Virus record (IMG/VR): IMGVR_UViG_2713896785_000025
Source of the DNA: a virus
Taxonomy: Duplodnaviria; Heunggongvirae; Uroviricota; Caudoviricetes
Direction: 5' to 3' (one strand)
DNA length: 12,187 bases
Shown: one piece after another, positions 1 to 12,187 of the stretch
How the letters are laid out: every line of letters starts with the position of its first letter
How positions within the stretch are numbered: the stretch's first letter is position 1
Translations under genes and position numbers: made by a program
Notes under the pieces: generated by a model
Told to the model about the DNA's origin: nothing
Seen by the model: the letters and a program-made list of their open reading frames with translations, nothing else
Databases searched by the model: none

Positions 1-1461
1 ATGAAAAAATTACTGCGTCTTTTTTTCCCGCTCTCACTGCGGGTACGTTTTCTGTTGGCAACGGCTGCGGTAGTACTGGTGCTTTCGCTTGCCTACGGAA
101 TGGTCGCGCTGATCGGTTATAGCGTCAGTTTCGATAAAACTACGTTTCGGCTGTTACGTGGCGAGAGCAATCTGTTCTATACCCTTGCGAAGTGGGAAAA
201 CAATAAGTTGCATGTCGAGTTACCCGAAAATATCGACAAGCAAAGCCCTACCATGACGCTAATTTATGATGAGAACGGGCAGCTTTTATGGGCGCAACGT
301 GACGTGCCCTGGCTGATGAAGATGATCCAGCCTGACTGGCTGAAATCGAATGGTTTTCATGAAATTGAAGCGGATGTTAACGATACCAGCCTCTTGCTGA
401 GTGGAGATCATTCGATACAGCAACAGTTGCAGGAAGTGCGGGAAGATGATGACGACGCGGAGATGACCCACTCGGTGGCAGTAAACGTCTACCCGGCAAC
501 ATCGCGGATGCCAAAATTAACCATTGTGGTGGTGGATACCATTCCGGTGGAGCTAAAAAGTTCCTATATGGTCTGGAGCTGGTTTATCTATGTGCTCTCA
601 GCCAATCTGCTGTTAGTGATCCCGCTGCTGTGGGTCGCCGCCTGGTGGAGTTTACGCCCCATCGAAGCCCTGGCAAAAGAAGTCCGCGAACTGGAAGAAC
701 ATAACCGCGAATTGCTCAATCCAGCCACAACGCGAGAACTGACCAGTCTGGTACGAAACCTGAACCGATTGTTAAAAAGTGAACGCGAACGTTACGACAA
801 ATACCGTACGACGCTCACCGACCTGACCCATAGTCTGAAAACGCCACTGGCGGTGCTGCAAAGTACGCTGCGTTCTCTGCGTAGTGAAAAGATGAGCGTC
901 AGTGATGCTGAGCCGGTAATGCTGGAGCAAATCAGCCGCATTTCACAGCAAATTGGCTACTACCTGCATCGTGCCAGTATGCGCGGCGGGACATTGCTCA
1001 GCCGCGAGCTGCATCCGGTCGCCCCACTGCTGGACAATCTCACCTCAGCGCTGAACAAAGTGTATCAACGCAAAGGGGTCAATATCTCTCTCGATATTTC
1101 GCCAGAGATCAGCTTTGTCGGTGAGCAGAACGATTTTGTCGAGGTGATGGGCAACGTGCTGGATAATGCCTGTAAATATTGCCTCGAGTTTGTCGAAATT
1201 TCTGCAAGGCAAACCGACGAGCATCTCTATATTGTGGTCGAGGATGATGGCCCCGGTATTCCATTAAGCAAGCGAGAGGTCATTTTCGACCGTGGTCAAC
1301 GGGTTGATACTTTACGCCCTGGGCAAGGTGTAGGGCTGGCGGTAGCCCGCGAAATCACCGAGCAATATGAGGGTAAAATCGTCGCCGGAGAGAGCATGCT
1401 GGGCGGTGCGCGGATGGAGGTGATTTTTGGTCGCCAGCATTCTGCGCCGAAAGATGAATAA
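1..1461 (+). CDS. phoQ: Sensor histidine kinase PhoQ (complete, 486 aa)
   Basis: Full-length ORF; sequence matches E. coli PhoQ as recalled (N-terminal TM segment, periplasmic acidic patch EDDDDAE, H-box [11 protein letters not shown], ATPase motifs DDGPGIP and GQGVGL). Stop TAA at 1459-1461. Confidence 0.96.
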
Positions 1462-2062
1462 ATATGTCCTTTTATCACCACAGCAAGGCAACCCATTGAT
1501 TTAATTAAACAACACACACTGCAAAAAGTGCTAAAAACAGCAAATTGACTACACCATTAACTACACCGTTCGGTGCACTGTATGAAACAACGTGGAACAA
1601 ATAGACACAAGAAATATACAGGCGGGTAATCTTTCCAGGGGGAAGCGCACCAATTCATGAGGGGCGTTAATGTCGATATGGGGATCCCCATAACGGGGCT
1701 ACCGGATTTTTTTTCCGGTTAACTGTTAATCAGGCTGGTGGGTTTTACCTGTTCGGTAGGTGTTATGATTATCGTAATACCTTTCCCCCAGTGGGGTAAA
1801 AGCTCCAACCGTAACGATGTTCGTTGTGGTTGCCTTGATGGTCTGCGTGGTCATTATGACCATTCAGAATATGAAGGGTGACGCTTCCGACTTCCTCAAA
1901 TTGAGGTTTCCGAAAATATCAGCGGGTTAGCGATTAATCTGACCATTAATTAAACTACGAAAATTTCGTAGTTTGTGAATATATTCCGGCCTTCTGGTTA
2001 ACAGTCCTCAGATGTGAGGGATGTAGCCAGCGCAATTTTGCGTTATCGGGAATATCAGCAAG

Positions 2063-2344
2063 TTACCGCCGCAGCCGTTCCGGCTTCTTCCAGTGGTACG
2101 TTATTTTTTCTTTCTCCCGATACAGTTCAACGCGGCGATTGTAGGCCAGCATTTCAAGAACGCGGTTCCGTATGTTGCGCATATCAACGCCATTAAGTTC
2201 TATACCATCACGGCGCATCACTTCCGCTACAACACGCACATAATTTTCAGCGGTCACGCTGTCCGGCTGTGTGGCCTGTTCGTCATGCTGCTGGCTGATT
2301 CCGGCGACGCGGCGGATTAATCCCAGTAGTTCGGCTTCTGTCAT
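2063..2344 (-). CDS. Hypothetical protein (93 aa), last gene of island, just beyond cos
   Basis: ORF with ATG at 2342-2344 (rc) preceded by G-rich SD (GGGGG, 4 nt spacer). No recognisable motif. Confidence 0.55.
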   Translation of the reverse strand: MTEAELLGLIRRVAGISQQHDEQATQPDSVTAENYVRVVAEVMRRDGIELNGVDMRNIRNRVLEMLAYNRRVELYREKEKITYHWKKPERLRR

Positions 2345-2376
2345 TGTGCCCCCATCGCTCTGATAGTCTGGTGTCG

Positions 2377-2572
2377 TCGGGTCCTTCCTGGAATTATGGT
2401 CCGTTACGGGGCGGCGACCTCGCGGTTTTTATCTGTTTATGAGAATTTTCCGGCAAAAGTCAGATCCGATCTTCTTCTCTGTAACAGACTGTTTAACAAC
2501 GAAAATATTAAAAAAAGAAAGGATCTGACACGAGGCATTTTAGCCAGAAAATGCCATTATCAGATCCTTTCT
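2377..2572 (+). other. Lambda-type cos site (cos1): cosQ-like flank, cosN GGGCGGCGACCT at 2409-2420, cosB-like R elements at 2460-2479, 2516-2528 (inverted), 2560-2572
   Basis: 12-nt overhang sequence identical to lambda cosN as recalled; flanks GTTACG / CGCGG..TTTATGA.AATTTTCCGG resemble the lambda left end; three repeats of TCAGATCC(G/T)(A/T)TCT in R3/R2(inverted)/R1 layout with hairpin 2534-2555 between R2 and R1. Confidence 0.8.
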
Positions 2573-2599
2573 CATTTTTGTTCAATAATTGCGCGTCTG

Positions 2600-3142
2600 T
2601 TACTCGCCTTTCTTCTGTAGCAACTTTTCCGGTACGTTTCCGGTTGTTTCTTTCAAGTAATCAGCCAGTATCTGTGGGAGGTTGTCGGCAACTCTGGCAC
2701 TGGCATTACAGGCTTTAACCACTTCCCTTTTAAGCCTGTCCAGCATGGCGGGGGGAATCTGTGGGAAGCTCCTTTGCATAGTAAGCGGGAGGATGTCCAT
2801 GATTGATGAAATCTGACTCGCCAGCTTTGAAAGCGCGTACAGGCAAAACTCAGTATCAATCACGTCACCGCGATCGCGATCGTTTTTAAGTTCCTGCGCC
2901 TCTGCCTGTGCTGTCAGTAATCTGATCCTGACTCGTAAAAGTTCATCATCGTCAATCTCGCCTTTGTCGTTTATAAGCTGGCTAATTGCATTGTTAACCC
3001 TATTTTCTATCACGCTGGCAACATCATAAAACGCCTCACGGCCTTTACGCTCAACGGGAGTTACTCCCCACTTGTCGAACGCTGTCGCACTTACACGGCA
3101 GCTTTTCGCCATGTTTTTTTTGTTCATCAGATGAGATTTCAT
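2600..3142 (-). CDS. Terminase small subunit, lambda Nu1-like (180 aa)
   Basis: Blocks shared with lambda Nu1 as recalled: NKK near N-terminus, LT(A/R)AQA(E/D)AQELKN.RD, (E/A)FC..(A/V)LS, ILPL(T/S)(M/V)QR.FP, LKR(E/D)(V/I)(V/I)KA. SD-like GGTG before ATG 3140-3142. Confidence 0.85.
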   Translation of the reverse strand: MKSHLMNKKNMAKSCRVSATAFDKWGVTPVERKGREAFYDVASVIENRVNNAISQLINDKGEIDDDELLRVRIRLLTAQAEAQELKNDRDRGDVIDTEFCLYALSKLASQISSIMDILPLTMQRSFPQIPPAMLDRLKREVVKACNASARVADNLPQILADYLKETTGNVPEKLLQKKGE

Positions 3143-3250
3143 TAATACACCAACTTAATTACTGCTTCAGGTTGGTGTATTGCTTGCATCTTTCCCTTTT
3201 CATTCATAAAGATAGATCAAACAACAAAACCACCACCACCCCCCTGAAAA

Positions 3251-3319
3251 GGCTCATAAATAGCGAAAATCCGCGAGGTCTCCGCCCCGTAACAGGTCCA
3301 TATGCCGGAAAGGACCCGC
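3251..3319 (-). other. Second lambda-type cos (cos2) in minus orientation: cosQ-like flank, cosN-like GGGCGGAGACCT (rc of 3276-3287, one mismatch), proximal cosB-like sequence, about 135 bp upstream of terS start
   Basis: Minus strand reads GCGGGTCCTTTCCGGCATATGGACCTGTTACG GGGCGGAGACCT CGCGGATTTTCGCTATTTATGA, closely matching the lambda right-end/left-end junction as recalled. Confidence 0.7.
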
Positions 3320-3341
3320 AAAAAAGCCGGATTTCTCCGGC
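3320..3341 (-). terminator. Intrinsic terminator (copy 1 of a thrice-repeated motif)
   Basis: Minus-strand RNA: hairpin GCCGGAGAAAUCCGGC followed by U6; 7 nt downstream of stop of gene 3348-3761. Confidence 0.6.
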
Positions 3342-3347
3342 CTTGTC

Positions 3348-3761
3348 TCAGATGGTTTTCAGTATGCGATCGATGTCGCCGTCATCGCCCGGGTTTCTGC
3401 CATCGTATGCCATGCCAGCTGATACGGCTTGTGGGCTGTGCATGTCCATAAAGTTTTCAAAGGCTGCGGTAAGCTCTGGTGCAACCTTCGGGCGTTCCTG
3501 CTCTATGGTCATGTTCAGGATGTTTTTAGCCGTATCAACATCAATACAAGGCACGTTTGCCATTGCACGTAACAGCGGCTGATAGTCGTCAGATTCATGA
3601 AGCGCCATAATCGCATCAGCGCGCGGCTTGTCCTTCTCTTCCAGGCTGTTAAGTTGATATACGGCCTCGTAGGTTGATAAACCTCTGTCAGCCATTGCCC
3701 GCGCTTCGGCTTTAAATTTACTCGCCAGCGGTAGCGTCATGATACTTTCATTCGTTGCCAT
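3348..3761 (-). CDS. Hypothetical protein (137 aa), between decoration gene and terS
   Basis: ORF with SD-like AGGGGGA upstream of ATG; 12-nt gap after the upstream gene stop; no recognisable motif. Confidence 0.65.
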   Translation of the reverse strand: MATNESIMTLPLASKFKAEARAMADRGLSTYEAVYQLNSLEEKDKPRADAIMALHESDDYQPLLRAMANVPCIDVDTAKNILNMTIEQERPKVAPELTAAFENFMDMHSPQAVSAGMAYDGRNPGDDGDIDRILKTI

Positions 3762-3773
3762 CGTTCCCCCTGC

Positions 3774-4109
3774 TTATCGCGCCAGCGGCTGAACGGATAC
3801 GCCAGAACCCGCAAAGGCGGCGCATTTTTTCGCGTCGGTGTCGGCGCTCTCAGGCCAGTTAACGGCGGCAATATTGAATATCCCCGTCTTGTAGCACTGT
3901 GCTGATTTCTGCGTCGACGTGTCCACGGGGTACGAGGTCAGATAAACAGCCTTGCCAGATTCCTGACCATCCCACGGCTTAAACTCGCCATTTTCCGCCA
4001 GCATCAGCGGGGTAAATTCCTGAATAACGCCAGCATCAGCAGCAAAATGTACCAGCGTCGTGGATACCTGCTGACTACCTGCAAATAACTCAATGTATGG
4101 AGTGTCCAT
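3774..4109 (-). CDS. Head decoration protein, lambda gpD-like (111 aa)
   Basis: Motifs shared with lambda D as recalled: TPLML, WDG, YK(T/S)G(I/T)F, WPE, KK..AFAG; same length class; SD GGGGGGA in 12-nt spacer after MCP stop. Confidence 0.85.
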   Translation of the reverse strand: MDTPYIELFAGSQQVSTTLVHFAADAGVIQEFTPLMLAENGEFKPWDGQESGKAVYLTSYPVDTSTQKSAQCYKTGIFNIAAVNWPESADTDAKKCAAFAGSGVSVQPLAR

Positions 4110-4121
4110 AGAATCCCCCCG

Positions 4122-5177
4122 TTAACCAATTTTGACGGTAACAAATTTGCGAATATCTGCCGGTACCGGCTGCGGTGCGCTGTGCGTCTGCACGTACTCA
4201 ATCGCCGGATCGCCGTCCTCAATCCAGTTTTTCGGGTAAAACATGTTTTGCGTTGCGCCCGTTCTGACCGCTTCCTGATCCATAATCGCACCATAGGCCA
4301 CCAGCCCTTTATTGTTGGTGTTACCCAGGACCAGCAAATCAGGCTCAAGGAAATATTTTTCGGTGCCGTCGCTGTCAGTGTATTTGCCGGAATAGACGAC
4401 AAGGGCAATATCGCCCAGATAGCCTTTAAAGCTCACCACTTCACCCAGGTTTTTACAGGCCAGTTCTGCGGCGGATTCTGAACCACGGGAAAGGTCGTAC
4501 AGTTCGCGGAATTTTTTAAAGCTGCGTAACGTGCGCCATACTTCAGCGCCCATAATCATGACGTTTGCGGGGCAATTGCCCTGATCAGCATAAAGCTCGA
4601 TGTCATAGATTGGATCGTGTGTTTCTTTATCCAGCTCAGACCATTTTTTACCGTCAGCCTGTTCTATGATATTGCTTTCCGGGATCTTCCAGTCGATTTC
4701 ATAGCGTTCTATGCCTTCGCCCTCAATGAGGTTTTTTCCGGTCGTTACCGCATTCACCGCCAGCCATTCCACGCGTGCCTTAATGGCGTTTATCTGGCGG
4801 CGCATGTTGCCAGTAATCAGGCGCATACGGCGATAGGTAGGATCGTTAAGCTGTGCCGGATCTTCTCCAGCCATGCGCATGATGGTTTTTGTTGGATCGA
4901 TTTCGTGTTTGGGTTTCATGTAGCCTGGTTTAATCGTGCTGGTTTCGTACCCTTTATCGCGCTGGACCTGACTACCCACCATAGGCGAACAGAACGCTGA
5001 CATCGTAACCTCTTCAATGTCCAGGGTGTCCAGCATGATGTTCTGGGTGTTGAAGGTCGCCACGTTCGGGAAAAACAGCGTGGTAAACAGCGGACTGAAT
5101 TTAAATTCTGCAATATCCCCGCGATTCAGGTACGCGAAAAGCTGGTTAGTGTTAAGTGCCGTTGCTTTGCCTGCCAT
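4122..5177 (-). CDS. Major capsid protein, lambda gpE-like (351 aa)
   Basis: Motifs shared with lambda E as recalled: (K/E)FKF.PLF..LFF, PGY(V/M)KPKHE, EDP..L.DP.YRR.R, YSG.Y, YPKNW...GDPA, SAP. Strong SD GGAGGTGA; start overlaps upstream stop (TAATG). Confidence 0.9.
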   Translation of the reverse strand: MAGKATALNTNQLFAYLNRGDIAEFKFSPLFTTLFFPNVATFNTQNIMLDTLDIEEVTMSAFCSPMVGSQVQRDKGYETSTIKPGYMKPKHEIDPTKTIMRMAGEDPAQLNDPTYRRMRLITGNMRRQINAIKARVEWLAVNAVTTGKNLIEGEGIERYEIDWKIPESNIIEQADGKKWSELDKETHDPIYDIELYADQGNCPANVMIMGAEVWRTLRSFKKFRELYDLSRGSESAAELACKNLGEVVSFKGYLGDIALVVYSGKYTDSDGTEKYFLEPDLLVLGNTNNKGLVAYGAIMDQEAVRTGATQNMFYPKNWIEDGDPAIEYVQTHSAPQPVPADIRKFVTVKIG

Positions 5178-5383
5178 TATTCACCTCCATGCGTCTGATT
5201 CATGCCCAGCGCCGCGCGTAAATAGGCGCGGACCTGCCAGCCTGTTGACGGCTCAACCATCGCCAGCGGATCAAGTCCTGCCGCAATGCCTGCTTTTACG
5301 TTCTGCTGGTGGCGTTCCTTGAGCGCCTTCACGATGTCGGGGCTTATGTACACCGAAACACCGCCTTTTTTCTCTTCAGCCAT
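5177..5383 (-). CDS. Hypothetical protein (68 aa), first gene of capsid operon
   Basis: ORF with SD AGGA 7-9 nt upstream of ATG; stop overlaps MCP start codon. Confidence 0.6.
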   Translation of the reverse strand: MAEEKKGGVSVYISPDIVKALKERHQQNVKAGIAAGLDPLAMVEPSTGWQVRAYLRAALGMNQTHGGE

Positions 5384-5439
5384 AGTAAGAAATTCCTCTT
5401 CGACTTAAAAAATCATAACTGGATGTTTATCCAGTCCTG

Positions 5440-5467
5440 ATTATAATCAGAATTGCATTTTATGCAA
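5440..5467 (-). promoter_or_regulatory. Candidate sigma70 promoter for capsid operon (-10 TATAAT, -35 TTGCAT, 16-nt spacer) overlapping palindrome TTGCATTTTATGCAA
   Basis: Minus-strand hexamers read from rc of 5440-5445 and 5462-5467; inverted repeats at 5453-5467 and 5418-5435 (ACTGGAT-GTTT-ATCCAGT). Confidence 0.4.
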
Positions 5468-5548
5468 TGATATTGAGTTATGTTGCAAATTATGAAATGA
5501 TTATCCCGATCACGAACGCCAGTGCATCCAAAAACCTCATATGCAAAA

Positions 5549-5586
5549 GCCCGATAAGAACCCTCTGACCTTATCGGGCTTTTTTT
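5549..5586 (+). terminator. Hairpin plus T7 (10-bp stem GCCCGATAAG/CTTATCGGGC); strong on + strand, weaker on minus
   Basis: Perfect 10-bp inverted repeat with 11-nt loop followed by TTTTTTT on + strand; A-run on other side gives U4 on minus strand. Confidence 0.5.
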
Positions 5587-5592
5587 GGGCGC

Positions 5593-5614
5593 AAAAAAGC
5601 CGGATTGCTCCGGC
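5593..5614 (-). terminator. Intrinsic terminator (copy 2 of repeated motif)
   Basis: Minus-strand RNA: hairpin GCCGGAGCAAUCCGGC followed by U6; about 20 nt downstream of gene 5635-5859. Confidence 0.6.
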
Positions 5615-5634
5615 TATGTGTGCTGTGTGCTGGC

Positions 5635-5859
5635 TCAGTCTCTGATCTCTTTCAGAAATTCTATCAATGCATCTATCTGTTCAGGATTTACCGCCAGCAT
5701 TTCACCGGATAGAGCACATCTCACAAAACCATGCTGATCCTTTTCAATCAGTGCGCCCGTCTCCAGGAATGCGCGGTAATCATTGATGCTCATCGTCTCC
5801 ATGTTGTCAGCATGGTATTTATCACGCTGTTTTAATATCTCATCAAATTTCATCGGCAT
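5635..5859 (-). CDS. Hypothetical protein (74 aa), terminator-insulated cassette
   Basis: ORF with SD AGAGGA 9 nt upstream of ATG; no recognisable motif. Confidence 0.6.
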   Translation of the reverse strand: MPMKFDEILKQRDKYHADNMETMSINDYRAFLETGALIEKDQHGFVRCALSGEMLAVNPEQIDALIEFLKEIRD

Positions 5860-5955
5860 TGTTTTTTTCCTCTGTTGTGTCTGTTTGTTTCAGATAGTAA
5901 CTATGCCTGACCGTGACGAAAACCCGGTAATGCGCCATACCGTTTCAACTGGTGC

Positions 5956-5978
5956 AAAAAAAGCCGGATTTCTCCGGC
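5956..5978 (-). terminator. Intrinsic terminator (copy 3 of repeated motif)
   Basis: Minus-strand RNA: hairpin GCCGGAGAAAUCCGGC followed by U7; 8 nt downstream of stop of gene 5986-6258. Confidence 0.6.
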
Positions 5979-5985
5979 TGTTTGA

Positions 5986-6258
5986 TTAGCTGTCCTGGTA
6001 ATTGCGCCATATTTCATCACCAGCACCATCTATACCCATTTCGGCATAAGTGCGATCGACTGCCTTTTTCAGGTCTCCGAAATTATCCGGCGGCTCCGGT
6101 GCCCTCTGTGCCTTCCTTGAACATTCCAGCCGTCGCATCGTGATGTGATGCCGTTCCTTGTCTGTCTCCACCAGCTGCATGACTTCACCCCATCGCGCCG
6201 CCGCCCTCCGGTAAAAGCCTTTCGCCTCCAGTTCCTCCGCTATGCGGTCATGTACCAT
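5986..6258 (-). CDS. PerC-family transcriptional regulator-like protein (about 90 aa; start refined from the 130-aa track ORF)
   Basis: N-terminal motif D.IAEELEAKGFYRRAAARW typical of the PerC/Pch family as recalled; internal ATG at 6256-6258 has SD GAGGGGG 5 nt upstream, and the SSB stop codon lies within that SD. Confidence 0.6.
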   Translation of the reverse strand: MVHDRIAEELEAKGFYRRAAARWGEVMQLVETDKERHHITMRRLECSRKAQRAPEPPDNFGDLKKAVDRTYAEMGIDGAGDEIWRNYQDS

Positions 6259-6268
6259 CGTCACCCCC

Positions 6269-6679
6269 TCAGAACGAAATATCATCACCGTAAGGGTCAT
6301 CGCCTCCCGCTGGTGGCTGATTACCCTGTGTGCCTGTGGTTTTGCGTCTGTTCCCGCCTGGACGTGCCGCGCGGGCACTGATTACGCTGTCTGCGATAAC
6401 CTGCCAGCCCTGCCGCGTTTCTCCGTTCTGTCCGGTCCACTGGCTTACCTGCATCGTGCCGGATACGCTGGCAACATCGCCTTTTTGATGTTTAGCCAGG
6501 AAGTCGGCCTGTTTGCCAAATGCGATGACCGATAACCATAACGTCGCCTGTCCGTCCTGTGCCTGGCTGCATGGCAAAGATACCGCCATACGCGCCAGCG
6601 TCATCGGTGTGCCCTTGCTGGTCTGTTTTACCTGCGGGTCGTCCACCAGCCGCCCGTAAGCGGCTATCTGTGCCGTCAT
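6269..6679 (-). CDS. Single-stranded DNA-binding protein homolog (136 aa)
   Basis: OB-fold blocks align with E. coli SSB as recalled (GRL..DP, FGK.A, W..Q.G..R); Gly/Gln-rich linker; acidic C-terminal tail GDDISF (host tail is DDDIPF). SD GGAGAGGTGG; ATGA overlap with upstream gene. Confidence 0.8.
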   Translation of the reverse strand: MTAQIAAYGRLVDDPQVKQTSKGTPMTLARMAVSLPCSQAQDGQATLWLSVIAFGKQADFLAKHQKGDVASVSGTMQVSQWTGQNGETRQGWQVIADSVISARAARPGGNRRKTTGTQGNQPPAGGDDPYGDDISF

Positions 6680-6927
6680 AATTCCACCTCTCCGGTTTTA
6701 ACGTTGATGGTTGTTACCTGTTCCGCTTCGGCAATCTCCCGTTCTGTCAGCGTGGCAAAGTTTGCCGCCGCCGTGGTCATGAATGCGCTTATCAGGTCGG
6801 GATGTTCCTTCGCGTATCCTTCCCGCGTGTGGCGGTCTATCGTTCTGATTGCCACCTTTAAGGTGTGCTCAGTCATGTCTAACGCTTTATATTTTGGCTC
6901 TGTTCTGTCTCTGCGTTTTTGGGTCAT
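6676..6927 (-). CDS. Hypothetical protein (83 aa from ATG; track ORF uses GTG at 6957)
   Basis: ATG at 6925-6927 (rc) with GAGAGG 9 nt upstream; GTG start would place iterons inside the coding sequence. Confidence 0.5.
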   Translation of the reverse strand: MTQKRRDRTEPKYKALDMTEHTLKVAIRTIDRHTREGYAKEHPDLISAFMTTAAANFATLTEREIAEAEQVTTINVKTGEVEL

Positions 6928-6939
6928 TTCTCGCAACCT

Positions 6940-7130
6940 CTCACTTTTTCGCCTCACTTTTTCAAGCGTCTCACTTCGTCGCAGTTGGGATTTTCGGTTT
7001 TTCTATGTGTGTGTTTCATAAGTATTTTTTTACCCCTCACTTTTGAGGATGTATACAGGTCGAAAAGTGAGGGAGAGCGGGCTAATTTTGGCCCTCTTTC
7101 TATCCCCCTCGCTTTTGCTCCTCACTTTTA
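6940..7130. repeat. Iteron array / candidate origin of replication (CTCACTTTT repeats, one inverted) with AT-rich tract
   Basis: CTCAC(T)4 at 6940-6949, 6953-6962, 7036-7045, 7121-7130; variants at 6970-6978 and 7108-7117; inverted copy AAAAGTGAG at 7063-7071; AT-rich stretch 7001-7034; immediately downstream of replicase gene. Confidence 0.6.
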
Positions 7131-8528
7131 TAGCGGCGCTACATCATCCCCATCGATACGAATAACCCCATCTTTTTCCAGCTTGTACAGCCAGCGCCGG
7201 AAGTTTTTCATTTCATACCCCAGCTTTTTCATGTCATCACGTAACAGCGGGATCGTGCACTTGTCGCCGTTCTGTGTGCGTGAACGGATGCACCCCCATA
7301 GCGCGGTATGGTTTTCCGTCTTGTTCCCTGCCTCCTCGATGCGCTCCAGTTCAACAGGAGGGCGCGGATCATCCACCACCACCAGCGACGTGATTAATTC
7401 ACCGTCAGCGTCGGTAAAAAGCTCCACCACGCGTAAGTCATATGCGGCTTCTTTGAGTTCCTCCGCGTCCTTCATTTTGGTGCATGAGATAACCAGCGCT
7501 TCGCTTCCTGCGTCCTCCCTGCGTATCCGGTATTCAGCATCCAGCGAAGCACGAAATGCACTGGAACCGCGCGCGCCTTTCGTCTCATCCTTGCCGGAAT
7601 GGTGAACCACCAGCACCGTGGCCCCTGTGCGTCGTTTCAGTTCGTCACAACCACGGATAAACGCCCCCATATCACGGGAATCATTTTCATCATTCCCACC
7701 AAAGCAACGCGCCAGCGTATCCAGAATAATCATGCGTACAGGTTTACCCGTTTCCCGCTCCACCTGACGGGCAGCGATAACCATTTCATCAACATCAAGC
7801 GGGGCAGCCGGAAAGATGGGGCGGTTTACCAGATACAGATTTTTCACCTGCTCATCGTGCACAACCTCCCAGGCTTTTACACGACGCGGAACACCTATAC
7901 CGCCTTCACCAACCACATAGAGAACCGCACCATGTGCAACCCTGCGGCCTCCCCACTGGCGACCAGTGGCAACATGGCACGCCCACGATCCGGCAAGGAA
8001 TGATTTATAGGACCCGCTAGCCCCGTATATGCTGCATAGCGATACCGCCGGAATAATCCCCTTAACCACGTAATCCAGTTGCGTGTCGTATCCGGTAGAT
8101 CCAACGCTCATCGGTAGCGTGGTTTTTCGCTGGTGGTTTTTTTCTTCCGCCGGCTCTTTCCCGCGCACCCGTTCCAGGTATTCGCGCCAGTTCTCCCGCA
8201 TATGGCTGTGCATCCCTTCGGGGTAATAATTCGCATCAGTTACACCCGCCGCCGCCAGCTTGTGCGCAATGGCATTAATATTTGATGGCCTGATGTGGCC
8301 TGCCTTGTACAGCCGGACACAATAGCGCCCCTCGTCGATGATTCTCAGGTCTGCCAGTTCATCCAGTTGATCATCAGCCAGCACAACGGGAGGCACATTA
8401 TCGCCAGCCAGTCGCCCGTCCTGTTCCTGCCACTGTTTCGCATGTGCCCAGGCATCACTACCCGCAAAAATAATGACTTCGGTCATCTTGTCGTAAGGCT
8501 GTTTTTTTAAGTTCGGTGCGCTTTTCAT
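7128..8528 (-). CDS. Replication protein: RecA-like AAA_25 ATPase/helicase-type replicase with N-terminal possible Toprim/primase-like domain (466 aa)
   Basis: Walker A GASGSYKSFLA...HVATG, Walker B-like MIILDTLARCF, HHSGKDETKG motif; SD AGGGG; start overlaps upstream stop (ATGA). Confidence 0.85.
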   Translation of the reverse strand: MKSAPNLKKQPYDKMTEVIIFAGSDAWAHAKQWQEQDGRLAGDNVPPVVLADDQLDELADLRIIDEGRYCVRLYKAGHIRPSNINAIAHKLAAAGVTDANYYPEGMHSHMRENWREYLERVRGKEPAEEKNHQRKTTLPMSVGSTGYDTQLDYVVKGIIPAVSLCSIYGASGSYKSFLAGSWACHVATGRQWGGRRVAHGAVLYVVGEGGIGVPRRVKAWEVVHDEQVKNLYLVNRPIFPAAPLDVDEMVIAARQVERETGKPVRMIILDTLARCFGGNDENDSRDMGAFIRGCDELKRRTGATVLVVHHSGKDETKGARGSSAFRASLDAEYRIRREDAGSEALVISCTKMKDAEELKEAAYDLRVVELFTDADGELITSLVVVDDPRPPVELERIEEAGNKTENHTALWGCIRSRTQNGDKCTIPLLRDDMKKLGYEMKNFRRWLYKLEKDGVIRIDGDDVAPL

Positions 8529-8871
8529 TTCTTGCCCCTGAATCCGTTAATCATGGTTTTCAGCTTCTGGATGTTTGCCCGTGCCCTGGCGTTGCTGGTG
8601 GGCACGTTATGCGGCGCGGTCTGTACCAGAGAAAAATCACGCCGGAACTGATAAACAGGCATCACGCAATCATATTCGTAACCTTCACGNNNNNNNNNNN
8701 NNNNNNNNNNNNNNNNNNNNNNNNNNNNNNNNNNNNNNNNNNTGATTTTTGTTTGTCGCGTTCATTGTCGCCAAGTGTTTCAAGCCATATGCGCAATATT
8801 TCCAGCATGTTTTCACTGTGAGAAAGTGCAAGAAATGCGCGGTCTATTGTTTGGTGGTAAATATCACGCAT
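8525..8871 (-). CDS. Hypothetical protein interrupted by assembly gap (N-terminal 43 codons 8743-8871; C-terminal 54 codons 8528-8689 plus stop 8525-8527)
   Basis: Both fragments are open right up to the gap edges; ATG 8869-8871 with SD GAGGA; C-terminal frame ends with TGA overlapping replicase ATG. The stated gap length (53) is not a multiple of 3, so continuity is unproven. Confidence 0.45.
8690..8742. other. Assembly gap (53 N)
   Basis: Run of n characters in the sequence. Confidence 1.
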
Positions 8872-9328
8872 GGCTTACATCCTCAGGAAATTTTCTTCTA
8901 TAACGCGCCTCTGCCACATATTCCGCATAATCGGCGGCGATATTCAGTACATCAAGCCCCGTTGATTTATATTCTCTCGTGGAAAGTAAGAAAAAAGCCG
9001 CTCTAATAAGTTCTGGCATTGACGAAAGCGCATCAGCCGCATCATCAGGAACGCCGGAAAATTCCTGTTTCAGGGAATTAAAACGATCATCACGCATAAC
9101 CCCCCCATTTTCACAATCAGCAATCAGGATGGCTTTGGCCTCATTCAGCGCCATATCCGCACTAAGTTGCATAACCGCCAGCGAATGAGGAACGAAAGCC
9201 CCGGCATATTCTGTTTCACTGGTGGCGTGCTTATGCGCCATGTCTGCGATAACAGAAATATCAATCAGCGCGTGCATTAGCGTTATGATGGCTTCGGCGG
9301 CTGCGTCCGGACGGATGTTATTGCACAT
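8864..9328 (-). CDS. Hypothetical protein (154 aa), first clearly supported gene of leftward early operon
   Basis: Near-consensus SD AGGAGGTG 5-6 nt upstream of ATG 9326-9328; stop overlaps next start by 8 nt. Confidence 0.65.
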   Translation of the reverse strand: MCNNIRPDAAAEAIITLMHALIDISVIADMAHKHATSETEYAGAFVPHSLAVMQLSADMALNEAKAILIADCENGGVMRDDRFNSLKQEFSGVPDDAADALSSMPELIRAAFFLLSTREYKSTGLDVLNIAADYAEYVAEARYRRKFPEDVSHA

Positions 9329-9524
9329 GGCACACCTCCTGACGAATACGGGCAGCGAATACCATCACGCAGCCAGCCGGAGATTGCTGGCGTGCTTCCT
9401 GTTCGCTGGTGGCCTCAATGGTAATCACGCGCGGTTGTGCCGTGCTCAGGGCGATAAAACGCCAGATGTATTTATTCAGGTTGTGCGAGTCCCGCCCTTG
9501 CGGGTGTGTGGTATGATTTCTCAT
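9318..9524 (-). CDS. Possible small protein (68 aa); C-terminal part of the 342-aa track ORF
   Basis: ATG at 9522-9524 (rc) with GAGGT 4 nt upstream; otherwise unsupported, and it contains the SD of the next gene. Confidence 0.25.
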   Translation of the reverse strand: MRNHTTHPQGRDSHNLNKYIWRFIALSTAQPRVITIEATSEQEARQQSPAGCVMVFAARIRQEVCHVQ

Positions 9525-9620
9525 AGCTACCTCGATACTTTCGCTATCGTTGGTGGTTAGAAGCCCGGTTAGTGTTAGCGCACTGCCGGGTTTCGTCGTT
9601 TCTGCACCTTGCGCCAACAA

Positions 9621-9674
9621 GGTGTTGAACACCAATTTAAACCCAGGTGTTAAACACGTCAAGTGTTGAACACT
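9621..9674. promoter_or_regulatory. Three palindromic operator-like sites GTGTT-N-AACAC with candidate rightward promoter
   Basis: GGTGTTGAACACC 9621-9633, GGTGTTAAACACG 9646-9658, AGTGTTGAACACT 9662-9674 (centres 25 and 16 bp apart). -35 TTGAAC 9666-9671 inside site 3, 17-nt spacer, -10 CATACT 9689-9694, upstream of ORF 9724. Confidence 0.6.
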
Positions 9675-9723
9675 TATTTTTTTTCCTGCATACTGCATTT
9701 GTTTTTTATGAGGGGTACACCAC

Positions 9724-9903
9724 ATGGCGACAAAAGCAGTAAACGCAAAATCACAAACCGTTGCGGCAAGGGTTCCGCATGAAGTTATGAACAATGTTGA
9801 GGCGGTAAAAATGCCTGGCGAAAGTACGGGGCAATTTGTTACTGCAGCATTAAAACGAGAAGTTGAATATCGCCAGCGGCGCAAGGCCAAAGAACCAGAG
9901 TAA
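9724..9903 (+). CDS. Small DNA-binding protein, ribbon-helix-helix-like (59 aa)
   Basis: Not in ORF track (below size cut-off). ATG 9724 with SD GAGGGG 8 nt upstream; pattern beta-strand TVAARVP, helix, loop GES, helix resembles Arc/CopG-type RHH; basic C-terminus. Confidence 0.55.
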   Translation: MATKAVNAKSQTVAARVPHEVMNNVEAVKMPGESTGQFVTAALKREVEYRQRRKAKEPE

Positions 9904-9960
9904 TCACCATCAGCGCCGTGGTGTAAGGTATTACGGCGCATTGCTATGCAGGACAACACA

Positions 9961-10134
9961 ATGACCGATAAAGAATTGACCAAAACATTATCACCGGCAC
10001 GGAAAAGACGGCGCAGAAAGATAGAGCATGAATCAGAAAGATTCGCGCCATGTGCTTTTGCCCTTGAGCAATTCCTTAAAGAGTACAGGGAAAAGCGCTC
10101 ATTGCAGGTATGGCAACGAACTGAACCAGACTGA
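9961..10134 (+). CDS. Small basic hypothetical protein (57 aa; track ORF starts at 9946)
   Basis: ATG 9961 has SD AGGA with 7-nt spacer; Arg/Lys-rich segment RKRRRRK; followed by terminator. Confidence 0.45.
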   Translation: MTDKELTKTLSPARKRRRRKIEHESERFAPCAFALEQFLKEYREKRSLQVWQRTEPD

Positions 10135-10228
10135 TAGCATTGCCCACCAGCCTGATAGCGACTATCATTGCCGTTCTTATGTTTGGGATCACACACACAA
10201 ACGGCGCAGCGGGTTATCTGTTCAGAAA

Positions 10229-10257
10229 GGCGGCTCCATTTCGGGGCCGCTTTTTTT
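10229..10257 (+). terminator. Intrinsic terminator for rightward transcript
   Basis: Stem GCGGCTCC/GGGGCCGC (one G-U pair), loop ATTTC, then T7 on + strand. Confidence 0.65.
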
Positions 10258-10403
10258 ATGTCTGAAAAACCCCAATTTTGTTGTTTTTCAGTTTCACCAG
10301 GGCGAACGAATCCCCGCCCACGTTCTGGCGTATATTCAATCTTCATGGTTATAGCTCTGTGTTCAGATGATTGATGTGTGGCGGCTGCGTGCCGCCAGCG
10401 TGA

Positions 10404-10592
10404 TTAATGAACTGCCTTGCAGCTATCCTTCCAGGCCAGAACCTCGGATAAAGACCAGCCAACGGAACGACCGCCAAGTTTACGACGTGATGGGAATTGT
10501 CCGGCCTTTTCCAGGCGGTAGCGACACGTACGGCTAAGGCCGGTTAGTTTTTCGCATTCTTTTTCACGTATAAACCGATCAGTGCTTAACAC
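10404..10592 (-). CDS. AlpA-family transcriptional regulator (about 62 aa from GTG; track gives 89 aa from TTG at 10673)
   Basis: HTH block LTGLSRTCRYRLEKAGQFP..RKLGGRSVGWSLSEV.AW typical of AlpA/Phage_AlpA as recalled; GTG at 10590-10592 (rc) preceded by SD AGGGGGG with 5-nt spacer; no internal ATG. Confidence 0.8.
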   Translation of the reverse strand: MLSTDRFIREKECEKLTGLSRTCRYRLEKAGQFPSRRKLGGRSVGWSLSEVLAWKDSCKAVH

Positions 10593-10865
10593 TATTGCCC
10601 CCCTTTCGTTTCTTAAAGAGTCATCAGGTGTCTTATTGTGTCGTATTGTTCCCGCTAGAGTGATGAATGGCAAATATTGAGGATGTATGATTTACAGAAA
10701 ATGAAACAGTAAGAATAAAATCTTTTAAATTCATGTTAATACAAAGGCATAAAATATTGTTTCATGCCTTTTTTCTCACGCGTTAAAGCGTTATTCGCTA
10801 ATGTATAAAAAAACAGTCACACAAATAAAATCAGTCACTTATAAACCTGTGTACTTTTTCGCCTC

Positions 10866-10910
10866 TTGTTCGTGGTTGTTCCACGTTGTTTCACATTGTT
10901 CGCCGTTGTA
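10866..10910. repeat. Five phased direct repeats TTGTT at exact 10-bp intervals
   Basis: TTGTT at 10866, 10876, 10886, 10896 and TTGTA at 10906; adjacent 16-bp perfect palindrome CAGTATGCGCATACTG at 10925-10940. Confidence 0.55.
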
Positions 10911-10957
10911 TCTGTGTGCTTATCCAGTATGCGCATACTGAAAAAACACGAAAAAAA

Positions 10958-12187
10958 TTATTTTCTTCTGGCTGCTGGTAGTGCGGTTACGTTTTCATGT
11001 GTTCCCGCCAGTATCCCTAACCGCTCCATCCACATATCCAGCGCATTGCGTTTAGCATCCAGATAACGGGAATGATTATAAACTCGCTGCATTCCTGGCA
11101 TCTGGTGGCCTGTAAGCTGCTCCACGACGTGAGGATCCACGCCTAAATCGCTCAGCATCGTTGTAAAGGTGCGCCGGATGTCATGTAGTGACCAGTGAGG
11201 GTGATTTAGCCTCCTGTGCGCTAATCTGCCGTACTGCGACACGCTTGTTTCCTGTTTCACTTCCCCCAGCAATAAGCCCGTGTGCCTGTTCTGCTCCACC
11301 AGCTGCGTGACGAACGGCAGTATTGCTTCCGGTATGGGCCGGAATATTGCCACCTTCGTTTTGCTGTGTTCTTTCGGCACGGTCCAGAGCATTTCGGTAA
11401 AATCCCACTCGCTGATCTCCGATAACCTCAGTTCTACCGTCCGGCATCCGAACACAATCAGGAGGCGGATTAACGCGATGTAGTAGGGGGAGAATATTTT
11501 TTTGTCCAGTGCCTGCAATAATTCGCCCAGTTCTTTGGTGCTTAAGACACGCTCGCTTATATCCGGTTTTTTCCCAACGTCCGCCACACTCATATCATCA
11601 AGAACGTTGCTGATTGCATAGCGCCGCCTCCGGCAGAACTTAAGCGCCTGTTTGCACGTCTGTAGCAAGAATCCGGCAGTAACAGGCGTTCGCTTTGCCA
11701 CCTGGTCAAAACAGGCCAGCCAGTGCCGTAGCTCGCATTTATCCAGCGGCATAGCACCAATGTGCTGTATTACGTGATTATTAAGGCGCTTTTTCAGGGC
11801 GGCATAATCCACGCGGTTTTCCTTTGCGTACGACTCAAGCCAGTAGGTGAGCGCATCGCCAACCGTTACCGGCTTTAACGCTTCCTGTACGGTGTAATTA
11901 AGCTCATGACGTGGATTTTTCCCCTCTGCCAGCCATGCGCGACACTGGGCGGCTTTTTCCCTGGCTGATTTCAGGCTCAGATCAGGATAATTTCCCAGCT
12001 TAATGCGTTCCGGTGGTGCCCCCCTTCCCGTTCCGGCCCTGTAAGTGAAATACCAGGTTAAAAGGCCACTGGTTGAATGCCTGACGCTCAGGTTTCCACC
12101 GTCATTAAGAAAGGCTGTTTTTTGGGCGGGTGTGCCGTTGATTTTCCTCAGCTGTGTATCGCTCAGTTTGTTAAGTGCTCTGCTCAT
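10958..12187 (-). CDS. Tyrosine recombinase / integrase, P4-like family (409 aa; start codon at the window edge, so the 5' end could be truncated)
   Basis: N-terminal arm-binding-type region; catalytic-domain motifs GCRTVELRL, HDIRRTFTT, LTGHQ...VYNHSRY (R, H-x-x-R, Y). Confidence 0.92.
   Translation of the reverse strand: MSRALNKLSDTQLRKINGTPAQKTAFLNDGGNLSVRHSTSGLLTWYFTYRAGTGRGAPPERIKLGNYPDLSLKSAREKAAQCRAWLAEGKNPRHELNYTVQEALKPVTVGDALTYWLESYAKENRVDYAALKKRLNNHVIQHIGAMPLDKCELRHWLACFDQVAKRTPVTAGFLLQTCKQALKFCRRRRYAISNVLDDMSVADVGKKPDISERVLSTKELGELLQALDKKIFSPYYIALIRLLIVFGCRTVELRLSEISEWDFTEMLWTVPKEHSKTKVAIFRPIPEAILPFVTQLVEQNRHTGLLLGEVKQETSVSQYGRLAHRRLNHPHWSLHDIRRTFTTMLSDLGVDPHVVEQLTGHQMPGMQRVYNHSRYLDAKRNALDMWMERLGILAGTHENVTALPAARRK

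Follow-up and report, generated by a model that had tools for sequence, protein, structure and literature searches.

A probable classical PICI of Escherichia coli, sister to EcCICFT073, with its own small terminase and an accessory capsid module

The island found in the window, that is in the whole analysed stretch of 12,187 nucleotides, is with a probability of about 0.88 a classical Gram-negative PICI of E. coli, a sister of EcCICFT073 with all five of the "Type A" components, an inferred helper-driven life cycle and an accessory capsid module. The satellite family to which the element and its capsid, decoration and terS genes belong is widespread and has been described before. The module itself is a conserved, selectively maintained accessory unit lying between terminators, and our guess is that what it encodes most probably takes part in capsid assembly of the helper or supplements it. 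An earlier sequence-only reading had taken the element for a phage satellite which combines shell genes of lambda type with a small terminase, and this is supported. It also assumed that capsid genes are missing from classical PICIs and that the present subset is therefore unusual, which does not hold: EcCICFT073 shares the module, 21 of the 29 Gram-negative reference PICIs have a major capsid gene (PMC10111431), and SatelliteFinder (de Sousa et al. 2023 NAR; PMC10085698) includes both "capsid morphogenesis" and terS among five PICI core components. Elements with all five number 375, and 97% of them are in E. coli (PMC10085698).

Boundaries and gene content of the island

The following features were assigned (coordinates, strand, description):

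1548–1568, no strand: att core, 21-nt exact direct repeat ACTACACCATTAACTACACCG
2063–2344, minus: 93-aa conserved ORF (phrog_1561), last gene of the island and also the last one in EcCICFT073
2377–2450, plus: cos site, inverted, downstream of terS, with exact lambda cosN GGGCGGCGACCT at 2409–2420
2600–3142, minus: small terminase (TerS), full-length Nu1-type, 180 aa (PF07471, 1.5e-22)
3240–3315, minus: cos site in the same orientation as terS and upstream of it, like that of lambda; cosN at 3276–3287 with one mismatch (GGGCGGAGACCT)
3317–3346, minus: intrinsic terminator, GCCGGAGAAATCCGGC and then a run of T, closing the capsid unit
3348–3761, minus: 137-aa Nu3-like protein (phrog_1999), homologous to the C-terminus of lambdoid gpC, the part equivalent to the Nu3 scaffold
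3774–4109, minus: head decoration protein (D), lambda gpD-type (PF02924, 1e-17)
4122–5177, minus: major capsid protein (MCP), lambda gpE-type, HK97-fold (Phage_cap_E, Pfam 2.2e-50)
5177–5383, minus: 68-aa ORF (phrog_3255), its stop overlapping the MCP start codon
5635–5859, minus: 74-aa ORF (phrog_1957)
5986–6258, minus: PerC-family regulator (Pfam; RefSeq start used)
6269–6679, minus: single-stranded DNA-binding protein, SSB (Pfam, PHROG)
about 6940–7129, no strand: putative replication origin, approximately six AAAAGTGAGG iterons in both orientations
7128–8528, minus: RepA-type helicase replicase (AAA_25; phrog_2850 and others)
8690–8742, no strand: masked run, 53 N in place of 245 bp across the DUF4222 gene and an adjacent small ORF
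8864–9328, minus: 154-aa conserved ORF (phrog_2512)
10404–10673, minus: AlpA-family regulator/excisionase (PF05930, 1.5e-16)
10958–12187, minus: tyrosine integrase (integrase domains), at one end of the island

The island does not start at position 2063, as was assumed, but at the att core. The second copy of this core lies 22 bp past the integrase start, outside the window, and the spacing of the repeats gives a true size of 10,858 bp, which is within the range of about 10–15 kb typical of PICIs. It is directly flanked by roxA and phoQ, and its integration site is identical to that of EcCICFT073. An inspection of the sequence beyond 12187 had been advised; since in complete genomes roxA begins 249 bp beyond the integrase, nothing is hidden there. 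Rfam gave no match in the window, including the unannotated stretch 1569–2062. What had been described as a contiguous leftward operon is broken by three near-identical copies of one intrinsic terminator, at 3317–3346, 5598–5615 and 5962–5979.

The inventory given by the sequence-only reading was largely reproduced. Genes for an E-like MCP, a D-like protein, a Nu1-like TerS, an integrase, AlpA, a replicase and SSB were verified by Pfam, PHROG and PDB searches, cos was found as well, and the origin is putative, being proposed from iterons. MCP does precede D in the direction of transcription. The statement that portal, protease, scaffold, TerL and tail genes are missing survived for all of these except the scaffold: no match to portal, S49 protease, TerL, tail or lysis families was obtained with Pfam and PHROG among 20 island ORFs, and portal, protease or TerL genes were not found outside either, where the flanks are roxA and phoQ, while the 137-aa ORF is a homologue of the gpC C-terminus. 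Matching of the island genes from the Pfam/PHROG scans to the published component list of SatelliteFinder gave the Type A assignment, with 5/5 PICI core components (integrase, AlpA, primase-replicase, capsid morphogenesis and terS) in canonical order, and the same scans of 20 ORFs registered none of the forbidden ones (tail, holin, portal, head-tail connectors). The alpA gene is located beside the integrase gene in the same orientation, and the replicase gene is followed downstream by the AAAAGTGAGG iterons of the predicted origin. A P4-like satellite was considered and rejected, as Pfam and PHROG showed no match to Sid, Psu, delta, epsilon or alpha-primase and the decoration protein is gpD-type rather than Psu. 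Neither is it a capsid-forming PICI, because portal, protease, head-tail adaptor/connector, TerL and HNH genes are absent from both the island and its flanks.

Packaging functions, relatives and the likely life cycle

A small terminase (or Rpp) next to a packaging site is characteristic of PICIs, and here TerS is accompanied by two lambda-type cos sites. The presence of such a site had been noted before, and only its number has to be corrected, as two inverted sites flank terS instead of one. Their alignment revealed a core of approximately 75 nt shared with the cos of a lambdoid prophage and a divergent cosB side. TerS matches phrog_57 at positions 8–193 of 199 and aligns with the Nu1 homologue of a lambdoid prophage across residues 6–162, whereas RppA matches only at 12–52 and resembles TerS just in the N-terminal wHTH. 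Proteins of the Rpp type have about 144–153 aa and are TerS-like only in this wHTH, while the slot in the island holds a 180-aa TerS; the possibility that it is a long Rpp was rejected, since BLASTP against RppA shows no similarity (E = 3.1). A PDB sequence search with TerS returned chance-level matches only, and the Rpp and lambda Nu1 N-terminal domain were not recovered by phmmer.

The closest described relative is EcCICFT073 (Fillol-Salom et al. 2018 ISME J, 2019 Mol Cell), the prototype of the Gram-negative PICIs. It occupies the same roxA/phoQ site and is arranged in the same way: int, alpA, small ORFs, DUF4222, replicase, ori, SSB, perC, 68-aa ORF, MCP, D, 137-aa ORF, cos, packaging gene, inverted cos and 93-aa ORF. 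Identity reaches 96% for MCP, 95% for D and 94% for the 137-aa ORF. In the packaging slot, however, EcCICFT073 has RppA (144 aa) and the island has TerS (180 aa), with no similarity found by BLASTP; the replicase position is taken by a D5-type primase in the former and by the RepA/AAA_25 helicase in the latter, and the cosB regions differ too.

The steps of the life cycle are deduced from experiments with EcCICFT073, while the present island is known from sequence. A lambdoid helper phage would turn on AlpA, whereupon the island would be excised by its integrase and replicated from the iteron origin by the RepA-type helicase. Island TerS may then bind the island-specific cosB beside the lambda-type cosN and recruit the large terminase (gpA) of the helper, so that cutting and packaging would favour island concatemers over the DNA of the helper, which would supply heads, portal, protease and tails. 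Helper-dependent induction, packaging and high-frequency transfer were shown experimentally only for the sister EcCICFT073. The two PICIs of E. coli strains IHE3034 and 18098, likened to the island by description, reportedly have a TerS of their own; according to Fillol-Salom 2018 they were not mobilised by resident prophages, so that no helper is known for islands of the TerS type.

Other satellites share parts of this organization. The capsid-forming EcCIEDL933 also has its own MCP and TerS and similar int, alpA and replication modules, but cf-PICIs add portal, protease, head-tail connectors, HNH and TerL and form small capsids of their own, whereas the island is devoid of those genes. Helper-embedded PICIs (11capE type; Williams lab 2023) have the same layout of int, alpA, replicase, SSB, MCP, D and terS, and their TerS (L007, L008) is 77–84% identical to that of the island. 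Unlike the island, they are inserted inside helper late genes (E or B), their MCP is just 55% identical, and they contain an AlpA-like gene instead of the Nu3-like ORF.

The capsid module and its possible roles

In an alignment of 349 residues the island MCP shares 97% identity with PDB 3BQW, an entry described by its depositors as a putative capsid protein of a prophage, so that a crystal structure exists for a member of its family; for lambda gpE chains the match is 2.8e-82. Identity to the MCP of a lambdoid CFT073 prophage is 45%, and no phage MCP above 47% was found among 50,697 phage records, which means that it was not captured recently. The 137-aa ORF is significantly similar to prophage gpC only in its C-terminal ~83 residues (E = 1e-10). 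A full-length match to the last 141 gpC codons with a shared "M1" turned out to be partly an artefact, the "M" of gpC being an internal GTG. Thus, judging by this homology, the island probably contains a scaffold-like gene. A phmmer search of PDB sequences with this ORF gave chance-level matches only, and the literature search on a Nu3 scaffold in PICIs returned no paper. This gene also speaks against the supposed need for a helper scaffold. The 68-aa ORF is conserved in related PICIs, where it likewise precedes MCP. By consecutive numbering between c1500 and c1503 in EcCICFT073 the 137-aa ORF would be equivalent to c1501 and the 68-aa ORF to c1498.

The module is under strong purifying selection, with dN/dS of 0.06–0.16 for MCP, 0.15–0.30 for D and 0.21 for the Nu3-like ORF; TerS has 0.14–0.21 (pairs with dS below 2). 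Among 5,426 complete E. coli genomes, 592 carry the module and 361 contain the entire island. For MCP homologues at 51–96% identity, all 11 contexts examined had the PICI layout int, replicase, MCP, D. The capsid trio is conserved over several Enterobacterales genera, exclusively in satellite contexts, and the Nu3-like ORF is absent from several related PICIs that retain MCP and D.

These genes do fall in lambda families, and the sequence-only reading had mentioned a decayed lambdoid prophage, that is capsid and terminase genes remaining from a once-complete phage, or inactivated E and D genes, as outcomes that would speak against a satellite. The former is effectively refuted: the Pfam/PHROG scans detected no remnants of repressor, lysis, tail, portal or TerL genes, the ORFs, E and D included, are intact with dN/dS of 0.06–0.3, the best phage MCP is only 47% identical, the architecture is kept at many att sites and in several genera, and experiments have shown the sister element to be a mobilisable satellite. 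It is also rather improbable that MCP serves for interference with the helper in the manner of SaPIbov5 Ccm, co-assembling with the helper MCP to redirect capsid size or to poison assembly. Ccm is, as here, a satellite homologue of the helper HK97-fold MCP in a cos-packaged island, and it yields small capsids, as does PmCI172, which encodes an MCP homologue too; likewise, the description of SatelliteFinder has it that the capsid gene of PICIs is believed to alter the capsid that is hijacked (PMC10085698). However, redirection of size was demonstrated for Ccm, while the EcCICFT073 MCP had no such effect with lambda: its packaged DNA was phage-sized, deletion of c1499 or c1500 left the interference with lambda unrelieved, and interference of EcCICFT073 was mapped to RppA (c1503).

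Somewhat better, though still doubtful, are the chances that MCP, D and the Nu3-like scaffold build a satellite shell, perhaps smaller or mosaic, on the portal and protease of the helper. With the right helper the 68-aa ORF, MCP, D and the Nu3-like ORF would then be a working "shell kit", intermediate between classical PICIs and cf-PICIs. The trio does look like a coherent shell set of scaffold-like, shell and cement proteins, and its strong purifying selection, its satellite-only distribution over several genera and the absence of a recent capture from phages are all in line with such a role. Against it stands the genetics of EcCICFT073, for which a 2018 study reported the capsid (c1499) and decoration (c1500) genes and their deletion (PMC6092414). 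Islands without c1499 or c1500, or with cas9 in place of c1498–c1501, are still well transferred by lambda, by phage 80 or by the native helper, which makes the module dispensable for laboratory transfer by lambda or phage 80. The earlier suggestion that shell proteins assemble on helper portal, scaffold and protease appears weakened by this persisting transfer, and retention of MCP and D without the Nu3-like ORF in several related PICIs also argues against a shell kit. On the other hand, in the accessible parts of the published work all marked versions of EcCICFT073 had the module disrupted beforehand (c1501::tetA, c1499::cat, c1498–c1501::cas9), with c1501 taken as the Nu3-like gene from its number, and intact and deleted modules were not compared. 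If the island does form part of its shell, the published lack of phenotype may have missed the effect, because the module described there had already been disrupted and the helpers tried were limited to lambda, phage 80 and one native phage. In this case classical E. coli PICIs would be partial capsid formers. The search for recent structural work on capsid genes of classical PICIs found only papers on cf-PICIs and SaPIs.

A classical PICI with an accessory capsid module is thus the preferred reading, and as a discovery it is minor, the family being known and its capsid protein already having a crystal structure. It touches, nevertheless, the question why many enterobacterial PICIs retain a capsid/decoration pair that is seemingly dispensable in the laboratory. 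This question is sharpened by the Nu3-like homologue beside MCP and D, by the satellite-specific lineage maintained under purifying selection and by the fact that knockouts, as far as the accessible reports describe them, were made in already disrupted islands.

The island between phoQ and roxA

The window opens with phoQ and the remainder is occupied by the island, with nearly all genes on the minus strand. [quoted passage not shown] Relative to one such genome, FWSEC0001, the window differs at 5 of the 8,689 bases preceding its run of N and at none of the 3,445 bases that follow. Since roxA in complete O26:H11-type genomes starts only 249 bp past the integrase start, no island gene is hidden beyond position 12187. 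From the spacing of the direct repeats, the island measures 10,858 bp. Compared with the nearest complete genome, the 53 N at 8690-8742 stand for 245 bp of real sequence; the masked bases cover the DUF4222 gene and an adjoining small ORF. No annotated gene, family match or Rfam match was registered within the island at 1569-2062, about 500 bp from the att core to the 93-aa ORF.

Features of the window
1-1461, plus: phoQ, the first gene
1548-1568: att direct repeat, 21-nt exact core ACTACACCATTAACTACACCG; the second copy lies 22 bp beyond the integrase gene
2409-2420: cosN of an inverted cos downstream of terS; exact lambda cohesive-end sequence GGGCGGCGACCT
2600-3142, minus: Nu1-type small terminase, TerS (PF07471, 1.5e-22; phrog_57 positions 8-193 of 199)
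3276-3287: cosN of a cos lying upstream of terS and in its orientation, as in lambda; one mismatch
3317-3346, 5598-5615 and 5962-5979, minus: three near-identical intrinsic terminators, GCCGGAGAAATCCGGC then a T run
3348-3761, minus: 137-aa ORF
3774-4109, minus: gpD-type decoration protein, D (WP_000380886; PF02924, 1e-17)
4122-5177, minus: Phage_cap_E major capsid protein, MCP (WP_000907455; Pfam 2.2e-50; phrog_29 1.3e-106)
5177-5383, minus: 68-aa ORF (phrog_3255); its stop codon overlaps the MCP start codon (ATGA)
5986-6258, minus: PerC-family regulator
6269-6679, minus: SSB (Pfam/PHROG scans)
6940-7129: about six iterons AAAAGTGAGG, downstream of the replicase gene
7128-8528, minus: AAA_25 RepA-type helicase, the replicase (Pfam/PHROG scans)
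10404-10673, minus: AlpA (Pfam/PHROG scans)
10958-12187, minus: tyrosine integrase (Pfam/PHROG scans)

The E-like MCP, D-like protein, Nu1-like TerS, integrase, AlpA, replicase and SSB named in the sequence-only reading all proved genuine by Pfam and PHROG matches, its origin corresponds to the iterons as a putative origin, and the MCP gene indeed precedes that of D along transcription, reversing the order of lambda. Families of portal, S49 protease, TerL (large terminase), tail and lysis proteins gave no match among the 20 island ORFs scanned with Pfam and PHROG. Thus the claimed absence of portal, protease, TerL and tail genes stood, but that of a scaffold gene probably did not, owing to the 137-aa ORF.

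The 68-aa ORF is kept upstream of the MCP gene in the PICIs of CFT073 and Salmonella, and its N-terminal sequence looks like a ribbon-helix-helix. The perC-type gene belongs to a PICI residing on an EHEC-type (O26:H11) chromosome; PerC-like genes of PICIs are reported to activate, repress or leave unaffected the expression of LEE, depending on the element. A mechanical 342-aa ORF at 9318-10346 (minus) was rejected as a gene; RefSeq places there an Icd-like protein, a YlcI/YnfO protein (9724-9903, plus) and a pseudogene fragment; its family match (phrog_6196) is confined to the C-terminal ~90 residues.

Scaffold-like gene and packaging signals

The product of the 137-aa ORF has a match at the C-terminal end of phrog_53, a family of head-maturation proteases (positions 494-567 of 583, 6.7e-9). 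It also aligns with the gpC homologue of a lambdoid prophage in CFT073, a protein of 501 aa, at residues 416-493 (36% identity over 83 residues, E = 6e-10). A counterpart from a different PICI lineage, 29% identical to it, independently matches the same part of phrog_53 (1.6e-8). As Nu3, the lambda scaffold, consists of the last ~132 residues encoded in the C reading frame, these alignments point to a Nu3-type homologue, and the island probably carries a scaffold-like gene. Some public records label this ORF “head-tail preconnector”, which we take to be an old name for gp5/gp6 of phage 21, the equivalents of C and Nu3. In the Salmonella, helper-embedded and Serratia relatives it is either missing or has an AlpA-like gene in its slot.

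An exact lambda cosN is present, as had been proposed, but cos is not single: two inverted sites flank terS, and both share a ~75-nt core with the cos of a lambdoid prophage, diverging on the cosB side. A perfect 10-nt inverted repeat, ATACACCAAC ... GTTGGTGTAT, directly precedes the terS start codon (about 3146-3185, minus) and may serve as an operator or as a binding site for TerS. The contiguous leftward operon of the sequence-only reading is interrupted by the three intrinsic terminators, placed after the Nu3-like ORF, a 74-aa ORF and perC, respectively. Two of them bracket the unit composed of the 68-aa, MCP, D and Nu3-like genes, which suggests that it is transcribed separately, possibly in an antitermination-dependent manner.

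Relation to EcCICFT073 and the known PICI family

EcCICFT073, the prototype Gram-negative PICI, occupies the same roxA/phoQ site and has the same gene order: integrase, HTH/AlpA, small ORFs, DUF4222, replicase, SSB, PerC, 68-aa ORF, MCP (351 aa), D (111 aa) and 137-aa ORF, then cos, a packaging gene, inverted cos and the 93-aa ORF. Identity to the window proteins is 96% for MCP, 95% for D and 94% for the 137-aa protein; over 349 aligned residues the MCP also shares 97% identity with PDB 3BQW, an entry titled “putative capsid protein of prophage” by its depositors. The elements differ in the replicase, a RepA-type helicase here versus a D5-type primase in EcCICFT073, and in the packaging gene, a full-length 180-aa TerS versus the 144-aa RppA (c1503). 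These two packaging proteins have no BLASTP similarity; RppA matches the TerS family phrog_57 only at positions 12-52 (N-terminal wHTH), whereas the window TerS does so along its whole length and can be aligned with the Nu1 homologue of a lambdoid prophage (residues 6-162, 34% identity).

Experiments on EcCICFT073 demonstrated a series of steps that homology predicts for this island too: a lambdoid helper would switch on alpA, the integrase would excise the island, replication would start from the iteron origin and concatemers would enter helper-made heads and tails via cos. The packaging route probably differs from that of EcCICFT073, in which RppA retargets the helper TerS: given a full-length TerS instead of RppA, the island protein would bind its own cosB and directly recruit helper TerL, like TerS of pac-type SaPIs. 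According to PMC6092414, TerS is encoded by some E. coli PICIs (strains IHE3034 and 18098), and EcCICFT073 has two cos sites, both functional, whose cosN is phage-like and whose cosB differs. TerS-type E. coli PICIs have no known helper.

The gene set had been considered an unusual subset, on the premise that classical PICIs lack capsid genes. This premise is mistaken, since EcCICFT073 and most reference Gram-negative PICIs carry them. The capsid homologue of EcCICFT073 was noted in Dokland's 2019 review, and 21 of the 29 Gram-negative PICIs used as references in the paper on helper-embedded PICIs have a major capsid gene, their commonest late gene (PMC10111431). SatelliteFinder defines the PICI core by five components (integrase, regulator, primase-replicase, capsid morphogenesis and terS), forbids tail, holin, portal and connectors, and registered 375 five-component PICIs, 97% of them in E. 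coli (PMC10085698); the island has exactly this set. Among 5,426 complete E. coli genomes, 361 contain the whole island at coverage of at least 80%, and 592 contain the module of 68-aa, MCP, D and 137-aa genes. A capsid-forming PICI was rejected, as no portal, protease or TerL gene was found among the island ORFs scanned, and so was a decayed prophage, because the capsid and terminase genes are under clear purifying selection and matches to portal, TerL, tail and lysis families are absent. The island belongs to the EcCICFT073 family of classical PICIs (Type A) and has a packaging cassette of the TerS type; it adds one more copy to a kind of satellite that is already well described.

Lineage and role of the capsid module

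MCP homologues with 96% to 51% identity were compared in eleven contexts: those of the window and CFT073, and nine further loci (Salmonella, E. coli, Edwardsiella and Serratia). All eleven have the layout of int, replicase, MCP and D and none has a portal, protease or TerL of its own; AlpA was detected in all but one. Of the nine loci, three sit inside helper prophage genes or a P2-like tail region. With the same MCP-D pair, the PICI in locus L008 (2511-14073) sits inside the helper capsid gene E, that in L011 (1-11681) inside the helper portal gene, and that in L009 among the tail genes of a P2-like prophage. Judged by these comparisons, the capsid module belongs to a satellite-specific lineage. 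The best matches among 50,697 phage records reach only 47% identity for MCP (Gifsy-1 and lambda-like phages) and 44% for TerS (N15), so these genes were not captured recently from helpers. For pairs with unsaturated dS (below 2 for TerS), dN/dS was 0.06-0.16 for MCP, 0.15-0.30 for D, 0.21 for the Nu3-like ORF and 0.14-0.21 for TerS; all four genes are under clear purifying selection.

That the MCP, D and Nu3-like proteins form or modify shells carrying the island is rather unlikely. In published work (PMC6092414), deletion of the EcCICFT073 capsid and decoration genes left interference with lambda unaffected, as it did transfer, whether the native helper, lambda or phage 80 was used. A synthetic island with cas9 in place of c1498-c1501 still transfers. 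However, the marked “wild-type” islands named in the accessible part of the account are c1501::tetA or c1499::cat, and from the consecutive numbering of c1499 (capsid), c1500 (decoration), c1501 ... c1503 we infer that c1501 is the Nu3-like gene. If so, these islands were already disrupted in the module, those named in this part of the account offer no comparison of an intact module with a deleted one, and the published “phage-sized DNA” result would also come from a disrupted module. The role of capsid genes in PICIs is now open to sharper testing.

Follow-up and report, generated by a model that had tools for sequence, protein, structure and literature searches.

A satellite packaging module at the phoQ locus

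The window (the whole 12,187-nucleotide stretch of DNA that was analysed) carries a phage satellite of Escherichia coli. An integrase (10958-12187) and AlpA are accompanied by an AAA_25 RepA-like protein and an SSB, a gene content of PICI type. The att repeats are spaced 10,858 bp apart and define the island unit; four such units amount to 43.4 kb, a length that would suit a lambda-size head. The region described here is the DNA-packaging module of this satellite, which is a close relative of the published island EcCICFT073. Both lie on the phoQ side of the same locus and, over the packaging/capsid region compared, have the same gene order: a gpE-like gene, a gpD-like gene, a gene for a 137-aa protein, a central gene and a gene for a 93-aa protein. 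In the window the central gene is terS, flanked by the genes for the 93-aa protein (phrog_1561, unknown function) and the 137-aa protein. In EcCICFT073 it is rppA, and a cos site upstream of rppA (cos1) together with a second, convergent site (cos2) has already been published (Fillol-Salom et al. 2018, PMC6092414; 2019, PMC6739421); the CFT073 sequence accordingly contains two inverted cosN around rppA.

Satellites of the EcCICFT073 family are widespread in E. coli and their cargo includes virulence regulators such as PerC. The TerS-type module of the window is itself common: 479 of 5,426 complete genomes, O157:H7 strains included, match at least 80% of window 2350-3345 at one location. A scan of genome contigs with the island TerS protein gave no confirmed match in other species. 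Between 2000 and 3800 no promoter or terminator scored above shuffle expectation, the sole terminator-like match being the cosN hairpin.

Two opposed cos sites

A repeat search returned inverted-repeat arms at 2378-2453 and 3243-3318, each 76 nt long, 78% complementary and with 789 nt between them, which agrees closely with the imperfect inverted repeats of ~75 bp, ~800 bp apart, of the preliminary description. The left arm is the core (cosQ to proximal cosB) of a plus-strand cos with the position and flank of EcCICFT073 cos2. The right arm is the core of a minus-strand cos in the position of EcCICFT073 cos1. Hereafter we refer to these as the accessory and the private site, respectively. In the preliminary description the numbering ran the opposite way: its cos2 is the published essential cos1, and its cos1 the published dispensable cos2.

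With up to one mismatch allowed, GGGCGGCGACCT occurs exactly twice in the window: at 2409-2420 on the plus strand (perfect) and at 3276-3287 on the minus strand (as GGGCGGAGACCT). Chance would account for 0.07 such occurrences, and none of 200 shuffles gave two matches. Aligned in register with lambda cos, the plus site is identical at 20 of 32 positions ahead of cosN (-32 to -1), at 12 of 12 within it and at 28 of 35 beyond it (+13 to +47); the corresponding values for the minus site are 23/32, 11/12 and 28/35. Past +48, the point where cosB specificity begins, the identity of both sites to lambda drops to background (~32%). The cosQ core GGGTCCT stands exactly 30 nt ahead of cosN in the plus site, the minus site and lambda alike. 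The flanking likeness claimed from the letters alone does reach well beyond the cosN 12-mer. Chance similarity as the source of the cos matches is ruled out by the shuffles, the lambda register and the R-box expectation (below). Repeat search, cosN scan, register alignment and TerS homology together confirm that two lambda-type cos sites face each other around terS.

The gene between the sites

The central gene (2600-3142, minus strand) encodes a protein of 180 aa with the features of a full-length small terminase of the Nu1/N15 gp1 type. It matches Pfam Phage_Nu1 (1.5e-22) and, over its full length (residues 1-174), phrog_57 (1e-50). The alignment to lambda Nu1 (36% identity) pairs residues 6-166 with Nu1 residues 3-180 and runs up to the penultimate residue of Nu1; the best phage match is N15 gp1, at 44% identity. 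The N-terminus, SATAFDKWGVTPVERKGREAFYDV, compares with SVQAFDKWGVQPVEKRGREVFFDV of N15 gp1, the recognition-helix motif being common to both. Homology to other TerS proteins starts at Met6 (ATG at 3127). Counted from the first base of the minus-strand cosN, the first ATG of the reading frame (3142) comes after 146 nt and that of Met6 (3127) after 161 nt; ~134 nt separate cosN from the ATG at 3142, as good as the ~135 bp originally estimated.

Judged from these alignments, the gene encodes a complete Nu1-family small terminase, with homology that takes in the C-terminal TerL-binding region. Rpp proteins are shorter (~140-155 aa), combining a wHTH with an Rpp dimerisation domain, and are without the Nu1 C-terminal region. 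An identity of the central gene as rpp was considered and rejected: its product is 180 aa long, aligns with Nu1 from end to end and gives E = 3.1 against RppA by BLASTP, while phrog_57 covers residues 1-174 of the island TerS and only residues 7-47 of RppA. A sequence search of the PDB with the island TerS gave no match at E <= 0.01, although a structure of RppC has been published. A full TerS can thus take the place of the Rpp adaptor in a cos-type satellite; with such a protein the helper TerS should be dispensable, which would constitute a different route of hijacking.

The minus-strand cos

Read on the minus strand, the private site begins with the cosQ core GGGTCCT (3311-3317) and continues through a cosN variant (3276-3287; C7 to A), the proximal segment of cosB (bp 13-47; 3241-3275) and a candidate single R3, GGTGGTGGTGGTTTTGTT (bp 48-65; 3223-3240), after which comes terS. 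This is the succession of elements in an N15-type cos. N15 has a cosB with a single R3 (Feiss et al. 2015, as summarised in PMC9026076), and it was the position given there for the N15 R3 that served to place the candidate. As in N15, the private cosB is short and lacks R-box repeats; a GGT-repeat motif occupies bp 48-60, the place of the N15 R3, and bp 48-58 read GGTGGTGGTGG, compared with GAGGTTGTTGTTT in N15. Six TerS-type islands share the private cosB and have kept the candidate R3, with the run TGGTGGTGGTTTTGTT invariant among them. Given that the island TerS and N15 gp1 are alike in their DNA-binding domains, GGTGGTGGTGG may be an R3 to which the island TerS binds. The resemblance to N15 has limits: the candidate R3 is related, not identical, to that of N15, the N15 cosN is GGGCGGCGTCCG, and the ATG stands at bp 146 or 161 as against bp 89.

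The variant cosN is no peculiarity of a single genome. The 188-nt region that contains it is found in ~100 genomes at 99% identity or more, at least seven of them exact; in other islands the cosN at this slot has the lambda sequence or other variants. The only local repeat within the private cosB is a AATACACCAAC inverted repeat, which is not conserved. Its arms, AATACACCAAC and GTTGGTGTATT, lie just upstream of the terS ATG and were considered as a TerS operator; this was discarded, the right arm not being conserved in three related islands (L008, L011 and L012).

The plus-strand cos and its variation among islands

The accessory site comprises the cosQ core GGGTCCT (2379-2385), a cosN identical to that of lambda (2409-2420) and a proximal cosB segment (bp 13-47; 2421-2455) between cosN and the first of three R boxes. 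These boxes conform to CAGATCCKWTCT, of which 0.14 would be expected by chance, and occur in the +/-/+ order of lambda: an R3-type box, CAGATCCGATCT (2461-2472, plus strand), in register with lambda R3; an inverted R2-type box, CAGATCCTTTCT (2516-2527, minus strand), 1 nt off the lambda register; and an R1-type box, again CAGATCCTTTCT (2561-2572, plus strand), 2 nt off. The CAGATCC pattern of the boxes is confined to this cosB. The R3-type box is kept in a prophage cos (L014), against which the R2- and R1-type boxes were also compared; the whole cosB is collinear with the cos-terS-terL region of that prophage and with SerU-LTIIb. A further 219 genomes have 60-80% matches to it. Those sampled (77.8-79.3%) fall between genes, in DNA without annotation; L014, the one of them that was inspected, is the prophage cos. 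By sequence, therefore, the cosB of the plus-strand site is a complete one of phage type, and the site reads as a full copy of a lambdoid prophage-class cos. The preliminary description credited it with cosN and ~35 bp of proximal cosB; this much is correct, yet it stopped short of the complete R3/R2/R1 phage-class cosB that is also present.

Departures from lambda are of three kinds. The R boxes are of CAGATCC rather than CGTTTCC type. No IHF consensus was found in either cosB: within 2421-2600 there is no match to WATCAANNNNTTR (up to one mismatch) that would correspond to site I1, whereas the same scan found lambda I1, with the proviso that IHF sites are degenerate. Finally, no terS follows on the same strand; instead, R1 abuts the stop-codon end of the convergent terS.

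The comparison with EcCICFT073 is close in architecture: opposed cos sites surround a packaging-specificity gene, and the cosQ flanks on both sides are near-identical. It is distant in content, the 144-aa Rpp adaptor there and the 180-aa TerS here having no BLASTP similarity, and both cosB regions differing. The EcCICFT073 papers report no phage cosB in either of the two sites there (PMC6092414, PMC6739421), in contrast to the three-R-box phage cosB of the convergent site in the window.

Other islands hold other sequences in the accessory slot. At bp 48-65, where the window has the CAGATCC type, one island (L007) has a 21/phi4-type sequence and another (L019) matches the N15 R3 at 16 of 18 positions. 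Since at least three phage cosB classes thus occupy the same slot in different islands, repeated acquisition or exchange is indicated rather than decay. The accessory cos is absent from four islands (L008, L010, L011 and L012), some of them apparently intact. The genome from which the window derives contains a single CAGATCC-type cosB, the island's own, and thus gives no sign of a resident prophage of the matching class.

The cassette in both orientations

The segment from cos to cos (2421-3275), which comprises the accessory cosB, terS and the private cosB, occurs in nature in both orientations. Window 2378-3318 aligns in reverse to positions 4059-3119 of one E. coli locus (L018) at 91.4% identity, both flanks being forward, and reversed cassettes are also present in L020 and L021. 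The inversion of the terS segment that had been proposed from the inverted repeats is therefore directly visible in other genomes. Both orientations were encountered in at least three sequence backgrounds. The flipped TerS-type junction was found in five genomes and the flipped RppA-type junction in 15; the CFT073-type junction is native in 38 genomes and reversed in 15. The junction is 100% identical among the 15 reversed RppA-type genomes, which may be one clone.

The inversion breakpoints fall inside a common 23-bp cosN core, GTTACG-cosN-CGCGG. Because the crossover interval is this identical core, the breakpoints fit both recombination and cutting by terminase. The words "inverted" and "orientation" are absent from the passages of the EcCICFT073 literature searched, and a search of the literature for cos-bounded inversion or inverted cos pairs returned nothing relevant. 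Relative to EcCICFT073, the terS gene, the complete phage-type cosB on the plus site and the reversal of the cassette in some genomes are different or new.

A model for the paired sites

Why some PICIs have two cos sites was asked, and left open, in 2019 (PMC6739421). We propose that one site is paired with the island's own specificity protein and that the other copies the complete cos of the lambdoid phage class present at the time. On this proposal the minus-strand site would be the satellite's private packaging site, with a short N15-like cosB bound by the island TerS, which would use the Nu1-type C-terminal region that it has kept to recruit the helper large terminase; packaging would then proceed toward lower window coordinates. 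The plus-strand site would be of helper type, open to a helper terminase that matches its cosB class and is unmodified, and would direct packaging the opposite way. The outer flanks both supply cosQ and the inner ends both supply cosB, so that two complete cos are present whichever way the cassette lies. We put the probability of the overall reading (a 10.9-kb PICI of the EcCICFT073/O-island-51 family near phoQ, whose packaging module has two complete cos facing each other, one private and one of helper type, around an invertible cassette) at roughly 0.6.

The functioning of both sites, and the main role of the upstream one, come from EcCICFT073 alone. There, each cos confers transduction on a plasmid, deletion of cos1, but not of cos2, lowers transfer by lambda and phi80, and removal of both abolishes it; RppA works via the cosB of cos1 (PMC6092414, PMC6739421). 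Together with the geometry of the sites, the plasmid results support packaging in either direction, as had been suggested for the window. The companion suggestion, that one site is working and the other an ancestral remnant, fares less evenly: the upstream site of EcCICFT073 is indeed required for lambda and phi80, but the effect of the double deletion means that the second is not dead.

Closest to that suggestion is the view that earlier recombination with helper phages left the plus-strand cos behind as a neutral relic and that only the site upstream of terS matters. Its absence from L008 and L010-L012, the want of a matching prophage in the source genome and the dispensability of EcCICFT073 cos2, deletion of which even raised lambda-mediated transfer (PMC6092414, PMC6739421), all speak for a relic. 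A neutral remnant would nevertheless have had to keep every element intact and correctly spaced, with cosQ at -30, a perfect cosN and three R boxes in register, and the several phage cosB classes in the same slot imply continued exchange. Moreover, in EcCICFT073 deletion of cos1 only reduces transfer and loss of both sites is needed to abolish it, so cos2 is used. We regard a relic as unlikely. The rise in lambda transfer upon deletion of cos2 can instead mean that an accessory site is a cost with a non-matching helper.

Some observations count against the division into private and helper-type sites. The source genome has the single CAGATCC-type cosB noted above and no evident matching prophage, and certain islands that look intact lack the accessory site. 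Between R3 and R2 no I1 consensus was found. On the private side, cosN carries the C7A change, and the candidate R3 was assigned by position and conservation.

How the cassette may turn

A bolder version of the model holds that the helper terminase itself inverts the cassette, the two sites being private and helper-type signals, and would in this form answer the 2019 question. Cutting at the opposed cosN would free a fragment with the same cosB-side 12-nt overhang at both ends and leave the complementary cosQ-side overhang at both outer ends; with such ends, re-annealing and ligation would be possible either way round, the packaging nuclease acting in effect as a site-specific invertase. If so, the flip would reverse the direction of satellite packaging and may be a side effect of terminase cutting that has so far gone unreported. 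We consider this extended version quite improbable. End-joining in the recipient of linear molecules packaged in opposite directions was also considered as the cause of the flip and set aside: on paper it gives head-to-head dimers, not a clean flip.

The cassette resembles the Gin/Hin/Cin segments and the fim switch in being a short segment between inverted repeats that is observed in both orientations. It differs in having cos sites for repeats, in the lack of an adjoining invertase and in the apparent rarity of inversion among isolates. These differences weigh on the idea of a programmed, frequently switching element that toggles terS expression or the direction of packaging. Such a switch would account for the occurrence of both orientations in at least three backgrounds and for the 38 native and 15 reversed CFT073-type junctions. 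Against it, the window encodes no recombinase other than the island integrase, 8 kb off; 479 genomes have the module in a single place and only five the reversed TerS-type junction; the sampled near-identical relatives (at least 98.6% identity) each align in a single collinear piece; and the 15 reversed RppA-type genomes, with their identical junction, may count as one. A programmed switch is thus very unlikely. Less probable still is that the plus-strand cos is a decoy, replicated copies of which bind the helper's TerS or terminase, or elicit futile cleavage, and so hinder helper packaging without packaging the island: it has the full helper-type R-box set with no terS behind it and satellites of the EcCICFT073 family do block helper packaging, but in EcCICFT073 interference maps to Rpp, not to cos2 (PMC6092414), and a decoy, once cut, would break the island's own concatemer too.

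That the cassette flips in nature matters for the engineering of PICI-based delivery vehicles. The arrangement also recalls the staphylococcal SaPIs, which redirect helper packaging either by a TerS of their own (TerS-SP) or by carrying the helper cos (SaPIbov5), and of which SaPIbov4 is cited as having two putative cos sites (PMC6739421). The SaPI helpers are staphylococcal phages (HNH/cos or pac) of an unrelated lineage, and there is no sequence relationship; in the island described here, unlike in the SaPIs, the two strategies appear to be combined in one module.

Two opposed cos sites around the small terminase gene

A repeat search of the window returned inverted arms at 2378–2453 and 3243–3318 (76 nt, 78% complementary). 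Each arm contains a cosN of lambda type: with no more than one mismatch allowed, the lambda 12-mer occurs in the window only at 2409–2420 (plus strand, perfect) and at 3276–3287 (minus strand, GGGCGGAGACCT), against a chance expectation of 0.07. GGGTCCT precedes cosN by exactly 30 nt in both sites, the lambda spacing, and bp 13–47 (counted from cosN) are identical to lambda at 28 of 35 positions; past bp 48 resemblance to lambda, and of one site to the other, drops to background. The preliminary description, which had proposed two lambda-type cos sites in inverted orientation around terS, each with a cosQ-like flank and about 35 bp of proximal cosB, was thus correctly read: an ORF of Nu1 type lies between two opposed cosN, and alignment to the lambda cos extends well past the 12-mer, to bp 47. 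The region is securely identified as a dual-cos PICI packaging module.

The minus-strand cosN carries a C7A change. The 188-nt region that includes it is found in ∼100 genomes at ≥99% identity, at least seven of which are exact. In the window the two arms share no identical run of more than 12 nt; in islands with both cosN perfect the longest such run is ∼23 nt or more.

The cohesive-end sequence itself varies within the family while cosQ and proximal cosB are conserved. The lambda 12-mer is replaced by GGGCGTCAGGCG in the related island L010 (∼1560–1575, minus strand), by GGGCGGCAGACG in the minus-strand site of island L016, and by yet another sequence in the L016 plus-strand site and in phage SerU-LTIIb (L004, ∼1450–1480). 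Natural cosN variants are thus present in L010 and L016, and also in N15.

Relationship to EcCICFT073

The core of this finding was published for EcCICFT073 in 2018–2019 (Fillol-Salom et al. 2018, PMC6092414; 2019, PMC6739421). The EcCICFT073 locus has the same phoQ junction and the same neighbouring genes as the window, and in CFT073 two perfect cosN stand on opposite strands around rppA, at 2559–2570 (plus) and 3298–3309 (minus) of the locus (L002). By comparison with the sequences printed in the supplements, the authors' cos1 lies upstream of rppA and their cos2 is the convergent site; the numbering of the preliminary description is therefore the reverse, its cos2 being the published cos1 and its cos1 the published cos2. 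According to the text searched in the two papers, each cloned cos site renders a plasmid transducible by lambda and phi80, deletion of cos1 reduces transfer and deletion of both abolishes it, and RppA acts via the cosB of cos1. Deletion of cos2 causes no reduction and lambda-mediated transfer even rises (PMC6092414, PMC6739421): with lambda, cos2 is a cost. The inverted orientation is not mentioned in the searched text of these papers or of the review by Murialdo and Feiss (2022, PMC9026076), and the searched text of the review nowhere discusses cos2.

The present island is a variant in which the gene between the sites encodes a true TerS and the second cos is fully phage-like. The 180-aa ORF at 2600–3142 (minus strand) is a small terminase (Pfam Phage_Nu1, 1.5e-22; phrog_57, 1e-50 over residues 1–174), whose residues 6–166 are 36% identical to residues 3–180 of lambda Nu1; identity to N15 gp1 is 44%. 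RppA of EcCICFT073, in contrast, has 144 aa and only the N-terminal wHTH in common with Nu1 (phrog_57 covers only residues 7–47), whereas the window protein retains the entire Nu1 architecture, including the C-terminal region; BLASTP found no similarity between the two. In lambda the large subunit binds to the C-terminal region of Nu1, as is well established and restated in PMC9026076. Because its homology to Nu1 is full-length, the island TerS would be expected to bypass the TerS of the helper.

The minus-strand site

The N-terminus of the window TerS (SATAFDKWGVTPVERKGREAFYDV) is close to that of N15 gp1 (SVQAFDKWGVQPVEKRGREVFFDV) and unlike those of lambda, 21/phi4-type and L014-type TerS. 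The minus-strand cos upstream of the gene likewise resembles an N15-type site. N15 R3 lies at bp 48–60, and a single R3 at bp 48–65 has been proposed in PICI cos sites (PMC9026076). Bp 48–65 of the minus-strand site, its candidate R3, are GGTGGTGGTGGTTTTGTT, where N15 has GAGGTTGTTGTTTAATCA; this segment is conserved, together with the remainder of the 130-nt cosB, in six TerS-type islands (83–100% identical overall).

At the R3 position the TerS-type islands have GGTGGTGGTGG at bp 48–58 (window 3230–3240, minus strand). Rpp-type cos1 has CACCACCACCAC at bp 54–65 (L002 2612–2623, plus strand), which is the reverse complement of the TerS-type motif shifted by ∼6 bp. The reversal may reflect an opposite wHTH orientation in a TerS homodimer versus an Rpp–TerS heterodimer; it may also be a coincidence.

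The plus-strand site

The plus-strand site has, as judged from its boxes, a complete phage cosB: CAGATCCKWTCT occurs at 2461 (plus), 2516 (minus) and 2561 (plus), with 0.14 expected, in the R3/R2/R1 order of lambda and at offsets of 0, 1 and 2 nt from the lambda positions. Throughout its length the site is collinear with a lambdoid prophage cos of strain 2017C-4173W12 (L014), in which terS and terL come after R1, and also with the cosB of phage SerU-LTIIb. Matches of 60–80% to this cosB were found in 219 further genomes; the sampled ones (77.8–79.3% identity) fall between genes in DNA with no annotation, and inspection of one, L014, identified it as a prophage cos. A scan of the plus-strand cosB for the IHF consensus found none, and no prophage of matching class is evident in the source genome.

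Different islands hold different phage cosB classes in this slot. Over bp 48–65 of the plus strand the window reads AAAGTCAGATCCGATCTT, with prophage L014 (AAAATCAGATCCGTTCTT) as closest phage match; island L007 reads AAAAGCATGTCGGTACTT, closest to the phi4/21 type (AAAATCGTGTCGGTACTT); and an Rpp-type island at the phoQ locus (L019, NZ_CP125889.1; 3150–3230) reads GAGGTTGTTGTTTAATTG, matching N15 R3 at 16 of 18 positions and suggesting that the helpers exploited by the family include N15-like phages. Four islands (L008, L010, L011 and L012) have no plus-strand site. In L009 and L016 a 194-aa phage-like TerS has a 21-type cosB upstream and a CAGATCC-type site downstream. Given this layout and the variation in the plus-strand slot, the upstream site goes together with the specificity gene; the convergent site is optional, a copy of a helper-class cos that can be exchanged. 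From the anatomy, the co-variation across islands and the genetics of EcCICFT073 we infer a division between a private site (minus strand) and a helper-type site (plus strand).

Inversion of the cassette

The cosQ needed for termination comes from the outer flank on each side; the proximal segment and cosB, required for initiation, come from each inner end. Two complete, opposed cos sites therefore remain whichever way the cos-to-cos cassette lies, and this geometry accounts for the tolerance of inversion. The possibility of inversion had been raised in the preliminary description, and reversed cassettes are indeed seen in other E. coli genomes. A flipped-junction query (flank with the 93-aa gene, plus-strand cosQ, cosN, private cosB and 5′ part of terS) was searched in 5,426 complete E. 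coli genomes: the TerS-type junction was found in five, over the full 620 nt at 90.6–91.8% identity. The native TerS-type arrangement is present in 479. In one island (L018) window 2378–3318 aligns reversed (91.4%, 943 nt) between forward flanks. Another (L020) shares its right flank with the window at 99.66% identity over 2,047 nt, yet has the cassette reversed. Of two cassettes compared with it, the unreversed one of L007 is the better match (95.0% identity) and the reversed one of L018 the poorer (90.5%), a pattern that argues for at least two separate inversion events, with the reservation that these islands are mosaic.

The flipped junction built from CFT073 was found in 15 genomes (100.0% over 620 nt), which may be one clone, and the native CFT073 junction in 38. 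One such cassette, the reversed rppA cassette of L021 at the phoQ locus (813 nt, 99.4% identity), lies between forward flanks (99.1% and 97.1%). In all reversed cases the signature on the cosQ side remains in the outer flank and that on the cosB side has moved with the cassette, which places the exchange within the identical core GTTACG–cosN–CGCGG. Two mechanisms would account equally well for such a breakpoint: homologous recombination between the repeat arms, or cleavage at both cos sites and re-annealing of the cassette in the flipped orientation. No description of a cos-cassette inversion polymorphism was found in the searchable literature; on these genome comparisons, it is an addition to the published EcCICFT073 arrangement.

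Strain EC21Z-144 (NZ_CP101222.1) carries two islands of the family: at 4.22 Mb one of TerS type with a single cos (L008), and at 1.96 Mb one of RppA type that is reversed.

Gene content of the island

The window begins with phoQ (1–1461) and the remainder is the satellite island; the segment searched (2350–3345) is 100% identical to E. coli 2013C-3264, between phoQ and roxA. On the minus strand are an integrase (10958–12187), AlpA (10404–10673), a RepA-like AAA_25 protein (7128–8528), an SSB (6269–6679), a PerC-family activator (5986–6378), a lambda gpE-like capsid protein (4122–5177), a gpD-like decoration protein (3774–4109), a 137-aa protein in the same 3348–5177 stretch, and, adjoining the plus-strand cos, a 93-aa protein (2063–2344; phrog_1561, function unassigned, 2.7e-58). 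In its C-terminal part the 137-aa protein matches the C-terminal end of phrog_53, a head-maturation-protease family (6.7e-09); the corresponding part of the lambda protease overlaps the Nu3 scaffold. The gpE-like, gpD-like and 137-aa genes are all present in EcCICFT073, where deletion of the capsid-like or decoration-like gene is reported not to relieve interference (PMC6092414). The same paper connects islands of this family (O-island 51) with control of the LEE type III secretion system.

The island has three copies of a hairpin carrying a run of T (AAAAAAGCCGGATTTCTCCGGC; minus-strand reading GCCGGAGAAATCCGGC, then TTTTTT), at 3317–3346, 5590–5619 and 5954–5983. The first copy abuts cosQ of the minus-strand cos, directly after the 137-aa gene. 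The hairpin looks like a terminator in form; it is absent from the list returned by the terminator consensus scan.

A run of 53 masked bases (N) at 8690–8742, ∼160 nt past the 5′ end of the replication gene, is ordinary sequence in the source genome. At 9318–10346 (minus strand) the longest ORF, of 342 aa, has no RefSeq annotation and is probably spurious; RefSeq places there an Icd-like protein, an opposite-strand YlcI/YnfO-family gene and a truncated pseudogene.

The island is bounded by imperfect direct repeats of 75 nt, which lie 10,858 bp apart. With a unit length of 10.86 kb, four copies amount to 43.4 kb, a length that would fall within the range accepted by the lambda head.

Follow-up and report, generated by a model that had tools for sequence, protein, structure and literature searches.

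The question raised by this locus is why a single short hairpin sequence should stand at the ends of three different genes of one mobile element, and whether it took part in the assembly of that element. The window analysed here (the whole stretch of DNA, 12,187 nucleotides, IMG/VR record IMGVR_UViG_2713896785_000025) is an E. coli PICI-type phage satellite, with a site between phoQ and roxA in 370 genomes. It carries int, alpA, a replication gene with ori and cos/terS, is devoid of lysis or tail genes and occupies a specific chromosomal site, and on these genes and this site the island can be classed as a Gram-negative PICI satellite. All of its genes are on the minus strand. The integrase, with Arm-DNA-bind_3 and Phage_integrase domains, is a P4-type tyrosine integrase and the only recombinase of the island. 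The window resembles the E. coli PICIs and capsid-forming PICIs (cf-PICIs) already described, such as EcCICFT073 and EcCIEDL933, in having int, alpA, an iteron replication module, perC and a lambda-like cos, and int, alpA and rep are identical between PICIs and cf-PICIs (PMC6092414, PMC6739421, bioRxiv 10.1101/2022.09.08.507074). However, its packaging set (E-like capsid, D-like decoration, scaffold-like and Nu1-like TerS proteins, without portal, protease or TerL) fits neither of the two described types. In these same three sources neither terminators nor the content of the joints between modules are mentioned.

The motif GCAAAAAA(A)GCCGGATT(T/G)CTCCGGC, 24 bases long, is found three times in the window, at 3318-3341, 5591-5614 and 5955-5978. 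The three near-identical copies just past minus-strand stops that a preliminary description had reported are thus confirmed, with a correction of at most 2 nt in their positions. The pattern GCAAAAAAGCCGGATTKCTCCGGC is matched with 0 mismatches by the first two copies, while the third, which has A x7 and not x6, shows 2 mismatches if aligned ungapped and is identical once a 1-nt indel is allowed. Matches expected by chance were nil (mean 0.00, largest 0, over 200 dinucleotide-preserving shuffles of the window). The similarity between copies ends after ~30 nt (repeat families D1/D2), so the repeat is a short unit and not a piece of a longer duplication.

Read on the minus strand, each copy gives (A)GCCGGA-G(A/C)AA-UCCGGC(U), i.e., a G+C-rich stem of 6-7 bp with a GNRA loop (-12.0 to -13.6 kcal/mol over the three copies), with a U-tract directly 3' of the stem that is six or seven residues long here and T5-T9 in relatives. 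T1 (3318..3342, minus strand; hairpin GCCGGAGAAAUCCGGC plus U6) starts 6 nt past the stop of a 137-aa scaffold-like gene, whose ORF ends at 3348, and its tail abuts cosQ-like sequence. T2 (5591..5615, minus strand; hairpin AGCCGGAGCAAUCCGGCU plus U6) is 20 nt past the stop of a 74-aa gene ending at 5635, and T3 (5955..5979, minus strand; hairpin AGCCGGAGAAAUCCGGCU plus U7) is 7 nt past the stop of a PerC gene ending at 5986, closing the alpA-replication-ssb-perC block. All three therefore combine a G+C-rich stem-loop, an adjoining 3' U-tract and a post-stop position on the transcribed strand, and like bacterial and phage intrinsic terminators they have a stable tetraloop and stand just past the stop on the coding strand; 5591-5614 and 5955-5978 were also among the top minus-strand matches of a simple terminator scan. 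We infer that T1, T2 and T3 are Rho-independent terminators of leftward (minus-strand) transcription. The term intrinsic terminator used in the preliminary description fits this anatomy, and also the conservation described below. They do not differ in kind from ordinary intrinsic terminators; what is unusual is the repeated use of one exact sequence, at several gene ends within an element and family-wide. The element itself would be an ordinary terminator, and its interest evolutionary rather than mechanistic. The literature was searched for the hairpin in both orientations without a match, and a search of Rfam gave no family at or near T1, T2 or T3. The sole match in that search was a sub-threshold symR-like sequence at 9525-9597.

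For leftward transcription, T3, T2 and T1 would split the satellite into four units. The first would be the alpA-replication-ssb-perC block closed by T3, a conserved front block whose last gene is that of the PerC family (5986..6261, minus strand; PF06069, E = 4e-43). The second would be an optional, moron-like single-gene cassette (5616..5954, minus strand), bracketed by T3 and T2 and closed by the latter, which consists of a 95-nt leader and the 74-aa gene (ORF 5635-5859). The third would be the capsid module (3348..5383, minus strand), placed between T2 with its neighbouring hairpin hp2 and T1, with its own promoter region and with T1 as its end; Pfam and PHROGs matches and the RefSeq annotation identify in it a 68-aa gene, a lambda E-like major capsid gene, a D-like decoration gene and the 137-aa scaffold-like gene. 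To the eye, the 68-aa product looks RHH (ribbon-helix-helix)-like. The fourth unit would hold cos and terS. The lambda-like cosQ-cosN segment (3243..3317, minus strand), with an inverted repeat I1, lies directly downstream of T1, the cos region being 82-86% identical to lambda-like phages; we take 3305-3317 as cosQ-like and 3276-3287 as cosN-like, from the lambda sequence. This labelling also draws on PMC6092414.

The region ahead of the capsid module deserves separate attention. Right after T2 there is a second, stronger hairpin, hp2 (5545..5583; 15 bp, -21.7 kcal/mol), with U-runs on both strands, whose stem is constant in 57 distinct relatives bar four single-sequence mismatches while the loop varies; it is probably a bidirectional insulator. 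Further downstream we located a putative promoter/operator for the capsid module (5405..5470, minus strand), with TTGCAT at 5467-5462, a 16-nt spacer, TATAAT at 5445-5440 and nested palindromes. It includes hp3 (5411-5442, minus strand), a 14-bp dyad followed by a T-run that the scan flags as terminator-like and that shows partial covariation among relatives. The TATAAT is almost invariant among the 57 distinct relatives and, together with the operator-like palindromes and the RHH-like product of the first gene, suggests an autonomous promoter, so that the capsid module appears to have one of its own. None of 50,697 phage records matches the stretch from T2 to the capsid module, so there is no sign of a late promoter borrowed from a helper. 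The preliminary description had placed the three terminators inside one operon, and had reasoned that the packaging genes downstream would need either their own promoters or antitermination. The single operon was an assumption, and separate transcription units are more likely; of the two solutions, the first is favoured for the capsid module and nothing supports the second. For annotation, the island would be better read as several insulated transcription units.

Antitermination can be considered on the same evidence. It would make T3, T2, hp2 and T1 conditional terminators within one long helper-induced operon, through which a processive antiterminator of the satellite or the helper would read, as lambda N and Q do, with the packaging genes silent until induction. 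The common orientation of all the island genes, the up to four or five terminator-like hairpins in series before or around the capsid module, the lack of a sigma-70 promoter for the 74-aa gene or terS in a consensus scan and the alpA requirement of PICI induction (PMC6092414) would all suit such an arrangement, but no antiterminator candidate was found in the island, where the sole boxB-like match, inside the int CDS, has a mismatched stem and is about what chance would give. The features of the pre-capsid region just described, its lack of phage matches and its candidate promoter, also argue against it, and we consider it unlikely. The AlpA of the island was examined as an antiterminator and rejected. 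The AlpA of Pseudomonas aeruginosa acts as a processive antiterminator (PMC7969949) and consists of eight helices, folded much as in phage 21 Q (PMC9371919), whereas that of the island is a 62-aa PF05930 helix-turn-helix protein. Its sole solved-structure match is a 73-aa AlpA-family protein, and at E <= 1 it matched none of the chains solved for the P. aeruginosa AlpA; the two have only the name in common.

The conservation of the hairpin among related satellites is very high. In 77/77 loci with a homologue of the 137-aa gene the stem of T1 was unchanged, and in every case T6-T9 and GGGTCC came next. The hairpin was also present after 73 of the 78 PerC homologues, in four loop variants (GAAA, GCAA, GUAA and GGAA). 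Variation is confined to the free loop base at position 2 (A, C, U or G), the loop bases at 1, 3 and 4 being fixed like the stem, a pattern that fits purifying selection on an RNA hairpin. No compensatory stem changes were seen among related satellite loci, and for this reason selection on the DNA sequence is not separable here from selection on the RNA structure. The motif was also sought in other satellites and in phages, as had been proposed, and it recurs in related satellites but not in coliphages, where none was found among 50,697 phage records. It occurs in 1634 of 5426 complete E. coli genomes, at a median of 2 places and a maximum of 10, and both genomic matches whose context was inspected were inside PICI-type islands. 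Being absent from ~70% of the E. coli genomes and from cultured coliphages, it is not the common host-wide repeat against which the preliminary description had set its own reading. E. coli genomes without satellites lack the motif altogether, so it is not a preferred terminator of this species.

More revealing is what lies on either side of the hairpin in different islands. For this comparison the breakpoint loci were picked by protein homology, not by the motif. The conserved replication end is joined at the hairpin to at least five different packaging modules. After the PerC gene and its hairpin comes one of the 74-aa cassette, an E-type capsid leader, an HK97 cf-PICI leader, a protease-capsid-fusion module or cos; in relatives, the T2 hairpin past the 74-aa gene leads to a lambda-E-type capsid leader or an HK97-type cf-PICI leader; and where an SSB or 83-aa gene precedes the hairpin, cos or other modules come next. 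In every joint of non-homologous modules there is exactly one intact copy of the hairpin. Relatives that share the front end of the window bear the HK97-type module, as cf-PICIs do. The identity of this module was confirmed by RefSeq annotation and by 96-99% identity over 3 kb, while the remaining junction modules were identified from their ORFs. The sequence found after the terminator in some relatives was also considered as an island end or an arm site of the integrase, and this was rejected, the sequence being the leader of the HK97-type cf-PICI packaging module (E. coli Xuzhou21 RefSeq, 3-kb alignment). Homology endpoints between islands accumulate at the same places: of 680 internal endpoints, 153 lay in the three sites or no more than 10 nt from them, where 11.6 would be expected (13-fold), although these counts, like those of the junctions, come from related sequences and the events are not independent. 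The largest peak coincided with T3, and further peaks were found at 6675-6699, 6925-6949 and 3225-3249. T1 is infrequent as a breakpoint in islands with the 137-aa gene, in which T1 and cos travel together.

Gain or loss at these repeats is seen with the 74-aa cassette, carried by 35 of the 78 PerC loci. Two islands, L114 and L071, differ there by exactly one 354-bp unit between two 23-nt perfect repeats, and the ends of the indel sit within the repeats. Over 400 nt the two flanks show 99.5% and 100% identity; downstream the identity is 99.9% over 2.9 kb, and upstream it falls to 93% beyond 400 nt. Together with the interchangeable junctions and the pile-up of breakpoints, this indel gives strong support to the cassette-wise assembly or exchange that the near-identical copies had initially suggested. 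The cassette resembles the morons of lambdoid phages (PMC3594210) in being a single gene with a 3' terminator that close relatives either have or lack between the same two neighbours. A moron is an additional gene that sits between two others and brings a promoter and a terminator of its own (review, PMC3594210). Here the cassette has its own terminator, T2, but no clear promoter of its own was found: the sigma-70 consensus scan of its leader (5860-5954) returned none, and only weak candidates could be picked by eye. It differs from lambdoid morons in that its host element is a satellite and not a phage, and in being bracketed by two copies of one terminator, an obvious route to precise loss or gain.

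Overall, these patterns are probably best explained if T1, T2 and T3 are terminators for leftward transcription that are related by descent and that have served as recombination joints for module exchange. The near-identity of the copies would reflect common descent and not chance. A unit of ~23-35 nt (the stop-proximal CACAYA, the hairpin and the U-tract) is the sole sequence common to joints of otherwise unrelated modules, and recombination between copies would delete, insert or swap whole modules, with one intact terminator remaining where they meet. Short-homology recombination or replication slippage within an island, or homologous exchange between co-resident satellites, could bring this about. 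That the joints are placed by terminator homology rather than by selection alone is our inference from the compared sequences. The mosaic joints of lambdoid phages provide a precedent, with the short conserved boundary or linker sequences of the modular theory of phage evolution. In both situations a short common sequence between non-homologous modules permits exchange by homologous recombination. In contrast to those linkers, the shared sequence here is a predicted functional terminator of ~23-35 nt, at which packaging modules of both PICIs and cf-PICIs are attached to the conserved front end of the classical PICIs of E. coli. The seam between these two kinds of satellites, treated so far as separate families, is located here at one short terminator after perC or after the optional 74-aa gene, a concrete and testable route by which satellites could change packaging strategy and helper range.

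A bolder version would hold that the terminator is not merely tolerated at the joints but is a dedicated plug-and-play joint, whose 23-35 nt of identity drives the swaps of packaging modules between classical PICIs and cf-PICIs, perhaps aided by hairpin-stimulated slippage or by a short-homology recombinase of the helper during co-replication. We regard it as a tentative, rather doubtful proposal. If true, satellites would possess a cassette system of a quasi-site-specific kind, with a transcription terminator as its basis.

Alternatively, the same optimal short terminator could have arisen or been kept independently at each gene end, with the joints found there just because terminators mark the ends of modules and with no role in recombination. 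At least 120 stretches from unrelated bacteria of many phyla, in which the motif ends genes too, contain the exact 21-mer, as do unrelated viral contigs and phages, so that this terminator sequence is easily reached and can arise convergently. Homologous recombination in the flanking conserved genes also shuffles islands, as indicated by the 93% identity beyond 400 nt in the L114/L071 pair and by the other breakpoint peaks. However, convergence has to deal with the complete lack of the motif in satellite-free E. coli genomes, with the improbability of three or more independent origins in one element family, and with the single intact copy at each non-homologous joint and the indel ending inside the repeats. 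Moreover, the bases common to different upstream genes reach outside the functional hairpin to CACAYA, up to 14 nt including the stop codon, a similarity that argues for copying. Independent origin therefore seems to us improbable.

It is very unlikely that the palindrome GCCGGA-N4-TCCGGC serves as a protein-binding site on the DNA (for a regulator, packaging factor or site-specific recombinase, for instance) and not as an RNA terminator. The perfect dyad, the invariant sequence without compensatory changes and the copy abutting cosQ in every island with the 137-aa gene are what such a site might look like, but it would explain neither a U-tract that is always present, on one strand only and with a length of 5 to 9, nor the constant position just 3' of a stop codon, nor a loop variation that obeys the GNRA rule. 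In addition, T2 and T3 are not adjacent to cos, the same motif closes genes in unrelated bacteria, and the sole recombinase of the island is the P4-type tyrosine integrase with its arm-binding domain. In integrons, an IntI-type integrase acts on attC sites, which are about 57-141 nt long and have conserved core sites. An attC cassette was rejected here, in view of the P4-type integrase and of a 16-nt hairpin plus U-tract without attC-like extent. The short G+C-rich palindrome recalls the REP/BIME repeats of the E. coli core genome, since REP elements contain GCCGGA, but a host-wide repeat with no tie to the island is refuted by the genome counts given above (a few places in a minority of genomes, not many core-genome copies) and by the two inspected contexts, both PICI-type islands.

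Finally, a small CDS annotated in RefSeq spans T3 and is probably spurious.

Outside the phoQ coding sequence (1-1461, +), the open reading frame listing of the window indicates a mobile island with every gene on the minus strand. From right to left, Pfam and PHROGs matches and domain search assign a P4-type tyrosine integrase (int, 10958-12187), a 62-aa AlpA-family helix-turn-helix protein (PF05930, E = 5e-17), an AAA_25/RepA-type helicase (7128-8528), iteron-like repeats (6945-7129), SSB (6269-6679), a PerC-family protein (5986-6261), a 74-aa protein (5635-5859), a 68-aa protein, a lambda E-like major capsid protein (4122-5177), a lambda D-like decoration protein (3774-4109), a 137-aa protein resembling the scaffold end of head proteases (3348-3761), a Nu1-like small terminase (terS, 2600-3142) and a 93-aa protein. 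By this gene content the island can be classed as a Gram-negative phage-inducible chromosomal island or PICI (PMC6092414). Escherichia coli 2013C-3264 is 100% identical to the window and has the island between phoQ and roxA, and at least 80% of a 7.3-kb island query is present in 370 of 5426 complete E. coli genomes.

The same hairpin with its U-tract is found at 3318-3341 (T1), 5591-5614 (T2) and 5955-5978 (T3), while pattern search and shuffles gave a chance expectation of none, confirming the threefold repeat reported in the preliminary description. The third copy has one A more than the other two, and in a repeat search the similarity among the three is gone beyond ca. 30 nt. In minus-strand RNA each copy reads (A)GCCGGA-G(A/C)AA-UCCGGC(U) with six or seven U behind it, and has a hairpin energy of -12.0 to -13.6 kcal/mol. 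The distance from the preceding stop is 6 nt for the copy after the 137-aa gene, 20 nt after the 74-aa gene and 7 nt after PerC; on the plus strand a terminator scan detected a weakly T-rich tail in copy 3 only. Stem, GNRA loop and U-tract have the classical layout of a Rho-independent terminator, in agreement with the earlier reading, and we infer that each copy ends leftward transcription. The element itself is an intrinsic terminator and its mechanism is ordinary. RefSeq has a 42-aa hypothetical protein at 5901-6029 (-), probably spurious because it reads through T3 and overlaps perC; its counterpart in E. coli Xuzhou21 is a frameshifted "trigger factor" pseudogene.

The loci of relatives were gathered by protein homology, i.e., independently of the motif, and the region 3' of each stop was read. 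The identical hairpin followed the 137-aa gene in all 77 loci with enough sequence, with T6-T9 next and GGGTCC after that. Of the 78 PerC loci, 73 had it (six of these with a single stem mutation) and five had no terminator. Free variation was confined to the second base of the loop (GAAA, GCAA, GUAA, GGAA), the one that is unconstrained in GNRA tetraloops. Such conservation is consistent with selection on an RNA hairpin, which is not formally separable from selection on sequence because no compensatory stem change was seen among the protein-anchored loci.

Sequence identity alone does not prove copying. At least 120 stretches of DNA from unrelated phyla contain the exact 21-mer, whereas by our own arithmetic a random 21-mer is expected ca. 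0.5 times in 596 Gb, and therefore a minimal hairpin with U-tract can arise convergently. Common descent of the terminator unit is favoured, since bases beyond the hairpin are shared across contexts (CACA(C/T)A immediately before the stem for most PerC, 74-aa and 83-aa genes, and 14 nt including the stop codon common to the 83-aa gene and a single PerC allele) and since a 30-mer search of the 5426 E. coli genomes found the sequence wholly absent from those without these islands. The same search located it in 1634 genomes, in a median of two places and a maximum of ten, which speaks against the common host-wide repeat that the preliminary description had considered. The surroundings of the two genomic matches inspected were PICI-type islands in both cases, and among 50,697 phage records no coliphage had the motif, the matches being partial and confined to Enterococcus, Bacillus and Erwinia/Serratia phages. 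On these searches, the motif within enterobacteria belongs to satellites.

In these islands the hairpin forms the joint of modules. We took 161 occurrences, from the window and 120 viral-collection contigs, and classed the upstream gene and downstream sequence of each. PerC was followed, across the hairpin, by the cassette of the 74-aa gene in 15 cases, by the leader of the lambda E-like (E-type) capsid module in 9, by that of the HK97-type module in 8, by a protease-capsid-fusion module in 3 and by a second type of cos in 2; the 74-aa gene was joined to the E-type leader in 8 and to the HK97-type leader in 7, and the SSB or 83-aa gene led directly to the hairpin and then to cos or other modules. 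For PerC, the protein-anchored loci agreed with this (cassette in 35, E-type in 19, HK97-type in 16, cos in 3 and no hairpin in 5). From the annotation of E. coli O157:H7 Xuzhou21, the HK97-type module is the packaging set of capsid-forming PICIs or cf-PICIs (capsid, protease, portal, connectors, HNH, TerS, TerL), and it keeps 96-99% identity over 3 kb across all 15 loci of the class; the other downstream modules were identified from their ORFs.

One case is a pair of related satellite loci, L114 (perC, hairpin, 74-aa cassette, hairpin, HK97 module) and L071 (perC, hairpin, HK97 module). They are 99.5% identical over the upstream 400 nt, 100% over the downstream 400 nt and 99.9% over the downstream 2.9 kb, and the difference between them is exactly a 354-bp unit bounded by perfect direct repeats of 23 nt (caGCCGGAGCAATCCGGCTTTTT), one copy of which remains at the joint. 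Such a difference indicates a precise, recent event, and in its behaviour the 74-aa cassette resembles a phage moron. When 159 distinct protein-anchored loci were aligned to the window, 153 of 680 internal homology endpoints fell within the three terminators ±10 nt, a span of 1.7% of the region for which 11.6 were expected, these counts including related sequences and not being independent events. The bins 5950-5974, 5600-5624 and 5575-5599 were among the largest peaks; further real ones were at 6675-6699, 6925-6949 and 3225-3249, and that at 8675-8699 was an artefact of a run of N, masked or unresolved, within a minus-strand gene (8690-8742). T1 is not often a joint in islands with the 137-aa gene, where it is inherited together with cos. 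The varied modules joined by one hairpin, the 354-bp unit and the breakpoint excess bear out the cassette-wise assembly or exchange proposed earlier, and the role of the hairpin as a module joint is, on comparative grounds, well supported.

Short shared boundary sequences have been discussed as the mosaic joints of lambdoid phages, which the hairpin recalls. PICIs and cf-PICIs have identical int, alpA and rep genes, and the descriptions consulted make no mention of the terminators or the joint (PMC6092414; PMC6739421; bioRxiv 10.1101/2022.09.08.507074). A literature search found no paper containing the hairpin sequence, and the joint role appears to be undescribed.

The preliminary description had also argued that genes beyond the terminators need their own promoters or antitermination; for the capsid module the first alternative is favoured. 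Immediately after T2 lies a second hairpin (hp2, 5545-5583; 15-bp stem, -21.7 kcal/mol) with U-runs on both strands, whose stem is unchanged among 57 distinct relatives bar four single-sequence mismatches while its loop varies; read on the plus strand, it might terminate a short antisense RNA against the leader of the capsid module. It is followed by an AT-rich putative promoter (5405-5470, -) with TTGCAT, a 16-nt spacer and TATAAT, this -10 hexamer being almost invariant in the 57 relatives. The region has nested palindromes. The palindrome CTGATTATAATCAG overlaps the possible promoter, which is followed by hp3 (5411-5442), a 14-bp dyad that carries a T-run and shows partial covariation, with some symmetric or compensatory changes among relatives. 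Transcripts from the capsid promoter are predicted to form the weak inner half of hp3 only (-7.5 kcal/mol) and read-through transcripts from upstream the full hairpin (-13.4 kcal/mol), and the region could serve as operator, as attenuator or as both. The first products of the E-type module and of two other capsid modules are homologous proteins of 68-75 aa; by eye they look ribbon-helix-helix-like, a reading that no family search supports. These features suggest an insulated capsid module with its own regulated promoter. A sigma-70 consensus scan identified no promoter for the 74-aa gene or for terS.

Antitermination found no support. The pre-capsid region matched no phage among the 50,697 records, and the island AlpA is unrelated to the like-named P. 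aeruginosa antiterminator. The single boxB-like match, GCCCTGAAAAAGCGC at 11786-11800 (-), one mismatch from lambda nutR boxB, is inside the int coding sequence and is probably due to chance.

The unusual packaging set (2600-5383) comprises lambda E-like capsid, D-like decoration, scaffold-like protein and Nu1-like TerS, without portal, protease or TerL; it is unlike both the classical cos-only PICIs and the capsid-forming ones, and is present in 370 of the 5426 E. coli genomes. A putative lambda-like cosQ-cosN pair in inverted orientation (2378-2453, +, and 3243-3318, -; 76 nt, 78% complementary) flanks terS, an arrangement of which we know no description. Three R-site-like repeats (2459-2476, 2512-2529, 2560-2578) follow the left copy, towards which terS points. 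EcCICFT073 is known to have two cos sites that function (PMC6092414).

Three CCTCACTTTT-containing repeats spaced by 83-85 nt (6945-7129), in the interval that separates the helicase gene from the following one, look like candidate replication-origin iterons. A mechanical ORF of 342 aa at 9318-10346 (-) is not a gene; RefSeq has there an Icd-like gene, a YlcI/YnfO gene (9724-9903, +) and a truncated pseudogene. Near the Icd-like gene and antisense to minus-strand genes is a weak Rfam match to the SymR antitoxin RNA (9525-9597, +; 33.3 bits against a gathering score of 61, E = 0.0037). Finally, five phased 10-bp TTGTT repeats lie between int and alpA (10864-10915, +), an array to which AlpA or the integrase may bind; an inverted copy is found near the phoQ-proximal island end (1571-1612, reverse complement), and the same element in the related satellite locus L400 (ca. 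6600-6650), directly after the terminator and at the head of an HK97-type cf-PICI packaging module.

Follow-up and report, generated by a model that had tools for sequence, protein, structure and literature searches.

A conserved promoter/operator cassette that very probably turns on the capsid operon of EcCICFT073-type PICIs

How are the capsid and packaging genes of an EcCICFT073-type PICI switched on? Published work on EcCICFT073 and other Gram-negative PICIs covers alpA autoregulation, ori, cos sites and Rpp (PMC6092414; PMC6739421), and no description of a late-operon promoter of EcCICFT073-type islands was found in the literature searched, these two papers included. The window, i.e., the whole stretch of 12,187 nt analyzed here, is an EcCICFT073-type PICI, an E. 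coli phage satellite, adjoining phoQ. Its interval 5384-5548 had been predicted to be the regulatory region of the capsid operon. By comparison with related islands, this interval is very probably a promoter/operator cassette that turns on the capsid and packaging genes.

Setting of the interval in the island

The window is 100% identical to DNA of E. coli E2865 and 92% identical to EcCICFT073 over the region, and similar DNA is present in ~600-770 of 5,426 complete E. coli genomes. The gene order is like that of EcCICFT073, with int, alpA, replication genes, ssb, perC, the capsid and decoration genes (c1499/c1500), an Rpp- or TerS-like gene and two cosN; the window differs in having a 180-aa Nu1-like gene at the place of a 144-aa gene in CFT073. 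In the CFT073 island, c1499 and c1500 are the capsid and decoration homologues, and two lambda-like cosN sites are present (PMC6092414; PMC6739421). Pfam matches in the window are Phage_cap_E, HDPD, Phage_Nu1 and PerC, and orf137 has a Nu3/protease C-terminal match in the PHROG search.

On the minus strand, the interval is placed 3' of two tandem terminators and 5' of the capsid operon. A module of five genes begins 50 nt past the interval and encodes orf68, a lambda E-like capsid protein, a D-like decoration protein, an Nu3-like scaffold and an Nu1-like protein. A role of the interval as a cos packaging site is ruled out, because lambda-type cosN-like sequences lie elsewhere in the window; the interval itself contains no cos site, and the cosN-like GGGCGGCGACCT sites are at 3276-3287 (minus strand) and 2409-2420 (plus strand). 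No known RNA family was found across the window at Rfam gathering thresholds. The features of the region are as follows.

5594-5615, minus strand: terminator 1, hairpin AGCCGGAGCAATCCGGCT with a T-run (5615-5598 followed by T6), called by the terminator scan
5545-5583, minus strand: terminator 2, 14-bp arms AAAAGCCCGATAAG and CTTATCGGGCTTTT, 100% complementary, flanked by an A-run and a T-run (T4)
5506-5544, minus strand: variable stretch separating terminator 2 from the conserved core, exchanged for unrelated sequence in W24 and KY176 and unalignable in deeper lineages
5482-5498, minus strand: distal 17-bp dyad ATTTCATAATTTGCAAC with blocks ATTTCAT and TGCAAC, centered at ~-57 from the predicted start
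5472-5476, minus strand: TCAAT block between the dyads, present in 5/6 lineages
5452-5468, minus strand: proximal 17-bp dyad ATTGCATAAAATGCAAT, a perfect 7+3+7 palindrome centered at ~-27
5440-5445, minus strand: putative -10 element TATAAT within palindrome CTGATTATAATCAG (5437-5450), 16 bp past TTGCAT
5432-5436, minus strand: predicted transcription start window, placed by its distance to the -10, with a conserved CTG at 5434-5432
5411-5442, minus strand: leader inverted repeat, inner stem ACTGGAT/ATCCAGT (5435-5418), outer stem AATCA/TGATT, T6 at 5412-5407
5381-5404, minus strand: orf68 translation start region GTCGAAGAGGAA, GAGG at 5398-5395, ATG at 5383-5381
5177-5383, minus strand: orf68, first gene of the operon, phrog_3255, function unassigned in PHROG
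3321-3341, minus strand: internal terminator module, an exact GCCGGAGNAATCCGGCTTTTT match unlisted by the terminator scan

The double terminator upstream of the interval, noted in the original prediction, was confirmed as a hairpin at 5598-5615 with a T-run and a hairpin with 14-bp arms at 5545-5583. The window has three exact copies of the module GCCGGAGNAATCCGGCTTTTT, among them terminator 1, which closes the early (alpA to orf74) transcription unit. In the CFT073, W24 and KY176 islands, terminator 2, which is of the bidirectional type, is kept along with the cassette. The Salmonella, Pluralibacter and L198 islands have analogous tandem hairpins with T-runs, and tandem hairpins are present in every lineage. 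Megablast matches break at ~5585-5594, suggesting that the cassette and terminator 2 move with the capsid operon. Terminator modules stand between all gene blocks of the island, and the copy at 3321-3341 separates the scaffold-like gene from the cos site and the Nu1-like gene. Terminators between the blocks together with one inside the late operon hint that antitermination read-through matters in this island.

Palindromes, dyads and the predicted promoter

The interval is AT-rich as had been noted (GC = 33%), and contains three perfect palindromes with 7-bp arms within 165 nt. Two of these had been recognized from the start: TTGCATTTTATGCAA is located at 5453-5467 and extends to 7-bp arms (ATTGCAT-TTT-ATGCAAT, 5452-5468), and ACTGGAT-GTTT-ATCCAGT is located at 5418-5435. 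The third, CTGATTATAATCAG at 5437-5450, had been overlooked and holds TATAAT on both strands. When the 165-nt interval was subjected to 1000 dinucleotide shuffles, perfect inverted repeats with arms of at least 6 nt numbered 0.59 on average, compared with 6 counts from the three nested palindromes in the actual sequence (P = 0.001). The three direct repeats described as containing TTATG are present at 5460, 5478 and 5490, but TTATG is an incidental read-out of a 17-19-nt unit, and the middle copy (5478) is not kept in relatives. The real direct repeat is the 19-nt ATCATT.CATAA..TGCAA at 5471-5453 and 5501-5483 (minus strand), 30 bp apart and 16/19 identical; a repeat of this quality has P = 0.002 in the shuffles.

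An indel-free core of 81 nt, of which the cassette takes up ~75 bp (roughly 5503-5431), is common to six deep lineages from E. coli, Salmonella, Pluralibacter and metagenomes, and its flanks are replaced or diverged among lineages. The deep-lineage sequences were collected via orf68 protein homology, not via the motif. The comparison rests on about six lineages, and conservation within E. coli is weak evidence because most relatives are <10% diverged. The core contains the conserved blocks ATTTCAT, TGCAAC, TCAAT, TTGC, AA.TGCAAT and TTA(T/A)AATCA; five conserved blocks, ~10.5 bp (one helical turn) apart, lie between about -65 and -20 and thereby overlap the predicted promoter of the operon.

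Two 17-bp dyads, ATTKCA-N5-TGCAAY, are centered at 5490 and 5460, and the distal dyad repeats the proximal unit in direct orientation at a distance of 30 bp. Nowhere else in the 12 kb window does the dyad motif occur. In the distal dyad, ATTTCAT is invariant in the six deep lineages and TGCAAC is kept in five of them, Salmonella having TGAAAT. In the proximal dyad, TTGC never varies, and KY176, a natural chimera joining the EcCICFT073 and cf-PICI types, is alone in departing from TGCAAT: it has TGAAAC and is also the only one to have lost TCAAT. A scan of genome contigs with a 16-base pattern gave chance matches in unrelated phyla only, among the matches listed (loci L005-L124).

These patterns suggest that the interval probably includes the promoter of the capsid operon. 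The perfect minus-strand -10 proposed earlier is found at 5445-5440, and is TATAAT in 5/6 deep lineages and TAAAAT in the sixth; the 40 unique E. coli-type variants all have TATAAT with one exception (TGTAAT). The candidate for the weak -35 overlapped by a palindrome is TTGCAT (5467-5462), which matches the consensus at 3/6 positions and is supplied by the 5' half of the proximal dyad. This -35-like element is separated from the -10 by a 16-bp spacer, and its TTGC is invariant in all lineages. TTGCAT-16-TATAAT is missing from the simple promoter scan, which requires at least 4/6 matches, because the -35 matches only 3/6. The sole call of that scan, TTCATA-18-TATCAT, was rejected as a conserved promoter since in the W24, Pluralibacter and L198/L200 islands its -10 no longer has the key A or T. 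At TTGCAT-16-TATAAT, sigma-70 RNA polymerase would initiate near 5432-5436. The early operon ends in the two tandem terminators, which are followed by the cassette, a 50-nt leader and the orf68 ribosome-binding site. In all lineages, TTTTTT-N(1-3)-GTCA(A/G)AGAGGA followed by ATG is kept, and the spacing between cassette and ribosome-binding site is typical.

The 5418-5435 palindrome, initially regarded as a possible operator, lies downstream of the predicted start and is missing from one deep lineage; its position points to a hairpin in the leader and not to an operator. The palindrome forms the center of a longer inverted repeat at 5411-5442 (14-nt arms, 86% complementary) which is followed by T6 and whose outer stem AATCA/TGATT overlaps the -10. 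In CFT073, this repeat forms a perfect 14-bp stem, with an RNA fold z of -4.9 if transcribed from upstream. The stem has one-sided repairs to G-C in loci L126 and L133 and is broken in several loci, and the hairpin is lineage-specific: in Pluralibacter it is shifted to another position, and the L198 lineage lacks it. A hairpin at this site could be a 5'-terminal leader hairpin that serves as an mRNA stabilizer or a weak attenuator.

The two dyads are likely protein-binding control sites. A dimeric or multimeric DNA-binding protein would sit on both, one dyad being in the -35/spacer region (~-27) and the other three helical turns upstream (~-57). Negative control, with the dyads as operators, is favored over classical activation because the -10 is perfect, the TTG of the -35 is kept, and a protein at the proximal site would collide with polymerase. 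The best reading overall, held with reasonable though not high confidence, is a sigma-70 promoter, TTGCAT-16-TATAAT, under the control of a protein bound at the dyads. The proposal of a controlled late promoter is thus retained in part: comparison alone, with a conserved core, replaced surroundings and terminators on the 5' side, argues for a self-contained promoter/operator cassette of the capsid operon, and the suggested link to a PerC-like protein is not supported.

Candidate regulators

Control by PerC finds no support in its distribution. No perC homolog is present in ~40% of the dyad-bearing islands with >6 kb of upstream sequence, nor in the Pluralibacter island, and perC also occurs in cf-PICIs without the cassette. 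More generally, PerC, orf74, SSB and orf83 were rejected as the cognate regulator, because each is either lacking in part of the dyad-bearing islands or found in dyad-less cf-PICIs.

The only gene constantly accompanying the dyads is orf68, which is directly downstream in all 88 IMG/VR loci and E. coli islands examined with dyads, with the single exception of the KY176 chimera. The operon's own first product would thus be the most economical candidate repressor, a candidacy based on this constant association and on a ribbon-helix-helix-like sequence pattern. In the AlphaFold model of orf68 (pLDDT 74), an extended N-terminal segment precedes two helices, and Pfam matches to BrnA (0.017) and RHH_1 (0.15) are sub-threshold; the structure search gave no significant match for orf68. 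A ribbon-helix-helix autoregulator is therefore a possible identity for the modeled protein, and that orf68 is the protein bound at the dyads is proposed only tentatively. Like the autoregulated ribbon-helix-helix operons (P22 Arc/Mnt at Pant, CopG, ParG, omega and type II antitoxins), the capsid operon has a small first gene with a strand-helix-helix pattern, and short subsites about one helical turn apart over its own -35/spacer region. Unlike in those operons, the fold and DNA binding of the first product, orf68, are putative, with sub-threshold Pfam matches and no structural match, and capsid genes are an unusual cargo.

AlpA is an unlikely regulator of the cassette, because a 25-mer of the int-alpA region, presumed to be the AlpA site, is absent from the interval. 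Conversely, the dyad motif is absent from the alpA/int control region. In a PDB search, the only match of the island AlpA was 8c3t, an AlpA-family protein (E = 6e-6), and no match to the P. aeruginosa antiterminator was detectable.

Several known regulatory sites were also sought in the interval. A LexA-repressed promoter was rejected, as 5384-5548 contains no CTGT-N8-ACAG even with one mismatch, and the spacing of CTG-N8-CAG is wrong. A late promoter of the P2 Ogr/P4 Delta type was rejected because TGT-N12-ACA is absent from the interval. Patterns for sigma-54 (-24/-12), CRP, FNR and IHF did not fit on inspection of the interval. The dyad half-sites resemble the CytR octamers GTTGCATT; CytR requires flanking CRP sites, and none is evident here. 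SaPI operon I, a LexA-controlled packaging operon of Staphylococcus satellites, is alike in that its packaging/capsid promoter is separately controlled, but the LexA box is absent here.

Alternative modes of late-gene control

The closest comparison for the control of this operon is the capsid promoter of the cf-PICI EcCIEDL933, which occupies the same island position after ssb, perC, orf74 and a terminator, and in which ~25 nt around the -10 are homologous. It differs in having the 25-mer shared with int-alpA in place of the dyads, TATTCT at the site of TATAAT, and a start mapped 45 nt further upstream that gives a 205-nt structured leader. The mapped start is from the EDL933 Cappable-seq table, and thus represents the cf-PICI type, not the EcCICFT073 type; looking for start-site maps of CFT073, Nissle 1917 or ATCC 25922 yielded no table that could be used. 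In EDL933, the 25-mer spans -35 to -11, the capsid-operon start is detected in nearly all sampled conditions, and a strong hairpin with T8 immediately precedes the capsid-gene ATG. The stretch homologous to the -10 region, TGAGTATTCTC, belongs to the transcribed leader there and follows the mapped start by 30-40 nt, so that homology alone does not prove that TATAAT is used as a -10 here. KY176 retains most of the cassette without orf68; its recombination junction was rejected as a marker of the transcription start, as the cf-PICI start maps 45 nt upstream of the junction (EDL933 Cappable-seq).

The position of TGAGTATTCTC could be taken to mean that the interval has no functional promoter, and that late genes are expressed by read-through from the alpA operon, e.g., by AlpA-modified polymerase, with the conserved blocks serving nucleoid-protein binding or DNA curvature. 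The terminator modules that split every gene block are as would be found under processive antitermination, and P. aeruginosa AlpA is a processive antitermination factor (PMC7969949). This explanation is very unlikely: it would be difficult to account in another way for the TTGC-16-TATAAT spacing that six lineages strictly keep, cassette and operon travel as one block, the distance to the ribosome-binding site is a typical one, the PDB search detected no match between the island AlpA and the P. aeruginosa antiterminator, and the two strong tandem terminators suggest insulation. Antitermination might instead start within the interval. As at lambda pR'-qut or in P. aeruginosa AlpA systems, a constitutive promoter could have a proximal dyad that loads a processive antiterminator, either Q-like from the helper or island-encoded, and the modified polymerase would pass the leader hairpin/T-run and the 3321-3341 terminator to reach the Nu1-like gene. 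In the AlpA/Q paradigm, an element lies between -35 and -10 and a terminator precedes the first gene (PMC7969949). The conserved element exactly within the spacer, the leader hairpin with T6 (canonical in Pluralibacter, with the T-run directly after it) and the operon-internal terminator are all consistent with this arrangement, as are the EDL933 cf-PICI start detected in nearly all conditions sampled, its 25-mer at -35 to -11 and its hairpin with T8. Like lambda pR'-qut-tR' and the AlpA-dependent alpB promoter, the cassette combines a spacer element, a leader hairpin and T-run before the first gene, and further terminators; unlike them, it has no in-register similarity, no conserved pause element seen on inspection, a weak lineage-specific hairpin and an extra distal copy of the element. 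A start at 5432-5436 leaves only the 7-bp inner stem in the RNA, 5 nt from the T-run, which makes a poor terminator, and the hairpin is broken or absent in the loci described above. No conserved -10-like pause element follows the start in the alignment as inspected by eye, and an element like the distal dyad (~-57) plays no part in the Q or AlpA loading sites that are known. The sequence ATTGnATAAAAT resembles the Q-binding element of lambda pR' but is ~7 bp out of register to the -10, and the 13-mer CAAAATGCAATCC, which the lambda late leader also contains, is no more than chance would give on our own estimate; mimicry of lambda pR' was thus rejected. Promoter-loaded antitermination at this site therefore appears quite unlikely.

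Another mode of control is an activator-dependent late promoter, in which a helper-phage or host protein acts at the dyads; this was the main idea of the original prediction, here without PerC. P2 Ogr and P4 Delta act in this way at the P4 Psid promoter, and helper late activators act on the SaPI packaging operon. A weak -35 (3/6) is typical of activated promoters, and none of the upstream island genes is shared by all dyad-bearing islands, suggesting a factor in trans. The KY176 chimera, which retains most of the cassette in the absence of orf68, is compatible with such a factor, and late-phase timing would fit satellites that need the portal, protease and terminase of the helper. The dyad centers at ~-27 and ~-57 are off the usual class I and class II positions, however, and the interval has neither an Ogr/Delta-type TGT-N12-ACA nor a LexA box. 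The late genes of lambda and phi80, as helpers, are regulated by Q antitermination and not by an activator. The lambda genome shows no enrichment of the dyad (2 matches vs 4.4 expected), which led to rejection of a helper factor with lambda sites of its own, and blastn detected no DNA similar to the cassette in 50,697 phage records. Activation by a factor in trans consequently seems unlikely, and the favored arrangement is a sigma-70 promoter with a protein that binds the dyads and would exert negative control.

The cassette is an ordinary kind of element that is previously undescribed and strongly conserved. If simple autoregulation is true, the result is a useful annotation with little surprise. 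If antitermination is true, capsid and packaging genes would be made only once the antiterminator appears, and, with the cf-PICI promoter taken into account, promoter-loaded antitermination would be how Gram-negative PICIs time their late genes, for which no proposal was found in the literature searched. EcCICFT073-type PICIs are widespread and spread virulence and defense genes. The literature found deals with AlpA induction, island replication and redirection of packaging by Rpp, without the switch of the capsid, decoration, scaffold and Rpp/TerS-like genes. For this switch, the cassette provides explicit bases to mutate (the two dyads, TTGC and TATAAT) and one candidate regulator, orf68. 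As cf-PICIs carry a different cassette at the same position, late control would be modular and exchangeable between satellite families.

Genomic setting of the interval

The first 1461 nt of the window are PhoQ coding sequence; all that follows belongs to a phage-inducible chromosomal island (PICI), which reads on the minus strand. E. coli E2865 has the same DNA at 100% identity, with roxA and phoQ on either side of the island; the interval region (5384-5548) is 92% identical to CFT073 at the equal chromosomal site, which is EcCICFT073 itself. In the EcCICFT073 literature, c1499 and c1500 are capsid and decoration homologues, c1503 is RppA and two cos sites are reported; no description of a promoter for the capsid/packaging gene block was found there.

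Genes of the island
10958-12187, minus: integrase
about 10404-10592, minus: AlpA-family HTH gene
7128-8528, minus: RepA-type helicase
minus: orf83, SSB, then the PerC-family gene (5986-6258)
5635-5859, minus: orf74, last gene upstream of the interval
5177-5383, minus: orf68, first gene downstream of the interval
4122-5177, minus: lambda E-type major capsid gene
3774-4109, minus: lambda D-type decoration gene
3348-3761, minus: orf137, with the C-terminal (Nu3/scaffold) part of the head protease as its best PHROG match outside its own family
2600-3142, minus: Nu1-type small-terminase-like gene, followed by orf93

The orf137 match is to the C-terminal part of head-maturation protease families (PHROG 53, E = 7e-9), the counterpart of the lambda Nu3 scaffold; the island thus seems to code for capsid, decoration and scaffold proteins without portal or protease. 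The Nu1/TerS-like protein has 180 aa here versus 144 aa in CFT073, related islands being split about half and half between the two forms; no solved structure matching the 180-aa protein by sequence was found. Lambda-type cosN sequences lie in opposite orientation on either side of this gene (3276-3287, minus, one mismatch; 2409-2420, plus, exact), in agreement with the pair of cos sites described in EcCICFT073; with cosN elsewhere, a cos site within the interval is ruled out. At 8690-8742, in the early region, 53 consecutive bases are N (masked or unknown).

A probable late promoter with a conserved dyad core

The interval is most likely a late-operon promoter with operator-like dyads, as judged from sequence. 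The original prediction of a controlled late promoter rested on features that all lie where it placed them, and both upstream terminators (terminator 1, 5594-5615; terminator 2, 5545-5583) are real. Its two palindromes are present, but a third, perfect one enclosing TATAAT, CTGATTATAATCAG (5437-5450), had been overlooked; the 5418-5435 palindrome forms the centre of a longer inverted repeat that spans 5411-5442 and precedes T6; and the unit that repeats is not TTATG but a 19-mer (5453-5471 and 5483-5501; 16/19 identical, 30 bp apart). When the 165 nt were dinucleotide-shuffled 1000 times, P was 0.001 for reaching the observed tally of inverted repeats and 0.002 for reaching the direct repeat. 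The 14-bp palindrome CTGATTATAATCAG carries TATAAT on both strands; islands of E. coli and Pluralibacter retain its 12-bp core TGATTATAATCA, which is not preserved in Salmonella or KY176, and its outer pair varies freely (C..G, A..T, A..G and C..T all occur). The sole call of the promoter scan, TTCATA-18-TATCAT, was set aside because its -10 is lost in the W24, Pluralibacter and L198/L200 islands. The interval had no Rfam family match, no detectable similarity to DNA among 50,697 phage records, and no LexA box or Ogr/Delta-type dyad by pattern search.

About 600-770 out of 5,426 complete genomes of E. coli carry DNA similar to the interval region. Megablast alignments end at about 5585-5594; therefore, terminator 2 and all downstream DNA travel with the capsid operon, and orf74 and terminator 1 form a separate module. 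In the E. coli islands W24 and KY176, the 40 bp from terminator 2 to the repeats are unrelated sequence, and the repeats and TATAAT are retained. A divergent sample was drawn through orf68 homologues and their contigs, without selection on the motif. In islands of Salmonella, Pluralibacter gergoviae and an uncultured lineage, capsid protein identity is only 64-69%, and an 81-nt core is still present with zero indels relative to the window. Across the six lineages the consensus reads ....AT.ATTTCAT.at.TGcAAca....tcaat....TTGC...AA.TGcAAt..tg.TTAtAATCa..aCTG. Its conserved blocks, centred at about 5495, 5484.5, 5474, 5465.5 and 5454.5 and thus spaced by roughly one helical turn, constitute two 17-bp dyads, ATTKCA-N5-TGCAAY (5482-5498 and 5452-5468), with an invariant TTGC 16 bp 5' of TATAAT. 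The lineages part ways 3' of CTG (5434-5432) and re-converge at TTTTTT-N(1-3)-GTCA(A/G)AGAGGA and ATG. Such a footprint would be expected for a promoter with fixed-geometry protein sites.

Leader, start sites and terminators

With a predicted start at 5432-5436, the RNA would hold just the inner 7-bp stem (5435-5418) at its extreme 5' end; the T-run begins 5 nt past this stem, making it a poor terminator, and the outer stem overlaps the -10. In CFT073 the long leader repeat pairs perfectly over 14 bp, and the G-A mismatch of the window stem is repaired to G-C in two independent variants; in other loci the stem is broken without compensation, in Pluralibacter the hairpin is displaced to directly 5' of the T-run, and the L198 lineage has none. 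Because of this variation and the poor T-run placement, the hairpin is treated as a lineage-specific leader element, possibly a stabiliser or weak attenuator.

In the related satellite family of cf-PICIs, Cappable-seq of EDL933 gives a start at 1,687,918 (+) for the EcCIEDL933 capsid gene, with entries in 7 of its row's 8 per-condition columns (PMC10469882, supplementary file 6). This start is the A right after ...GTTGTTCACTGACAGG, which puts a 25-mer shared with the int-alpA region at -35 to -11; the leader is 205 nt long, ending in a strong hairpin and T8 just 5' of ATG. The cf-PICI counterpart of TGATTATAATC of the window, TGAGTATTCTC, lies at about +30 to +40, inside the transcribed leader, so homology alone is no proof that TATAAT is the -10 here. 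At this position the two island types have control cassettes that differ and can be exchanged. KY176 (E. coli JNEC-KY176) is a natural chimera of the PICI-type dyad cassette and a cf-PICI leader, joined at about position 2501 of locus L004 (GACTGG|TGCC) and followed by the HK97-type capsid, protease and portal operon of cf-PICIs; both halves are covered by only one genome among 5,426. Its proximal dyad has TGAAAC for the otherwise invariant TGCAAT, and the TCAAT block is gone. The junction as a mark of the start site is disproved by the EDL933 start and leader.

One terminator module, GCCGGAG(A/C)AATCCGGCTTTTT, occurs in three exact copies (3321-3341, 5594-5614 and 5958-5978, minus), after the scaffold-like gene, orf74 and the PerC-family gene, respectively. 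The first divides the late operon, separating the scaffold-like gene from the cos site and the Nu1-like gene; the terminator scan did not call it.

Candidate regulators and alternative readings

The suggested PerC-like regulator is not an obligatory partner of the dyads: among 67 cassette-carrying loci, a perC homologue is missing in about 40% of the ones whose upstream DNA exceeds 6 kb, the Pluralibacter island has dyads without perC, and typical cf-PICIs have perC, orf74, SSB and orf83 without dyads. The dyad motif has zero further occurrences in the window, and the int-alpA region has another repeat, TTGTTCGTGGTTGTTCCACGTTGTT (10866-10890, plus), which the interval lacks; AlpA is an unlikely dyad binder. 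No dyad enrichment was found in the lambda genome, and a lambda factor having its own dyad-form sites is likewise an unlikely binder. Just before tR' in the lambda late leader (L125, about 408-425), CTGCAAAATGCAATCC contains a 13-mer common to the proximal dyad of some island variants (CAAAATGCAATCC), which is near chance (roughly 0.09 matches expected).

The sole constant companion of the dyads is orf68: it and the capsid gene lie directly downstream in 88/88 dyad-carrying IMG/VR loci and in all E. coli islands examined, with KY176 the single exception. The protein has a ribbon-helix-helix-like pattern (GGVSVYISPDIV-helix, then a second helix WQVRAYLRAAL), its AlphaFold model has an N-terminal extended stretch followed by two helices, and sub-threshold Pfam matches to BrnA antitoxin and RHH_1 come from a few proteins of its family. 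orf68 is a tentative candidate for the dyad-binding regulator. Negative control would be the arrangement best fitting the geometry, and the repressor might be this first product of the late operon itself.

Activation by a trans-acting factor is unlikely. Use of the dyads and promoter as a loading site for an antiterminator, quite unlikely here, has a precedent in P. aeruginosa AlpA, for which promoter-loaded antitermination was shown (PMC7969949); the EDL933 start and leader make this mechanism a live possibility in these islands. The TTGTTCGTGGTTGTTCCACGTTGTT 25-mer is found identically in the capsid-operon promoter of cf-PICIs, and its 17-nt core recurs inverted at 1584-1600 (plus), near the phoQ-side island end; copies in retrieved island loci lie at L190 2423-2447 and at L204 8884-8908 and 2627-2651. 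This suggests an AlpA/Xis-type site that would also serve as a loading element within the promoter. Expression of the late genes purely by read-through is very unlikely. A late-operon promoter with operator-like dyads is a familiar class, of which the element in the interval would be an undescribed example.

Follow-up and report, generated by a model that had tools for sequence, protein, structure and literature searches.

A conserved phage-satellite gene at the junction of the replication and packaging modules of an EcCICFT073-like island

Introduction

PICIs and capsid-forming PICIs (cf-PICIs) are phage satellites that have been studied intensively as drivers of gene transfer and as carriers of defence systems. 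EcCICFT073, the prototype Gram-negative PICI, occupies the site between phoQ and roxA in E. coli CFT073 (PMC6092414; PMC3378721), and is known to be induced, replicated and transferred (PMC6092414, PMC6739421). Accessory or immune genes are expected in the mid-island slot between the replication and packaging sides of such islands (He et al. 2024, PMC11364771; bioRxiv 10.1101/2025.02.11.637232). The Penades group has described an accessory region downstream of pri that holds the Tai systems (PMC11364771). The same laboratory expects immunity genes in the regions flanking the packaging module (PMC11364771; bioRxiv 10.1101/2025.02.11.637232). Here, we analysed a 12,187-nt stretch of viral DNA (IMG/VR record IMGVR_UViG_2713896785_000025; hereafter, the window), focusing on a 74-amino-acid (74-aa) ORF in this slot that an initial annotation had described as a terminator-insulated, independently expressed accessory cassette. 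We found no study of this gene in the literature searched.

The SaPI proteins Ppi and PtiA/M are small, are encoded between ori and the packaging operon, and bind helper-phage proteins. They are positional and conceptual analogues of the 74-aa gene product, compared here by position only, but belong to Gram-positive elements. Rpp of E. coli PICIs, which binds the helper protein TerS (Fillol-Salom et al. 2019, PMC6739421), is encoded by the same kind of island as the 74-aa gene. However, Rpp proteins are 144-153 aa long, carry a winged-HTH domain and are encoded at the far end of the packaging module, and the model of the 74-aa protein matches no solved structure, a set that would include RppC. 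The likely Rpp counterpart in the window is instead the Nu1-like 180-aa gene at 2600-3142. The gene also resembles the morons of lambdoid prophages, in that a single extra gene lies between intrinsic terminators, is present or absent in otherwise collinear elements and has its junctions at terminators. Unlike morons, it resides in a phage satellite, is co-oriented with both flanking operons, lacks a strong sigma-70 promoter, and belongs to a family that keeps to a single slot in different genera and gave no match in the searched phage genomes.

The Tai/Ati systems (PMC11364771) share the region downstream of pri and before the packaging module, and phi80 AtiEcA (orf64) is similarly small, at 76 aa. 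Identity with Tai/Ati was nevertheless rejected, as hhalign gave a probability of 0.4% between the 74-aa family and AtiEcA (one representative each) and the PHROGs are distinct (1957 for the 74-aa family, 20632 for Ati, 5483 for Tai and 5789 for a 170-aa cargo protein described below). TaiEcA (phi80 orf63), at 204 aa, is set apart from the family by both size and PHROG, and BLASTP detected no similarity between TaiEcA and the 170-aa cargo protein (one representative each). PerC/Pch, finally, is encoded by the neighbouring unit, which is also optional and has the same terminator at its end, whereas the 74-aa protein has no match to PF06069 (PerC) and its family occurs in many genera without perC.

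Results

The island around the 74-aa gene

The window is an EcCICFT073-like PICI with its insertion site between phoQ and roxA, and the same DNA is found between these genes in E. coli O103:H2 12009. It begins with the 3' part of phoQ (1-1461, plus strand), after which comes a minus-strand island. The integrase gene (10958-12187), an AlpA-like HTH gene and the gene for a RepA-type helicase (7128-8528) are followed by a 93-aa ORF, ssb (6269-6679), perC (PchE-like; 5986-6258), the 74-aa gene and the capsid operon. Directly after the RepA gene and ahead of the 93-aa ORF, at least six copies of the iteron CCTCACTTTT in both orientations (6938-7129) mark the presumed origin of the island. The product of the neighbouring perC matches PF06069 at 1.2e-42. 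The capsid operon encodes a 68-aa protein, a lambda-E-type major capsid protein, a gpD-like decoration protein and a 137-aa protein; the Nu1-like gene and a further 93-aa gene lie on this side of the island.

Two local irregularities concern the annotation of the window. A run of 53 N at 8690-8742, upstream of the RepA gene, makes ORF calls unreliable there. A 42-aa CDS called by PGAP at 5901-6029 (minus strand) runs over the 3' end of perC and the perC terminator; its product is called 'hypothetical protein' or, in O157, 'trigger factor, frameshifted', and the CDS is probably spurious.

The ORF is a genuine protein-coding gene

The 74-aa ORF occupies 5635-5859 of the minus strand, with its ATG at 5859-5857 and its TGA at 5637-5635. 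The strand had been missing from the initial annotation; the gene and all of its signals are on the minus strand. A Shine-Dalgarno (SD) region lies at 5866-5873, with AGAGG at 5869-5873 and an A-rich spacer of 9 nt to the ATG, in agreement with the earlier statement that the gene has its own SD. The length of the ORF is uninformative by itself because the window contains 94 ORFs of at least 40 aa. Three E. coli/Shigella alleles, with dS up to 0.37, gave dN/dS values of 0.10-0.13, indicating purifying selection, and the ORF is full-length in 539 of 541 matching E. coli genomes.

A word-indexed homology search returned only E. coli copies of at least 91% identity, plus fragments. An exhaustive HMMER search of 1.84 billion representatives yielded 21 matches at E <= 0.001, about 17 of which are distinct relatives of 66-106 aa with 30-43% identity; the others comprise partial copies of the E. 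coli protein and a single spurious match, the repeat protein P0019 (1383 aa), which was left out of the family. A profile search collected 41 clusters. Those with named sources all come from E. coli, Klebsiella, Citrobacter, Ewingella or Arsenophonus, and the cluster names are all 'hypothetical'. All 18 aligned family members match PHROG 1957, a group whose function is not annotated. Given the purifying selection and the conserved protein family, we conclude that the ORF is a genuine protein-coding gene.

The protein is small and acidic, with a predicted fold of its own

The family alignment contains two invariant residues, Y28 and Q61, and the motifs D-x-H-G-F, S-G-E and A-x-N-x-E-Q-x-D-x-L-I-E-x-L. 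The conserved polar residues (Y28, D41, H43, G44, S51-G52-E53 and E60-Q61-x-D63) map to beta-turns and to the start of the last helix of an AF2 model, where they likely form a surface patch. Net charge across the family ranges from 0 to -10, with all but one member negative, and the pI lies between 4.6 and 6.7. The product is small, acidic and cytoplasmic. AF2 performed poorly from the single sequence (pLDDT 52.9), and the model based on the family alignment (pLDDT 91.6, pTM 0.74) was used instead. It predicts three short helices, a three-stranded sheet and a C-terminal helix.

Comparison of this model with PDB chains and viral structures gave no fold match, whether to a winged-helix fold or to solved small effectors of phages and mobile elements such as Rpp, Gam, Ocr, ArdA, Acr and sponge proteins. 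In this model, the protein has a fold without a known relative among solved structures. Pfam and NCBIfam gave no significant match and no HTH or other domain. The candidates DUF7189 (E 0.0098) and PDF2_C were set aside, being matched by only 2 of 18 members and falling below the gathering threshold. PADLOC-DB v2 defence HMMs gave no family at E <= 0.1. Sequence searches of the PDB returned nothing beyond a marginal match of the sheet-plus-helix segment to the D1 DNA-recognition subdomain of N.BspD6I, which is weak (E 2.3e-4 for the whole sequence, 0.12 per domain). Homology to a structural or housekeeping protein, which the initial annotation had set against its own reading, was looked for by sequence, profile and structure searches, and none was found.

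Terminators and leaders flanking the gene

The 74-aa gene lies 3' of the perC terminator, as had been proposed. This upstream intrinsic terminator (AGCCGGAGAAATCCGGCT followed by T6; 5956-5979, minus strand) is copy 'A' of a reused hairpin and sits 3' of the perC stop at 5986. Its hairpin at 5962-5979 has 7 bp, 5 of them GC, and is followed by T6 at 5956-5961, with a folding energy of -13.5 kcal/mol (z = -2.3 relative to shuffled sequence, as for all three hairpins flanking the gene). Two further terminators before the capsid promoter had also been described, and both were found, with candidate promoter sites beyond them. Terminator 1 (AGCCGGAGCAATCCGGCT followed by T5; 5593-5615, minus strand; hairpin 5598-5615) folds at -15.9 kcal/mol (z = -3.45), a value equalled by none of 200 shuffles. 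It is a direct repeat of 5956-5979 at 23 of 24 nt, and corresponds to the copy found after perC in CFT073 and FORC_069. Hairpin 2 (GCCCGATAAG...CTTATCGGGC; 5545-5586, minus strand), with A7 on one side and T4 on the other, has 15 bp and folds at -23.8 kcal/mol (z = -4.4). Its T-run is T4 when read on the minus strand but T7 on the plus strand, so that it would act bidirectionally and better in the antisense direction. This hairpin is part of the CFT073-type capsid-operon leader rather than of the cassette. Across the whole window, 21 terminator-like matches were found against 13.7 +/- 3.4 expected, which is no strong enrichment; the three flanking hairpins are individually strong and conserved in related islands.

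The control region of the packaging operon (5417-5468, minus strand) combines a palindrome, a -10 element and a leader hairpin. The operator-like 7-3-7 palindrome ATTGCATAAAATGCAAT at 5452-5468 overlaps the -35-like TTGCAT of one promoter candidate, TTGCAT-16-TATAAT, whose perfect -10 lies inside 5436-5450; the promoter scan gave another, TTCATA-18-TATCAT. A leader hairpin at 5417-5436, followed by T6, is located just 5' of the SD of the 68-aa gene. This layout of promoter plus leader terminator in the packaging leader (5384-5545, minus strand) resembles lambda PR'-tR', and the leader may need an antiterminator or activator. An Rfam search of 5100-6400 found no RNA family.

Upstream of the gene itself, the 96-nt leader between the perC terminator and the ATG contains no sigma-70 site scoring at least 9/12 by scan. 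The best candidate found by eye is TTTTCG (5917-5922)-17-TACTAT (5894-5899), which matches 7 of 12 consensus positions. We infer a conserved proximal leader (5874-5922, minus strand) that would hold this weak promoter candidate, preceded by a distal leader (5923-5955, minus strand) that is more variable, differing at 7 of its 33 nt, and that contains a weak hairpin (5925-5942). Between alleles with a dS of 0.30, the 54 nt from the candidate -35 to the SD differ at one position, compared with 18 differences in the 222-nt CDS. The conserved block begins at the candidate -35, and the leader is co-inherited with the gene. This conservation favours a cis element, although it does not thereby prove a promoter. 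Judging from the sequence, both a weak or regulated promoter of the gene's own and read-through into it are plausible; the gene is probably transcribed either from the weak conserved promoter in its leader or by partial read-through of the perC terminator after helper induction. Of the idea that this is an independently expressed accessory gene, the accessory, modular single-gene unit is supported; independent expression is plausible, with a best promoter candidate of 7/12.

An optional unit bounded by a reused hairpin in E. coli

The ORF is present in 541 of 5,426 complete E. coli genomes (~10%), mostly EHEC/STEC, and mostly O157, O145, O26 and O103. In CFT073, 27 bp replace window positions 5634-6034 and the gene is absent. 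In the FORC_069 cf-PICI, which also lacks it, perC and its terminator run straight into the same capsid leader as is found behind the gene in O157. Another island (L098) combines a CFT073-type perC with the 74-aa gene, and in some E. coli islands that lack both genes the same hairpin follows ssb (L032, L033). In E. coli, the leader, gene and terminator are thus an optional unit stacked behind perC. A degraded Shigella flexneri locus (L019) fuses ssb codons 1-25 to the last 29 codons of a CFT073-type perC (4173-4349), and the 74-aa gene is still intact downstream of this fusion.

The junction in every island comparison is the hairpin GCCGGAG[A/C]AATCCGGC followed by a T-run, which is used after ssb, perC, the 74-aa gene and the capsid operon. 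Three copies occur in the window (5956-5979, 5593-5615 and 3326-3341), the third of which, on the minus strand, closes the capsid operon behind its last gene, that for the 137-aa protein. When E. coli islands are compared by Megablast, the breakpoints lie on the hairpins, at window positions 5585-5594 and 5958. These collinear islands with and without the gene, with their junctions on copies of one hairpin, support the accessory cassette that had been proposed. The position of the junctions suggests that the unit is gained and lost by recombination between terminator copies, and the hairpin looks like a portable terminator that doubles as a recombination joint. Family members in other genera lack such terminators; insulation by terminators is a feature of the E. 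coli lineage and not of the family.

A satellite-only family in a fixed slot

A tblastn search of 50,697 phage genomes found no copy of the family. Members were found only in PICI and cf-PICI satellites of Enterobacterales and Gilliamella, and the IMG/VR contigs that carry one are mostly 10-17 kb, the size of a satellite. All informative contexts have the order int, alpA, replicase, 74-aa-family gene and then capsid genes. We annotated 90 loci, drawn from database look-ups and IMG/VR and not independent samples, against a reference set; in 88 of them the family gene lies 3' of the replication side and 5' of the capsid side. Its upstream neighbour in these 88 loci is a replicase, ssb, perC or another small replication-side gene, and its downstream neighbour is a capsid gene, the small leader gene of the capsid gene, or a cargo gene on the opposite strand. 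In most loci the replicase lies 140-540 bp upstream, beyond the origin iterons. On the capsid side the spacing runs from 110 to 2195 bp, as unrelated cargo has often been inserted ahead of the capsid gene, in many cases in the opposite orientation; the cargo genes beside the family gene encode unrelated proteins of 170, 205, 145, 139 and 230 aa.

The slot is constant across four different replicases and three different capsid modules. A single E. coli allele is found before either an HK97-type cf-PICI module or a lambda-E-type module, and behind either RepA or DUF927 replicases. The O157:H7 copy, with 98.7% DNA identity, lies in an EcCIEDL933-type cf-PICI between perC and the HK97-type capsid gene. 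The Gilliamella member (41% identity) sits between a Toprim primase gene with GGTGAACA iterons and an HK97 capsid module, those from Klebsiella (33-34%) follow D5 or DUF927 primases and precede HK97 capsid modules or ClpP-capsid fusions, and those from Citrobacter and Ewingella (45-47%) follow RepA. In two loci (L004 and L005), the iterons GGTGAACA and AAGTGCGGC directly precede the family member. Among five related cf-PICIs retrieved via their capsid protein, four have the family gene; in the one from Erwinia psidii, two cargo genes on the opposite strand take its place. The family gene is kept in this slot across genera at 30-48% identity. It is therefore a conserved satellite gene bordering the mid-island variable region, not typical turnover cargo. 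The description of the locus as a cassette holds for its own terminator and its presence/absence polymorphism, but not in the sense of randomly swappable cargo.

In the prototype cf-PICI EcCIEDL933, the capsid gene is 1786 and the 74-aa gene, directly upstream, is 1785. This numbering and the gene order identify 1792, a 'hypothetical gene' whose deletion lowers EcCIEDL933 transfer, as the 60-aa ORF between HNH and TerS, and identity of the 74-aa gene with 1792 was rejected. Gene 1785 is not among the EcCIEDL933 genes reported to have been mutated.

At 14 Citrobacter-, Klebsiella- and Ewingella-type loci (L010-L013, L034-L038, L043, L046, L047, L049 and L050), the family member is convergent with a 170-aa gene (PHROG 5789) at a distance of 38-46 bp, independently of replicase type. 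The two may form a two-gene module. The 170-aa gene was rejected as an obligate partner, as family alleles that are nearly identical may or may not have it beside them, and it is absent from E. coli.

Discussion

We describe a gene of a known kind, a satellite accessory gene at the mid-island slot, and add a conserved satellite-only family, a predicted fold that in our model has no known relative, and E. coli units that are bounded by a reused terminator. It is very probably a real, satellite-specific accessory gene of the slot between replication and packaging. The ORF is short, it is 'hypothetical' in every database annotation, and the prototype island does without it, all of which would suit a random ORF or a gene remnant in decay, lying between two terminators. 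Such a non-gene is extremely improbable in view of the dN/dS of 0.10-0.13, motifs conserved across several genera, a confident AF2 fold, an SD with a conserved leader, and full length in nearly all matching E. coli genomes (539/541).

We tentatively propose that the 74-aa protein is a protein-binding conflict factor. It would bind another protein rather than DNA, without a catalytic role, and its target would likely be a factor of the helper phage, a competitor phage or the host. The effect would be to tilt the conflict between satellite, phage and host, by helper interference or hijacking or by counter-defence, and the unit would be gained and lost through recombination at the shared hairpins. 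The small size, the acidity, the lack of a DNA-binding or enzymatic signature, the exclusivity to satellites and the conserved polar residues fit such a factor. Protein binding of this kind would parallel SaPI Ppi/Pti, Rpp and Ati in their respective systems. The protein would not be a core component of replication, regulation or packaging, because a single allele is found with two packaging modules and leaders that are unrelated to each other, because the family pairs with four replicase families, and because islands without the gene function (PMC6092414, PMC6739421). However, several observations sit less easily with this proposal. The weak profile match to N.BspD6I D1 could hint at a wing-like nucleic-acid-binding element, and a small-ligand site lined by the conserved His and Tyr is equally conceivable. 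The maintenance of one slot over 30-48% divergence could mean a semi-core role tied to replication, and the promoter candidate matches only 7/12.

Other functions must be weighed against this. The protein could be a stand-alone immunity gene product in the manner of morons, expressed constitutively from its own promoter in the integrated island and blocking non-helper or competitor phages. The slot corresponds both to the 'new accessory region downstream of pri' and to the variable region before the packaging operon, terminators lie on both sides, the conserved leader holds a candidate promoter, and the gene is optional among E. coli islands. We nevertheless consider this unlikely: no PADLOC model matches, PHROG assignment gives no sign of homology to Tai, and the known single-gene PICI immune proteins are far larger, TaiEcA with its 204 aa being an example. 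Moreover, hot-spot cargo normally turns over, whereas this family stays across genera while the adjacent cargo varies, and the gene is co-oriented with the induced early operon. A role as a replication or recombination accessory is favoured by anchoring to the replication side, at 140-540 bp from the replicase as opposed to 110-2195 bp to the capsid gene, and by co-occurrence with ssb and perC in E. coli. It could modulate a host replication factor or inhibit a RecBCD-type host nuclease, thereby protecting rolling-circle concatemers; nuclease inhibitors such as lambda Gam and T7 gp5.9 are small and acidic, as is the 74-aa protein. Its independence from the replicase family, four of which are paired with it, would indicate a host or helper target. 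Yet the model shows no fold similarity to solved structures, among which known nuclease inhibitors would be included, and in E. coli islands terminators separate the gene from the replication genes. EcCICFT073, which lacks the gene, replicates and transfers well (PMC6092414), and on balance we regard a replication accessory as quite unlikely.

An early-to-late switch, in which the protein would act as an activator, antiterminator or anti-repressor of the downstream packaging operon, would fit the invariable position of the gene ahead of the packaging module and in the same orientation, and the operator-like palindrome and leader terminator of the packaging leader do call for a regulator. However, one allele precedes two unrelated packaging leaders, and CFT073 and FORC_069 lack the gene, although their leaders are identical to those of islands that carry it, and still work. 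The protein is also acidic and has no DNA-binding domain, and cargo genes often sit between the family gene and the operon, so that we judge a switch very unlikely.

The proposal of a protein-binding conflict factor can be carried further, to a bolder and somewhat doubtful reading in which PHROG 1957 would represent a new effector family, exclusive to satellites and with a fold absent from the solved structures, that neutralises a widely conserved phage or host protein, with the hairpin as a recombination joint. The family would then be kept at the early/late junction of classical and capsid-forming PICIs, for example as a broad interference factor or as a counter-defence by which helper tails or satellite concatemers stay usable, and the reused hairpin would let islands stack or shed units. 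Should interference or counter-defence prove true, a new protein family and fold would join the satellite-phage arms race. A conserved small protein that is confined to satellites and encoded next to the mid-island hot-spot makes a well-defined and inexpensive target for tests by deletion and expression. The reused hairpin, in turn, offers a concrete picture of how optional units may be exchanged between islands with different packaging strategies.

Several loci in our collection show unusual arrangements. In Arsenophonus nasoniae (L014 and L015; CP123539.1 and CP038627.1), a cf-PICI-like gene set, from the HK97 capsid gene through TerL together with a primase and a replicase, forms a separate 16-kb replicon, in which the family member follows TerL rather than preceding the capsid gene. 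Three Klebsiella cf-PICIs (L007-L009) adjoin prophage terminase genes and have a cut Terminase_4 just before the integrase, and one of them (L008) has TerL fragments at both flanks. The arrangement of these three loci fits the 'helper-embedded satellites' described previously (bioRxiv 10.1101/2022.07.18.500453).

TTGTT motifs with 10-bp phasing are present in the int-alpA intergenic region of the window (10866-10905, plus strand). A 25-nt TTGTT stretch, TTGTTCGTGGTTGTTCCACGTTGTT, recurs unchanged in the HK97-type packaging leader of the O157 cf-PICI (L003, ~5950-5990, minus strand), and a related sequence, TTTGTAAATTATTTGTTCG, opens the leader of a Klebsiella cf-PICI. From their sequence, these stretches may be shared, putative binding sites for AlpA/Xis or Int.

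Follow-up and report, generated by a model that had tools for sequence, protein, structure and literature searches.

The window (the whole stretch of 12,187 nucleotides analysed here, IMG/VR record IMGVR_UViG_2713896785_000025) begins within phoQ, whose 3' part occupies 1-1461 (+ strand), and continues with about 10.7 kb transcribed on the - strand, with a tyrosine integrase gene (10958-12187) at the window end. An AlpA-like HTH gene (10404-10592) and the gene of a RepA helicase (7128-8528) belong to this segment. Next to repA lies an iteron region (6940..7129; repeat families D1/D2 and I2/I20), in which the iteron CCTCACTTTT is present in four direct copies (6940, 6952, 7035, 7120) and one inverted copy (7063). 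The origin of PICIs comes after pri-rep (PMC6092414) and, judged by its repeats, this region is probably the satellite replication origin. It is followed by a unit of three genes on the - strand. The first encodes 83 aa (6676..6927; RefSeq WP_000192401.1), aligns with its homologue ECs1586 of strain Sakai and is called orf1586 below; its stop overlaps the start of the satellite ssb (6269..6679; Pfam SSB, E 1.7e-16; TIGR00621, 57.3 bits at a cutoff of 53.95). Immediately downstream of ssb, and in the same operon, is a perC/pchE-type gene encoding a group 3 PerC homologue of 90 aa (5986..6258).

In strain FWSEC0001 the element sits between phoQ and roxA (ycfD). The RefSeq order there is integrase, AlpA-like HTH regulator, Icd-like genes, DUF4222 protein, RepA-family helicase, a small hypothetical protein, ssb, the PerC regulator WP_000233304.1, a hypothetical protein, a 68-aa gene, major capsid protein, head decoration protein, another hypothetical protein and the small terminase subunit. 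The first-pass annotation had placed the perC gene on a satellite, and indeed the element has the features of a Gram-negative PICI: int, an alpA-type regulator, a replication protein followed by the iteron region, a size in the range of ~10-15 kb, a specific attachment site (phoQ/roxA) and no lysis or tail genes. Its capsid protein is 96% identical to the capsid of EcCICFT073 (c1499), and we refer to the element as an EcCICFT073-type PICI. EHEC chromosomes, those of O26:H11 among them, gave megablast matches over the whole stretch with 100% identity; at least 80% of it is present in 361 of the 5426 complete genomes of E. coli.

The coding sequence of perC extends on the - strand from ATG 6258-6256 to TAA 5988-5986. 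A PerC-like gene had been proposed for exactly this place, and a profile search against the PerC family bears this out: the deduced protein matches Pfam PF06069 (PerC) with 146.1 bits (E 3.9e-43; cutoff 22.6 bits) over its full length, residues 1-89 aligning with profile positions 1-89 of 90. As a sequence match this is far past chance. The gene is already known; it is annotated in RefSeq at exactly 5986-6258 with an identical product (WP_000233304.1, 'PerC family transcriptional regulator'), and the PerC family has been described as a feature of PICIs in several papers. The product is a small, all-helical protein whose 90 residues are within the size range of the family (~80-105 aa). In a 42-sequence alignment of distant representatives, the invariant or nearly invariant columns correspond to D4, A7, L10, E11, G14, R17, R18, A19, R22, W23, C46, M74 and G75, all of which are present here; the protein thus carries the motif AE.LE..G.YRRAA.RW, Cys46 and the MG near residue 75. 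Nei-Gojobori counts between the alleles of the window and Sakai gave a dN/dS of 0.23 for perC, 0.05 for ssb (ECs1587 in Sakai) and 0.32 for orf1586; with its value of 0.23, perC is under purifying selection.

Other reading frames in the region were rejected. A 130-aa frame with a GTG start at 6378 (5986-6378) would extend perC at its 5' end, but the profile and all homologues begin at MVHD, encoded from ATG 6258. Two frames on the + strand (5952-6143 and 6145-6381) overlap two conserved genes of the - strand. A 42-aa 'hypothetical protein' in RefSeq (window 5901-6029) overlaps the 3' end of perC and the terminator and is probably spurious.

The perC start is tightly packed against ssb. The junction reads, on the - strand, 5'-TTC TGA GGGGG TGACG ATG-3' (6259..6271). 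The ssb stop TGA (6271-6269) overlaps the Shine-Dalgarno sequence GAGGGGG (6270-6264), whose first two bases (GA) are supplied by the stop codon, and a spacer of 5 nt separates it from the ATG of perC. This arrangement can be read directly from the DNA and is conserved in three other satellites, EcCICFT073, Sakai Sp7 and the cf-PICI of strain EC8. That the ssb stop lies inside the Shine-Dalgarno sequence of perC, as the first-pass annotation had stated, is therefore plain; the translational coupling it had deduced is what the geometry of the junction would suggest.

Six nucleotides after the perC stop codon begins the stem of an intrinsic terminator on the - strand (5955..5979; terminator scan and fold). 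The stem-loop AGCCGGAGAAATCCGGCT (5979-5962) has 7 pairs, 5 of them G-C, and a loop of 4, and is directly followed by TTTTTTT (5961-5955). The 51-nt stretch folds with -17.7 kcal/mol (z -3.5 against shuffles), and the terminator is identical in Sakai Sp7. Terminator-like sites are frequent in the region, with 9 found by the scan compared with 2.3 expected. A second copy of the hairpin, AGCCGGAGCAATCCGGCT with a T run, is located further downstream (5592..5615, - strand, stem 5615-5598; terminator scan, fold and repeat family D5), and a third strong hairpin (5583-5545, -24 kcal/mol) also lies between perC and the capsid operon. Between perC and the downstream terminator there is a 74-aa gene (5635..5859, - strand), the homologue of ECs1589, which had no family match above threshold (best DUF7189, 16.5 bits at a cutoff of 27) and is absent from EcCICFT073 and EC8. 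In these two elements perC is followed directly by a near-identical counterpart of the 5615-5598 hairpin; in the window and in Sakai the 74-aa gene plus a second hairpin copy are inserted between perC and the hairpin of that type. A terminator after perC, a hairpin with seven T residues, is thus present as proposed, but the word 'dedicated' has to be qualified, as perC of EcCICFT073 and EC8 ends at the 5615-5598-type hairpin.

In O157, RNA-seq and 5' RACE revealed a polycistronic RNA that covers ECs1586, ECs1587 (ssb) and pchE, with its 5' end 10 nt upstream of ECs1586 (PMC7369912). On the upstream side, homology of the window to Sakai does not reach beyond the ribosome-binding site of the ECs1586 homologue; the mapped O157 promoter sequence is absent here and its place is taken by the CCTCACTTTT iterons. 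A promoter scan found no sigma-70-like site on the - strand at 6900-7200. Since the O157 promoter is not conserved and no such site was found, the orf1586-ssb-perC unit may be transcribed by read-through from repA, in the operon under AlpA control.

The closest named relative is PchE (ECs1588) of O157 Sakai, with 81 of 90 residues identical (90%) and no gaps; the nine substitutions are Q28L, H38Q, I39V, R52K, A53P, K64R, A79V, G80S and Q88P. Both satellites occupy the site phoQ/roxA, have integrases that are 99% identical and share the orf1586-ssb-pchE operon, followed by the same terminator and an ECs1589-like gene. The block ECs1586-ssb-pchE-ECs1589 is 94% identical to the window at the DNA level, but both flanks are unrelated: the sequence upstream of the operon differs, the replication module has a RepA-type helicase in the window and a 710-aa primase in Sakai, and the capsid module consists of lambda E/D plus a Nu1-like gene in the window and of a full HK97 capsid/portal/terminase set in Sakai. 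In O157:H7 this site, which is also that of EcCICFT073, holds O-island 51, also known as CP-933C or Sp7 (PMC3378721), which later work identified as EcCIEDL933, a capsid-forming PICI (bioRxiv 10.1101/2022.09.08.507074). From the identity to ECs1588 and the synteny of orf1586-ssb-pchE on a satellite at phoQ/roxA, we regard it as virtually certain that the window gene is a PchE-type, group 3 member of the PerC family.

EcCICFT073, the prototype Gram-negative PICI, also shares the chromosomal site, the ssb-perC junction, the decoration protein and the late promoter region with the window, in addition to the capsid; c1499 and c1500 have been described as homologues of capsid and head decoration proteins (Fillol-Salom et al., PMC6092414). 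Its PerC-like protein is 83% identical to that of the window over 78 aligned residues but is only 82 aa long, with a shorter and divergent C terminus. Furthermore, EcCICFT073 does not have the ECs1589-like insertion after perC and has a primase as replication protein in place of the RepA helicase. The PICI EcCIMP1 likewise carries a PerC-family gene, EcCIMP1_025, whose product is, by its authors' figure, ~40% identical to the PerC-like proteins of EcCIEDL933 and EcCICFT073 (PMC11773190). EPEC PerC and the group 1 Pch proteins of EHEC (PchA/B/C) belong to the same Pfam family, but their genes are found in a prophage late region or on the EAF plasmid, in contrast to the satellite replication operon of the window. 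A 104-aa PerC-family protein adjoining lambdoid lysis genes (holin, Rz1), whose length and surroundings suggest group 1, is 42% identical to the window protein. With this identity and its setting in a satellite replication operon, the window protein was not assigned to the group 1 Pch/EPEC PerC type.

How widespread are such genes? Of the 5426 complete E. coli genomes searched by blastn, 963 contain the gene, in nearly all cases on the chromosome; with tblastn, 138 plasmids and only 7 of 50,697 phage records gave matches. A word-indexed protein search returned close E. coli relatives only; the size of the family became visible when 1.84 billion cluster representatives were searched exhaustively with a profile, which gave 244 relatives at E <= 0.001. 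By the measure of these searches the PerC family is small.

Gene order was compared at 13 loci: those of the Escherichia strains (the window, Sakai, O157 strain 2149, EC8, VTB96815v, CFIAFB20180511 and CFT073) and one genome each of E. albertii, E. ruysiae, Chimaeribacter, Pantoea, Erwinia and Lonsdalea. The cross-genus part of this sample is small, the 6 species-level loci coming from the locus search with a narrower alignment. At all 13 loci perC is located just downstream of, and on the same strand as, a satellite primase or helicase gene. The two are separated by ssb in the Escherichia loci, some of which have a ProQ/FinO gene there as well; in the four loci outside Escherichia perC follows about 190 bp after the primase gene. 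Wherever the junction was read, perC starts directly at, or overlapping with, the stop codon of the gene before it, as in E. ruysiae (ATGA). The region 3' of perC is highly variable and is occupied by a capsid module of the lambda E/D type, a complete cf-PICI module of the HK97 type, a Panacea-domain pair, three large unknown ORFs or other large ORFs. Judged from these gene orders, the link to ssb is local, and the general rule is that perC ends the replication module and borders the variable region. Plant-associated genera and commensal E. coli without LEE are among the carriers.

The AlphaFold2 model of the window protein, built on a 16-sequence alignment, has five helices and a mean pLDDT of 82. 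The blocks covering residues 1-50 reach 90-95, with three confident helices at residues 5-50, and the C-terminal 40 residues reach 59-77. A Foldseek search of the PDB gave nothing significant for this model, with no match below E 2, and a profile search of solved structures gave chance matches only (best PACSIN F-BAR, E 0.55); no experimentally determined structure of a PerC or ANR protein came up in the searches. In the viral set of Foldseek the best match was a PerC homologue of a Klebsiella phage; a phage ANR protein superimposed with 0.7 A over 43 columns, a match that was not significant. Structural matches of the model are generic for three-helix units. No DNA-binding motif or fold was found in the predicted all-helical model.

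A resemblance to the ANR (AraC negative regulator) family of small anti-activators (Aar, Rnr) also emerged from profile comparison. NCBIfam NF033650 (ANR) matches residues 7-52 at profile positions 9-54 of 54 with 20.4 bits (E 3.3e-4), which is below the cutoff of 32 bits; sub-threshold matches of the same kind were seen for 9 of the 16 members of group 3 and, among ten short relatives (56-69 aa) retrieved with the PerC profile, for 8. The three N-terminal helices of PerC align with the ANR profile, and part of the ANR signature has counterparts in them: the invariant residues A7, E11, A19 and W23 have the same 4-8-4 spacing as A10, E14, A22 and W26 of ANR. As to the further signature positions A29, W43 and R47, the counterparts in PerC are V26, a position that is not conserved and one that is ambiguous, respectively. 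ANR proteins, too, are all-helical and have no DNA-binding motif. They differ from the window protein in that the latter has ~40 extra C-terminal residues with two more helices and a conserved MG motif. Mutation of the A-E-A-W signature positions abolished the activity of Aar (PMC4983702), and Aar binds H-NS (PMC5570504); the mode of action ascribed to ANR proteins, binding of AraC-type activators and of H-NS, has been demonstrated for Aar only (PMC4983702, PMC5570504). An ANR-like function has been suggested before for EcCIMP1_025, whose weaker BLASTp and conserved-domain matches included the ANR family (PMC11773190).

Our reading, to which we give a probability of roughly 60%, is that the window gene is a PchE allele, placed as the last gene of the orf1586-ssb-perC unit 3' of the origin of an EcCICFT073-type PICI, and that its product is a regulator acting by protein contact. 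The protein would consist of an ANR-like three-helix interaction module and a PerC-specific two-helix tail, and would bind other regulators (for instance nucleoprotein complexes of H-NS/StpA/Hha or activators of the AraC type), thereby altering their output. Classical promoter-specific activation by PerC would then be unlikely. For the mechanistic part taken by itself, a protein-protein, nucleoid-modulating mode of action drawn from the predicted model and by analogy to relatives, we see about even odds.

One analogy comes from the group 1 proteins. Pch of this group activates LEE1 only in the presence of the H-NS/StpA/Hha complex and displaces H-NS; PchA relieves the silencing by this complex and has no homology to DNA-binding proteins (PMC4764244). 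In the PchE papers, StpA is described as H-NS-like, H-NS as a repressor of csgD and LEE as silenced by H-NS (PMC6265319, PMC7369912). The genes that respond to PchE (stpA, flhDC, csgD, eae) thus include ones tied to H-NS, which fits the proposed mechanism without testing it. Pch proteins have also been described as DNA-binding in ChIP and in vitro (PMC4764244), and with this in mind we allow for direct DNA contact by PerC as well.

What is published on function concerns orthologues; of the 90 residues of the window allele, 9 are not those of Sakai PchE. Only the group 1 proteins PchA/B/C are required for expression of ler and espA; PchE of group 3 is not (PMC6265319). LEE1 fusions were unaffected by the PerC-like genes of EcCIEDL933 and EcCICFT073, according to the passage in PMC11773190 that cites Porter 2005, and EcCIMP1_025 strongly silences LEE1 in C. 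rodentium (PMC11773190). Overexpression of PchE lowered csgD more than 7-fold and repressed curli and biofilm formation independently of ler (PMC6265319); it raised fliC 20-fold, flhDC more than 2-fold and motility, and it lowered stpA, eae, lpfA1 and adhesion to HEp-2 cells (PMC6265319, PMC7369912). These phenotypes are mainly from plasmid overexpression, and the effects of a pchE deletion were ~2-fold or less (PMC6265319, PMC7369912).

Virulence crosstalk was one of the two roles that the first-pass annotation had offered for the gene. It agrees with the literature on the 90% identical PchE as far as csgD and curli, adhesion, flhDC/fliC and motility are concerned, but the model of a LEE activator that it implied does not fit, as group 3 PchE is dispensable for ler and LEE1 fusions did not respond in the account cited above. 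By analogy, crosstalk of the PchE type would have the sign opposite to that of the classical, LEE-activating PerC, which matches the literature. This has a bearing on EHEC: the phoQ/roxA island of the O26:H11 type has genes for RgdR and for a PchE allele, the two published PICI-borne regulators, and their presence on one island is relevant to strain differences in adhesion, biofilm formation and motility.

Is PerC then nothing but host cargo, a regulator of adhesion, motility and virulence that has no role in the life cycle of the satellite? This is the strongest competitor of the protein-contact reading, although we hold it to be rather unlikely. It would account for the altered curli, biofilm, flagella and adhesion upon overexpression of PchE (PMC6265319, PMC7369912), and papers on PICIs do class perC as a virulence or accessory gene (PMC6092414, PMC11773190, PMC13612085). 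The three conserved genes reported to be essential for induction and transfer are int, alpA and pri (PMC10111431), and pchE is expressed in the uninduced state (PMC6265319). However, perC is unlike typical cargo in its fixed position as the last gene of the replication module; its start directly adjoins the gene before it in that module, and the variable region begins only just 3' of it. Furthermore, perC is found in plant-associated genera as well as in commensal E. coli devoid of LEE. The gene has been treated as virulence cargo and yet is fixed in place in the satellite replication operon in genera without LEE. In the PICI literature we found no published perC deletion that had been assayed for replication or transfer of the element.

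It is tempting to speculate that the opposite holds and that PerC-type proteins are core life-cycle genes of enterobacterial PICI and cf-PICI satellites rather than virulence cargo. PerC, made together with the replication proteins, would then remodel H-NS-type complexes on the AT-rich DNA of the satellite, perhaps also of the helper, and this remodelling would license expression of the late operon or replication. In pathogens, LEE, curli and flagella would be affected as a side effect of the same nucleoid modulation. The fixed 3' position in the replication module at 13 loci from five genera is consistent with such a role, and so are the tight junction with the preceding gene and the AT-rich late promoter that is insulated by terminators. 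We consider this extension unlikely. If it were true that satellites need perC, it would link xenogeneic silencing to satellite induction; we found no reports in the literature that test this need.

The second role that the first-pass annotation had put forward, an activator of the late operon, fares worse still. PerC would be made at the end of the early or replication operon after induction and would switch on, or relieve from silencing, the promoter in front of the 68-aa and capsid genes. Its position speaks for this, as perC is conserved in place across satellites and lies immediately upstream of the late operon, from which it is separated by the hairpins at 5979-5962, 5615-5598 and 5583-5545; with terminator-like hairpins in between, the late operon needs its own initiation. 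The late promoter region is AT-rich (33-37% GC over 5350-5574), and AT-rich DNA is the kind silenced by H-NS. Moreover, the group 1 Pch proteins are H-NS anti-silencers (PMC4764244). On the other hand, PerC proteins that are 90-95% identical precede two unrelated capsid-promoter regions, the window and CFT073 having the lambda E/D type and Sakai and EC8 the HK97 cf-PICI type, and a comparison of the two types found nothing in common besides the terminator hairpin. The gene is also present in satellites that have no capsid genes downstream (loci L005, L006 and L008-L013) and on plasmids. Transfer of EcCICFT073 was unaffected by deletion of c1499 (capsid) or c1500 (decoration) (PMC6092414); these genes being dispensable there, a dedicated regulator would be of little selective value. 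There is no DNA-binding fold in the model of PerC. Finally, expression of pchE in the uninduced O157 lysogen is low and steady and drops upon SOS induction (PMC6265319); as EDL933, however, lacks a helper phage for the EcCIEDL933 island (bioRxiv 10.1101/2022.09.08.507074), the induced state was not observed in O157. Altogether, activation or anti-silencing of the capsid operon appears quite improbable as the function of PerC, and a sequence-specific mechanism of late-operon activation is unlikely.

Interference with the helper phage, for which one may argue that Gram-positive PICIs usually carry interference genes after the origin (PMC6739421), is very improbable: when the post-origin genes of EcCICFT073, whose PerC-like protein is 83% identical to that of the window, were cloned singly, only c1503 (rpp) reduced plaque formation by lambda (PMC6739421), and PerC is therefore not the interference factor, a role that is largely refuted as far as lambda is concerned.

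Besides perC, the PchE-type PerC-family gene, the island carries a DUF4222 gene (window 8525-8824, minus strand) whose product shares 81% identity with RgdR (ECs1581), the OI-51-encoded type III secretion activator, and retains the RGD motif. Since 53 window bases inside this gene are masked as N (8690-8742), both the comparison and the motif were taken from the identical O26 locus, L001. With an RgdR-like gene present alongside perC, the island thus has the two "virulence regulators" that have been published as PICI-borne.

The stretch 6940-7129, which separates repA from the orf-ssb-perC unit, contains CTCACTTTT five times, four copies being direct and one inverted; three of the four direct copies read CCTCACTTTT. 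This iteron region is the probable replication origin. In E. coli O157 Sakai the mapped pchE promoter sequence is found at this place, whereas in the window the iterons replace it.

On the other side of perC, a 74-aa ECs1589-like gene (5635-5859, minus strand) has a terminator hairpin on each side, AGCCGGAGAAATCCGGCT (5979-5962) towards perC and AGCCGGAGCAATCCGGCT (5615-5598) on the far side, and the two hairpins are almost the same. The prototype island EcCICFT073 and the cf-PICI of strain EC8 have only one such hairpin and lack the gene. The segment (5592-5984) looks like a small cassette that was inserted at the hairpin by recombination. Its dS against Sakai is 0.05, far below the 0.17-0.24 of the neighbouring genes, which suggests, from sequence divergence, a recent exchange. 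A profile search assigned the 74-aa product to no family. RefSeq also annotates a 42-aa "hypothetical protein" (WP_001301569.1; 5901-6029, minus strand), but its reading frame runs over the 3' end of perC and on through the perC terminator, and the call is probably spurious.

The head module further downstream (2600-5383, minus strand) is partial and of lambda type only. It begins with a 68-aa gene (ATG at 5383) and comprises, all on the minus strand, homologues of the major capsid protein E (4122-5177) and the decoration protein D (3774-4109), a 137-aa unknown and a Nu1-like small terminase (2600-3142). By profile searches and the RefSeq annotation, the satellite has no portal, protease or large terminase gene. 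The capsid protein shares 96% identity with that of EcCICFT073 (c1499), which showed no phenotype (PMC6092414). At the position of the Nu1-like gene, CFT073 has a 144-aa gene that is not similar to it and may be c1503 (rpp).

Several features are stacked in the leader of this capsid operon (5384-5470, minus strand). A perfect -10 element, TATAAT (5445-5440), lies within the palindrome TGATTATAATCA, with TTGCAT (5467-5462) 16 nt upstream. Directly downstream of the -10 is a hairpin, GACTGGATAAACATCCAGTT followed by ATGATTTTTT (5436-5417), and then come the ribosome-binding site and start codon of the 68-aa gene. A 65-nt stretch of the leader folds with -15.7 kcal/mol (z = -3.0), and the leader sequence is near-identical in EcCICFT073. 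The hairpin could be a promoter-proximal terminator, which would place the late operon under antitermination control, or a third insulating terminator; alternatively, the palindromes could be a pair of operators. A transcript beginning about 7 nt past the -10 would lack part of the stem.

In four of the satellites compared (L005, L006, L008 and L009) a gene for a ProQ/FinO-family RNA chaperone lies between ssb and perC, its stop codon overlapping or abutting the perC start. One of these, L006 from E. coli CFIAFB20180511, has two PerC-family genes (3878-4180 and 7943-8230). One copy follows ssb and ProQ/FinO, as is usual; the other is more divergent (45% identical to the window protein) and is located close to a gene with a Panacea domain, within the variable region.

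Follow-up and report, generated by a model that had tools for sequence, protein, structure and literature searches.

A single-stranded DNA-binding protein with a natural Pro-to-Ser tip variant in an EcCICFT073-family island

EcCICFT073 is a characterized Gram-negative phage-inducible chromosomal island (PICI) that is induced and transferred by lambda and phi80 and carries the capsid and decoration genes c1499 and c1500; together with EcCI042, it has been equated with O-island 51 of O157 (PMC6092414). Its RppA protein redirects the TerS of the helper phage. [quoted passage not shown] (PMC10111431). In our literature search, the EcCICFT073 studies contained no mention of the SSB of this island, and we found no paper on a PICI SSB that went beyond listing it as a replication gene.

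Here, we describe the SSB gene of an island in a window of 12,187 nucleotides (the whole stretch of DNA analyzed; IMG/VR record IMGVR_UViG_2713896785_000025). Several things about this gene are already known, namely, its product (the RefSeq annotation of WP_000126687.1 is already single-stranded DNA-binding protein), the type of island and the filing of SSB under replication in the PICI literature (PMC10111431). The SSB reveals no new system or mechanism and is unusual only in that its second-to-last residue has undergone a natural change from Pro to Ser. In the literature searched, two points were apparently undiscussed, i.e., that an allele resembling the E. coli mutation ssb-113 is widespread in EHEC islands, and that the SSB clade is restricted to satellites.

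The island and its replication module

The 3' end of phoQ opens the window and is followed by an island of ~10.9 kb whose tyrosine integrase end adjoins roxA (Table 1). The island genes are on one strand, and tail and lysis genes are absent. An integrase, AlpA and a replication module, transcribed in a single direction within about 10 to 15 kb, characterize a PICI, and all of these were found. In E. coli CFT073 (locus L004), the arrangement phoQ, island, roxA and the gene order of the window were both present, with 82 to 97% nucleotide identity in blocks, and O157:H7 EC4115 carried the same island at the same site. Since the site between phoQ and roxA and the gene order are shared with EcCICFT073, we take the island, on sequence grounds, to be an EcCICFT073-family PICI, and thus of a known type. 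The gene set, the site and the shared order also bear out the earlier note, which had called the SSB satellite encoded.

Table 1. Positions in the window of the SSB gene, its parts and the surrounding island features
Feature	Position	Strand	Basis or remark
SSB CDS, 136 aa + stop	6269..6679	minus	protein = RefSeq WP_000126687.1
OB-fold ssDNA-binding domain (predicted), residues 1-101	6377..6679	minus	alignment, AlphaFold2, Foldseek
Disordered basic linker, residues 102-126	6302..6376	minus	AlphaFold2, composition
Acidic C-terminal tip DDPYGDDISF, residues 127-136	6272..6301	minus	translation, composition
Ser135 codon TCG (orthologues CCG, Pro)	6275..6277	minus	A/G difference at + strand 6277
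PerC-family regulator, 10 nt downstream of SSB stop	5986..6258	minus	Pfam E 1e-42
Small ORF, phrog_1231, coupled translationally to SSB by ATGA overlap	6676..6927	minus	
Six AAAAGTGAGG-like iterons, both orientations, directly 3' of replicase	6940..7129	.	repeat analysis
RepA-family helicase (AAA_25), island replication initiator	7128..8528	minus	
Packaging/capsid module: Nu1-like TerS, scaffold-like, lambda D-like decoration, lambda E-like capsid	2600..5177	minus	
AlpA-family regulator of island	10404..10592	minus	
Tyrosine integrase, roxA-proximal island end	10958..12187	minus	

Two of the iterons form an 11-nt perfect inverted pair (7034-7044 and 7063-7073), and the array is likely to be the replication origin of the island, as judged from its repeats and its place. 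With the iterons 3' of the helicase gene and the remaining genes downstream of them, the SSB belongs to a module of replicase, origin, small ORF and SSB. It followed the replicase in every related element examined, PICIs and capsid-forming PICIs (cf-PICIs) alike, and the replicases preceding it were of the AAA_25, D5_N/DUF5906, DUF927, primase-helicase and VapE types. Because this position is kept after five types of replicase, a generic role fits better than a partner-specific one. The suggestion that the SSB may support replication of the island is in keeping with this placement right after replicase and origin in all related elements examined, and such a role appears probable. The SSB-PerC pair was likewise kept in most of the related E. 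coli and Klebsiella islands examined; PerC homologues of PICIs have been reported to activate, to silence or to leave unaffected LEE expression (PMC6092414, among other sources).

Elsewhere in the island, an Icd-like region and a DUF4222 protein are encoded. A run of N at ~8690 to 8745 stands for ~245 real bases; matching genomes are 192 bases longer across this interval, and the genes for the DUF4222 protein and for a small hypothetical protein lie there. A 342-aa ORF (9318-10346, minus strand) had no family match, and RefSeq annotates Icd-like genes or pseudogenes there. Within ~9900 to 10350, the O157 and O26 copies differ (frameshifted or partial), which was the sole sign of decay in the island. 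In the packaging module, a 180-aa Nu1-like "small terminase" (2600-3142, minus strand) sits where EcCICFT073 has the 144-aa RppA, and related islands had either a Nu1-like TerS or RppA at that position. A 137-aa protein (3348-3761, minus strand) corresponds to phrog_1999 and shows weak similarity (E = 7e-9) to the C-terminal part of phrog_53, a head maturation protease/scaffold family. This suggests that the island carries a lambda Nu3-like scaffold, with neither portal nor protease, beside its E-like capsid and D-like decoration proteins.

Fold, linker and tip of the SSB

The SSB ORF runs on the minus strand from an ATG at 6679-6677 to a stop at 6269-6271, and the interval assigned to it beforehand, 6269 to 6679, was exact for this 136-aa frame. 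Its start codon overlaps the stop codon of the small upstream ORF (ATGA) and is preceded by the Shine-Dalgarno sequence GGAGAGGTGG. The protein matched Pfam PF00436 (SSB; 60.6 bits, cutoff 26; E = 1.7e-16), phrog_44 (E = 1e-39; annotated as single strand DNA binding protein) and NCBIfam TIGR00621 (57.3 bits, exceeding the cutoff of 53.95), and sequence matches in the PDB comprised 26 solved SSB chains (best E = 6e-11). A single-sequence structure model was mediocre (pLDDT 69). In the AlphaFold2 monomer model subsequently built from an 85-sequence alignment, residues 1 to 101 formed an OB fold of the classic beta1-3/helix/beta4-5 topology with pLDDT >94, while residues 102 to 136 were of low confidence and disordered. 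In a Foldseek comparison with the PDB, the best 50 matches were all bacterial or mitochondrial SSBs, with a target-normalized TM-score of ~0.8. The family models and the predicted fold thus agree with the earlier description of the protein as an OB-fold SSB homolog; they identify it as a bacterial-type SSB, which would be expected to bind ssDNA.

As the earlier note had proposed, the protein was aligned with the host SSB (EcSSB; P0AGE0, checked against PDB 1eqq and ending in MDFDDDIPF). Identity in the OB domain was 26%. Of the four DNA-stacking aromatic residues of EcSSB, three (W54, F60 and W88) have conserved counterparts in W48, F54 and W81, and Cys37 takes the place of the fourth, W40. 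H55 of EcSSB, the ssb-1 position, is Leu49 in the island protein. In both proteins, the OB domain is followed by a disordered linker and an acidic tip whose last residues are hydrophobic-X-Phe. The linkers differ, being 56 aa long and rich in Gly, Gln and Pro in EcSSB and 25 aa long and basic (net charge +5) in the island SSB, where the sequence is ARAARPGGNRRKTTGTQGNQPPAGG (G6, A4, R4, P3, T3, N2, Q2, K1). The linker had been described as short and Gly/Gln rich; it is indeed short, but it is rich in Gly, Ala, Arg, Pro and Thr and contains only two Gln.

The protein ends in ...GGDDPYGDDISF, confirming the GDDISF terminus read from the sequence earlier. Set against the host tip (DFDDDIPF), the island tip (PYGDDISF) has a net charge of -4, the terminal Phe and four Asp, as in the host. 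The hub motif D-D-D-I/L-P-F with its penultimate Pro is absent, and Ser135 stands in its place. The two genes also differ in status, EcSSB being essential and the island SSB accessory.

Origin, spread and likely effect of the penultimate serine

Tips ending in ISF and IPF differ by one base, a C-to-T change (CCG to TCG) at plus-strand position 6277. In the cf-PICI SSB of strain 2015C-3163, the tail 61-mer was one base off the window, at this same position, and the tip was DDIPF. The earlier note had spoken of a variant C-terminal tail. A variant residue is present, but a family-specific design is not, as the change is a single Pro135Ser and the usual tip of the family, that of EcCICFT073 included, is DDIPF.

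The same change, Pro to Ser at the penultimate residue of the tip, defines ssb-113 (P176S) of the host protein. In E. coli, ssb-113 confers temperature-sensitive replication and hypersensitivity to DNA damage; binding of chi is impaired, and the interactions with ExoI and the replication machinery are weakened (PMC3045619; PMC10287960). Since the change is the same, docking of host SSB partners is probably weaker for the ISF tip than for the DDIPF orthologues, by an analogy that extrapolates from a host protein only 26% identical, with a different OB domain, linker and preceding tip residues.

The wider clade points to modest constraint at this residue. A representative library of 1.84 billion proteins gave 6743 matches, and 76 near relatives among them combined an acidic tip with Phe as the last residue. 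In these 76, the penultimate residue was P in 40, G in 10, S in 6, A in 4 and N in 4, and in the other 12 it was spread over seven further residues. The position is thus only loosely conserved across the wider clade of SSB relatives. Other tip variants in relatives were IQF, D, G or N at position -4, and IPL in Klebsiella. ISF is probably a tolerated tip polymorphism, near-neutral or mildly weakening, with no new function.

The reading that we favor, and hold to be fairly likely, is that the SSB is a replication accessory in the replication module of an EcCICFT073-family PICI, with a slightly weakened tip that is probably near-neutral. Upon helper-phage induction, the island would excise and replicate from the iteron origin beside the RepA helicase. 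The SSB, co-transcribed just downstream, would use its OB fold to coat the island ssDNA once unwound, and its flexible acidic tip may dock replication and repair partners, of the host or possibly of the island, like other SSB tips.

The homologue search gave 559 matches, of which the best 120 were all from Escherichia or Shigella. By cluster, the tips of close homologues were PYGDDIPF in 63, PYGDNIPF in 25 and ISF in 5. The exact protein, WP_000126687.1, was found on at least 1000 contigs, and the exact 61-mer at the ISF codon in 324 of 5426 complete E. coli genomes, including O157:H7, O55:H7, O145 and O26, a count inflated by the heavy sampling of STEC clones; owing to this oversampling, the frequency of ISF says little about selection. 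We also considered whether ISF could be sporadic or a sequencing error, and rejected this given its presence in the 324 complete genomes and on the contigs carrying the protein. A single-protein scan of genome contigs returned E. albertii only, plus two weak matches.

Comparison of the O26-type and O157 islands (L001 versus L002) showed a mosaic with a conserved block at ~5400 to 8528 of the window. The RepA-origin-SSB-PerC module was 99.9% identical (3 mismatches in 3145 nt), compared to 98.5% nucleotide identity for the chromosomal flanks, 96.8% for the AlpA-integrase segment and 94.3% for the packaging module (TerS to capsid). As the module is more alike than the flanks, the ISF module was recently exchanged between lineages. 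This argues against a dead-end mutation and for an allele that is tolerated and still spreading. It could nevertheless be supposed that the EHEC island copy is a decaying, immobile remnant in which a slightly deleterious ISF hitchhiked during clonal expansion. In keeping with such a history, RefSeq marks an Icd-like gene lying between that for AlpA and the replication genes as a pseudogene, O-island 51, a related element of O157, is usually annotated as a defective prophage (PMC6092414), and STEC clones are heavily over-sampled. However, neither the SSB ORF nor any other part of the replication module is disrupted, the near identity of the module between flanks that differ by 1.5% speaks for recent horizontal exchange and not for vertical descent alone, and ISF alleles occur in different island architectures. 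We consider a remnant very unlikely.

Among the 80 IMG/VR loci closest to the query (mostly contigs of 5 to 16 kb), the tip was ISF in 17, IPF in 57 and IQF in 3. Truncated, fused or frameshifted SSB genes were seen in three of the 80 (L065, L089 and L091), whose products were 80 aa, 230 aa (read-through into PerC) and 131 aa (altered end) long, so that loss of or damage to the gene does occur occasionally. ISF was found in lambda-E-type PICIs and in one HK97-type cf-PICI, i.e., with two packaging types, and together with AAA_25, D5_N/DUF5906 and DUF927 replicases, all three of which also accompanied IPF. A cognate relationship, in which ISF is tied to one replicase, was rejected on this account.

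The association with replicases bears on a further possibility, namely, that the ISF tip is adaptive, either through less docking to the host SSB interactome or through retuning to an island-encoded partner. The island SSB would then no longer titrate host partners or draw host nucleases and helicases to island ssDNA. That the allele persists, spreads horizontally and sits on mosaic backbones is compatible with this, as is the enrichment of the AAA_25 replicase among ISF loci (13 of 15, compared to 19 of 52 IPF loci), and the SSB of HK620, whose tip NDYPPF serves a cognate partner (PMC5928155), offers a precedent from a mobile element. However, the enrichment is explained by linkage inside one near-identical module, there are ISF loci with D5_N-type and DUF927 replicases as well as IPF loci with AAA_25, most alleles have IPF, including that of the experimentally mobile EcCICFT073, and the IQF and DG/DN tip polymorphisms point to relaxed constraint. 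An adaptive ISF tip thus seems unlikely to us. A bolder form of this idea, in which ISF is a naturally selected "hub-blind" SSB that coats island and possibly helper ssDNA without recruiting ExoI, RecQ, PriA or chi, is in our judgment highly improbable. If it were true, satellite intermediates would be insulated from host processing, or a helper dependent on host SSB would be handicapped, and the allele would be a mobile natural counterpart of ssb-113 spreading among EHEC lineages.

The tips of the O157/O26 islands (ISF) and of EcCICFT073 (IPF) provide two clean natural alleles that differ at the residue defining ssb-113. A comparison of the two could show what a satellite SSB tip docks to, and their practical value is modest.

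A satellite clade and its relation to other SSBs

Among 50,697 deposited phage genomes, no relative of the SSB above ~35% identity was found; the clade is therefore satellite-specific. An identity as a phage gene was rejected on the same result. In PICIs and cf-PICIs, this short SSB is a regular constituent of the replication module. Relatives at 55 to 72% identity lay beside primase or helicase genes on small circular Klebsiella and Enterobacter "plasmids"; in the Enterobacter record, only a VapE replicase adjoined the SSB. One such record (L009; NZ_CP033626.1, K. pneumoniae "plasmid unnamed1", 22,859 bp) encoded an integrase, an Icd-like protein, DUF4222, a primase-helicase, an SSB with the tip FDDSIPL, ending in Leu, and PerC. 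A block of ~4.4 kb is repeated at both of its ends, and this duplication suggests an over-circularized assembly of an excised PICI-like satellite and not a plasmid.

A satellite-specific clade could also point to conflict, with the SSB acting mainly in interference with the helper phage, which relies on host SSB, or in triggering or masking SSB-sensing defenses. The earlier note had raised conflict of this kind, in the form of competition with host SSB for partner proteins or interference with systems that sense ssDNA-SSB complexes, and neither form found support in our analysis. Such defenses exist and respond to phage SSB and not to host SSB, and interference with helper phages is a known trait of PICIs (PMC6092414, among other sources). 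The SSB and six neighboring proteins, however, matched no PADLOC model, and the gene occupies the position of a replication accessory. The published sensors require ssDNA binding by the phage SSB (Retron-Eco8 also its oligomerization), the tip is dispensable for DARNA, and T7 SSB lacking the terminal Phe still triggers. Known interference by EcCICFT073 maps to Rpp and not to SSB. Furthermore, Ser at the penultimate position should, by the ssb-113 analogy, make partner binding weaker, and this speaks against the SSB being an effective competitor of host SSB. A role mainly in conflict is, in our view, quite improbable, and we retain the replication accessory as the preferred reading.

The closest described counterpart is the SSB of EcCICFT073 itself (WP_000126698.1, E. 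coli CFT073), which is identical to the window SSB at 133 of 136 residues. The two islands share the order replicase, small ORF, SSB and PerC, the site between phoQ and roxA and the island architecture. They differ in the tip (DDIPF in EcCICFT073, DDISF in the window), in two further substitutions (I52M and W92Y) and in gene content, the RepA (AAA_25) helicase and the Nu1-like TerS of the window island having a D5_N-type primase and RppA as their counterparts in the CFT073 island.

The SSB of HK620 is likewise encoded by a mobile element, and its acidic tip departs from the canonical form; this tip is needed to engage the protein encoded next to it in the element, the Sak4 annealase (PMC5928155). 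In the window, there is no adjacent Sak4-like annealase, and the neighbors are a replicative helicase/primase and PerC.

The SSBs sensed by Retron-Eco8, DARNA and AbpAB (T7 gp2.5, T4 gp32 and others) resemble the window SSB in being non-host proteins made during mobile-element replication. According to its published description, T7 gp2.5 combines an OB fold with an acidic tail at the C terminus and works through ssDNA binding and oligomerization. Neither DARNA nor Retron-Eco8 is triggered by host-type SSB. In structure, gp2.5 and gp32 differ from the tetrameric SSBs of the bacterial type. The window SSB, being of the bacterial type, is closer in kind to the host SSB than to T7 gp2.5 or T4 gp32.

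Follow-up and report, generated by a model that had tools for sequence, protein, structure and literature searches.

A predicted repressor-operator array, a candidate antisense RNA and a conserved open reading frame in the control region of an Escherichia coli phage satellite

How phage-inducible islands of Gram-negative bacteria (PICIs) are kept silent is a question for which the literature offers only half of an answer. AlpA is the only regulator shown experimentally for these islands, in which it activates island genes, whereas a global repressor is stated to be unclear (PMC6092414). The stretch of viral DNA analyzed here (IMG/VR record IMGVR_UViG_2713896785_000025; 12,187 nucleotides, referred to as the window) contains the control region of one such island. 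The RefSeq annotation of the identical locus lists an integrase, an alpA-type HTH protein, a RepA helicase, SSB, PerC, capsid, decoration protein and TerS between phoQ and roxA, in agreement with Pfam and PHROGs. This 11-kb arrangement corresponds to the int-alpA-replication-packaging layout, the 10–15 kb size and the fixed chromosomal site of Gram-negative PICIs, although induction and transfer by a helper phage were not examined. A DNA search of the phage collection found no match. A sequence-only reading had described three GTGTT-N-AACAC palindromes, spaced by 25 and 16 bp, between a leftward early operon and a rightward small-gene module, with the third overlapping the rightward -35. It had compared them with an operator array governing a lysogeny-like switch, had dismissed as spurious a Cys-rich 342-aa ORF that crosses the operators and a terminator, and had left open the existence of a small gene at 9318-9524. 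The observation itself is confirmed by our analysis. Its interpretation is supported only in part, as the operator array and the small gene hold, but the verdict on the long ORF is too simple and a conserved structured RNA went unseen.

The three palindromes, exact matches to GTGTTNAACAC, are located at 9622-9632 (O1, GTGTTGAACAC), 9647-9657 (O2, GTGTTAAACAC) and 9663-9673 (O3, GTGTTGAACAC), with start-to-start spacings of 25 and 16 bp. When up to one mismatch is allowed, the window holds 4 matches against 0.34 expected by chance, and none of 200 shuffled sequences reached 4. The sites lie between a leftward operon that starts with the ORF 9318-9524 and a rightward 59-aa gene at 9724-9903. A promoter scan revealed a leftward promoter-like site, P_icd, at 9634-9662 on the - strand, with a -35 TTGACG (9662-9657), a 17-nt spacer and a -10 TAAATT (9639-9634), and an inferred start near 9627. 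O1 lies just downstream of this -10, over the inferred transcription start, and O2 is placed in the spacer and abuts the -35. The rightward promoter, P_ylcI (9666-9694, + strand), comprises a -35 TTGAAC (9666-9671) that lies inside O3, a 17-nt spacer and a -10 CATACT (9689-9694), followed by a Shine-Dalgarno GAGGGG at 9710-9715. This promoter was identified by eye and, at 8 of 12 matches, falls below the threshold of the scan, but relatives carry TATACT or CATACT at the same place. The layout recurs in all relatives, with sites at -102 and -77 from the ylcI ATG plus a third site that, in most other operator types, sits at -32, at the ylcI transcription start, rather than at -61. The -35 TTGA(C/A)(G/A) and a TAnnnT -10 of the leftward promoter are conserved across operator types, and in 152 of 155 loci a GTG-N5/6-CA site directly abuts the TTGA of the -35.

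The 59-aa product of the rightward gene (+ strand; WP_000201461.1) belongs to the YlcI/YnfO family (NCBIfam NF041551), with 59.7 bits over residues 9-50 against a curated cut-off of 30, and is so named in RefSeq. Its variable sites are distributed 5/9/32 over the three codon positions. Across 152 related loci, 15 variants of residues 11-16 map one-to-one onto operator sequences, and QT[VILF]AAR proteins that are only 63% identical overall still share GTGTTNAACAC. The invariant Arg16 parallels the invariant GTG/CAC ends of the sites. By contrast, operator type is uncoupled from AlpA type and from the replication gene, a RepA helicase in the window but a primase in one relative (L174) that carries the same ylcI. 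In another relative, L173, a different small RHH-like gene with its own ATGGTAATTACCAT sites occupies the same slot. The YlcI-like protein is therefore the likely repressor, although binding was not assayed. It is probably a ribbon-helix-helix (RHH) protein. The variation in residues 11-16 and the repeated sites over the promoters agree with the Arc/MetJ/CopG mode, in which specificity is set by alternate residues of the N-terminal strand. The fold itself was not demonstrated: an AF2 model of the monomer (pLDDT 80) displays helices at 19-28 and 35-56 but no strand, Foldseek found nothing significant (best E 6.7), the full-domain profile match to the Arc repressor has an E of 1.3, and hhalign gives a probability of 4.7%. 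These results, obtained without a model of the dimer, neither establish nor exclude the RHH fold. Pfam gave no significant family, only weak hits, some of them to RHH-type families.

The small gene at 9318-9524 (- strand) is real. Its 68-aa product scores 69.8 bits against the Icd-like family NF033153 (residues 19-62; cut-off of 25), is annotated in RefSeq (WP_001403026.1) and matches phrog_6196 with an E of 1.6e-46. The gene has its own Shine-Dalgarno (GAGG), and its stop overlaps the start of the next ORF (ATGTGCAATAA). Only weak purifying selection is seen, with substitutions of 21/26/33 by codon position. The name rests on family assignment alone, as inhibition of host cell division was not measured, and PHROGs labels the same family 'transcriptional repressor'.

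A candidate cis-antisense small RNA of roughly 80 nt lies on the + strand at 9525-9603. Hairpin 1 (9525-9558) covers the icd-like Shine-Dalgarno, and hairpin 2 (9560-9594), which is the hairpin that the long ORF crosses near the operators, would act as a terminator together with a U-rich tail. The fold has an energy of -35.1 kcal/mol and a z-score of -4.68. Of its 25 pairs, 11 show compensatory changes, and 96% of the cells are paired, against 38–45% when the structure is slid; 0 of 500 shuffles reached the covariation score. The strand asymmetry is strong, with 104 G-U cells on the + strand against 2 A-C cells, a consensus energy of -33.4 kcal/mol on the + strand against -8.1 on the other, and a more stable + strand in 28 of 28 sequences, by 13.5 kcal/mol on average. 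The element occurs as exactly one copy, always antisense to icd, in 40 of 41 loci, including two loci not used as seeds that carry the other RHH type. An extended -10 (TGgTATGAT), read from the sequence at 9509-9517 on the + strand, lies inside codons 3-5 of icd-like. A TAnnnT hexamer was found in the searched interval in all 93 distinct relatives, at 36-38 nt from the linker motif in 78 of them and preceded by TG in 61. However, the -35 is poor and the U tract is interrupted (UUUCGUCGUUUCU). A search of Rfam at gathering score found nothing in the window. Below that threshold, SymR (RF01809) matches over model positions 1-77 from 9525, one base from the icd start codon, with 33.3 bits in the window and 35.9-45.9 bits in relatives, against a gathering score of 61. 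Reciprocally, the model built here hits the annotated symR of E. coli MG1655 over its full length, with 28.4 bits and an E of 7.5e-5. The RNA thus shares with SymR the two hairpins, the 5' end next to the start codon and the antisense position over the ribosome site, without reaching the score for membership. No C4, isrK or int-alpA RNA was found, and no C4 or isrK match appeared even at E values up to 5.

The 342-aa ORF extends from 10346 to 9318 on the - strand in the icd frame, which is open from the alpA stop (10404-10406) onward, and runs antisense through ylcI and across the switch. The alpA gene (10404-10673, - strand; PF05930, 60.4 bits) lies upstream in the same frame. Across the intergenic region the icd frame is free of stops in 70 of 84 distinct relatives, against 0 and 2 for the other two frames, which contain 384 and 468 stops in total. 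Intergenic lengths are 187, 190, 193, 199, 202 and 211, all 1 mod 3. Both this openness and the frame relation to ylcI are conserved far beyond chance, and the open frame reaches the alpA stop or enters alpA. In one relative (L022) the ORF begins with a genuine Bro-N domain (54.3 bits), but no Pfam domain is found in the 342-aa product of the window, so that membership of the Bro network is not supported for this product. Substitutions in the extension show no codon-position bias (23/22/20 and 12/12/13), and hence no amino-acid constraint is visible. The ATG at 10346 has a weak ribosome site, 14 of the 84 relatives have stops in the frame, and L173 also has the frame interrupted. The ORF crosses the intrinsic terminator of the rightward unit (10222-10256, + strand; a 12-bp stem plus U7), which has a folding energy of -21.9 kcal/mol on the + strand but is much weaker when read on the - strand (-14.7 kcal/mol, tail CUUUCUG).

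Based on these results, we propose, with moderate confidence, that the region is the silencing and commitment switch of the satellite and consists of three layers. In the first, a dimer of the YlcI-like protein would bind the three palindromes, with O1 and O2 covering the start site and spacer of the leftward promoter that drives the icd-like, replication and packaging operon and O3 covering the -35 of its own promoter, and would thereby shut the operon and limit its own synthesis. In this view, replacement of T and A at residues 12 and 14 by K and E is anticipated to redirect binding to GTGTCAGCCAC. In the second, the antisense RNA would pair with the 5' leader and ribosome site of icd-like and block leaky translation and, because icd-like overlaps the next ORF, should also reduce expression of the genes downstream. 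In the third, when the helper phage switches on the alpA side, ribosomes could translate the long ORF through the antisense ylcI gene, the operators and the antisense-RNA target, and carry transcription into the operon despite the switch, as Eta translation does in phage P4. What the analysis establishes is the sequence features, their conservation and their covariation; every step of binding, transcription and translation is inferred, as no direct evidence of any of them was obtained.

Among the alternatives, the one that survives best, although unlikely, is that the 342-aa ORF is a meaningless shadow ORF whose openness has no function. The ORF lies in the antisense frame whose third positions coincide with those of ylcI, where shadow ORFs are common, its peptide is odd, Cys-rich and unconstrained, and RefSeq calls the 68-aa form here. 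However, a shadow effect does not explain about 65 stop-free codons across AT-rich promoters and operators in 70 of 84 distinct sequences of more than 12 operator types, while the other frames average 4.6 and 5.6 stops, nor length changes only in steps of 3, nor the Bro-N start in L022. Less likely, the hairpins would work only in the sense-strand leader of icd, as an attenuator, a stability element or a processed C4/CI-type RNA, without a separate antisense RNA. P1 c4 and P4 CI are made from the sense leader upstream of icd or kil (PMC10111431), and expression data were not available for this locus. The strand specificity of the structure, the absence of C4 or isrK matches, the -10 conserved upstream on the + strand and the U-rich tail in the sequences inspected argue against this reading.

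It is also improbable that the palindromes are sites for AlpA, whose gene lies 700 bp away, or for a host factor. Window-type operators occur with at least three different AlpA or excisionase types, and the AlpA type of the window occurs with other operators in the relatives L160, L154 and L155, whereas operator sequence tracks residues 11-16 of the YlcI-like protein. In addition, the half-site centers are only 6 bp apart, which suits a beta-ribbon reader better than a helix-turn-helix dimer. That the whole 342-aa sequence is a functional protein is similarly doubtful: it is annotated as an Icd-like protein in many NCBI records, on at least 1000 contigs, and relatives carry a Bro-N domain, but the extension lacks codon periodicity, its operator-encoded part differs completely between types, and the Bro-N part is deleted in the window, where only about 24 N-terminal residues are shared. 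Finally, although short repeats near replication genes are typical of origins and P4 ori uses octamer iterons, the reading as iterons for the RepA helicase was rejected because the same ylcI and operators sit next to a primase in L174, the palindromes sit exactly on promoter elements, and separate iteron-like repeats (CCTCACTTTT, three copies, about 84 bp apart) lie just downstream of the helicase gene at 6945-7129.

Among the closest known systems is the nested eta/kil immunity region of phage P4, which the region mirrors. In both, a long ORF lies directly downstream of the alpA homologue (vis in P4) on the same strand, with a shorter gene nested in frame at its end (kil in eta), a promoter inside the long ORF (PLE in P4; the conserved site at 9634-9662 here) and a small RNA that controls, or here would control, the transcript made from it. 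In P4, translation of Eta from the upstream promoter overrides immunity (Forti et al. 1999, as summarized in PMC10111431); prevention of termination by translation was not measured here, and only the conserved open frame supports it. The region differs from P4 in that the RNA is cis-antisense on the opposite strand instead of a CI/C4-type RNA, and in that a protein repressor gene with its own operators is embedded antisense inside the long ORF. In the P4-type region the long ORF encodes a Bro-network protein, a relation shown here by the Bro-N domain in the relative L022 and not by the product of the window. The comparison rests on analogy. A tblastn search of the phage collection with the Icd-like protein (E <= 0.01) returned a single, prophage-derived record that was not P4, and whether P4 is in that collection was not checked.

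The SymE/SymR pair of E. coli K-12 likewise comprises an RNA of about 77 nt with two hairpins, transcribed from a -10 inside the first codons of its target (PMC1891008), but the target here is an Icd-like gene in a satellite and not the SOS-induced symE, and no LexA control is evident. In phage P22 immI (Mnt, Arc, ant, sar RNA), small RHH repressors act on operators over divergent promoters together with a short antisense RNA that covers a ribosome site. Arc is the best PDB sequence match to the YlcI profile, albeit not significant, but there is no antirepressor gene in the window, and the gene order and target operon differ. In phage P1 immI, a small icd gene heads the operon, and an RNA blocks its translation and thereby the genes behind it, but c4 is made from the sense leader and acts at short complementary sites. 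Among PICIs (EcCICFT073, EcCIEDL933, EcCIMP1), published work describes AlpA as an activator, and YlcI/YnfO and Icd genes are listed in PICIs and cf-PICIs of Enterobacter (PMC13612085). No repressor, operator array or antisense RNA turned up for these islands in the papers that could be searched, and literature searches for the RNA sequence, for YlcI/YnfO function and for PICIs together with RHH proteins or antisense RNA found nothing relevant.

The region offers a concrete candidate for the missing silencing system, and it is widespread, since 1743 of 5426 complete E. coli genomes match at least part of it and it occurs in at least 15 repressor/operator specificity types that are swapped as cassettes. 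It links the orphan YlcI/YnfO family to a function and the SymR RNA to mobile elements, and explains why annotation pipelines disagree between 68-aa and 342-aa Icd-like proteins. A more far-reaching possibility, which we consider unlikely but not excluded, is that an ORF of roughly 1 kb without constraint on its peptide is kept open only so that ribosomes can escort alpA-side transcripts past the antisense repressor gene, its occupied operators and the antisense-RNA target. Translation itself would then be the device that overrides satellite immunity and, in addition, the chromosomal SymR antitoxin RNA of E. coli K-12 would descend from this family of satellite immunity RNAs.

Two further elements were observed near the switch. 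The fourth near-palindrome, at 10582-10592 inside alpA and over the RefSeq alpA start, is unchanged in loci with other operator types and was rejected as an operator, being probably a chance match. An inverted repeat, CACCTTG-N6-CAAGGTG, is located next to O1 at 9600-9629 (- strand), where it would form a 5' stem-loop of the icd transcript; no role is assigned to it, but ACCTT/AAGGT arms are present in several operator types.

The window is identical to a stretch of the E. coli E2865 chromosome and holds an island of about 11 kb between phoQ and roxA. The RefSeq annotation lists, in order, an integrase, an AlpA-type regulator, a YlcI/YnfO protein on the opposite strand, an Icd-like protein, small hypothetical proteins and a DUF4222 protein, RepA helicase, SSB and PerC, and finally the major capsid protein, head decoration protein and small terminase. 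Searches against Pfam, NCBIfam and PHROGs agree with this assignment, which is the layout of a Gram-negative phage-inducible chromosomal island (PICI). The island carries its PerC-family regulator and its own major capsid, head-decoration and small-terminase genes (5986-6378 and 2600-5177) but no portal or protease, unlike the capsid-forming PICIs described so far. A run of 53 N (8690-8742) interrupts the window inside the small leftward ORFs (RefSeq hypothetical protein WP_001204981.1). Parts of the 1-kb switch region match 1743 of 5426 complete E. coli genomes.

The three palindromes noticed in the sequence-only reading are real and are located where that reading placed them. They are GTGTTGAACAC at 9622 (O1), GTGTTAAACAC at 9647 (O2) and GTGTTGAACAC at 9663 (O3), and are spaced 25 and 16 bp apart. 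When one mismatch is allowed, the window contains 4 matches against 0.34 expected, and none of 200 shuffles reached 4. The fourth match is a one-mismatch palindrome, GTGCTTAACAC, at 10582-10592, which overlaps the GTG start of the RefSeq alpA CDS; it is unchanged in loci with other operator types and is, therefore, probably due to chance. A promoter scan revealed a leftward promoter-like site composed of TTGACG (9662-9657), a 17-nt spacer and TAAATT (9639-9634), which places O2 in the spacer, O1 over the start site and O3 just upstream of the -35. O3 also contains TTGAAC (9666-9671), followed 17 nt further on by CATACT (9689-9694) and then by GAGGGG, which precedes the ATG at 9724. This rightward promoter was identified by eye; it scores 8 of 12 and falls below the threshold of the scan. 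An inverted repeat, CACCTTG-N6-CAAGGTG (9600-9629), abuts O1, and its ACCTT/AAGGT arms recur in several operator types with different loops; it could be a 5' stem-loop of the icd mRNA or a further protein site.

To address which protein binds the sites, 10 loci were retrieved through the Icd-like protein and 160 through the YlcI-like protein. All share one architecture, with a divergent small gene, a site at -102 and a site at -77 from its ATG, a third site, and a conserved leftward promoter whose -35 is abutted by the -77 site in 152 of 155 loci. Because the loci are related, these counts do not represent independent events. The third site is found at -32, at the ylcI transcription start, in most types, and at -61 in the window type. 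The sites always have the form GTG-N5/6-CAC, but the core differs between loci and maps one-to-one to residues 11-16 of the YlcI-like protein. Thus QT[VILF]AAR is paired with GTGTTNAACAC, QSVTAR with GTGTCTTACAC, KKLEAR with GTGTCAGCCAC, QALKAR with GTGTGGCCCAC and KRIDAR with GTGTGGGACAC, among 15 strand variants in all. Proteins that are only 63% identical overall but share QTxAAR keep the operator of the window.

By contrast, operator type does not follow AlpA, since at least three AlpA or excisionase types occur with the operators of the window and the AlpA type of the window occurs with other operators. Neither does it follow the replication gene. In E. coli strain 139 (locus L173) the slot of ylcI is occupied by a different, unannotated 57-aa RHH-like gene (MSTPLEKRSPPYQMRLPEDF...RGIEPKG; 2325-2498 of that locus) with two ATGGTAATTACCAT palindromes of its own, where PGAP instead calls a pseudogene on the other strand; two further loci, L007 and L008, carry related proteins. 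Repressor and operators, so, move together as a cassette.

The best PDB sequence match to the YlcI profile is Arc repressor, which aligns over the whole domain but without significance (E 1.3). In that alignment the variable residues 12 and 14 and the invariant Arg16 fall on the base-contacting strand positions of Arc. The monomer model displays the two helices but no strand, and a fold search returned nothing significant, so that the ribbon-helix-helix fold is probable but not shown. The interpretation given in the sequence-only reading, a repressor-operator array controlling a lysogeny-like switch together with a spurious 342-aa ORF, is partly supported.

The small gene that the same reading could not exclude is real. 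ORF 9318-9524 encodes a 68-aa Icd-like protein (NF033153, 69.8 bits against a cut-off of 25), has a GAGG ribosome site, and its stop overlaps the next start (ATGTGCAATAA). The Icd-like families phrog_6196 and phrog_1743 are labelled 'transcriptional repressor' in PHROGs, whereas NCBIfam calls them cell-division-inhibitor-like; the two names conflict, and neither function was tested here. Downstream of ylcI, a 62-aa ORF on the + strand (9946-10134) matches phrog_21027 (58 bits) and is shared by islands with either repressor type. It lies in the frame whose third positions coincide with the long ORF and shows only weak codon periodicity (24/28/35); whether it is a gene is unresolved.

A candidate antisense RNA had been overlooked in this region. 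Rfam gives a sub-threshold SymR match on the + strand at 9525-9597 (33.3 bits against a gathering score of 61, E 3.6e-4), and the stretch 9525-9603 folds into two hairpins at -35.1 kcal/mol (z -4.68). It starts one base from the icd start codon and is preceded by TGgTATGAT (9509-9517), while the second hairpin is followed by UUUCGUCGUUUCU. In an alignment of 28 diverse relatives the consensus has 25 pairs, of which 11 show compensatory changes; 96% of cells are paired, against 38-45% when the structure is slid, and no shuffle out of 500 reaches the covariation score. The structure belongs to the + strand, as there are 104 G-U cells against 2 A-C cells, the consensus energy is -33.4 kcal/mol on the + strand and -8.1 on the other, and the + strand is more stable in 28 of 28 sequences.

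A covariance model built from this alignment finds exactly one copy, always antisense to icd, in 40 of 41 loci, including loci with the other repressor type. Its best hit in a 7-kb MG1655 segment is the annotated symR, over the full length, at 28.4 bits and E 7.5e-5, although the E-values of this model are rough. The symR model of Rfam also hits four divergent relatives at 36-46 bits. SymR is likewise made from a -10 inside the first codons of symE and covers its ribosome site (PMC1891008). The Rfam int-alpA RNA (RF02996, 62.8 bits) is present in one relative, at 264-329 of locus L011, with no such match in the window. Variants of hairpin 2 are shuffled independently of operator type, a pattern that would fit a separate specificity determinant.

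Dismissal of the 342-aa ORF was initially anticipated here as well. Its extension has no family match in the Pfam and NCBIfam searches, and substitutions there show no codon periodicity (23/22/20 in 9525-9723 and 12/12/13 in 10135-10346), in contrast to ylcI (5/9/32). The frame, however, is conserved as open. In 84 distinct icd-ylcI spacers from more than 12 operator types, the icd frame has no stop in 70, whereas the other two frames on that strand carry 384 and 468 stops in total and are stop-free in 0 and 2 sequences. Spacer lengths are 187, 190, 193, 199, 202 or 211, all of them 1 mod 3, which keeps the long frame in register with ylcI on the other strand. The open stretch is usually 160-380 codons and begins at the alpA stop codon, as in the window, or inside the 3' end of alpA.

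In one relative, locus L022, the same ORF begins with a genuine Bro-N domain (54.3 bits against a cut-off of 25.6) and then runs antisense through ylcI and across the switch into icd. The window keeps only about 24 N-terminal residues of that form. NCBI records carry both the 68-aa and the 342-aa forms, and also 134, 199, 304-310 and 430-aa forms, all under one name. The terminator at 10222-10256 is strong on the + strand and weak on the - strand.

This is the arrangement described for phage P4, in which eta, a Bro-network gene coupled to the alpA homologue, contains an internal promoter and the immunity RNA, and kil is nested in frame; translation of full-length Eta from the upstream promoter prevents termination (PMC10111431). 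We therefore read the 342-aa ORF as the positional analogue of eta and icd-like as the analogue of kil. What the analysis establishes are sequence features, their conservation and their covariation, and every functional step described for the region is inferred from sequence. In this view, openness is selected, while peptide sequence is not.

The individual parts are of kinds already known, but their combination was not found in the papers that could be searched. It comprises a repressor gene embedded antisense in a long, unconstrained ORF, operators inside that ORF that coevolve with the repressor, and a SymR-like cis-antisense RNA in place of a C4/CI RNA. The PICI literature names only AlpA as regulator and calls a repressor unclear. 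Elsewhere in the island, iteron-like direct repeats (TTTT-N4-CCTCACTTTT, three copies about 84 bp apart) lie at 6918-7129, just downstream of the RepA helicase gene, and constitute a likely replication origin.

Follow-up and report, generated by a model that had tools for sequence, protein, structure and literature searches.

In an AlpA-type phage satellite, a probable RHH repressor gene beside the early promoter lies antisense within a conserved stop-free frame

The window analysed here, a stretch of 12,187 nt (IMG/VR record IMGVR_UViG_2713896785_000025), is a PICI that is 100 % identical to E. coli O26:H11 11368. Two small genes, ORF1 and ORF2, lie on its plus strand, and the remaining genes of the identical O26:H11 island are all placed on the minus strand by PGAP, in agreement with a sequence-only reading which had named these two as the only plus-strand genes of the island. 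The layout described in that reading, namely a divergent operator/promoter region followed by two plus-strand genes that face alpA and end at a terminator of their own, was recovered in every element and position. The same divergent layout was found in five genera. The features of the region are as follows.

9318..9524, minus strand: Icd-like gene, 68 aa, first gene of the early operon (NCBIfam NF033153, PGAP, phrog_6196)
9318..10346, minus strand: long ORF of 342 codons within a stop-free frame (10403–9321), running in frame into the Icd-like gene
9525..9606, plus strand: candidate antisense small RNA with two hairpins and a U-rich tail, covering the Icd-like ribosome-binding site
9620–9632, 9645–9657 and 9661–9673, no strand assigned: three predicted operator repeats (AGGTGTTRAACAC), near-palindrome GTGTT-N-AACAC
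9662..9634, minus strand: predicted leftward early promoter, sigma-70-like, from a promoter scan (-35 TTGACG at 9662–9657, 17-nt spacer, -10 TAAATT at 9639–9634)
9666..9694, plus strand: putative rightward cassette promoter, read by eye (-35 TTGAAC at 9666–9671, 17-nt spacer, -10 CATACT at 9689–9694)
9724..9903, plus strand: ORF1, 59 aa, YlcI/YnfO family, RHH-type fold, probable operator-binding repressor (ATG at 9724, stop at 9903)
9913..9939, plus strand: GC-rich inverted repeat GCGCCGTGGTG...TATTACGGCGC in the conserved spacer of 57 nt that separates the RHH gene from ORF2
9961..10134, plus strand: ORF2, 57 aa (ATG at 9961, stop at 10134, Shine-Dalgarno AGGA at 9950–9953)
10226..10257, plus strand: intrinsic terminator with a GC stem of 8 bp that A-U pairs can lengthen, then U7
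10404..10592, minus strand: alpA, activator gene that faces the cassette and precedes the long ORF (Pfam PF05930, E = 1.5e-16; PGAP)

ORF1 is a real gene. It is preceded by a Shine-Dalgarno sequence (GAGGGG at 9710–9715), and its start, stop, Shine-Dalgarno sequence and length were kept across five genera. Against NCBIfam NF041551, the family of YlcI and YnfO from DLP12 and Qin, cryptic prophages of E. coli K-12, it scored 59.7 bits (E = 2.1e-16), which passes the curated cut-off of 30. PGAP annotates it as ‘YlcI/YnfO family protein’ WP_000201461.1, so the expectation that routine annotation would overlook the RHH gene did not hold. The AlphaFold2 monomer consisted of an extended segment (residues 11–17) and two helices (19–28 and 35–56), with pLDDT ≥90 for residues 21–50; with an N-terminal β-strand followed by two helices, the modelled fold is of RHH topology. 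No match for ORF1 was found in a Pfam search, and comparison with known RHH proteins by a PDB profile search, by Foldseek against PDB and by hhalign against Arc gave nothing significant. ORF1 thus differs from P22 Arc and Mnt and from the omega repressor of pSM19035, small RHH repressors that act on repeated operators, in having no significant sequence similarity to them as well as in its genomic context. RHH alleles of 101 aa carry an extra helical insert.

Automated annotation of the region was uneven owing to the antisense overlap: PGAP output varied between loci, with pseudogenes, Icd-like genes of differing length or, in O157:H7, omission of the RHH gene.

ORF2 is also real, being a narrow orphan family confined to E. 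coli and Shigella. Its 36 homologues (57–70 aa, all from E. coli or Shigella) share the core motif SERFAPCAFALExFLKEY, and it matched phrog_21027. Profile searching of 1.8 billion representative proteins returned nine clusters, one of which was an unrelated repetitive protein, and a scan of species-representative genomes found ORF2 in Shigella flexneri only. It is annotated in CFT073 (WP_000130015.1) and is passed over by PGAP in the O26:H11 genome, where a minus-strand pseudogene is called instead. An alternative start (ATG at 9946) would give 62 aa and is without a Shine-Dalgarno sequence. In the AlphaFold2 model one helix (residues 29–54) follows a disordered N-terminus rich in Arg and Lys.

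The two genes had been described as a possible antitoxin-like pair, which would make the cassette a type II toxin–antitoxin system in which the RHH protein is the antitoxin and the small basic protein the toxin, and which serves to stabilise the island. ORF2 had no match in Pfam, NCBIfam or PADLOC and belonged to no toxin or defence family among them, and a predicted disordered tail with one helix speaks against a toxin. ORF2 was also absent from the versions of the module in Klebsiella, Salmonella, Proteus and Xenorhabdus, and a toxin–antitoxin pair is therefore unlikely. Antitoxins normally co-evolve with their toxins, whereas ORF2 remained unchanged while the RHH gene upstream was swapped between unrelated families. 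With no recognisable toxin, and with genes that are neither inherited nor evolving together, this explanation was rejected as very improbable. ORF2 is no obligate partner of the RHH protein; it is an accessory protein of the E. coli lineage and possibly acts as a nucleic-acid-binding co-regulator. The inverted repeat in the spacer between the two genes (9913..9939) folded no better than shuffled sequences (-17.7 kcal/mol, z = -1.0); the length of the spacer and the outer 5–6 bp of the repeat were kept in all E. coli loci, without covariation.

A strong terminator had been placed at 10229–10257, and this was borne out by folding. The stem GCGGCTCC (10230–10237) pairs across the loop ATTTC with GGGGCCGC (10243–10250) and is followed by T7 (10251–10257); the plus-strand fold had an energy of -24.2 kcal/mol and z = -4.5, and none of 200 shuffles was as stable. 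The plus-strand terminator was not listed by a simple consensus terminator scan, although folding supports it. In CFT073 the hairpin carries two-sided stem changes (GCGCTCC/GGGGCGC), as it does in other loci where it was conserved. The minus-strand face reached only z = -1.8 and has no U tract, and the terminator is accordingly predicted to act in the plus direction only.

The three operator repeats share the consensus GTGTTRAACAC and overlap the back-to-back promoters. The pattern had seven matches compared with 0.34 expected, a number equalled in none of 200 shuffles, and across the whole window it did not occur outside 9620–9673 except as a one-mismatch site in alpA. This fourth operator-like site (GTGCTTAACAC, 10582–10592), which lies over the alpA start codon, was present whatever the RHH allele and was dismissed as a coincidence. 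The predicted leftward promoter would drive the Icd-like and replication genes; operator 2 occupies its spacer, operator 1 lies over its predicted start site, and the motif GTCAA (TTGAC on the minus strand) was kept in all alleles. The rightward promoter is a weak match, with eight of 12 consensus positions and a score under the cut-off of the promoter scan. Its -35 element sits within operator 3, and its -10 element, (C/T)ATACT or TATATT, was kept in an unchanged position in every allele and genus.

When 20 loci from five genera were compared, the sequence of the repeats followed the residues of the RHH β-strand (the co-varying residues being 11–15 of ORF1) and not the AlpA or Icd-like alleles. 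The correspondence was as follows, with related loci given by their L numbers.

QT(V/I)AAR, repeat GTGTTNAACAC: the window, Salmonella, Klebsiella
KKLEAR, repeat GTGTCAGCCAC: Xenorhabdus, Proteus
QALKAR, repeat GGTGTGGCCCAC: CFT073
QKLQAR, repeat TGGATTCCA: L010
QMKNIR, repeat GTGTATATACA: L011, L012
QS(L/V)TAR, repeats of GTAAGAC / CTTACA types: L007, L008, L009, L013
Arc-type RHHs, repeat AGGTGACCAC or GGTAATTACC: O157:H7

Two controls bear on this. The identical AlpA protein WP_000953272.1 is encoded in the window, L002, L003 and L004, yet their operators differ, and the Icd-like proteins of the window and CFT073 are near-identical while their operators differ. Taken with the position of the repeats, this co-variation argues that ORF1 is a probable allele-specific repressor of the early promoter that serves the Icd-like to replication genes.

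Such a protein might instead control only its own promoter and ORF2, the cassette being a self-contained accessory unit with no part in the life cycle of the island. Relatives named ylcI and ynfO are located in lambdoid cryptic prophages, which would fit an accessory role. In the papers searched YlcI/YnfO is listed as an accessory, ‘prophage-associated’ protein only and is left unexplained (PMC13612085), and our literature search found no paper in which PICI repression is linked to YlcI/YnfO or to an RHH protein of any kind. Of the three operators, however, two lie on the -35 element, spacer and +1 of the leftward promoter and not on the promoter of ORF1 itself. The place of ORF1 was fixed in five genera: it diverges directly from the first early gene, ~195 nt away. 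In contrast to YlcI/YnfO of DLP12 and Qin, the satellite subfamily has this fixed place beside an early promoter, and it was nearly absent from 50,697 phage records. A purely accessory cassette is, on this evidence, improbable.

On the opposite strand, the long ORF covers in antisense the terminator, ORF2 and ORF1, then the operators and the leader, and enters the Icd-like gene, which is its nested C-terminal part. Its first ~20 codons are the remnant of a Bro/Ant gene, the N-terminus being homologous to Ant/Bro proteins. In the window the frame contained no stop codons compared with 11.2 expected, and none of 2000 shuffles reached zero; no stop was found in the minus-strand frame of any of the eight loci tested (the window and seven others), with 11–25 expected. 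The frame continued to the Icd-like stop codon in nine of 12 E. coli/Shigella loci, whilst in the other three, and in Klebsiella and Salmonella, it stopped just before the first early gene. The codon choice of the plus-strand genes avoids antisense stops. That the cassette lies antisense within a conserved stop-free frame had been missed by the sequence-only reading.

An open frame of this kind could mean that the minus strand is the sole coding strand, encoding a long Bro/Icd-like fusion, and that ORF1 and ORF2 are artefacts of gene calling; the frame is significantly open, and PGAP at times calls long minus-strand proteins or pseudogenes here. The amino acid replacements between loci pointed the other way. 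Their mean BLOSUM62 score was +0.17 in the plus frame and -1.08 in the minus frame for ORF1, and -0.09 and -1.37, respectively, for ORF2, so that plus-frame replacements were conservative and minus-frame replacements random-looking, with the same asymmetry in a control gene. This test was used in place of the third-codon-position test, in which synonymous changes (8 vs 3 for ORF1, 9 vs 7 for ORF2) did not separate the strands. The comparison indicates that amino acids are selected on the plus strand only, those of the long frame appearing unselected. Since ORF1 also keeps its start, stop, Shine-Dalgarno sequence and length in five genera, belongs to curated families and has variable residues that track the operators, coding on the minus strand alone was rejected as scarcely credible. 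What seems to be kept on that strand is an open frame. In L008 and L011 the first codon of this frame overlaps the stop codon of the upstream gene ant (ATGTGTAA), as is typical of translationally coupled genes, whilst in the window the ATG of the long ORF lies 57 nt past the alpA stop codon and has a weak Shine-Dalgarno sequence.

This arrangement resembles the immunity region of P4, which, as Forti et al. (1999) are summarized in PMC10111431, comprises a constitutive promoter PLE, an activated upstream promoter PLL, nested eta/kil genes and CI RNA; in the same account, read-through from the activated upstream promoter was suggested to be unaffected by immunity because ribosomes are translating the transcript. 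As in P4, where the AlpA-family gene is vis, such a gene lies upstream, and the long ORF of the window extends across an internal early promoter and finishes, in frame, as the nested first early gene, a short gene whose product is harmful to the cell (kil in P4, Icd-like here). The long ORF of P4 is coupled to the gene upstream, to which the start–stop overlap in two of our loci may correspond. The immunity factor of P4 is CI RNA encoded on the same strand, whereas here it is apparently an RHH protein encoded on the opposite strand within the long ORF, and a second small gene, a dedicated terminator and a candidate antisense RNA are further differences. The Rfam models for immunity RNAs of the CI type, C4 and isrK, detected nothing at E up to 1 in the window, nor at E up to 0.1 in 12 related loci, and a phage search with the Icd-like protein returned no P4 record; the parallel with P4 is therefore one of analogy.

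The candidate antisense RNA (9525..9606) would be transcribed from an extended -10 element (TGGTATGAT, 9509–9517). Its fold gave z = -4.7, eight base pairs showed compensatory changes, and G-U pairs favoured the plus strand. Against Rfam symR (RF01809) the element at 9525–9597 reached 33.3 bits (E = 0.0037), where the gathering score is 61; symR-like matches were found at the same place in three other loci, and the scores in related loci (30.8–41.1 bits) were all below 61. Like SymR of the SymE/SymR system, the candidate is ~75 nt long, is antisense to the start codon and ribosome-binding site of its neighbouring gene and would have its promoter inside that gene. It is unlike SymR in that the target gene is unrelated to symE and in that the matches stay below the gathering score.

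A second comparison is with Stl/Rpr of SaPIs and other Gram-positive PICIs, which like ORF1 lies divergent from the early/excision/replication operon, an operon that ORF1, too, would probably silence. ORF1 could then be a master repressor of the Stl type, lifted by a helper-phage protein, with AlpA read-through and the long frame being irrelevant. Its occupation of the Stl/Rpr place (PMC6092414) and the overlap of its operators with the early promoter would suit this, and the helical insert of the 101-aa alleles could be an effector-binding domain. Stl, however, is a larger helix-turn-helix protein, is inactivated by helper-phage proteins and is encoded in the same direction as int, whereas ORF1 is a 59-aa RHH protein convergent with int and alpA. 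In the published model only an activator was found, the autoactivated and helper-induced AlpA, and its over-expression without helper phage induces excision and replication of EcCICFT073 (PMC6092414), an island which carries the ORF1/ORF2 cassette. AlpA alone thus suffices for induction, and an Stl-type repressor would leave the stop-free antisense frame unexplained. We regard this explanation as unlikely. The repressor suggested by the sequence-only reading gains strong support from the operator/β-strand co-variation across alleles and genera, but a master repressor in the Stl sense is doubtful.

We favour, with a probability of about 0.55, the reading that the cassette serves an AlpA-type phage satellite (Gram-negative PICI) as its local immunity module, in which RHH repression is combined with translated AlpA read-through. 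An ORF1 dimer bound to the operators would repress the internal early promoter and autoregulate ORF1, so that in the resting island the Icd-like, replication and packaging genes would stay off, an allele-specific (‘heteroimmune’) form of silencing. Once a helper phage had turned on alpA, transcripts from the alpA promoter would pass the weak minus-strand face of the terminator, and ribosomes would follow them without a break through the long ORF and on into the Icd-like gene. This continuous translation would shield the transcripts both from being terminated prematurely and from the antisense RNA that covers the ribosome-binding site of the Icd-like gene, and expression would thereby bypass the repressor, as for eta/kil in P4. 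Convergent transcription would simultaneously silence the cassette. That some 900 bp are in this way used on both strands as a genetic switch is a more tentative proposal, to which we give somewhat less than even odds. In it the plus strand encodes allele-specific RHH immunity and, in E. coli, a second small protein, and the minus strand has to remain translatable for ribosomes to follow AlpA-driven transcripts unbroken from alpA or bro to the Icd-like and replication genes; convergent transcription would make the two states mutually exclusive.

The cassette provides a concrete candidate repressor with predicted operators and a readable correspondence between residues and operators, and the stop-free antisense frame suggests a route by which AlpA may bypass it. 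Because the prototype EcCICFT073 carries the same cassette, the idea is directly testable. The two-strand switch, if true, would supply the repressor that is missing from the model of Gram-negative PICIs together with a route for its override by AlpA, and fast-changing RHH/operator pairs would define immunity groups among the satellites of Enterobacterales. The region is also a clear natural example of antisense overlap, in which the constraint on one strand is the protein sequence and that on the other is nothing more than translatability.

Many E. coli chromosomes, that of O26:H11 strain 11368 among them, matched window positions 9500–10400 with 100 % identity; in strain 11368 this region lies within an island of ~10 kb flanked by phoQ and roxA. 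On its minus strand the island carries a series of genes (int, alpA, Icd-like, DUF4222, RepA-type helicase, SSB, PerC, major capsid, decoration protein and small terminase subunit) arranged as in a Gram-negative phage-inducible chromosomal island (PICI), and the regulatory region was the same in the prototype PICI EcCICFT073. At 2600–5400 (minus strand) the island has lambda-like genes for the major capsid, head decoration and small terminase proteins, and it has no portal or large terminase genes; this makes it similar to PICIs that have captured late genes (PMC10111431) and not to a complete capsid-forming PICI. The early operon includes 53 masked bases (N) at 8690–8742, between the gene at 8864–9328 and the RepA-type helicase gene, corresponding to the region of the DUF4222 and small hypothetical gene in the O26 record.

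Two plus-strand ORFs with their own terminator had been claimed by the sequence-only reading, and all were found at the positions given for them.

9724–9903, plus strand: ORF1, 59 aa
9961–10134, plus strand: ORF2, 57 aa, with Shine–Dalgarno sequence AGGA at 9950–9953
10226–10257, plus strand: terminator hairpin with T7 (folding energy −24.2 kcal/mol, z = −4.5)

The terminator was assigned to the plus strand only, as the minus-strand side of the hairpin folded weakly and lacked a U tract; the hairpin was found again in other islands with both sides of the stem altered. The motif CATTGCCCACCAGCC (10139–10153, plus strand), right behind the ORF2 stop codon, was kept in every E. coli locus, also where flanks and terminator differed. 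The same reading expected ORF1 to be missed by routine annotation, which proved incorrect: PGAP calls it a ‘YlcI/YnfO family protein’, and it scored 59.7 bits against NCBIfam NF041551. The gene left unannotated in the O26:H11 11368 genome was ORF2, for which CFT073 and several other strains do carry an annotation.

Homologues of ORF1 (57–64 aa) in Salmonella, Klebsiella, Serratia, Pectobacterium, Proteus and Xenorhabdus all began with MATKAVNAKS and had invariant residues in common. The 36 homologues of ORF2 (57–70 aa) came only from E. coli or Shigella and shared the invariant core SERFAPCAFALExFLKEY, with indels that kept the reading frame. Each ORF also matched a PHROG family of unknown function. 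Synonymous changes cannot tell the strands apart here, because a stop-free minus-strand frame shares its third codon positions with both ORFs. Replacements were therefore compared by mean BLOSUM62 score, which was +0.17 (ORF1), −0.09 (ORF2) and +0.12 (the Arc-type RHH gene of other loci) in the plus frame vs −1.08, −1.37 and −1.18, respectively, in the minus frame. As a control, the Icd-like gene gave an asymmetry of the same kind, favouring its own true strand. Selection thus acts on the plus-strand proteins.

In the AlphaFold2 model of ORF1 (pLDDT 78.6) two helices follow an extended segment at the N-terminus. Sequence-based and Foldseek comparisons returned nothing, so that assignment to the ribbon-helix-helix (RHH) type is made with moderate confidence, not firmly. 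Upstream of ORF1, repeats overlapped two divergent promoters.

9620–9673: three copies of repeat AGGTGTTRAACAC (0.34 matches expected by chance)
9662..9634, minus strand: leftward sigma-70-like promoter TTGACG-17-TAAATT, overlapped by the repeats
9666–9694, plus strand: weaker rightward promoter TTGAAC-17-CATACT (read by eye), overlapped by the repeats and conserved in every allele

Variation within the ORF1 family was concentrated at residues 11–15, directly ahead of the invariant Arg16. RHH proteins read DNA with the corresponding segment, and the repeats changed together with these residues, as follows.

QT(V/I)AAR strand: repeat GTGTTNAACAC (window, Salmonella and Klebsiella)
KKLEAR strand: repeat GTGTCAGCCAC (Xenorhabdus and Proteus)
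QALKAR strand: repeat GGTGTGGCCCAC (CFT073)
QKLQAR strand: repeat TGGATTCCA (related locus L010)
QMKNIR strand: repeat GTGTATATACA (related loci L011 and L012)
Arc-type RHH protein: repeat AGGTGACCAC or GGTAATTACC (O157:H7)

As two controls, repeats differed between islands that encode the identical AlpA (WP_000953272.1), and likewise between islands whose Icd-like proteins are near-identical; thus the repeats track the RHH protein alone. For ORF1 as a putative operator-binding protein, this comparative evidence is stronger than that from the fold. Judged by position, the repeats over the −35, spacer and +1 of the leftward promoter should serve to repress the early operon, and the one over the rightward −35 should let ORF1 regulate its own expression.

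In the O157:H7 loci the place of ORF1 was taken by an RHH gene of the Arc/HicB-like type, unrelated to ORF1 (phrog_228, E = 5e-7; L003, 2325–2498; L004, 2307–2498) and accompanied by repeats of its own; PGAP left it unannotated and called a minus-strand ORF instead. The regulatory cassette was tandemly duplicated in two loci (L007, 1013–2257; L010, 1821–2945), the first copy comprising a YlcI-type RHH gene, the spacer and a distant 75-aa ORF2 variant, followed by a leader remnant, a second operator set, an Arc-type RHH gene, the spacer and ORF2. The product of 2064–2294 in L019, a Salmonella relative of the island, matched the Pfam ‘Derepression’ family PF25738, which we take to be related to P4 epsilon, and this match links YlcI-bearing elements to P4-like satellites.

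A repressor with its partner, or an antitoxin-like pair, had also been suggested for the two ORFs. The prediction for ORF2 was a disordered N-terminus rich in Arg and Lys, with a single long helix (residues 29–54); the protein matched no known family and was represented by only nine clusters among 1.8 billion representative proteins. The modules of Klebsiella, Salmonella, Proteus and Xenorhabdus lacked ORF2, and in E. coli a conserved 57-nt spacer separated it from an upstream RHH gene, which could be of either family. For these reasons ORF2 was rejected both as a toxin and as an obligate partner of the RHH protein; that its arginine-rich tail binds nucleic acid is speculation.

The minus-strand frame proved to be a general feature of these loci.

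9318–10403, minus strand: stop-free frame of 361 codons (open from 10403 to 9321), from the alpA stop to the Icd-like stop
10270–10346, minus strand: Bro/Ant remnant, first ~20 codons MKIEYTPERGRGFVRP.../MKIEYTPERGRGFVRPGETEKQ, homologous to the Ant/Bro N-terminus

Across the 11 further E. coli/Shigella loci the same frame was open for 221–607 codons, the longest spanning the whole duplication in L007. It began next to where alpA or a Bro/Ant gene ends, ran antisense across the terminator, ORF2, the RHH gene, the operators and the leader, and continued in frame to the Icd-like stop codon in nine of the 12 loci, although the RHH genes and operators were not homologous between loci. Eight loci had no stops where 11–25 were expected (none of 2000 dinucleotide-preserving shuffles was stop-free), vs 6–45 stops in the remaining five frames. 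Antisense stops were avoided in all 21 plus-strand genes examined; codon-usage resampling gave probabilities of 0.06–0.9 per gene and ~1e-7 over ~10 independent alleles. In the other genera, too, the frame had no stop across the RHH gene, and as an open frame it was conserved in each of the 20 loci examined. Ant/Bro proteins are encoded downstream of alpA in other islands, and where the gene was intact its stop codon overlapped the ATG of the long ORF as ATGTGTAA; in the window it appears to have been deleted, leaving an in-frame stub. This structure explains the inconsistent PGAP calls in the region, which include pseudogenes (‘missing C-terminus’), Icd-like proteins of 66–171 aa and a 247-aa hypothetical protein. 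A GC hairpin without a U tract (GGCGGC-ACGCA-GCCGCC; 10380–10396, minus strand), directly 3′ of the alpA stop, was kept between alpA and the long-ORF start in CFT073 and O157:H7.

One further element lies antisense to the Icd-like gene, where it faces the ribosome-binding site and the start codon.

9525–9606, plus strand: candidate antisense small RNA, two hairpins with a U-rich tail (fold z = −4.7)

It is preceded by an extended −10 element (TGGTATGAT, 9509–9517). Eight base pairs showed compensatory changes, and G–U pairs favoured the plus strand. SymR-like Rfam matches occurred in four loci (33 bits in the window, 31–41 bits in three others), all below the gathering score. The element may add a second level of control to the early operon; that would be a parallel to how P4 immunity acts on kil translation.

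Satellite phage P4 offers the nearest precedent for this architecture. According to PMC10111431, which describes the work of Forti et al. (1999), P4 has a long gene, eta, that shows coupling to vis, the AlpA homologue, and is translated from the activated upstream promoter alone; eta extends across the constitutive early promoter, its in-frame end is kil, and its translation prevents immunity-dependent termination. Immunity in P4 is exerted by the CI RNA, whereas here a protein repressor, encoded antisense within the long ORF, seems to take its place; an Rfam search of the window and 12 related loci found no C4 or isrK RNA. The published AlpA experiments fit such an architecture: AlpA, induced by the helper phage, activates its own promoter as well as the EcCICFT073 genes that lie downstream, and alone suffices for excision and replication; no repressor had been identified (PMC6092414).

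Both ORFs are already in databases and so are not new objects. The searchable literature, with subscription journals largely outside it, held no description of a YlcI/YnfO-type RHH protein as an allele-specific repressor of Gram-negative PICIs or P4-like satellites, of the correspondence between β-strand and operator, or of antisense nesting within a conserved translatable frame. Given the P4 precedent and the AlpA experiments, we propose from this wholly computational analysis that ORF1 would silence the internal early promoter in an allele-specific manner, that AlpA-driven, continuously translated read-through would bypass it, and that convergent transcription would meanwhile shut the cassette off.

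Follow-up and report, generated by a model that had tools for sequence, protein, structure and literature searches.

EcCICFT073 is an experimentally studied phage-inducible chromosomal island (PICI) in which AlpA activates PalpA, and not Pint, and in which overexpression of AlpA leads to int-dependent excision and replication of the island (PMC6092414). The helper phages lambda and phi80 induce transcription of alpA through a factor that was not identified (PMC6092414), a question that is also left open in PMC10803314. For PICMI, it has been described that AlpA is necessary and sufficient for excision while transcription is unchanged (PMC10803314). Crosstalk at the level of excisionases has been reported for a PICI and its helper (PMC11773190), and H-NS silences an alpA promoter in the Shewanella prophage CP4So (PMC8034616).

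Excisionases of the RDF type bind direct repeats that lie one helical turn apart, and do so cooperatively and with bending of the DNA (PMC7498355). Apl of phage 186 is a small RDF that binds cooperatively, with bending, to arrays at attP and at promoters; its repeats are 10-11 bp apart and number five in attP and seven in the region of its own promoter (PMC7498355). In the case of TorI of KplE1 (CPS-53), GTTCG-type units about 10 bp apart are located in the att region, where they overlap and regulate a promoter, and the arm-type sites of the integrase IntS are a separate motif (PMC2951348). Vis of P4, an AlpA-family protein, has been footprinted in attP (PMC2603039), and P4 is like the island described below in that it combines a P4-type integrase with such a protein. 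In phage lambda, the excisionase Xis has three sites, on the P arm only, and no known transcriptional role. Lambda Xis binds as head-to-tail monomers one turn apart, at sites placed directly core-proximal to an Int arm-type site, the order being the P2 arm site followed by X1-X1.5-X2. The lambda arm sites P'1-P'3, too, adjoin one another as direct repeats with a period of about 10 bp. PMC7498355 cites the complex of Xis with DNA. Integrase arm sites of another form have been proposed for helper-embedded PICIs (HE-PICIs), in which a doubled tgTGTATTGCa motif (TGTATTGC) occurs in attP (PMC10111431), and the arm sites of IntS of ICEMlSymR7A, a P4-family integrase, are TGKTGGTATC (PMC11963761).

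The stretch of DNA analysed here, 12,187 nucleotides in full (the window), contains a PICI inserted between phoQ and roxA. The host segment is E. coli chromosome, with the phoQ end at 1461 and the integrated island rightward of that position. EcCICFT073 is a close relative, with the same insertion site and alpA DNA that is 88% identical. Genes of the island are encoded on the minus strand, in the order int, a 365-bp spacer and alpA, and further minus-strand genes encode a RepA-type helicase, an SSB, a PerC-like regulator, a lambda-type major capsid E protein, decoration proteins and a Nu1-like small terminase. The features at the ends and those of the integration module are as follows:

1460 to 1469, plus strand: attL core AAATATGTCC, overlapping the stop codon of phoQ, a decamer common to the phoQ end and the roxA side.
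10404 to 10592, minus strand: alpA, encoding a 62-residue Phage_AlpA winged-helix protein (PF05930, E 1.5e-16), with a GTG start as in RefSeq WP_000953272.
10958 to 12187, minus strand: int, encoding a tyrosine integrase with an Arm-DNA-bind_3 domain (N-terminal, P4 type) and a Phage_integrase domain; the stop codon is at 10958-10960.

The integrase is 23% identical to that of P4. AlpA falls in PHROG 2790 ('excisionase and transcriptional regulator') and shares 45% identity with P4 Vis; no other protein of the island matches an excisionase family, and several further small regulators are encoded in it. The gene roxA was seen beyond int in E. coli strain E2865 (L001), whose int-alpA segment is 100% identical to that of the window. 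The identity to this strain extends over 10400-12187, and a 192-bp difference lies somewhere between phoQ and alpA. An ORF of 342 amino acids at 9318-10346 is annotated in relatives as fragments or pseudogenes (Icd-like, hypothetical), and 53 N (masked or unresolved) occur at 8690-8742, in the island upstream of the helicase gene. The attR core is located about 172-181 bp upstream of the int ATG, beyond the edge of the window. Among 5426 complete E. coli genomes, 4823 contain, without a break, the empty site that results when the two flanks, phoQ and roxA, are joined at the decamer AAATATGTCC. The ends of the island are thereby fixed, and the site would be occupied or altered in the remaining 600 or so genomes.

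Two features were identified in the distal part of the spacer, beside int:

10856 to 10915, plus strand: distal phased array (array C), comprising five exact TTGT units and a degenerate unit at 10856.
10925 to 10940: perfect 16-bp palindrome CAGTATGCGCATACTG, present in one clade only.

The original prediction was of five TTGTT pentamers at an exact spacing of 10 bp. The number and the spacing hold for the tetramer TTGT, which occurs five times exactly 10 bp apart, always on the plus strand (10866-10909); TTGTT itself is found only four times (10866, 10876, 10886 and 10896), the copy at 10906 reading TTGTA. A sixth, degenerate unit (TTTTCGCCTC) precedes them at 10856, and the consensus unit of the family is TTGT-T/g-C/T-C/G-n-C/G-G. 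An array of period 10 was reported independently by Tandem Repeats Finder, and a second repeat search returned a family (D1) with spacings of 10, 10 and 10. Array C is far beyond chance: with 200 dinucleotide-preserving shuffles, no match to five TTGT-N6 units is expected, and at least three phased TTGT units occurred in one of 500 shuffles of the window and one of 5000 shuffles of the spacer, with a run of five in none. Its G+C content is 40-45% and its TTGT units are not A-tracts. The nearest core, that of attR, lies about 1.3 kb away on the far side of int, and attL is about 9.4 kb away. In the other direction, array C is some 190-240 bp upstream of the predicted -35 of alpA, with a terminator-like hairpin in between.

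Several other origins of a 10-bp repeat were considered and set aside. A coding repeat (plus-strand ORF at 10866-11066) is ruled out, as the 10-bp indels seen in relatives would shift the frame. A lambda CII-type activator site (TTGC-N6-TTGC) for a plus-strand antisense promoter was dropped because the tetramer here is TTGT, is present in five to seven copies and belongs to a motif that also occurs in the att arms; a promoter scan found no plus-strand promoter at array C. Iterons of a replication origin were likewise set aside, the motif being present in the att arms and the origin of such islands having been reported downstream of pri (PMC10111431). Rfam covariance models applied to 10500-11050 gave one match only, at chance level (E 0.84).

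The int-alpA spacer was found in 851 E. coli records, at 67-100% identity. Eighty-one spacers were gathered, from twelve E. coli loci, EcCICFT073 and 68 IMG/VR contigs, and 66 of these are distinct. None of the 66 distinct spacers lacks the array; where the spacer is full-length, the distal array is present as five or six exact units or as three plus two around one degenerate unit (spacer L084, which ends short of this region, was left unscored). The spacer of EcCICFT073 is of the same AlpA type and contains six TTGT units. Unit statistics were taken from 94 units in 17 representative spacers less than 95% identical to one another. Positions 1, 3 and 4 of the unit (T, G and T) are 100% conserved and position 2 is T in 95%; conservation is partial at positions 5-7 (T/g, C/T, C/G), and the bases at 8-10 drift. 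The length of the array varies only by whole 10-bp units, with spacer lengths clustering at about 361, 371 and 381 bp; one O157 strain has a sixth distal unit, and another strain lacks one unit of the proximal array described below. Invariant cores, variable gaps and whole-unit steps across the 66 spacers fit the phylogenetic footprint of an arrayed protein-binding site on one face of the DNA, as had been suggested from the window alone.

In loci that bear the arrays, Int and AlpA are always of the same two families and the arrays co-occur with both. A scan of contigs based on the integrase was of no comparative value, bringing up a single close relative and an unrelated MAG, and a search for AlpA homologues returned 19 matches, mostly near-identical. 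Three islands with AlpA homologues have an extra gene between int and alpA and a spacer without the arrays, although their P arms are informative. A second AlpA variant is found in the cspD islands (L015-L017 and L088), the spacer of which is 420 bp long; the units in that spacer keep a GTTCG core (e.g. TTGTTCGCTA, AGGTTCGTAG and AAGCTCGTTA) rather than TTGTT, and the P arm keeps a doubled ACTACACC motif and TTGTTCG units.

The 16-bp palindrome predicted between int and alpA is present and perfect, at 10925-10940, 18 nt past the int stop. It had been bundled with the array, and here the two part company: the palindrome is absent from the EcCICFT073-type clade, which has another pair of TTGT units (CGTTGTTTCACGTTGTCCGCATCCTG) at the homologous bases. 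Of 300 shuffles of the window, 53 yielded a perfect palindrome of 16 bp or longer somewhere in the 12 kb, and the window itself has a second one (TATGGGGATCCCCATA) at 1677-1692, near the left end of the island, so that, taken by itself, the palindrome does not exceed chance at the scale of the window. The sequence around this second palindrome (GATATGGGGATCCCCATA...TTAACGCC) is also found in EcCICFT073, in the tqsA island and at the left ends of some HE-PICIs. Within its own clade the palindrome of the spacer is kept better than its immediate flanks, and a clade-specific role is possible, outside the conserved element. It does not resemble an intrinsic terminator, since on the int strand the T run comes ahead of the hairpin and on the plus strand the hairpin is followed by an A run; it was not listed by the terminator scan, and neither strand has a T run after the hairpin. 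Nor is it a LexA box, which has the form CTGT-N8-ACAG, the palindrome being CAG-N10-CTG.

A scan of the window for phased TTGT returned few runs: the distal array, a pair at 10636/10646, a minus-strand series at 1610/1600/1590 and a pair at 5875/5885. The following features were identified towards the left end of the island and in its interior:

1489 to 1501, minus strand: IHF consensus match, situated between the core of attL and the left-arm doubled motif.
1548 to 1567, plus strand: doubled 12-bp motif ACTACACCATTAACTACACC (ACTACACC twice), a candidate integrase arm-type site.
1581 to 1610, minus strand: phased array of the left att arm (array A), TTGTGTCTAT TTGTTCCACG TTGTTTCATA, from the phased-TTGT scan.
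5875 to 5894, plus strand: tentative two-unit array, TTGTGTCTGT TTGTTTCAGA, just upstream of an ORF of 74 amino acids that follows the perC terminator.

Comparison with the other end of the island had been recommended, and the same phased motif was indeed found there, at 1581-1610; arrays A and C have 18 identical bases in common (TTGTTCCACGTTGTTTCA). The right arm lies upstream of int just outside the window and was read from loci L001, L018 and L216. It carries a further array (array B; TTGTGATTTTCC TTGTTCCAGC TTGTTTCACG TTGTAGCCCT TTGTGCAACG) and a further GTTTCA/GTTCA series at 10 bp that runs toward the core. With the proximal array of the spacer, this makes a layout of four sites that is the same in EcCICFT073 and in the capsid-forming PICI (cf-PICI) in tqsA, the latter having one extra array of three units. 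Runs of at least three units are confined to the att arms and the spacer in the island of the window, in EcCICFT073 and in the cf-PICI, with this one exception. The extra array (TTGTTCGTGGTTGTTCCACGTTGTTCAC, L216 9287-9316) is located upstream of the capsid operon, after the perC terminator, a spot equivalent to that of the pair at 5875-5894. At this spot the protein of the other arrays may have an additional target, by which it would control late genes.

The doubled motif ACTACACCATTAACTACACC occurs exactly twice in 25.8 kb, once per arm and co-oriented. The left copy lies 80-100 bp inside the left end and the right copy 27-46 bp upstream of the int ATG (L001 13815-13834), giving an arm in which the int ATG is followed by the doubled motif, the phased array and then the core. 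This order mirrors that of the lambda arm site and Xis sites. The record of P4 annotates an 'attP arm sequence repeat' of tandem 12-bp units (GATGCCCCCAAT TATGCCCCCAAT), located 16-39 bp in front of the int ATG, with another pair in the same orientation past the core; the geometry is that of the doubled motif of the island. Between its doubled motif and core, P4 has GGACAACctcGGAAGACgcaGGACGAA, in which GGACAAC, GGAAGAC and GGACGAA form three units at 10 bp, with the position and orientation of the GGAACAA/GAAACAA units of the island. The arm-repeat motifs themselves differ (ATGCCCCCA in P4, ACTACACC in the island), and vis is 5 kb from int in P4, whereas alpA directly follows int in the island. 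Upstream of vis, P4 has three TTAAAGnCA units at 10 bp, annotated as 'ori type 2 repeat' (L215 9176-9205). These match the consensus of the P2 Cox boxes, sites at which the RDF of the helper acts on the satellite. The array upstream of alpA has instead the motif of the island's own att arms.

HE-PICIs are similar in having int-alpA modules and a doubled 12-bp motif, one copy per arm and co-oriented, and the doubled TGTATTGC motif was confirmed in six such elements. They differ in an int-alpA spacer of only about 60 bp, and PMC10111431 describes the doubled motif only. Phased arrays of at least three units were not found in the HE-PICI loci examined, the AlpA proteins of which are 52-56% identical and have a different recognition helix and wing; as a test between Int and AlpA this is weakly informative. 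Across diverged modules the doubled motif differs wholly (GGTGTAGT, GGTGCAGT, TGGTCCAAA, TTGGGGGCAT and TGTATTGC), and a GTT(T)C(C/G) core persists in the phased units of every module in which the helix-turn-helix of AlpA (LTGlSRtTrY..L...G.FP) is conserved. In this small sample of sequences, such a pattern points to a doubled motif that tracks the integrase and a phased array that tracks AlpA. The TGKTGGTATC site of the ICEMlSymR7A integrase is closer to GGTGTAGT than to TTGTTC.

Within the spacer, the region controlling alpA has the following features:

10626 to 10655, plus strand: proximal phased array (array D), AGGTGTCTTA TTGTGTCGTA TTGTTCCCGC, over the predicted -10 of alpA and the first transcribed bases.
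10645 to 10673, minus strand: predicted sigma-70 promoter of alpA, TTGCCA, 17 bp, AACAAT.
10743 to 10774: hairpin with a 12-bp stem and a T run on the plus strand, conserved and terminator-like, between array C and the alpA promoter.
10829 to 10841, plus strand: IHF consensus match (AATCAGTCACTTA) at a distance of 25 bp from array C, with an AAAATCA core that is invariant across the family.

Array D consists of the TTGT pair at 10636/10646 and a degenerate third unit at 10626. The -35 block of the predicted promoter (TGGCAAA) is invariant in all relatives, and the -10 hexamer is itself one ACAA(T) unit; no other promoter-like element is conserved, and array D overlaps it. The IHF consensus WATCARNNNNTTR has five matches in the window, about one being expected. 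The hairpin is kept across clades with a changed stem (GGCAT/ATGCC versus GGCGTAAA/TTTACGCC); it would end plus-strand transcription antisense to alpA and may also be a weak terminator of int. Between arrays C and D the G+C content falls to 22-33%. A second conserved element of the spacer, the invariant block TATTCGC.A.TGTA.AAAAA..CAGT, was observed at 10793-10838, which also has two direct repeats of AAAA(A/T)CAGTCAC, 18 bp apart.

Four features expected of an array bound by an RDF are found here. The units of array C are direct repeats in one orientation, at a spacing of exactly 10 bp, within the 10-11 bp of such arrays; a short core is repeated at least three times, with variable positions outside it; like arrays are present in the att site of the element (the left arm at 1581-1610 and the right arm); and the element encodes a protein of an RDF family, AlpA. 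Given the published excision and activation of PalpA, a protein of the AlpA type must contact the att arms and, in this family, the spacer, and the phased TTGT units are the only motif common to the two. Three readings had been put forward for the array: integrase arm-type sites, AlpA or excisionase sites, and bending elements for the alpA promoter. AlpA or excisionase sites fit best, whereas integrase arm-type sites fit worst because array C is 1.3 kb from the nearest core and a separate doubled motif occupies the position of the P4 arm repeat. The reading preferred is that the TTGT arrays are RDF-type (excisionase) operators with AlpA as their binder, the doubled motif probably being the integrase arm site. 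Its probability is kept near 0.55 because of the tension between activation and repression set out below and because the Int and AlpA types are completely linked.

If the arrays are AlpA operators, one AlpA monomer would occupy each TTGTTY unit, head to tail and once per turn, binding cooperatively and bending the DNA. At the arrays of the att arms AlpA would drive excision, beside a doubled motif bound by the integrase, and in the right arm bending at the core-proximal array would bring arm-bound Int to the core. In the spacer, the distal array of five to six units and the array of two to three units over the -10 and +1 would give AlpA feedback on its own promoter, and an AlpA filament could loop or remodel the promoter region by way of the IHF match and the stretch of 22-33% G+C. 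The sign of this feedback is not readable from the sequence, as occlusion at array D predicts repression and the published net effect is activation; that AlpA is the binder is an inference, as is the direction of regulation at the individual arrays. A direct activating contact from array C is unlikely, given its distance from the -35 and the hairpin between them, and net activation would need a looped or remodelled complex or relief of silencing.

Apl of phage 186 is a described parallel for arrays of repeats 10-11 bp apart serving both attP and promoters, although it differs in repressing pR and pL, in having its operators between face-to-face promoters and in being a sequence outlier among RDFs. 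The net effect of AlpA in EcCICFT073 is activation, unlike that of Apl, and the island has two separated arrays in the spacer. TorI is similar in its GTTCG-type units and in the separation of these from the integrase sites, but its sites occur on attL only and the promoter repressed is that of the integrase; TorI was not detected as a sequence relative of the island AlpA in a PDB sequence search. RDF sites on both att arms, as proposed here, are unusual. The lambda Xis consensus itself was rejected as a description of the arrays: X1/X2-like sequences are no commoner in the window than expected (16 observed, 16 expected) and do not occur in arrays C or D. The antitermination mechanism of Pseudomonas aeruginosa AlpA (an ABE and a sigma-dependent pause) was also rejected. 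That protein is 21Q-like, with more than 140 residues and a C-terminal helix-turn-helix, and binds a GGGACG element between the -35 and -10 (PMC9371919); as the island AlpA is a 62-residue protein of the Vis/Xis type, the two are unrelated and the shared name is coincidental.

The TTGT arrays could instead be arm-type sites for the N-terminal domain of Int, with the spacer copy allowing Int to regulate alpA or serving as a reservoir of Int. The presence of arrays on both att arms, as with arm-type sites, the Arm-DNA-bind_3 domain of Int, the similar spacing of lambda P'1-P'3 and the company of Int and arrays in every locus all favour this explanation. It is nevertheless unlikely. Arm-type sites are located in the arms, within reach of the intasome, and array C lies across int from its nearest core; in the P4 class they form a doubled 12-bp co-oriented pair per arm, which describes ACTACACCATTAACTACACC and not the TTGT units. 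The doubled motif holds the place annotated in P4 and proposed in HE-PICIs (PMC10111431), and varies with the integrase while the phased core is constant; the IntS sites TGKTGGTATC (PMC11963761) are also nearer to GGTGTAGT. That the array has no function at all, being a slippage-prone tandem repeat or the decayed duplicate of an att arm, is very improbable. Variation in copy number by whole units and the 18 bp identical between array C and the left-arm array would be expected of such a repeat, but not the preservation of four positions per unit while six drift, in spacers down to 67% identity, nor the retention of the array in all 66 distinct spacers.

Two further explanations place another protein on the arrays. 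An island or host protein other than AlpA (PerC-like, Icd/Bro-like, H-NS or Fis), or the intrinsic shape of the DNA, is rather unlikely as the basis of the pattern: the low G+C content between the spacer arrays, the H-NS silencing of the CP4So alpA promoter (PMC8034616) and the several small island regulators with no known target would suit it, but the units are not A-tracts, the array has 40-45% G+C, and the location in the att arms beside the arm repeat points to an accessory protein of recombination, for which AlpA is the sole excisionase-family match. Less probable still is a protein of the helper phage, an excisionase or early protein, that reads the spacer arrays and switches on alpA, as P2 Cox does on P4. 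This would account for the induction of alpA by lambda and phi80 (PMC6092414, PMC10803314) and agrees with the excisionase crosstalk reported for a PICI and its helper (PMC11773190). The three phased TTAAAGnCA units of P4 upstream of vis offer a parallel. Lambda Xis-like sequences are, however, not enriched (16 against 16 expected), the motif is also present in the att arms of the island itself, which speaks for a partner of the island integrase that the island encodes, and different helpers would all have to recognise one motif. If it were true, such a protein would represent the long-sought inducer pathway of Gram-negative PICIs.

The arrays, read as AlpA operators, are a known type of phage switch element that has not previously been pointed out for PICIs in the searchable literature. 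Gram-negative PICIs are switched on through AlpA, the DNA targets of which are not defined in that literature, and here a short conserved motif is pinned to four or five precise positions, namely the two att arms, two sites in the control region of alpA and possibly the late operon. The spacer type of this island is present in about 850 of the 5426 complete E. coli genomes. If the preferred reading is true, it would provide a sequence signature for the annotation of such switches, together with a clean candidate for the integrase arm site, and one protein of 62 residues would couple excision to transcription in a widespread family of satellites.
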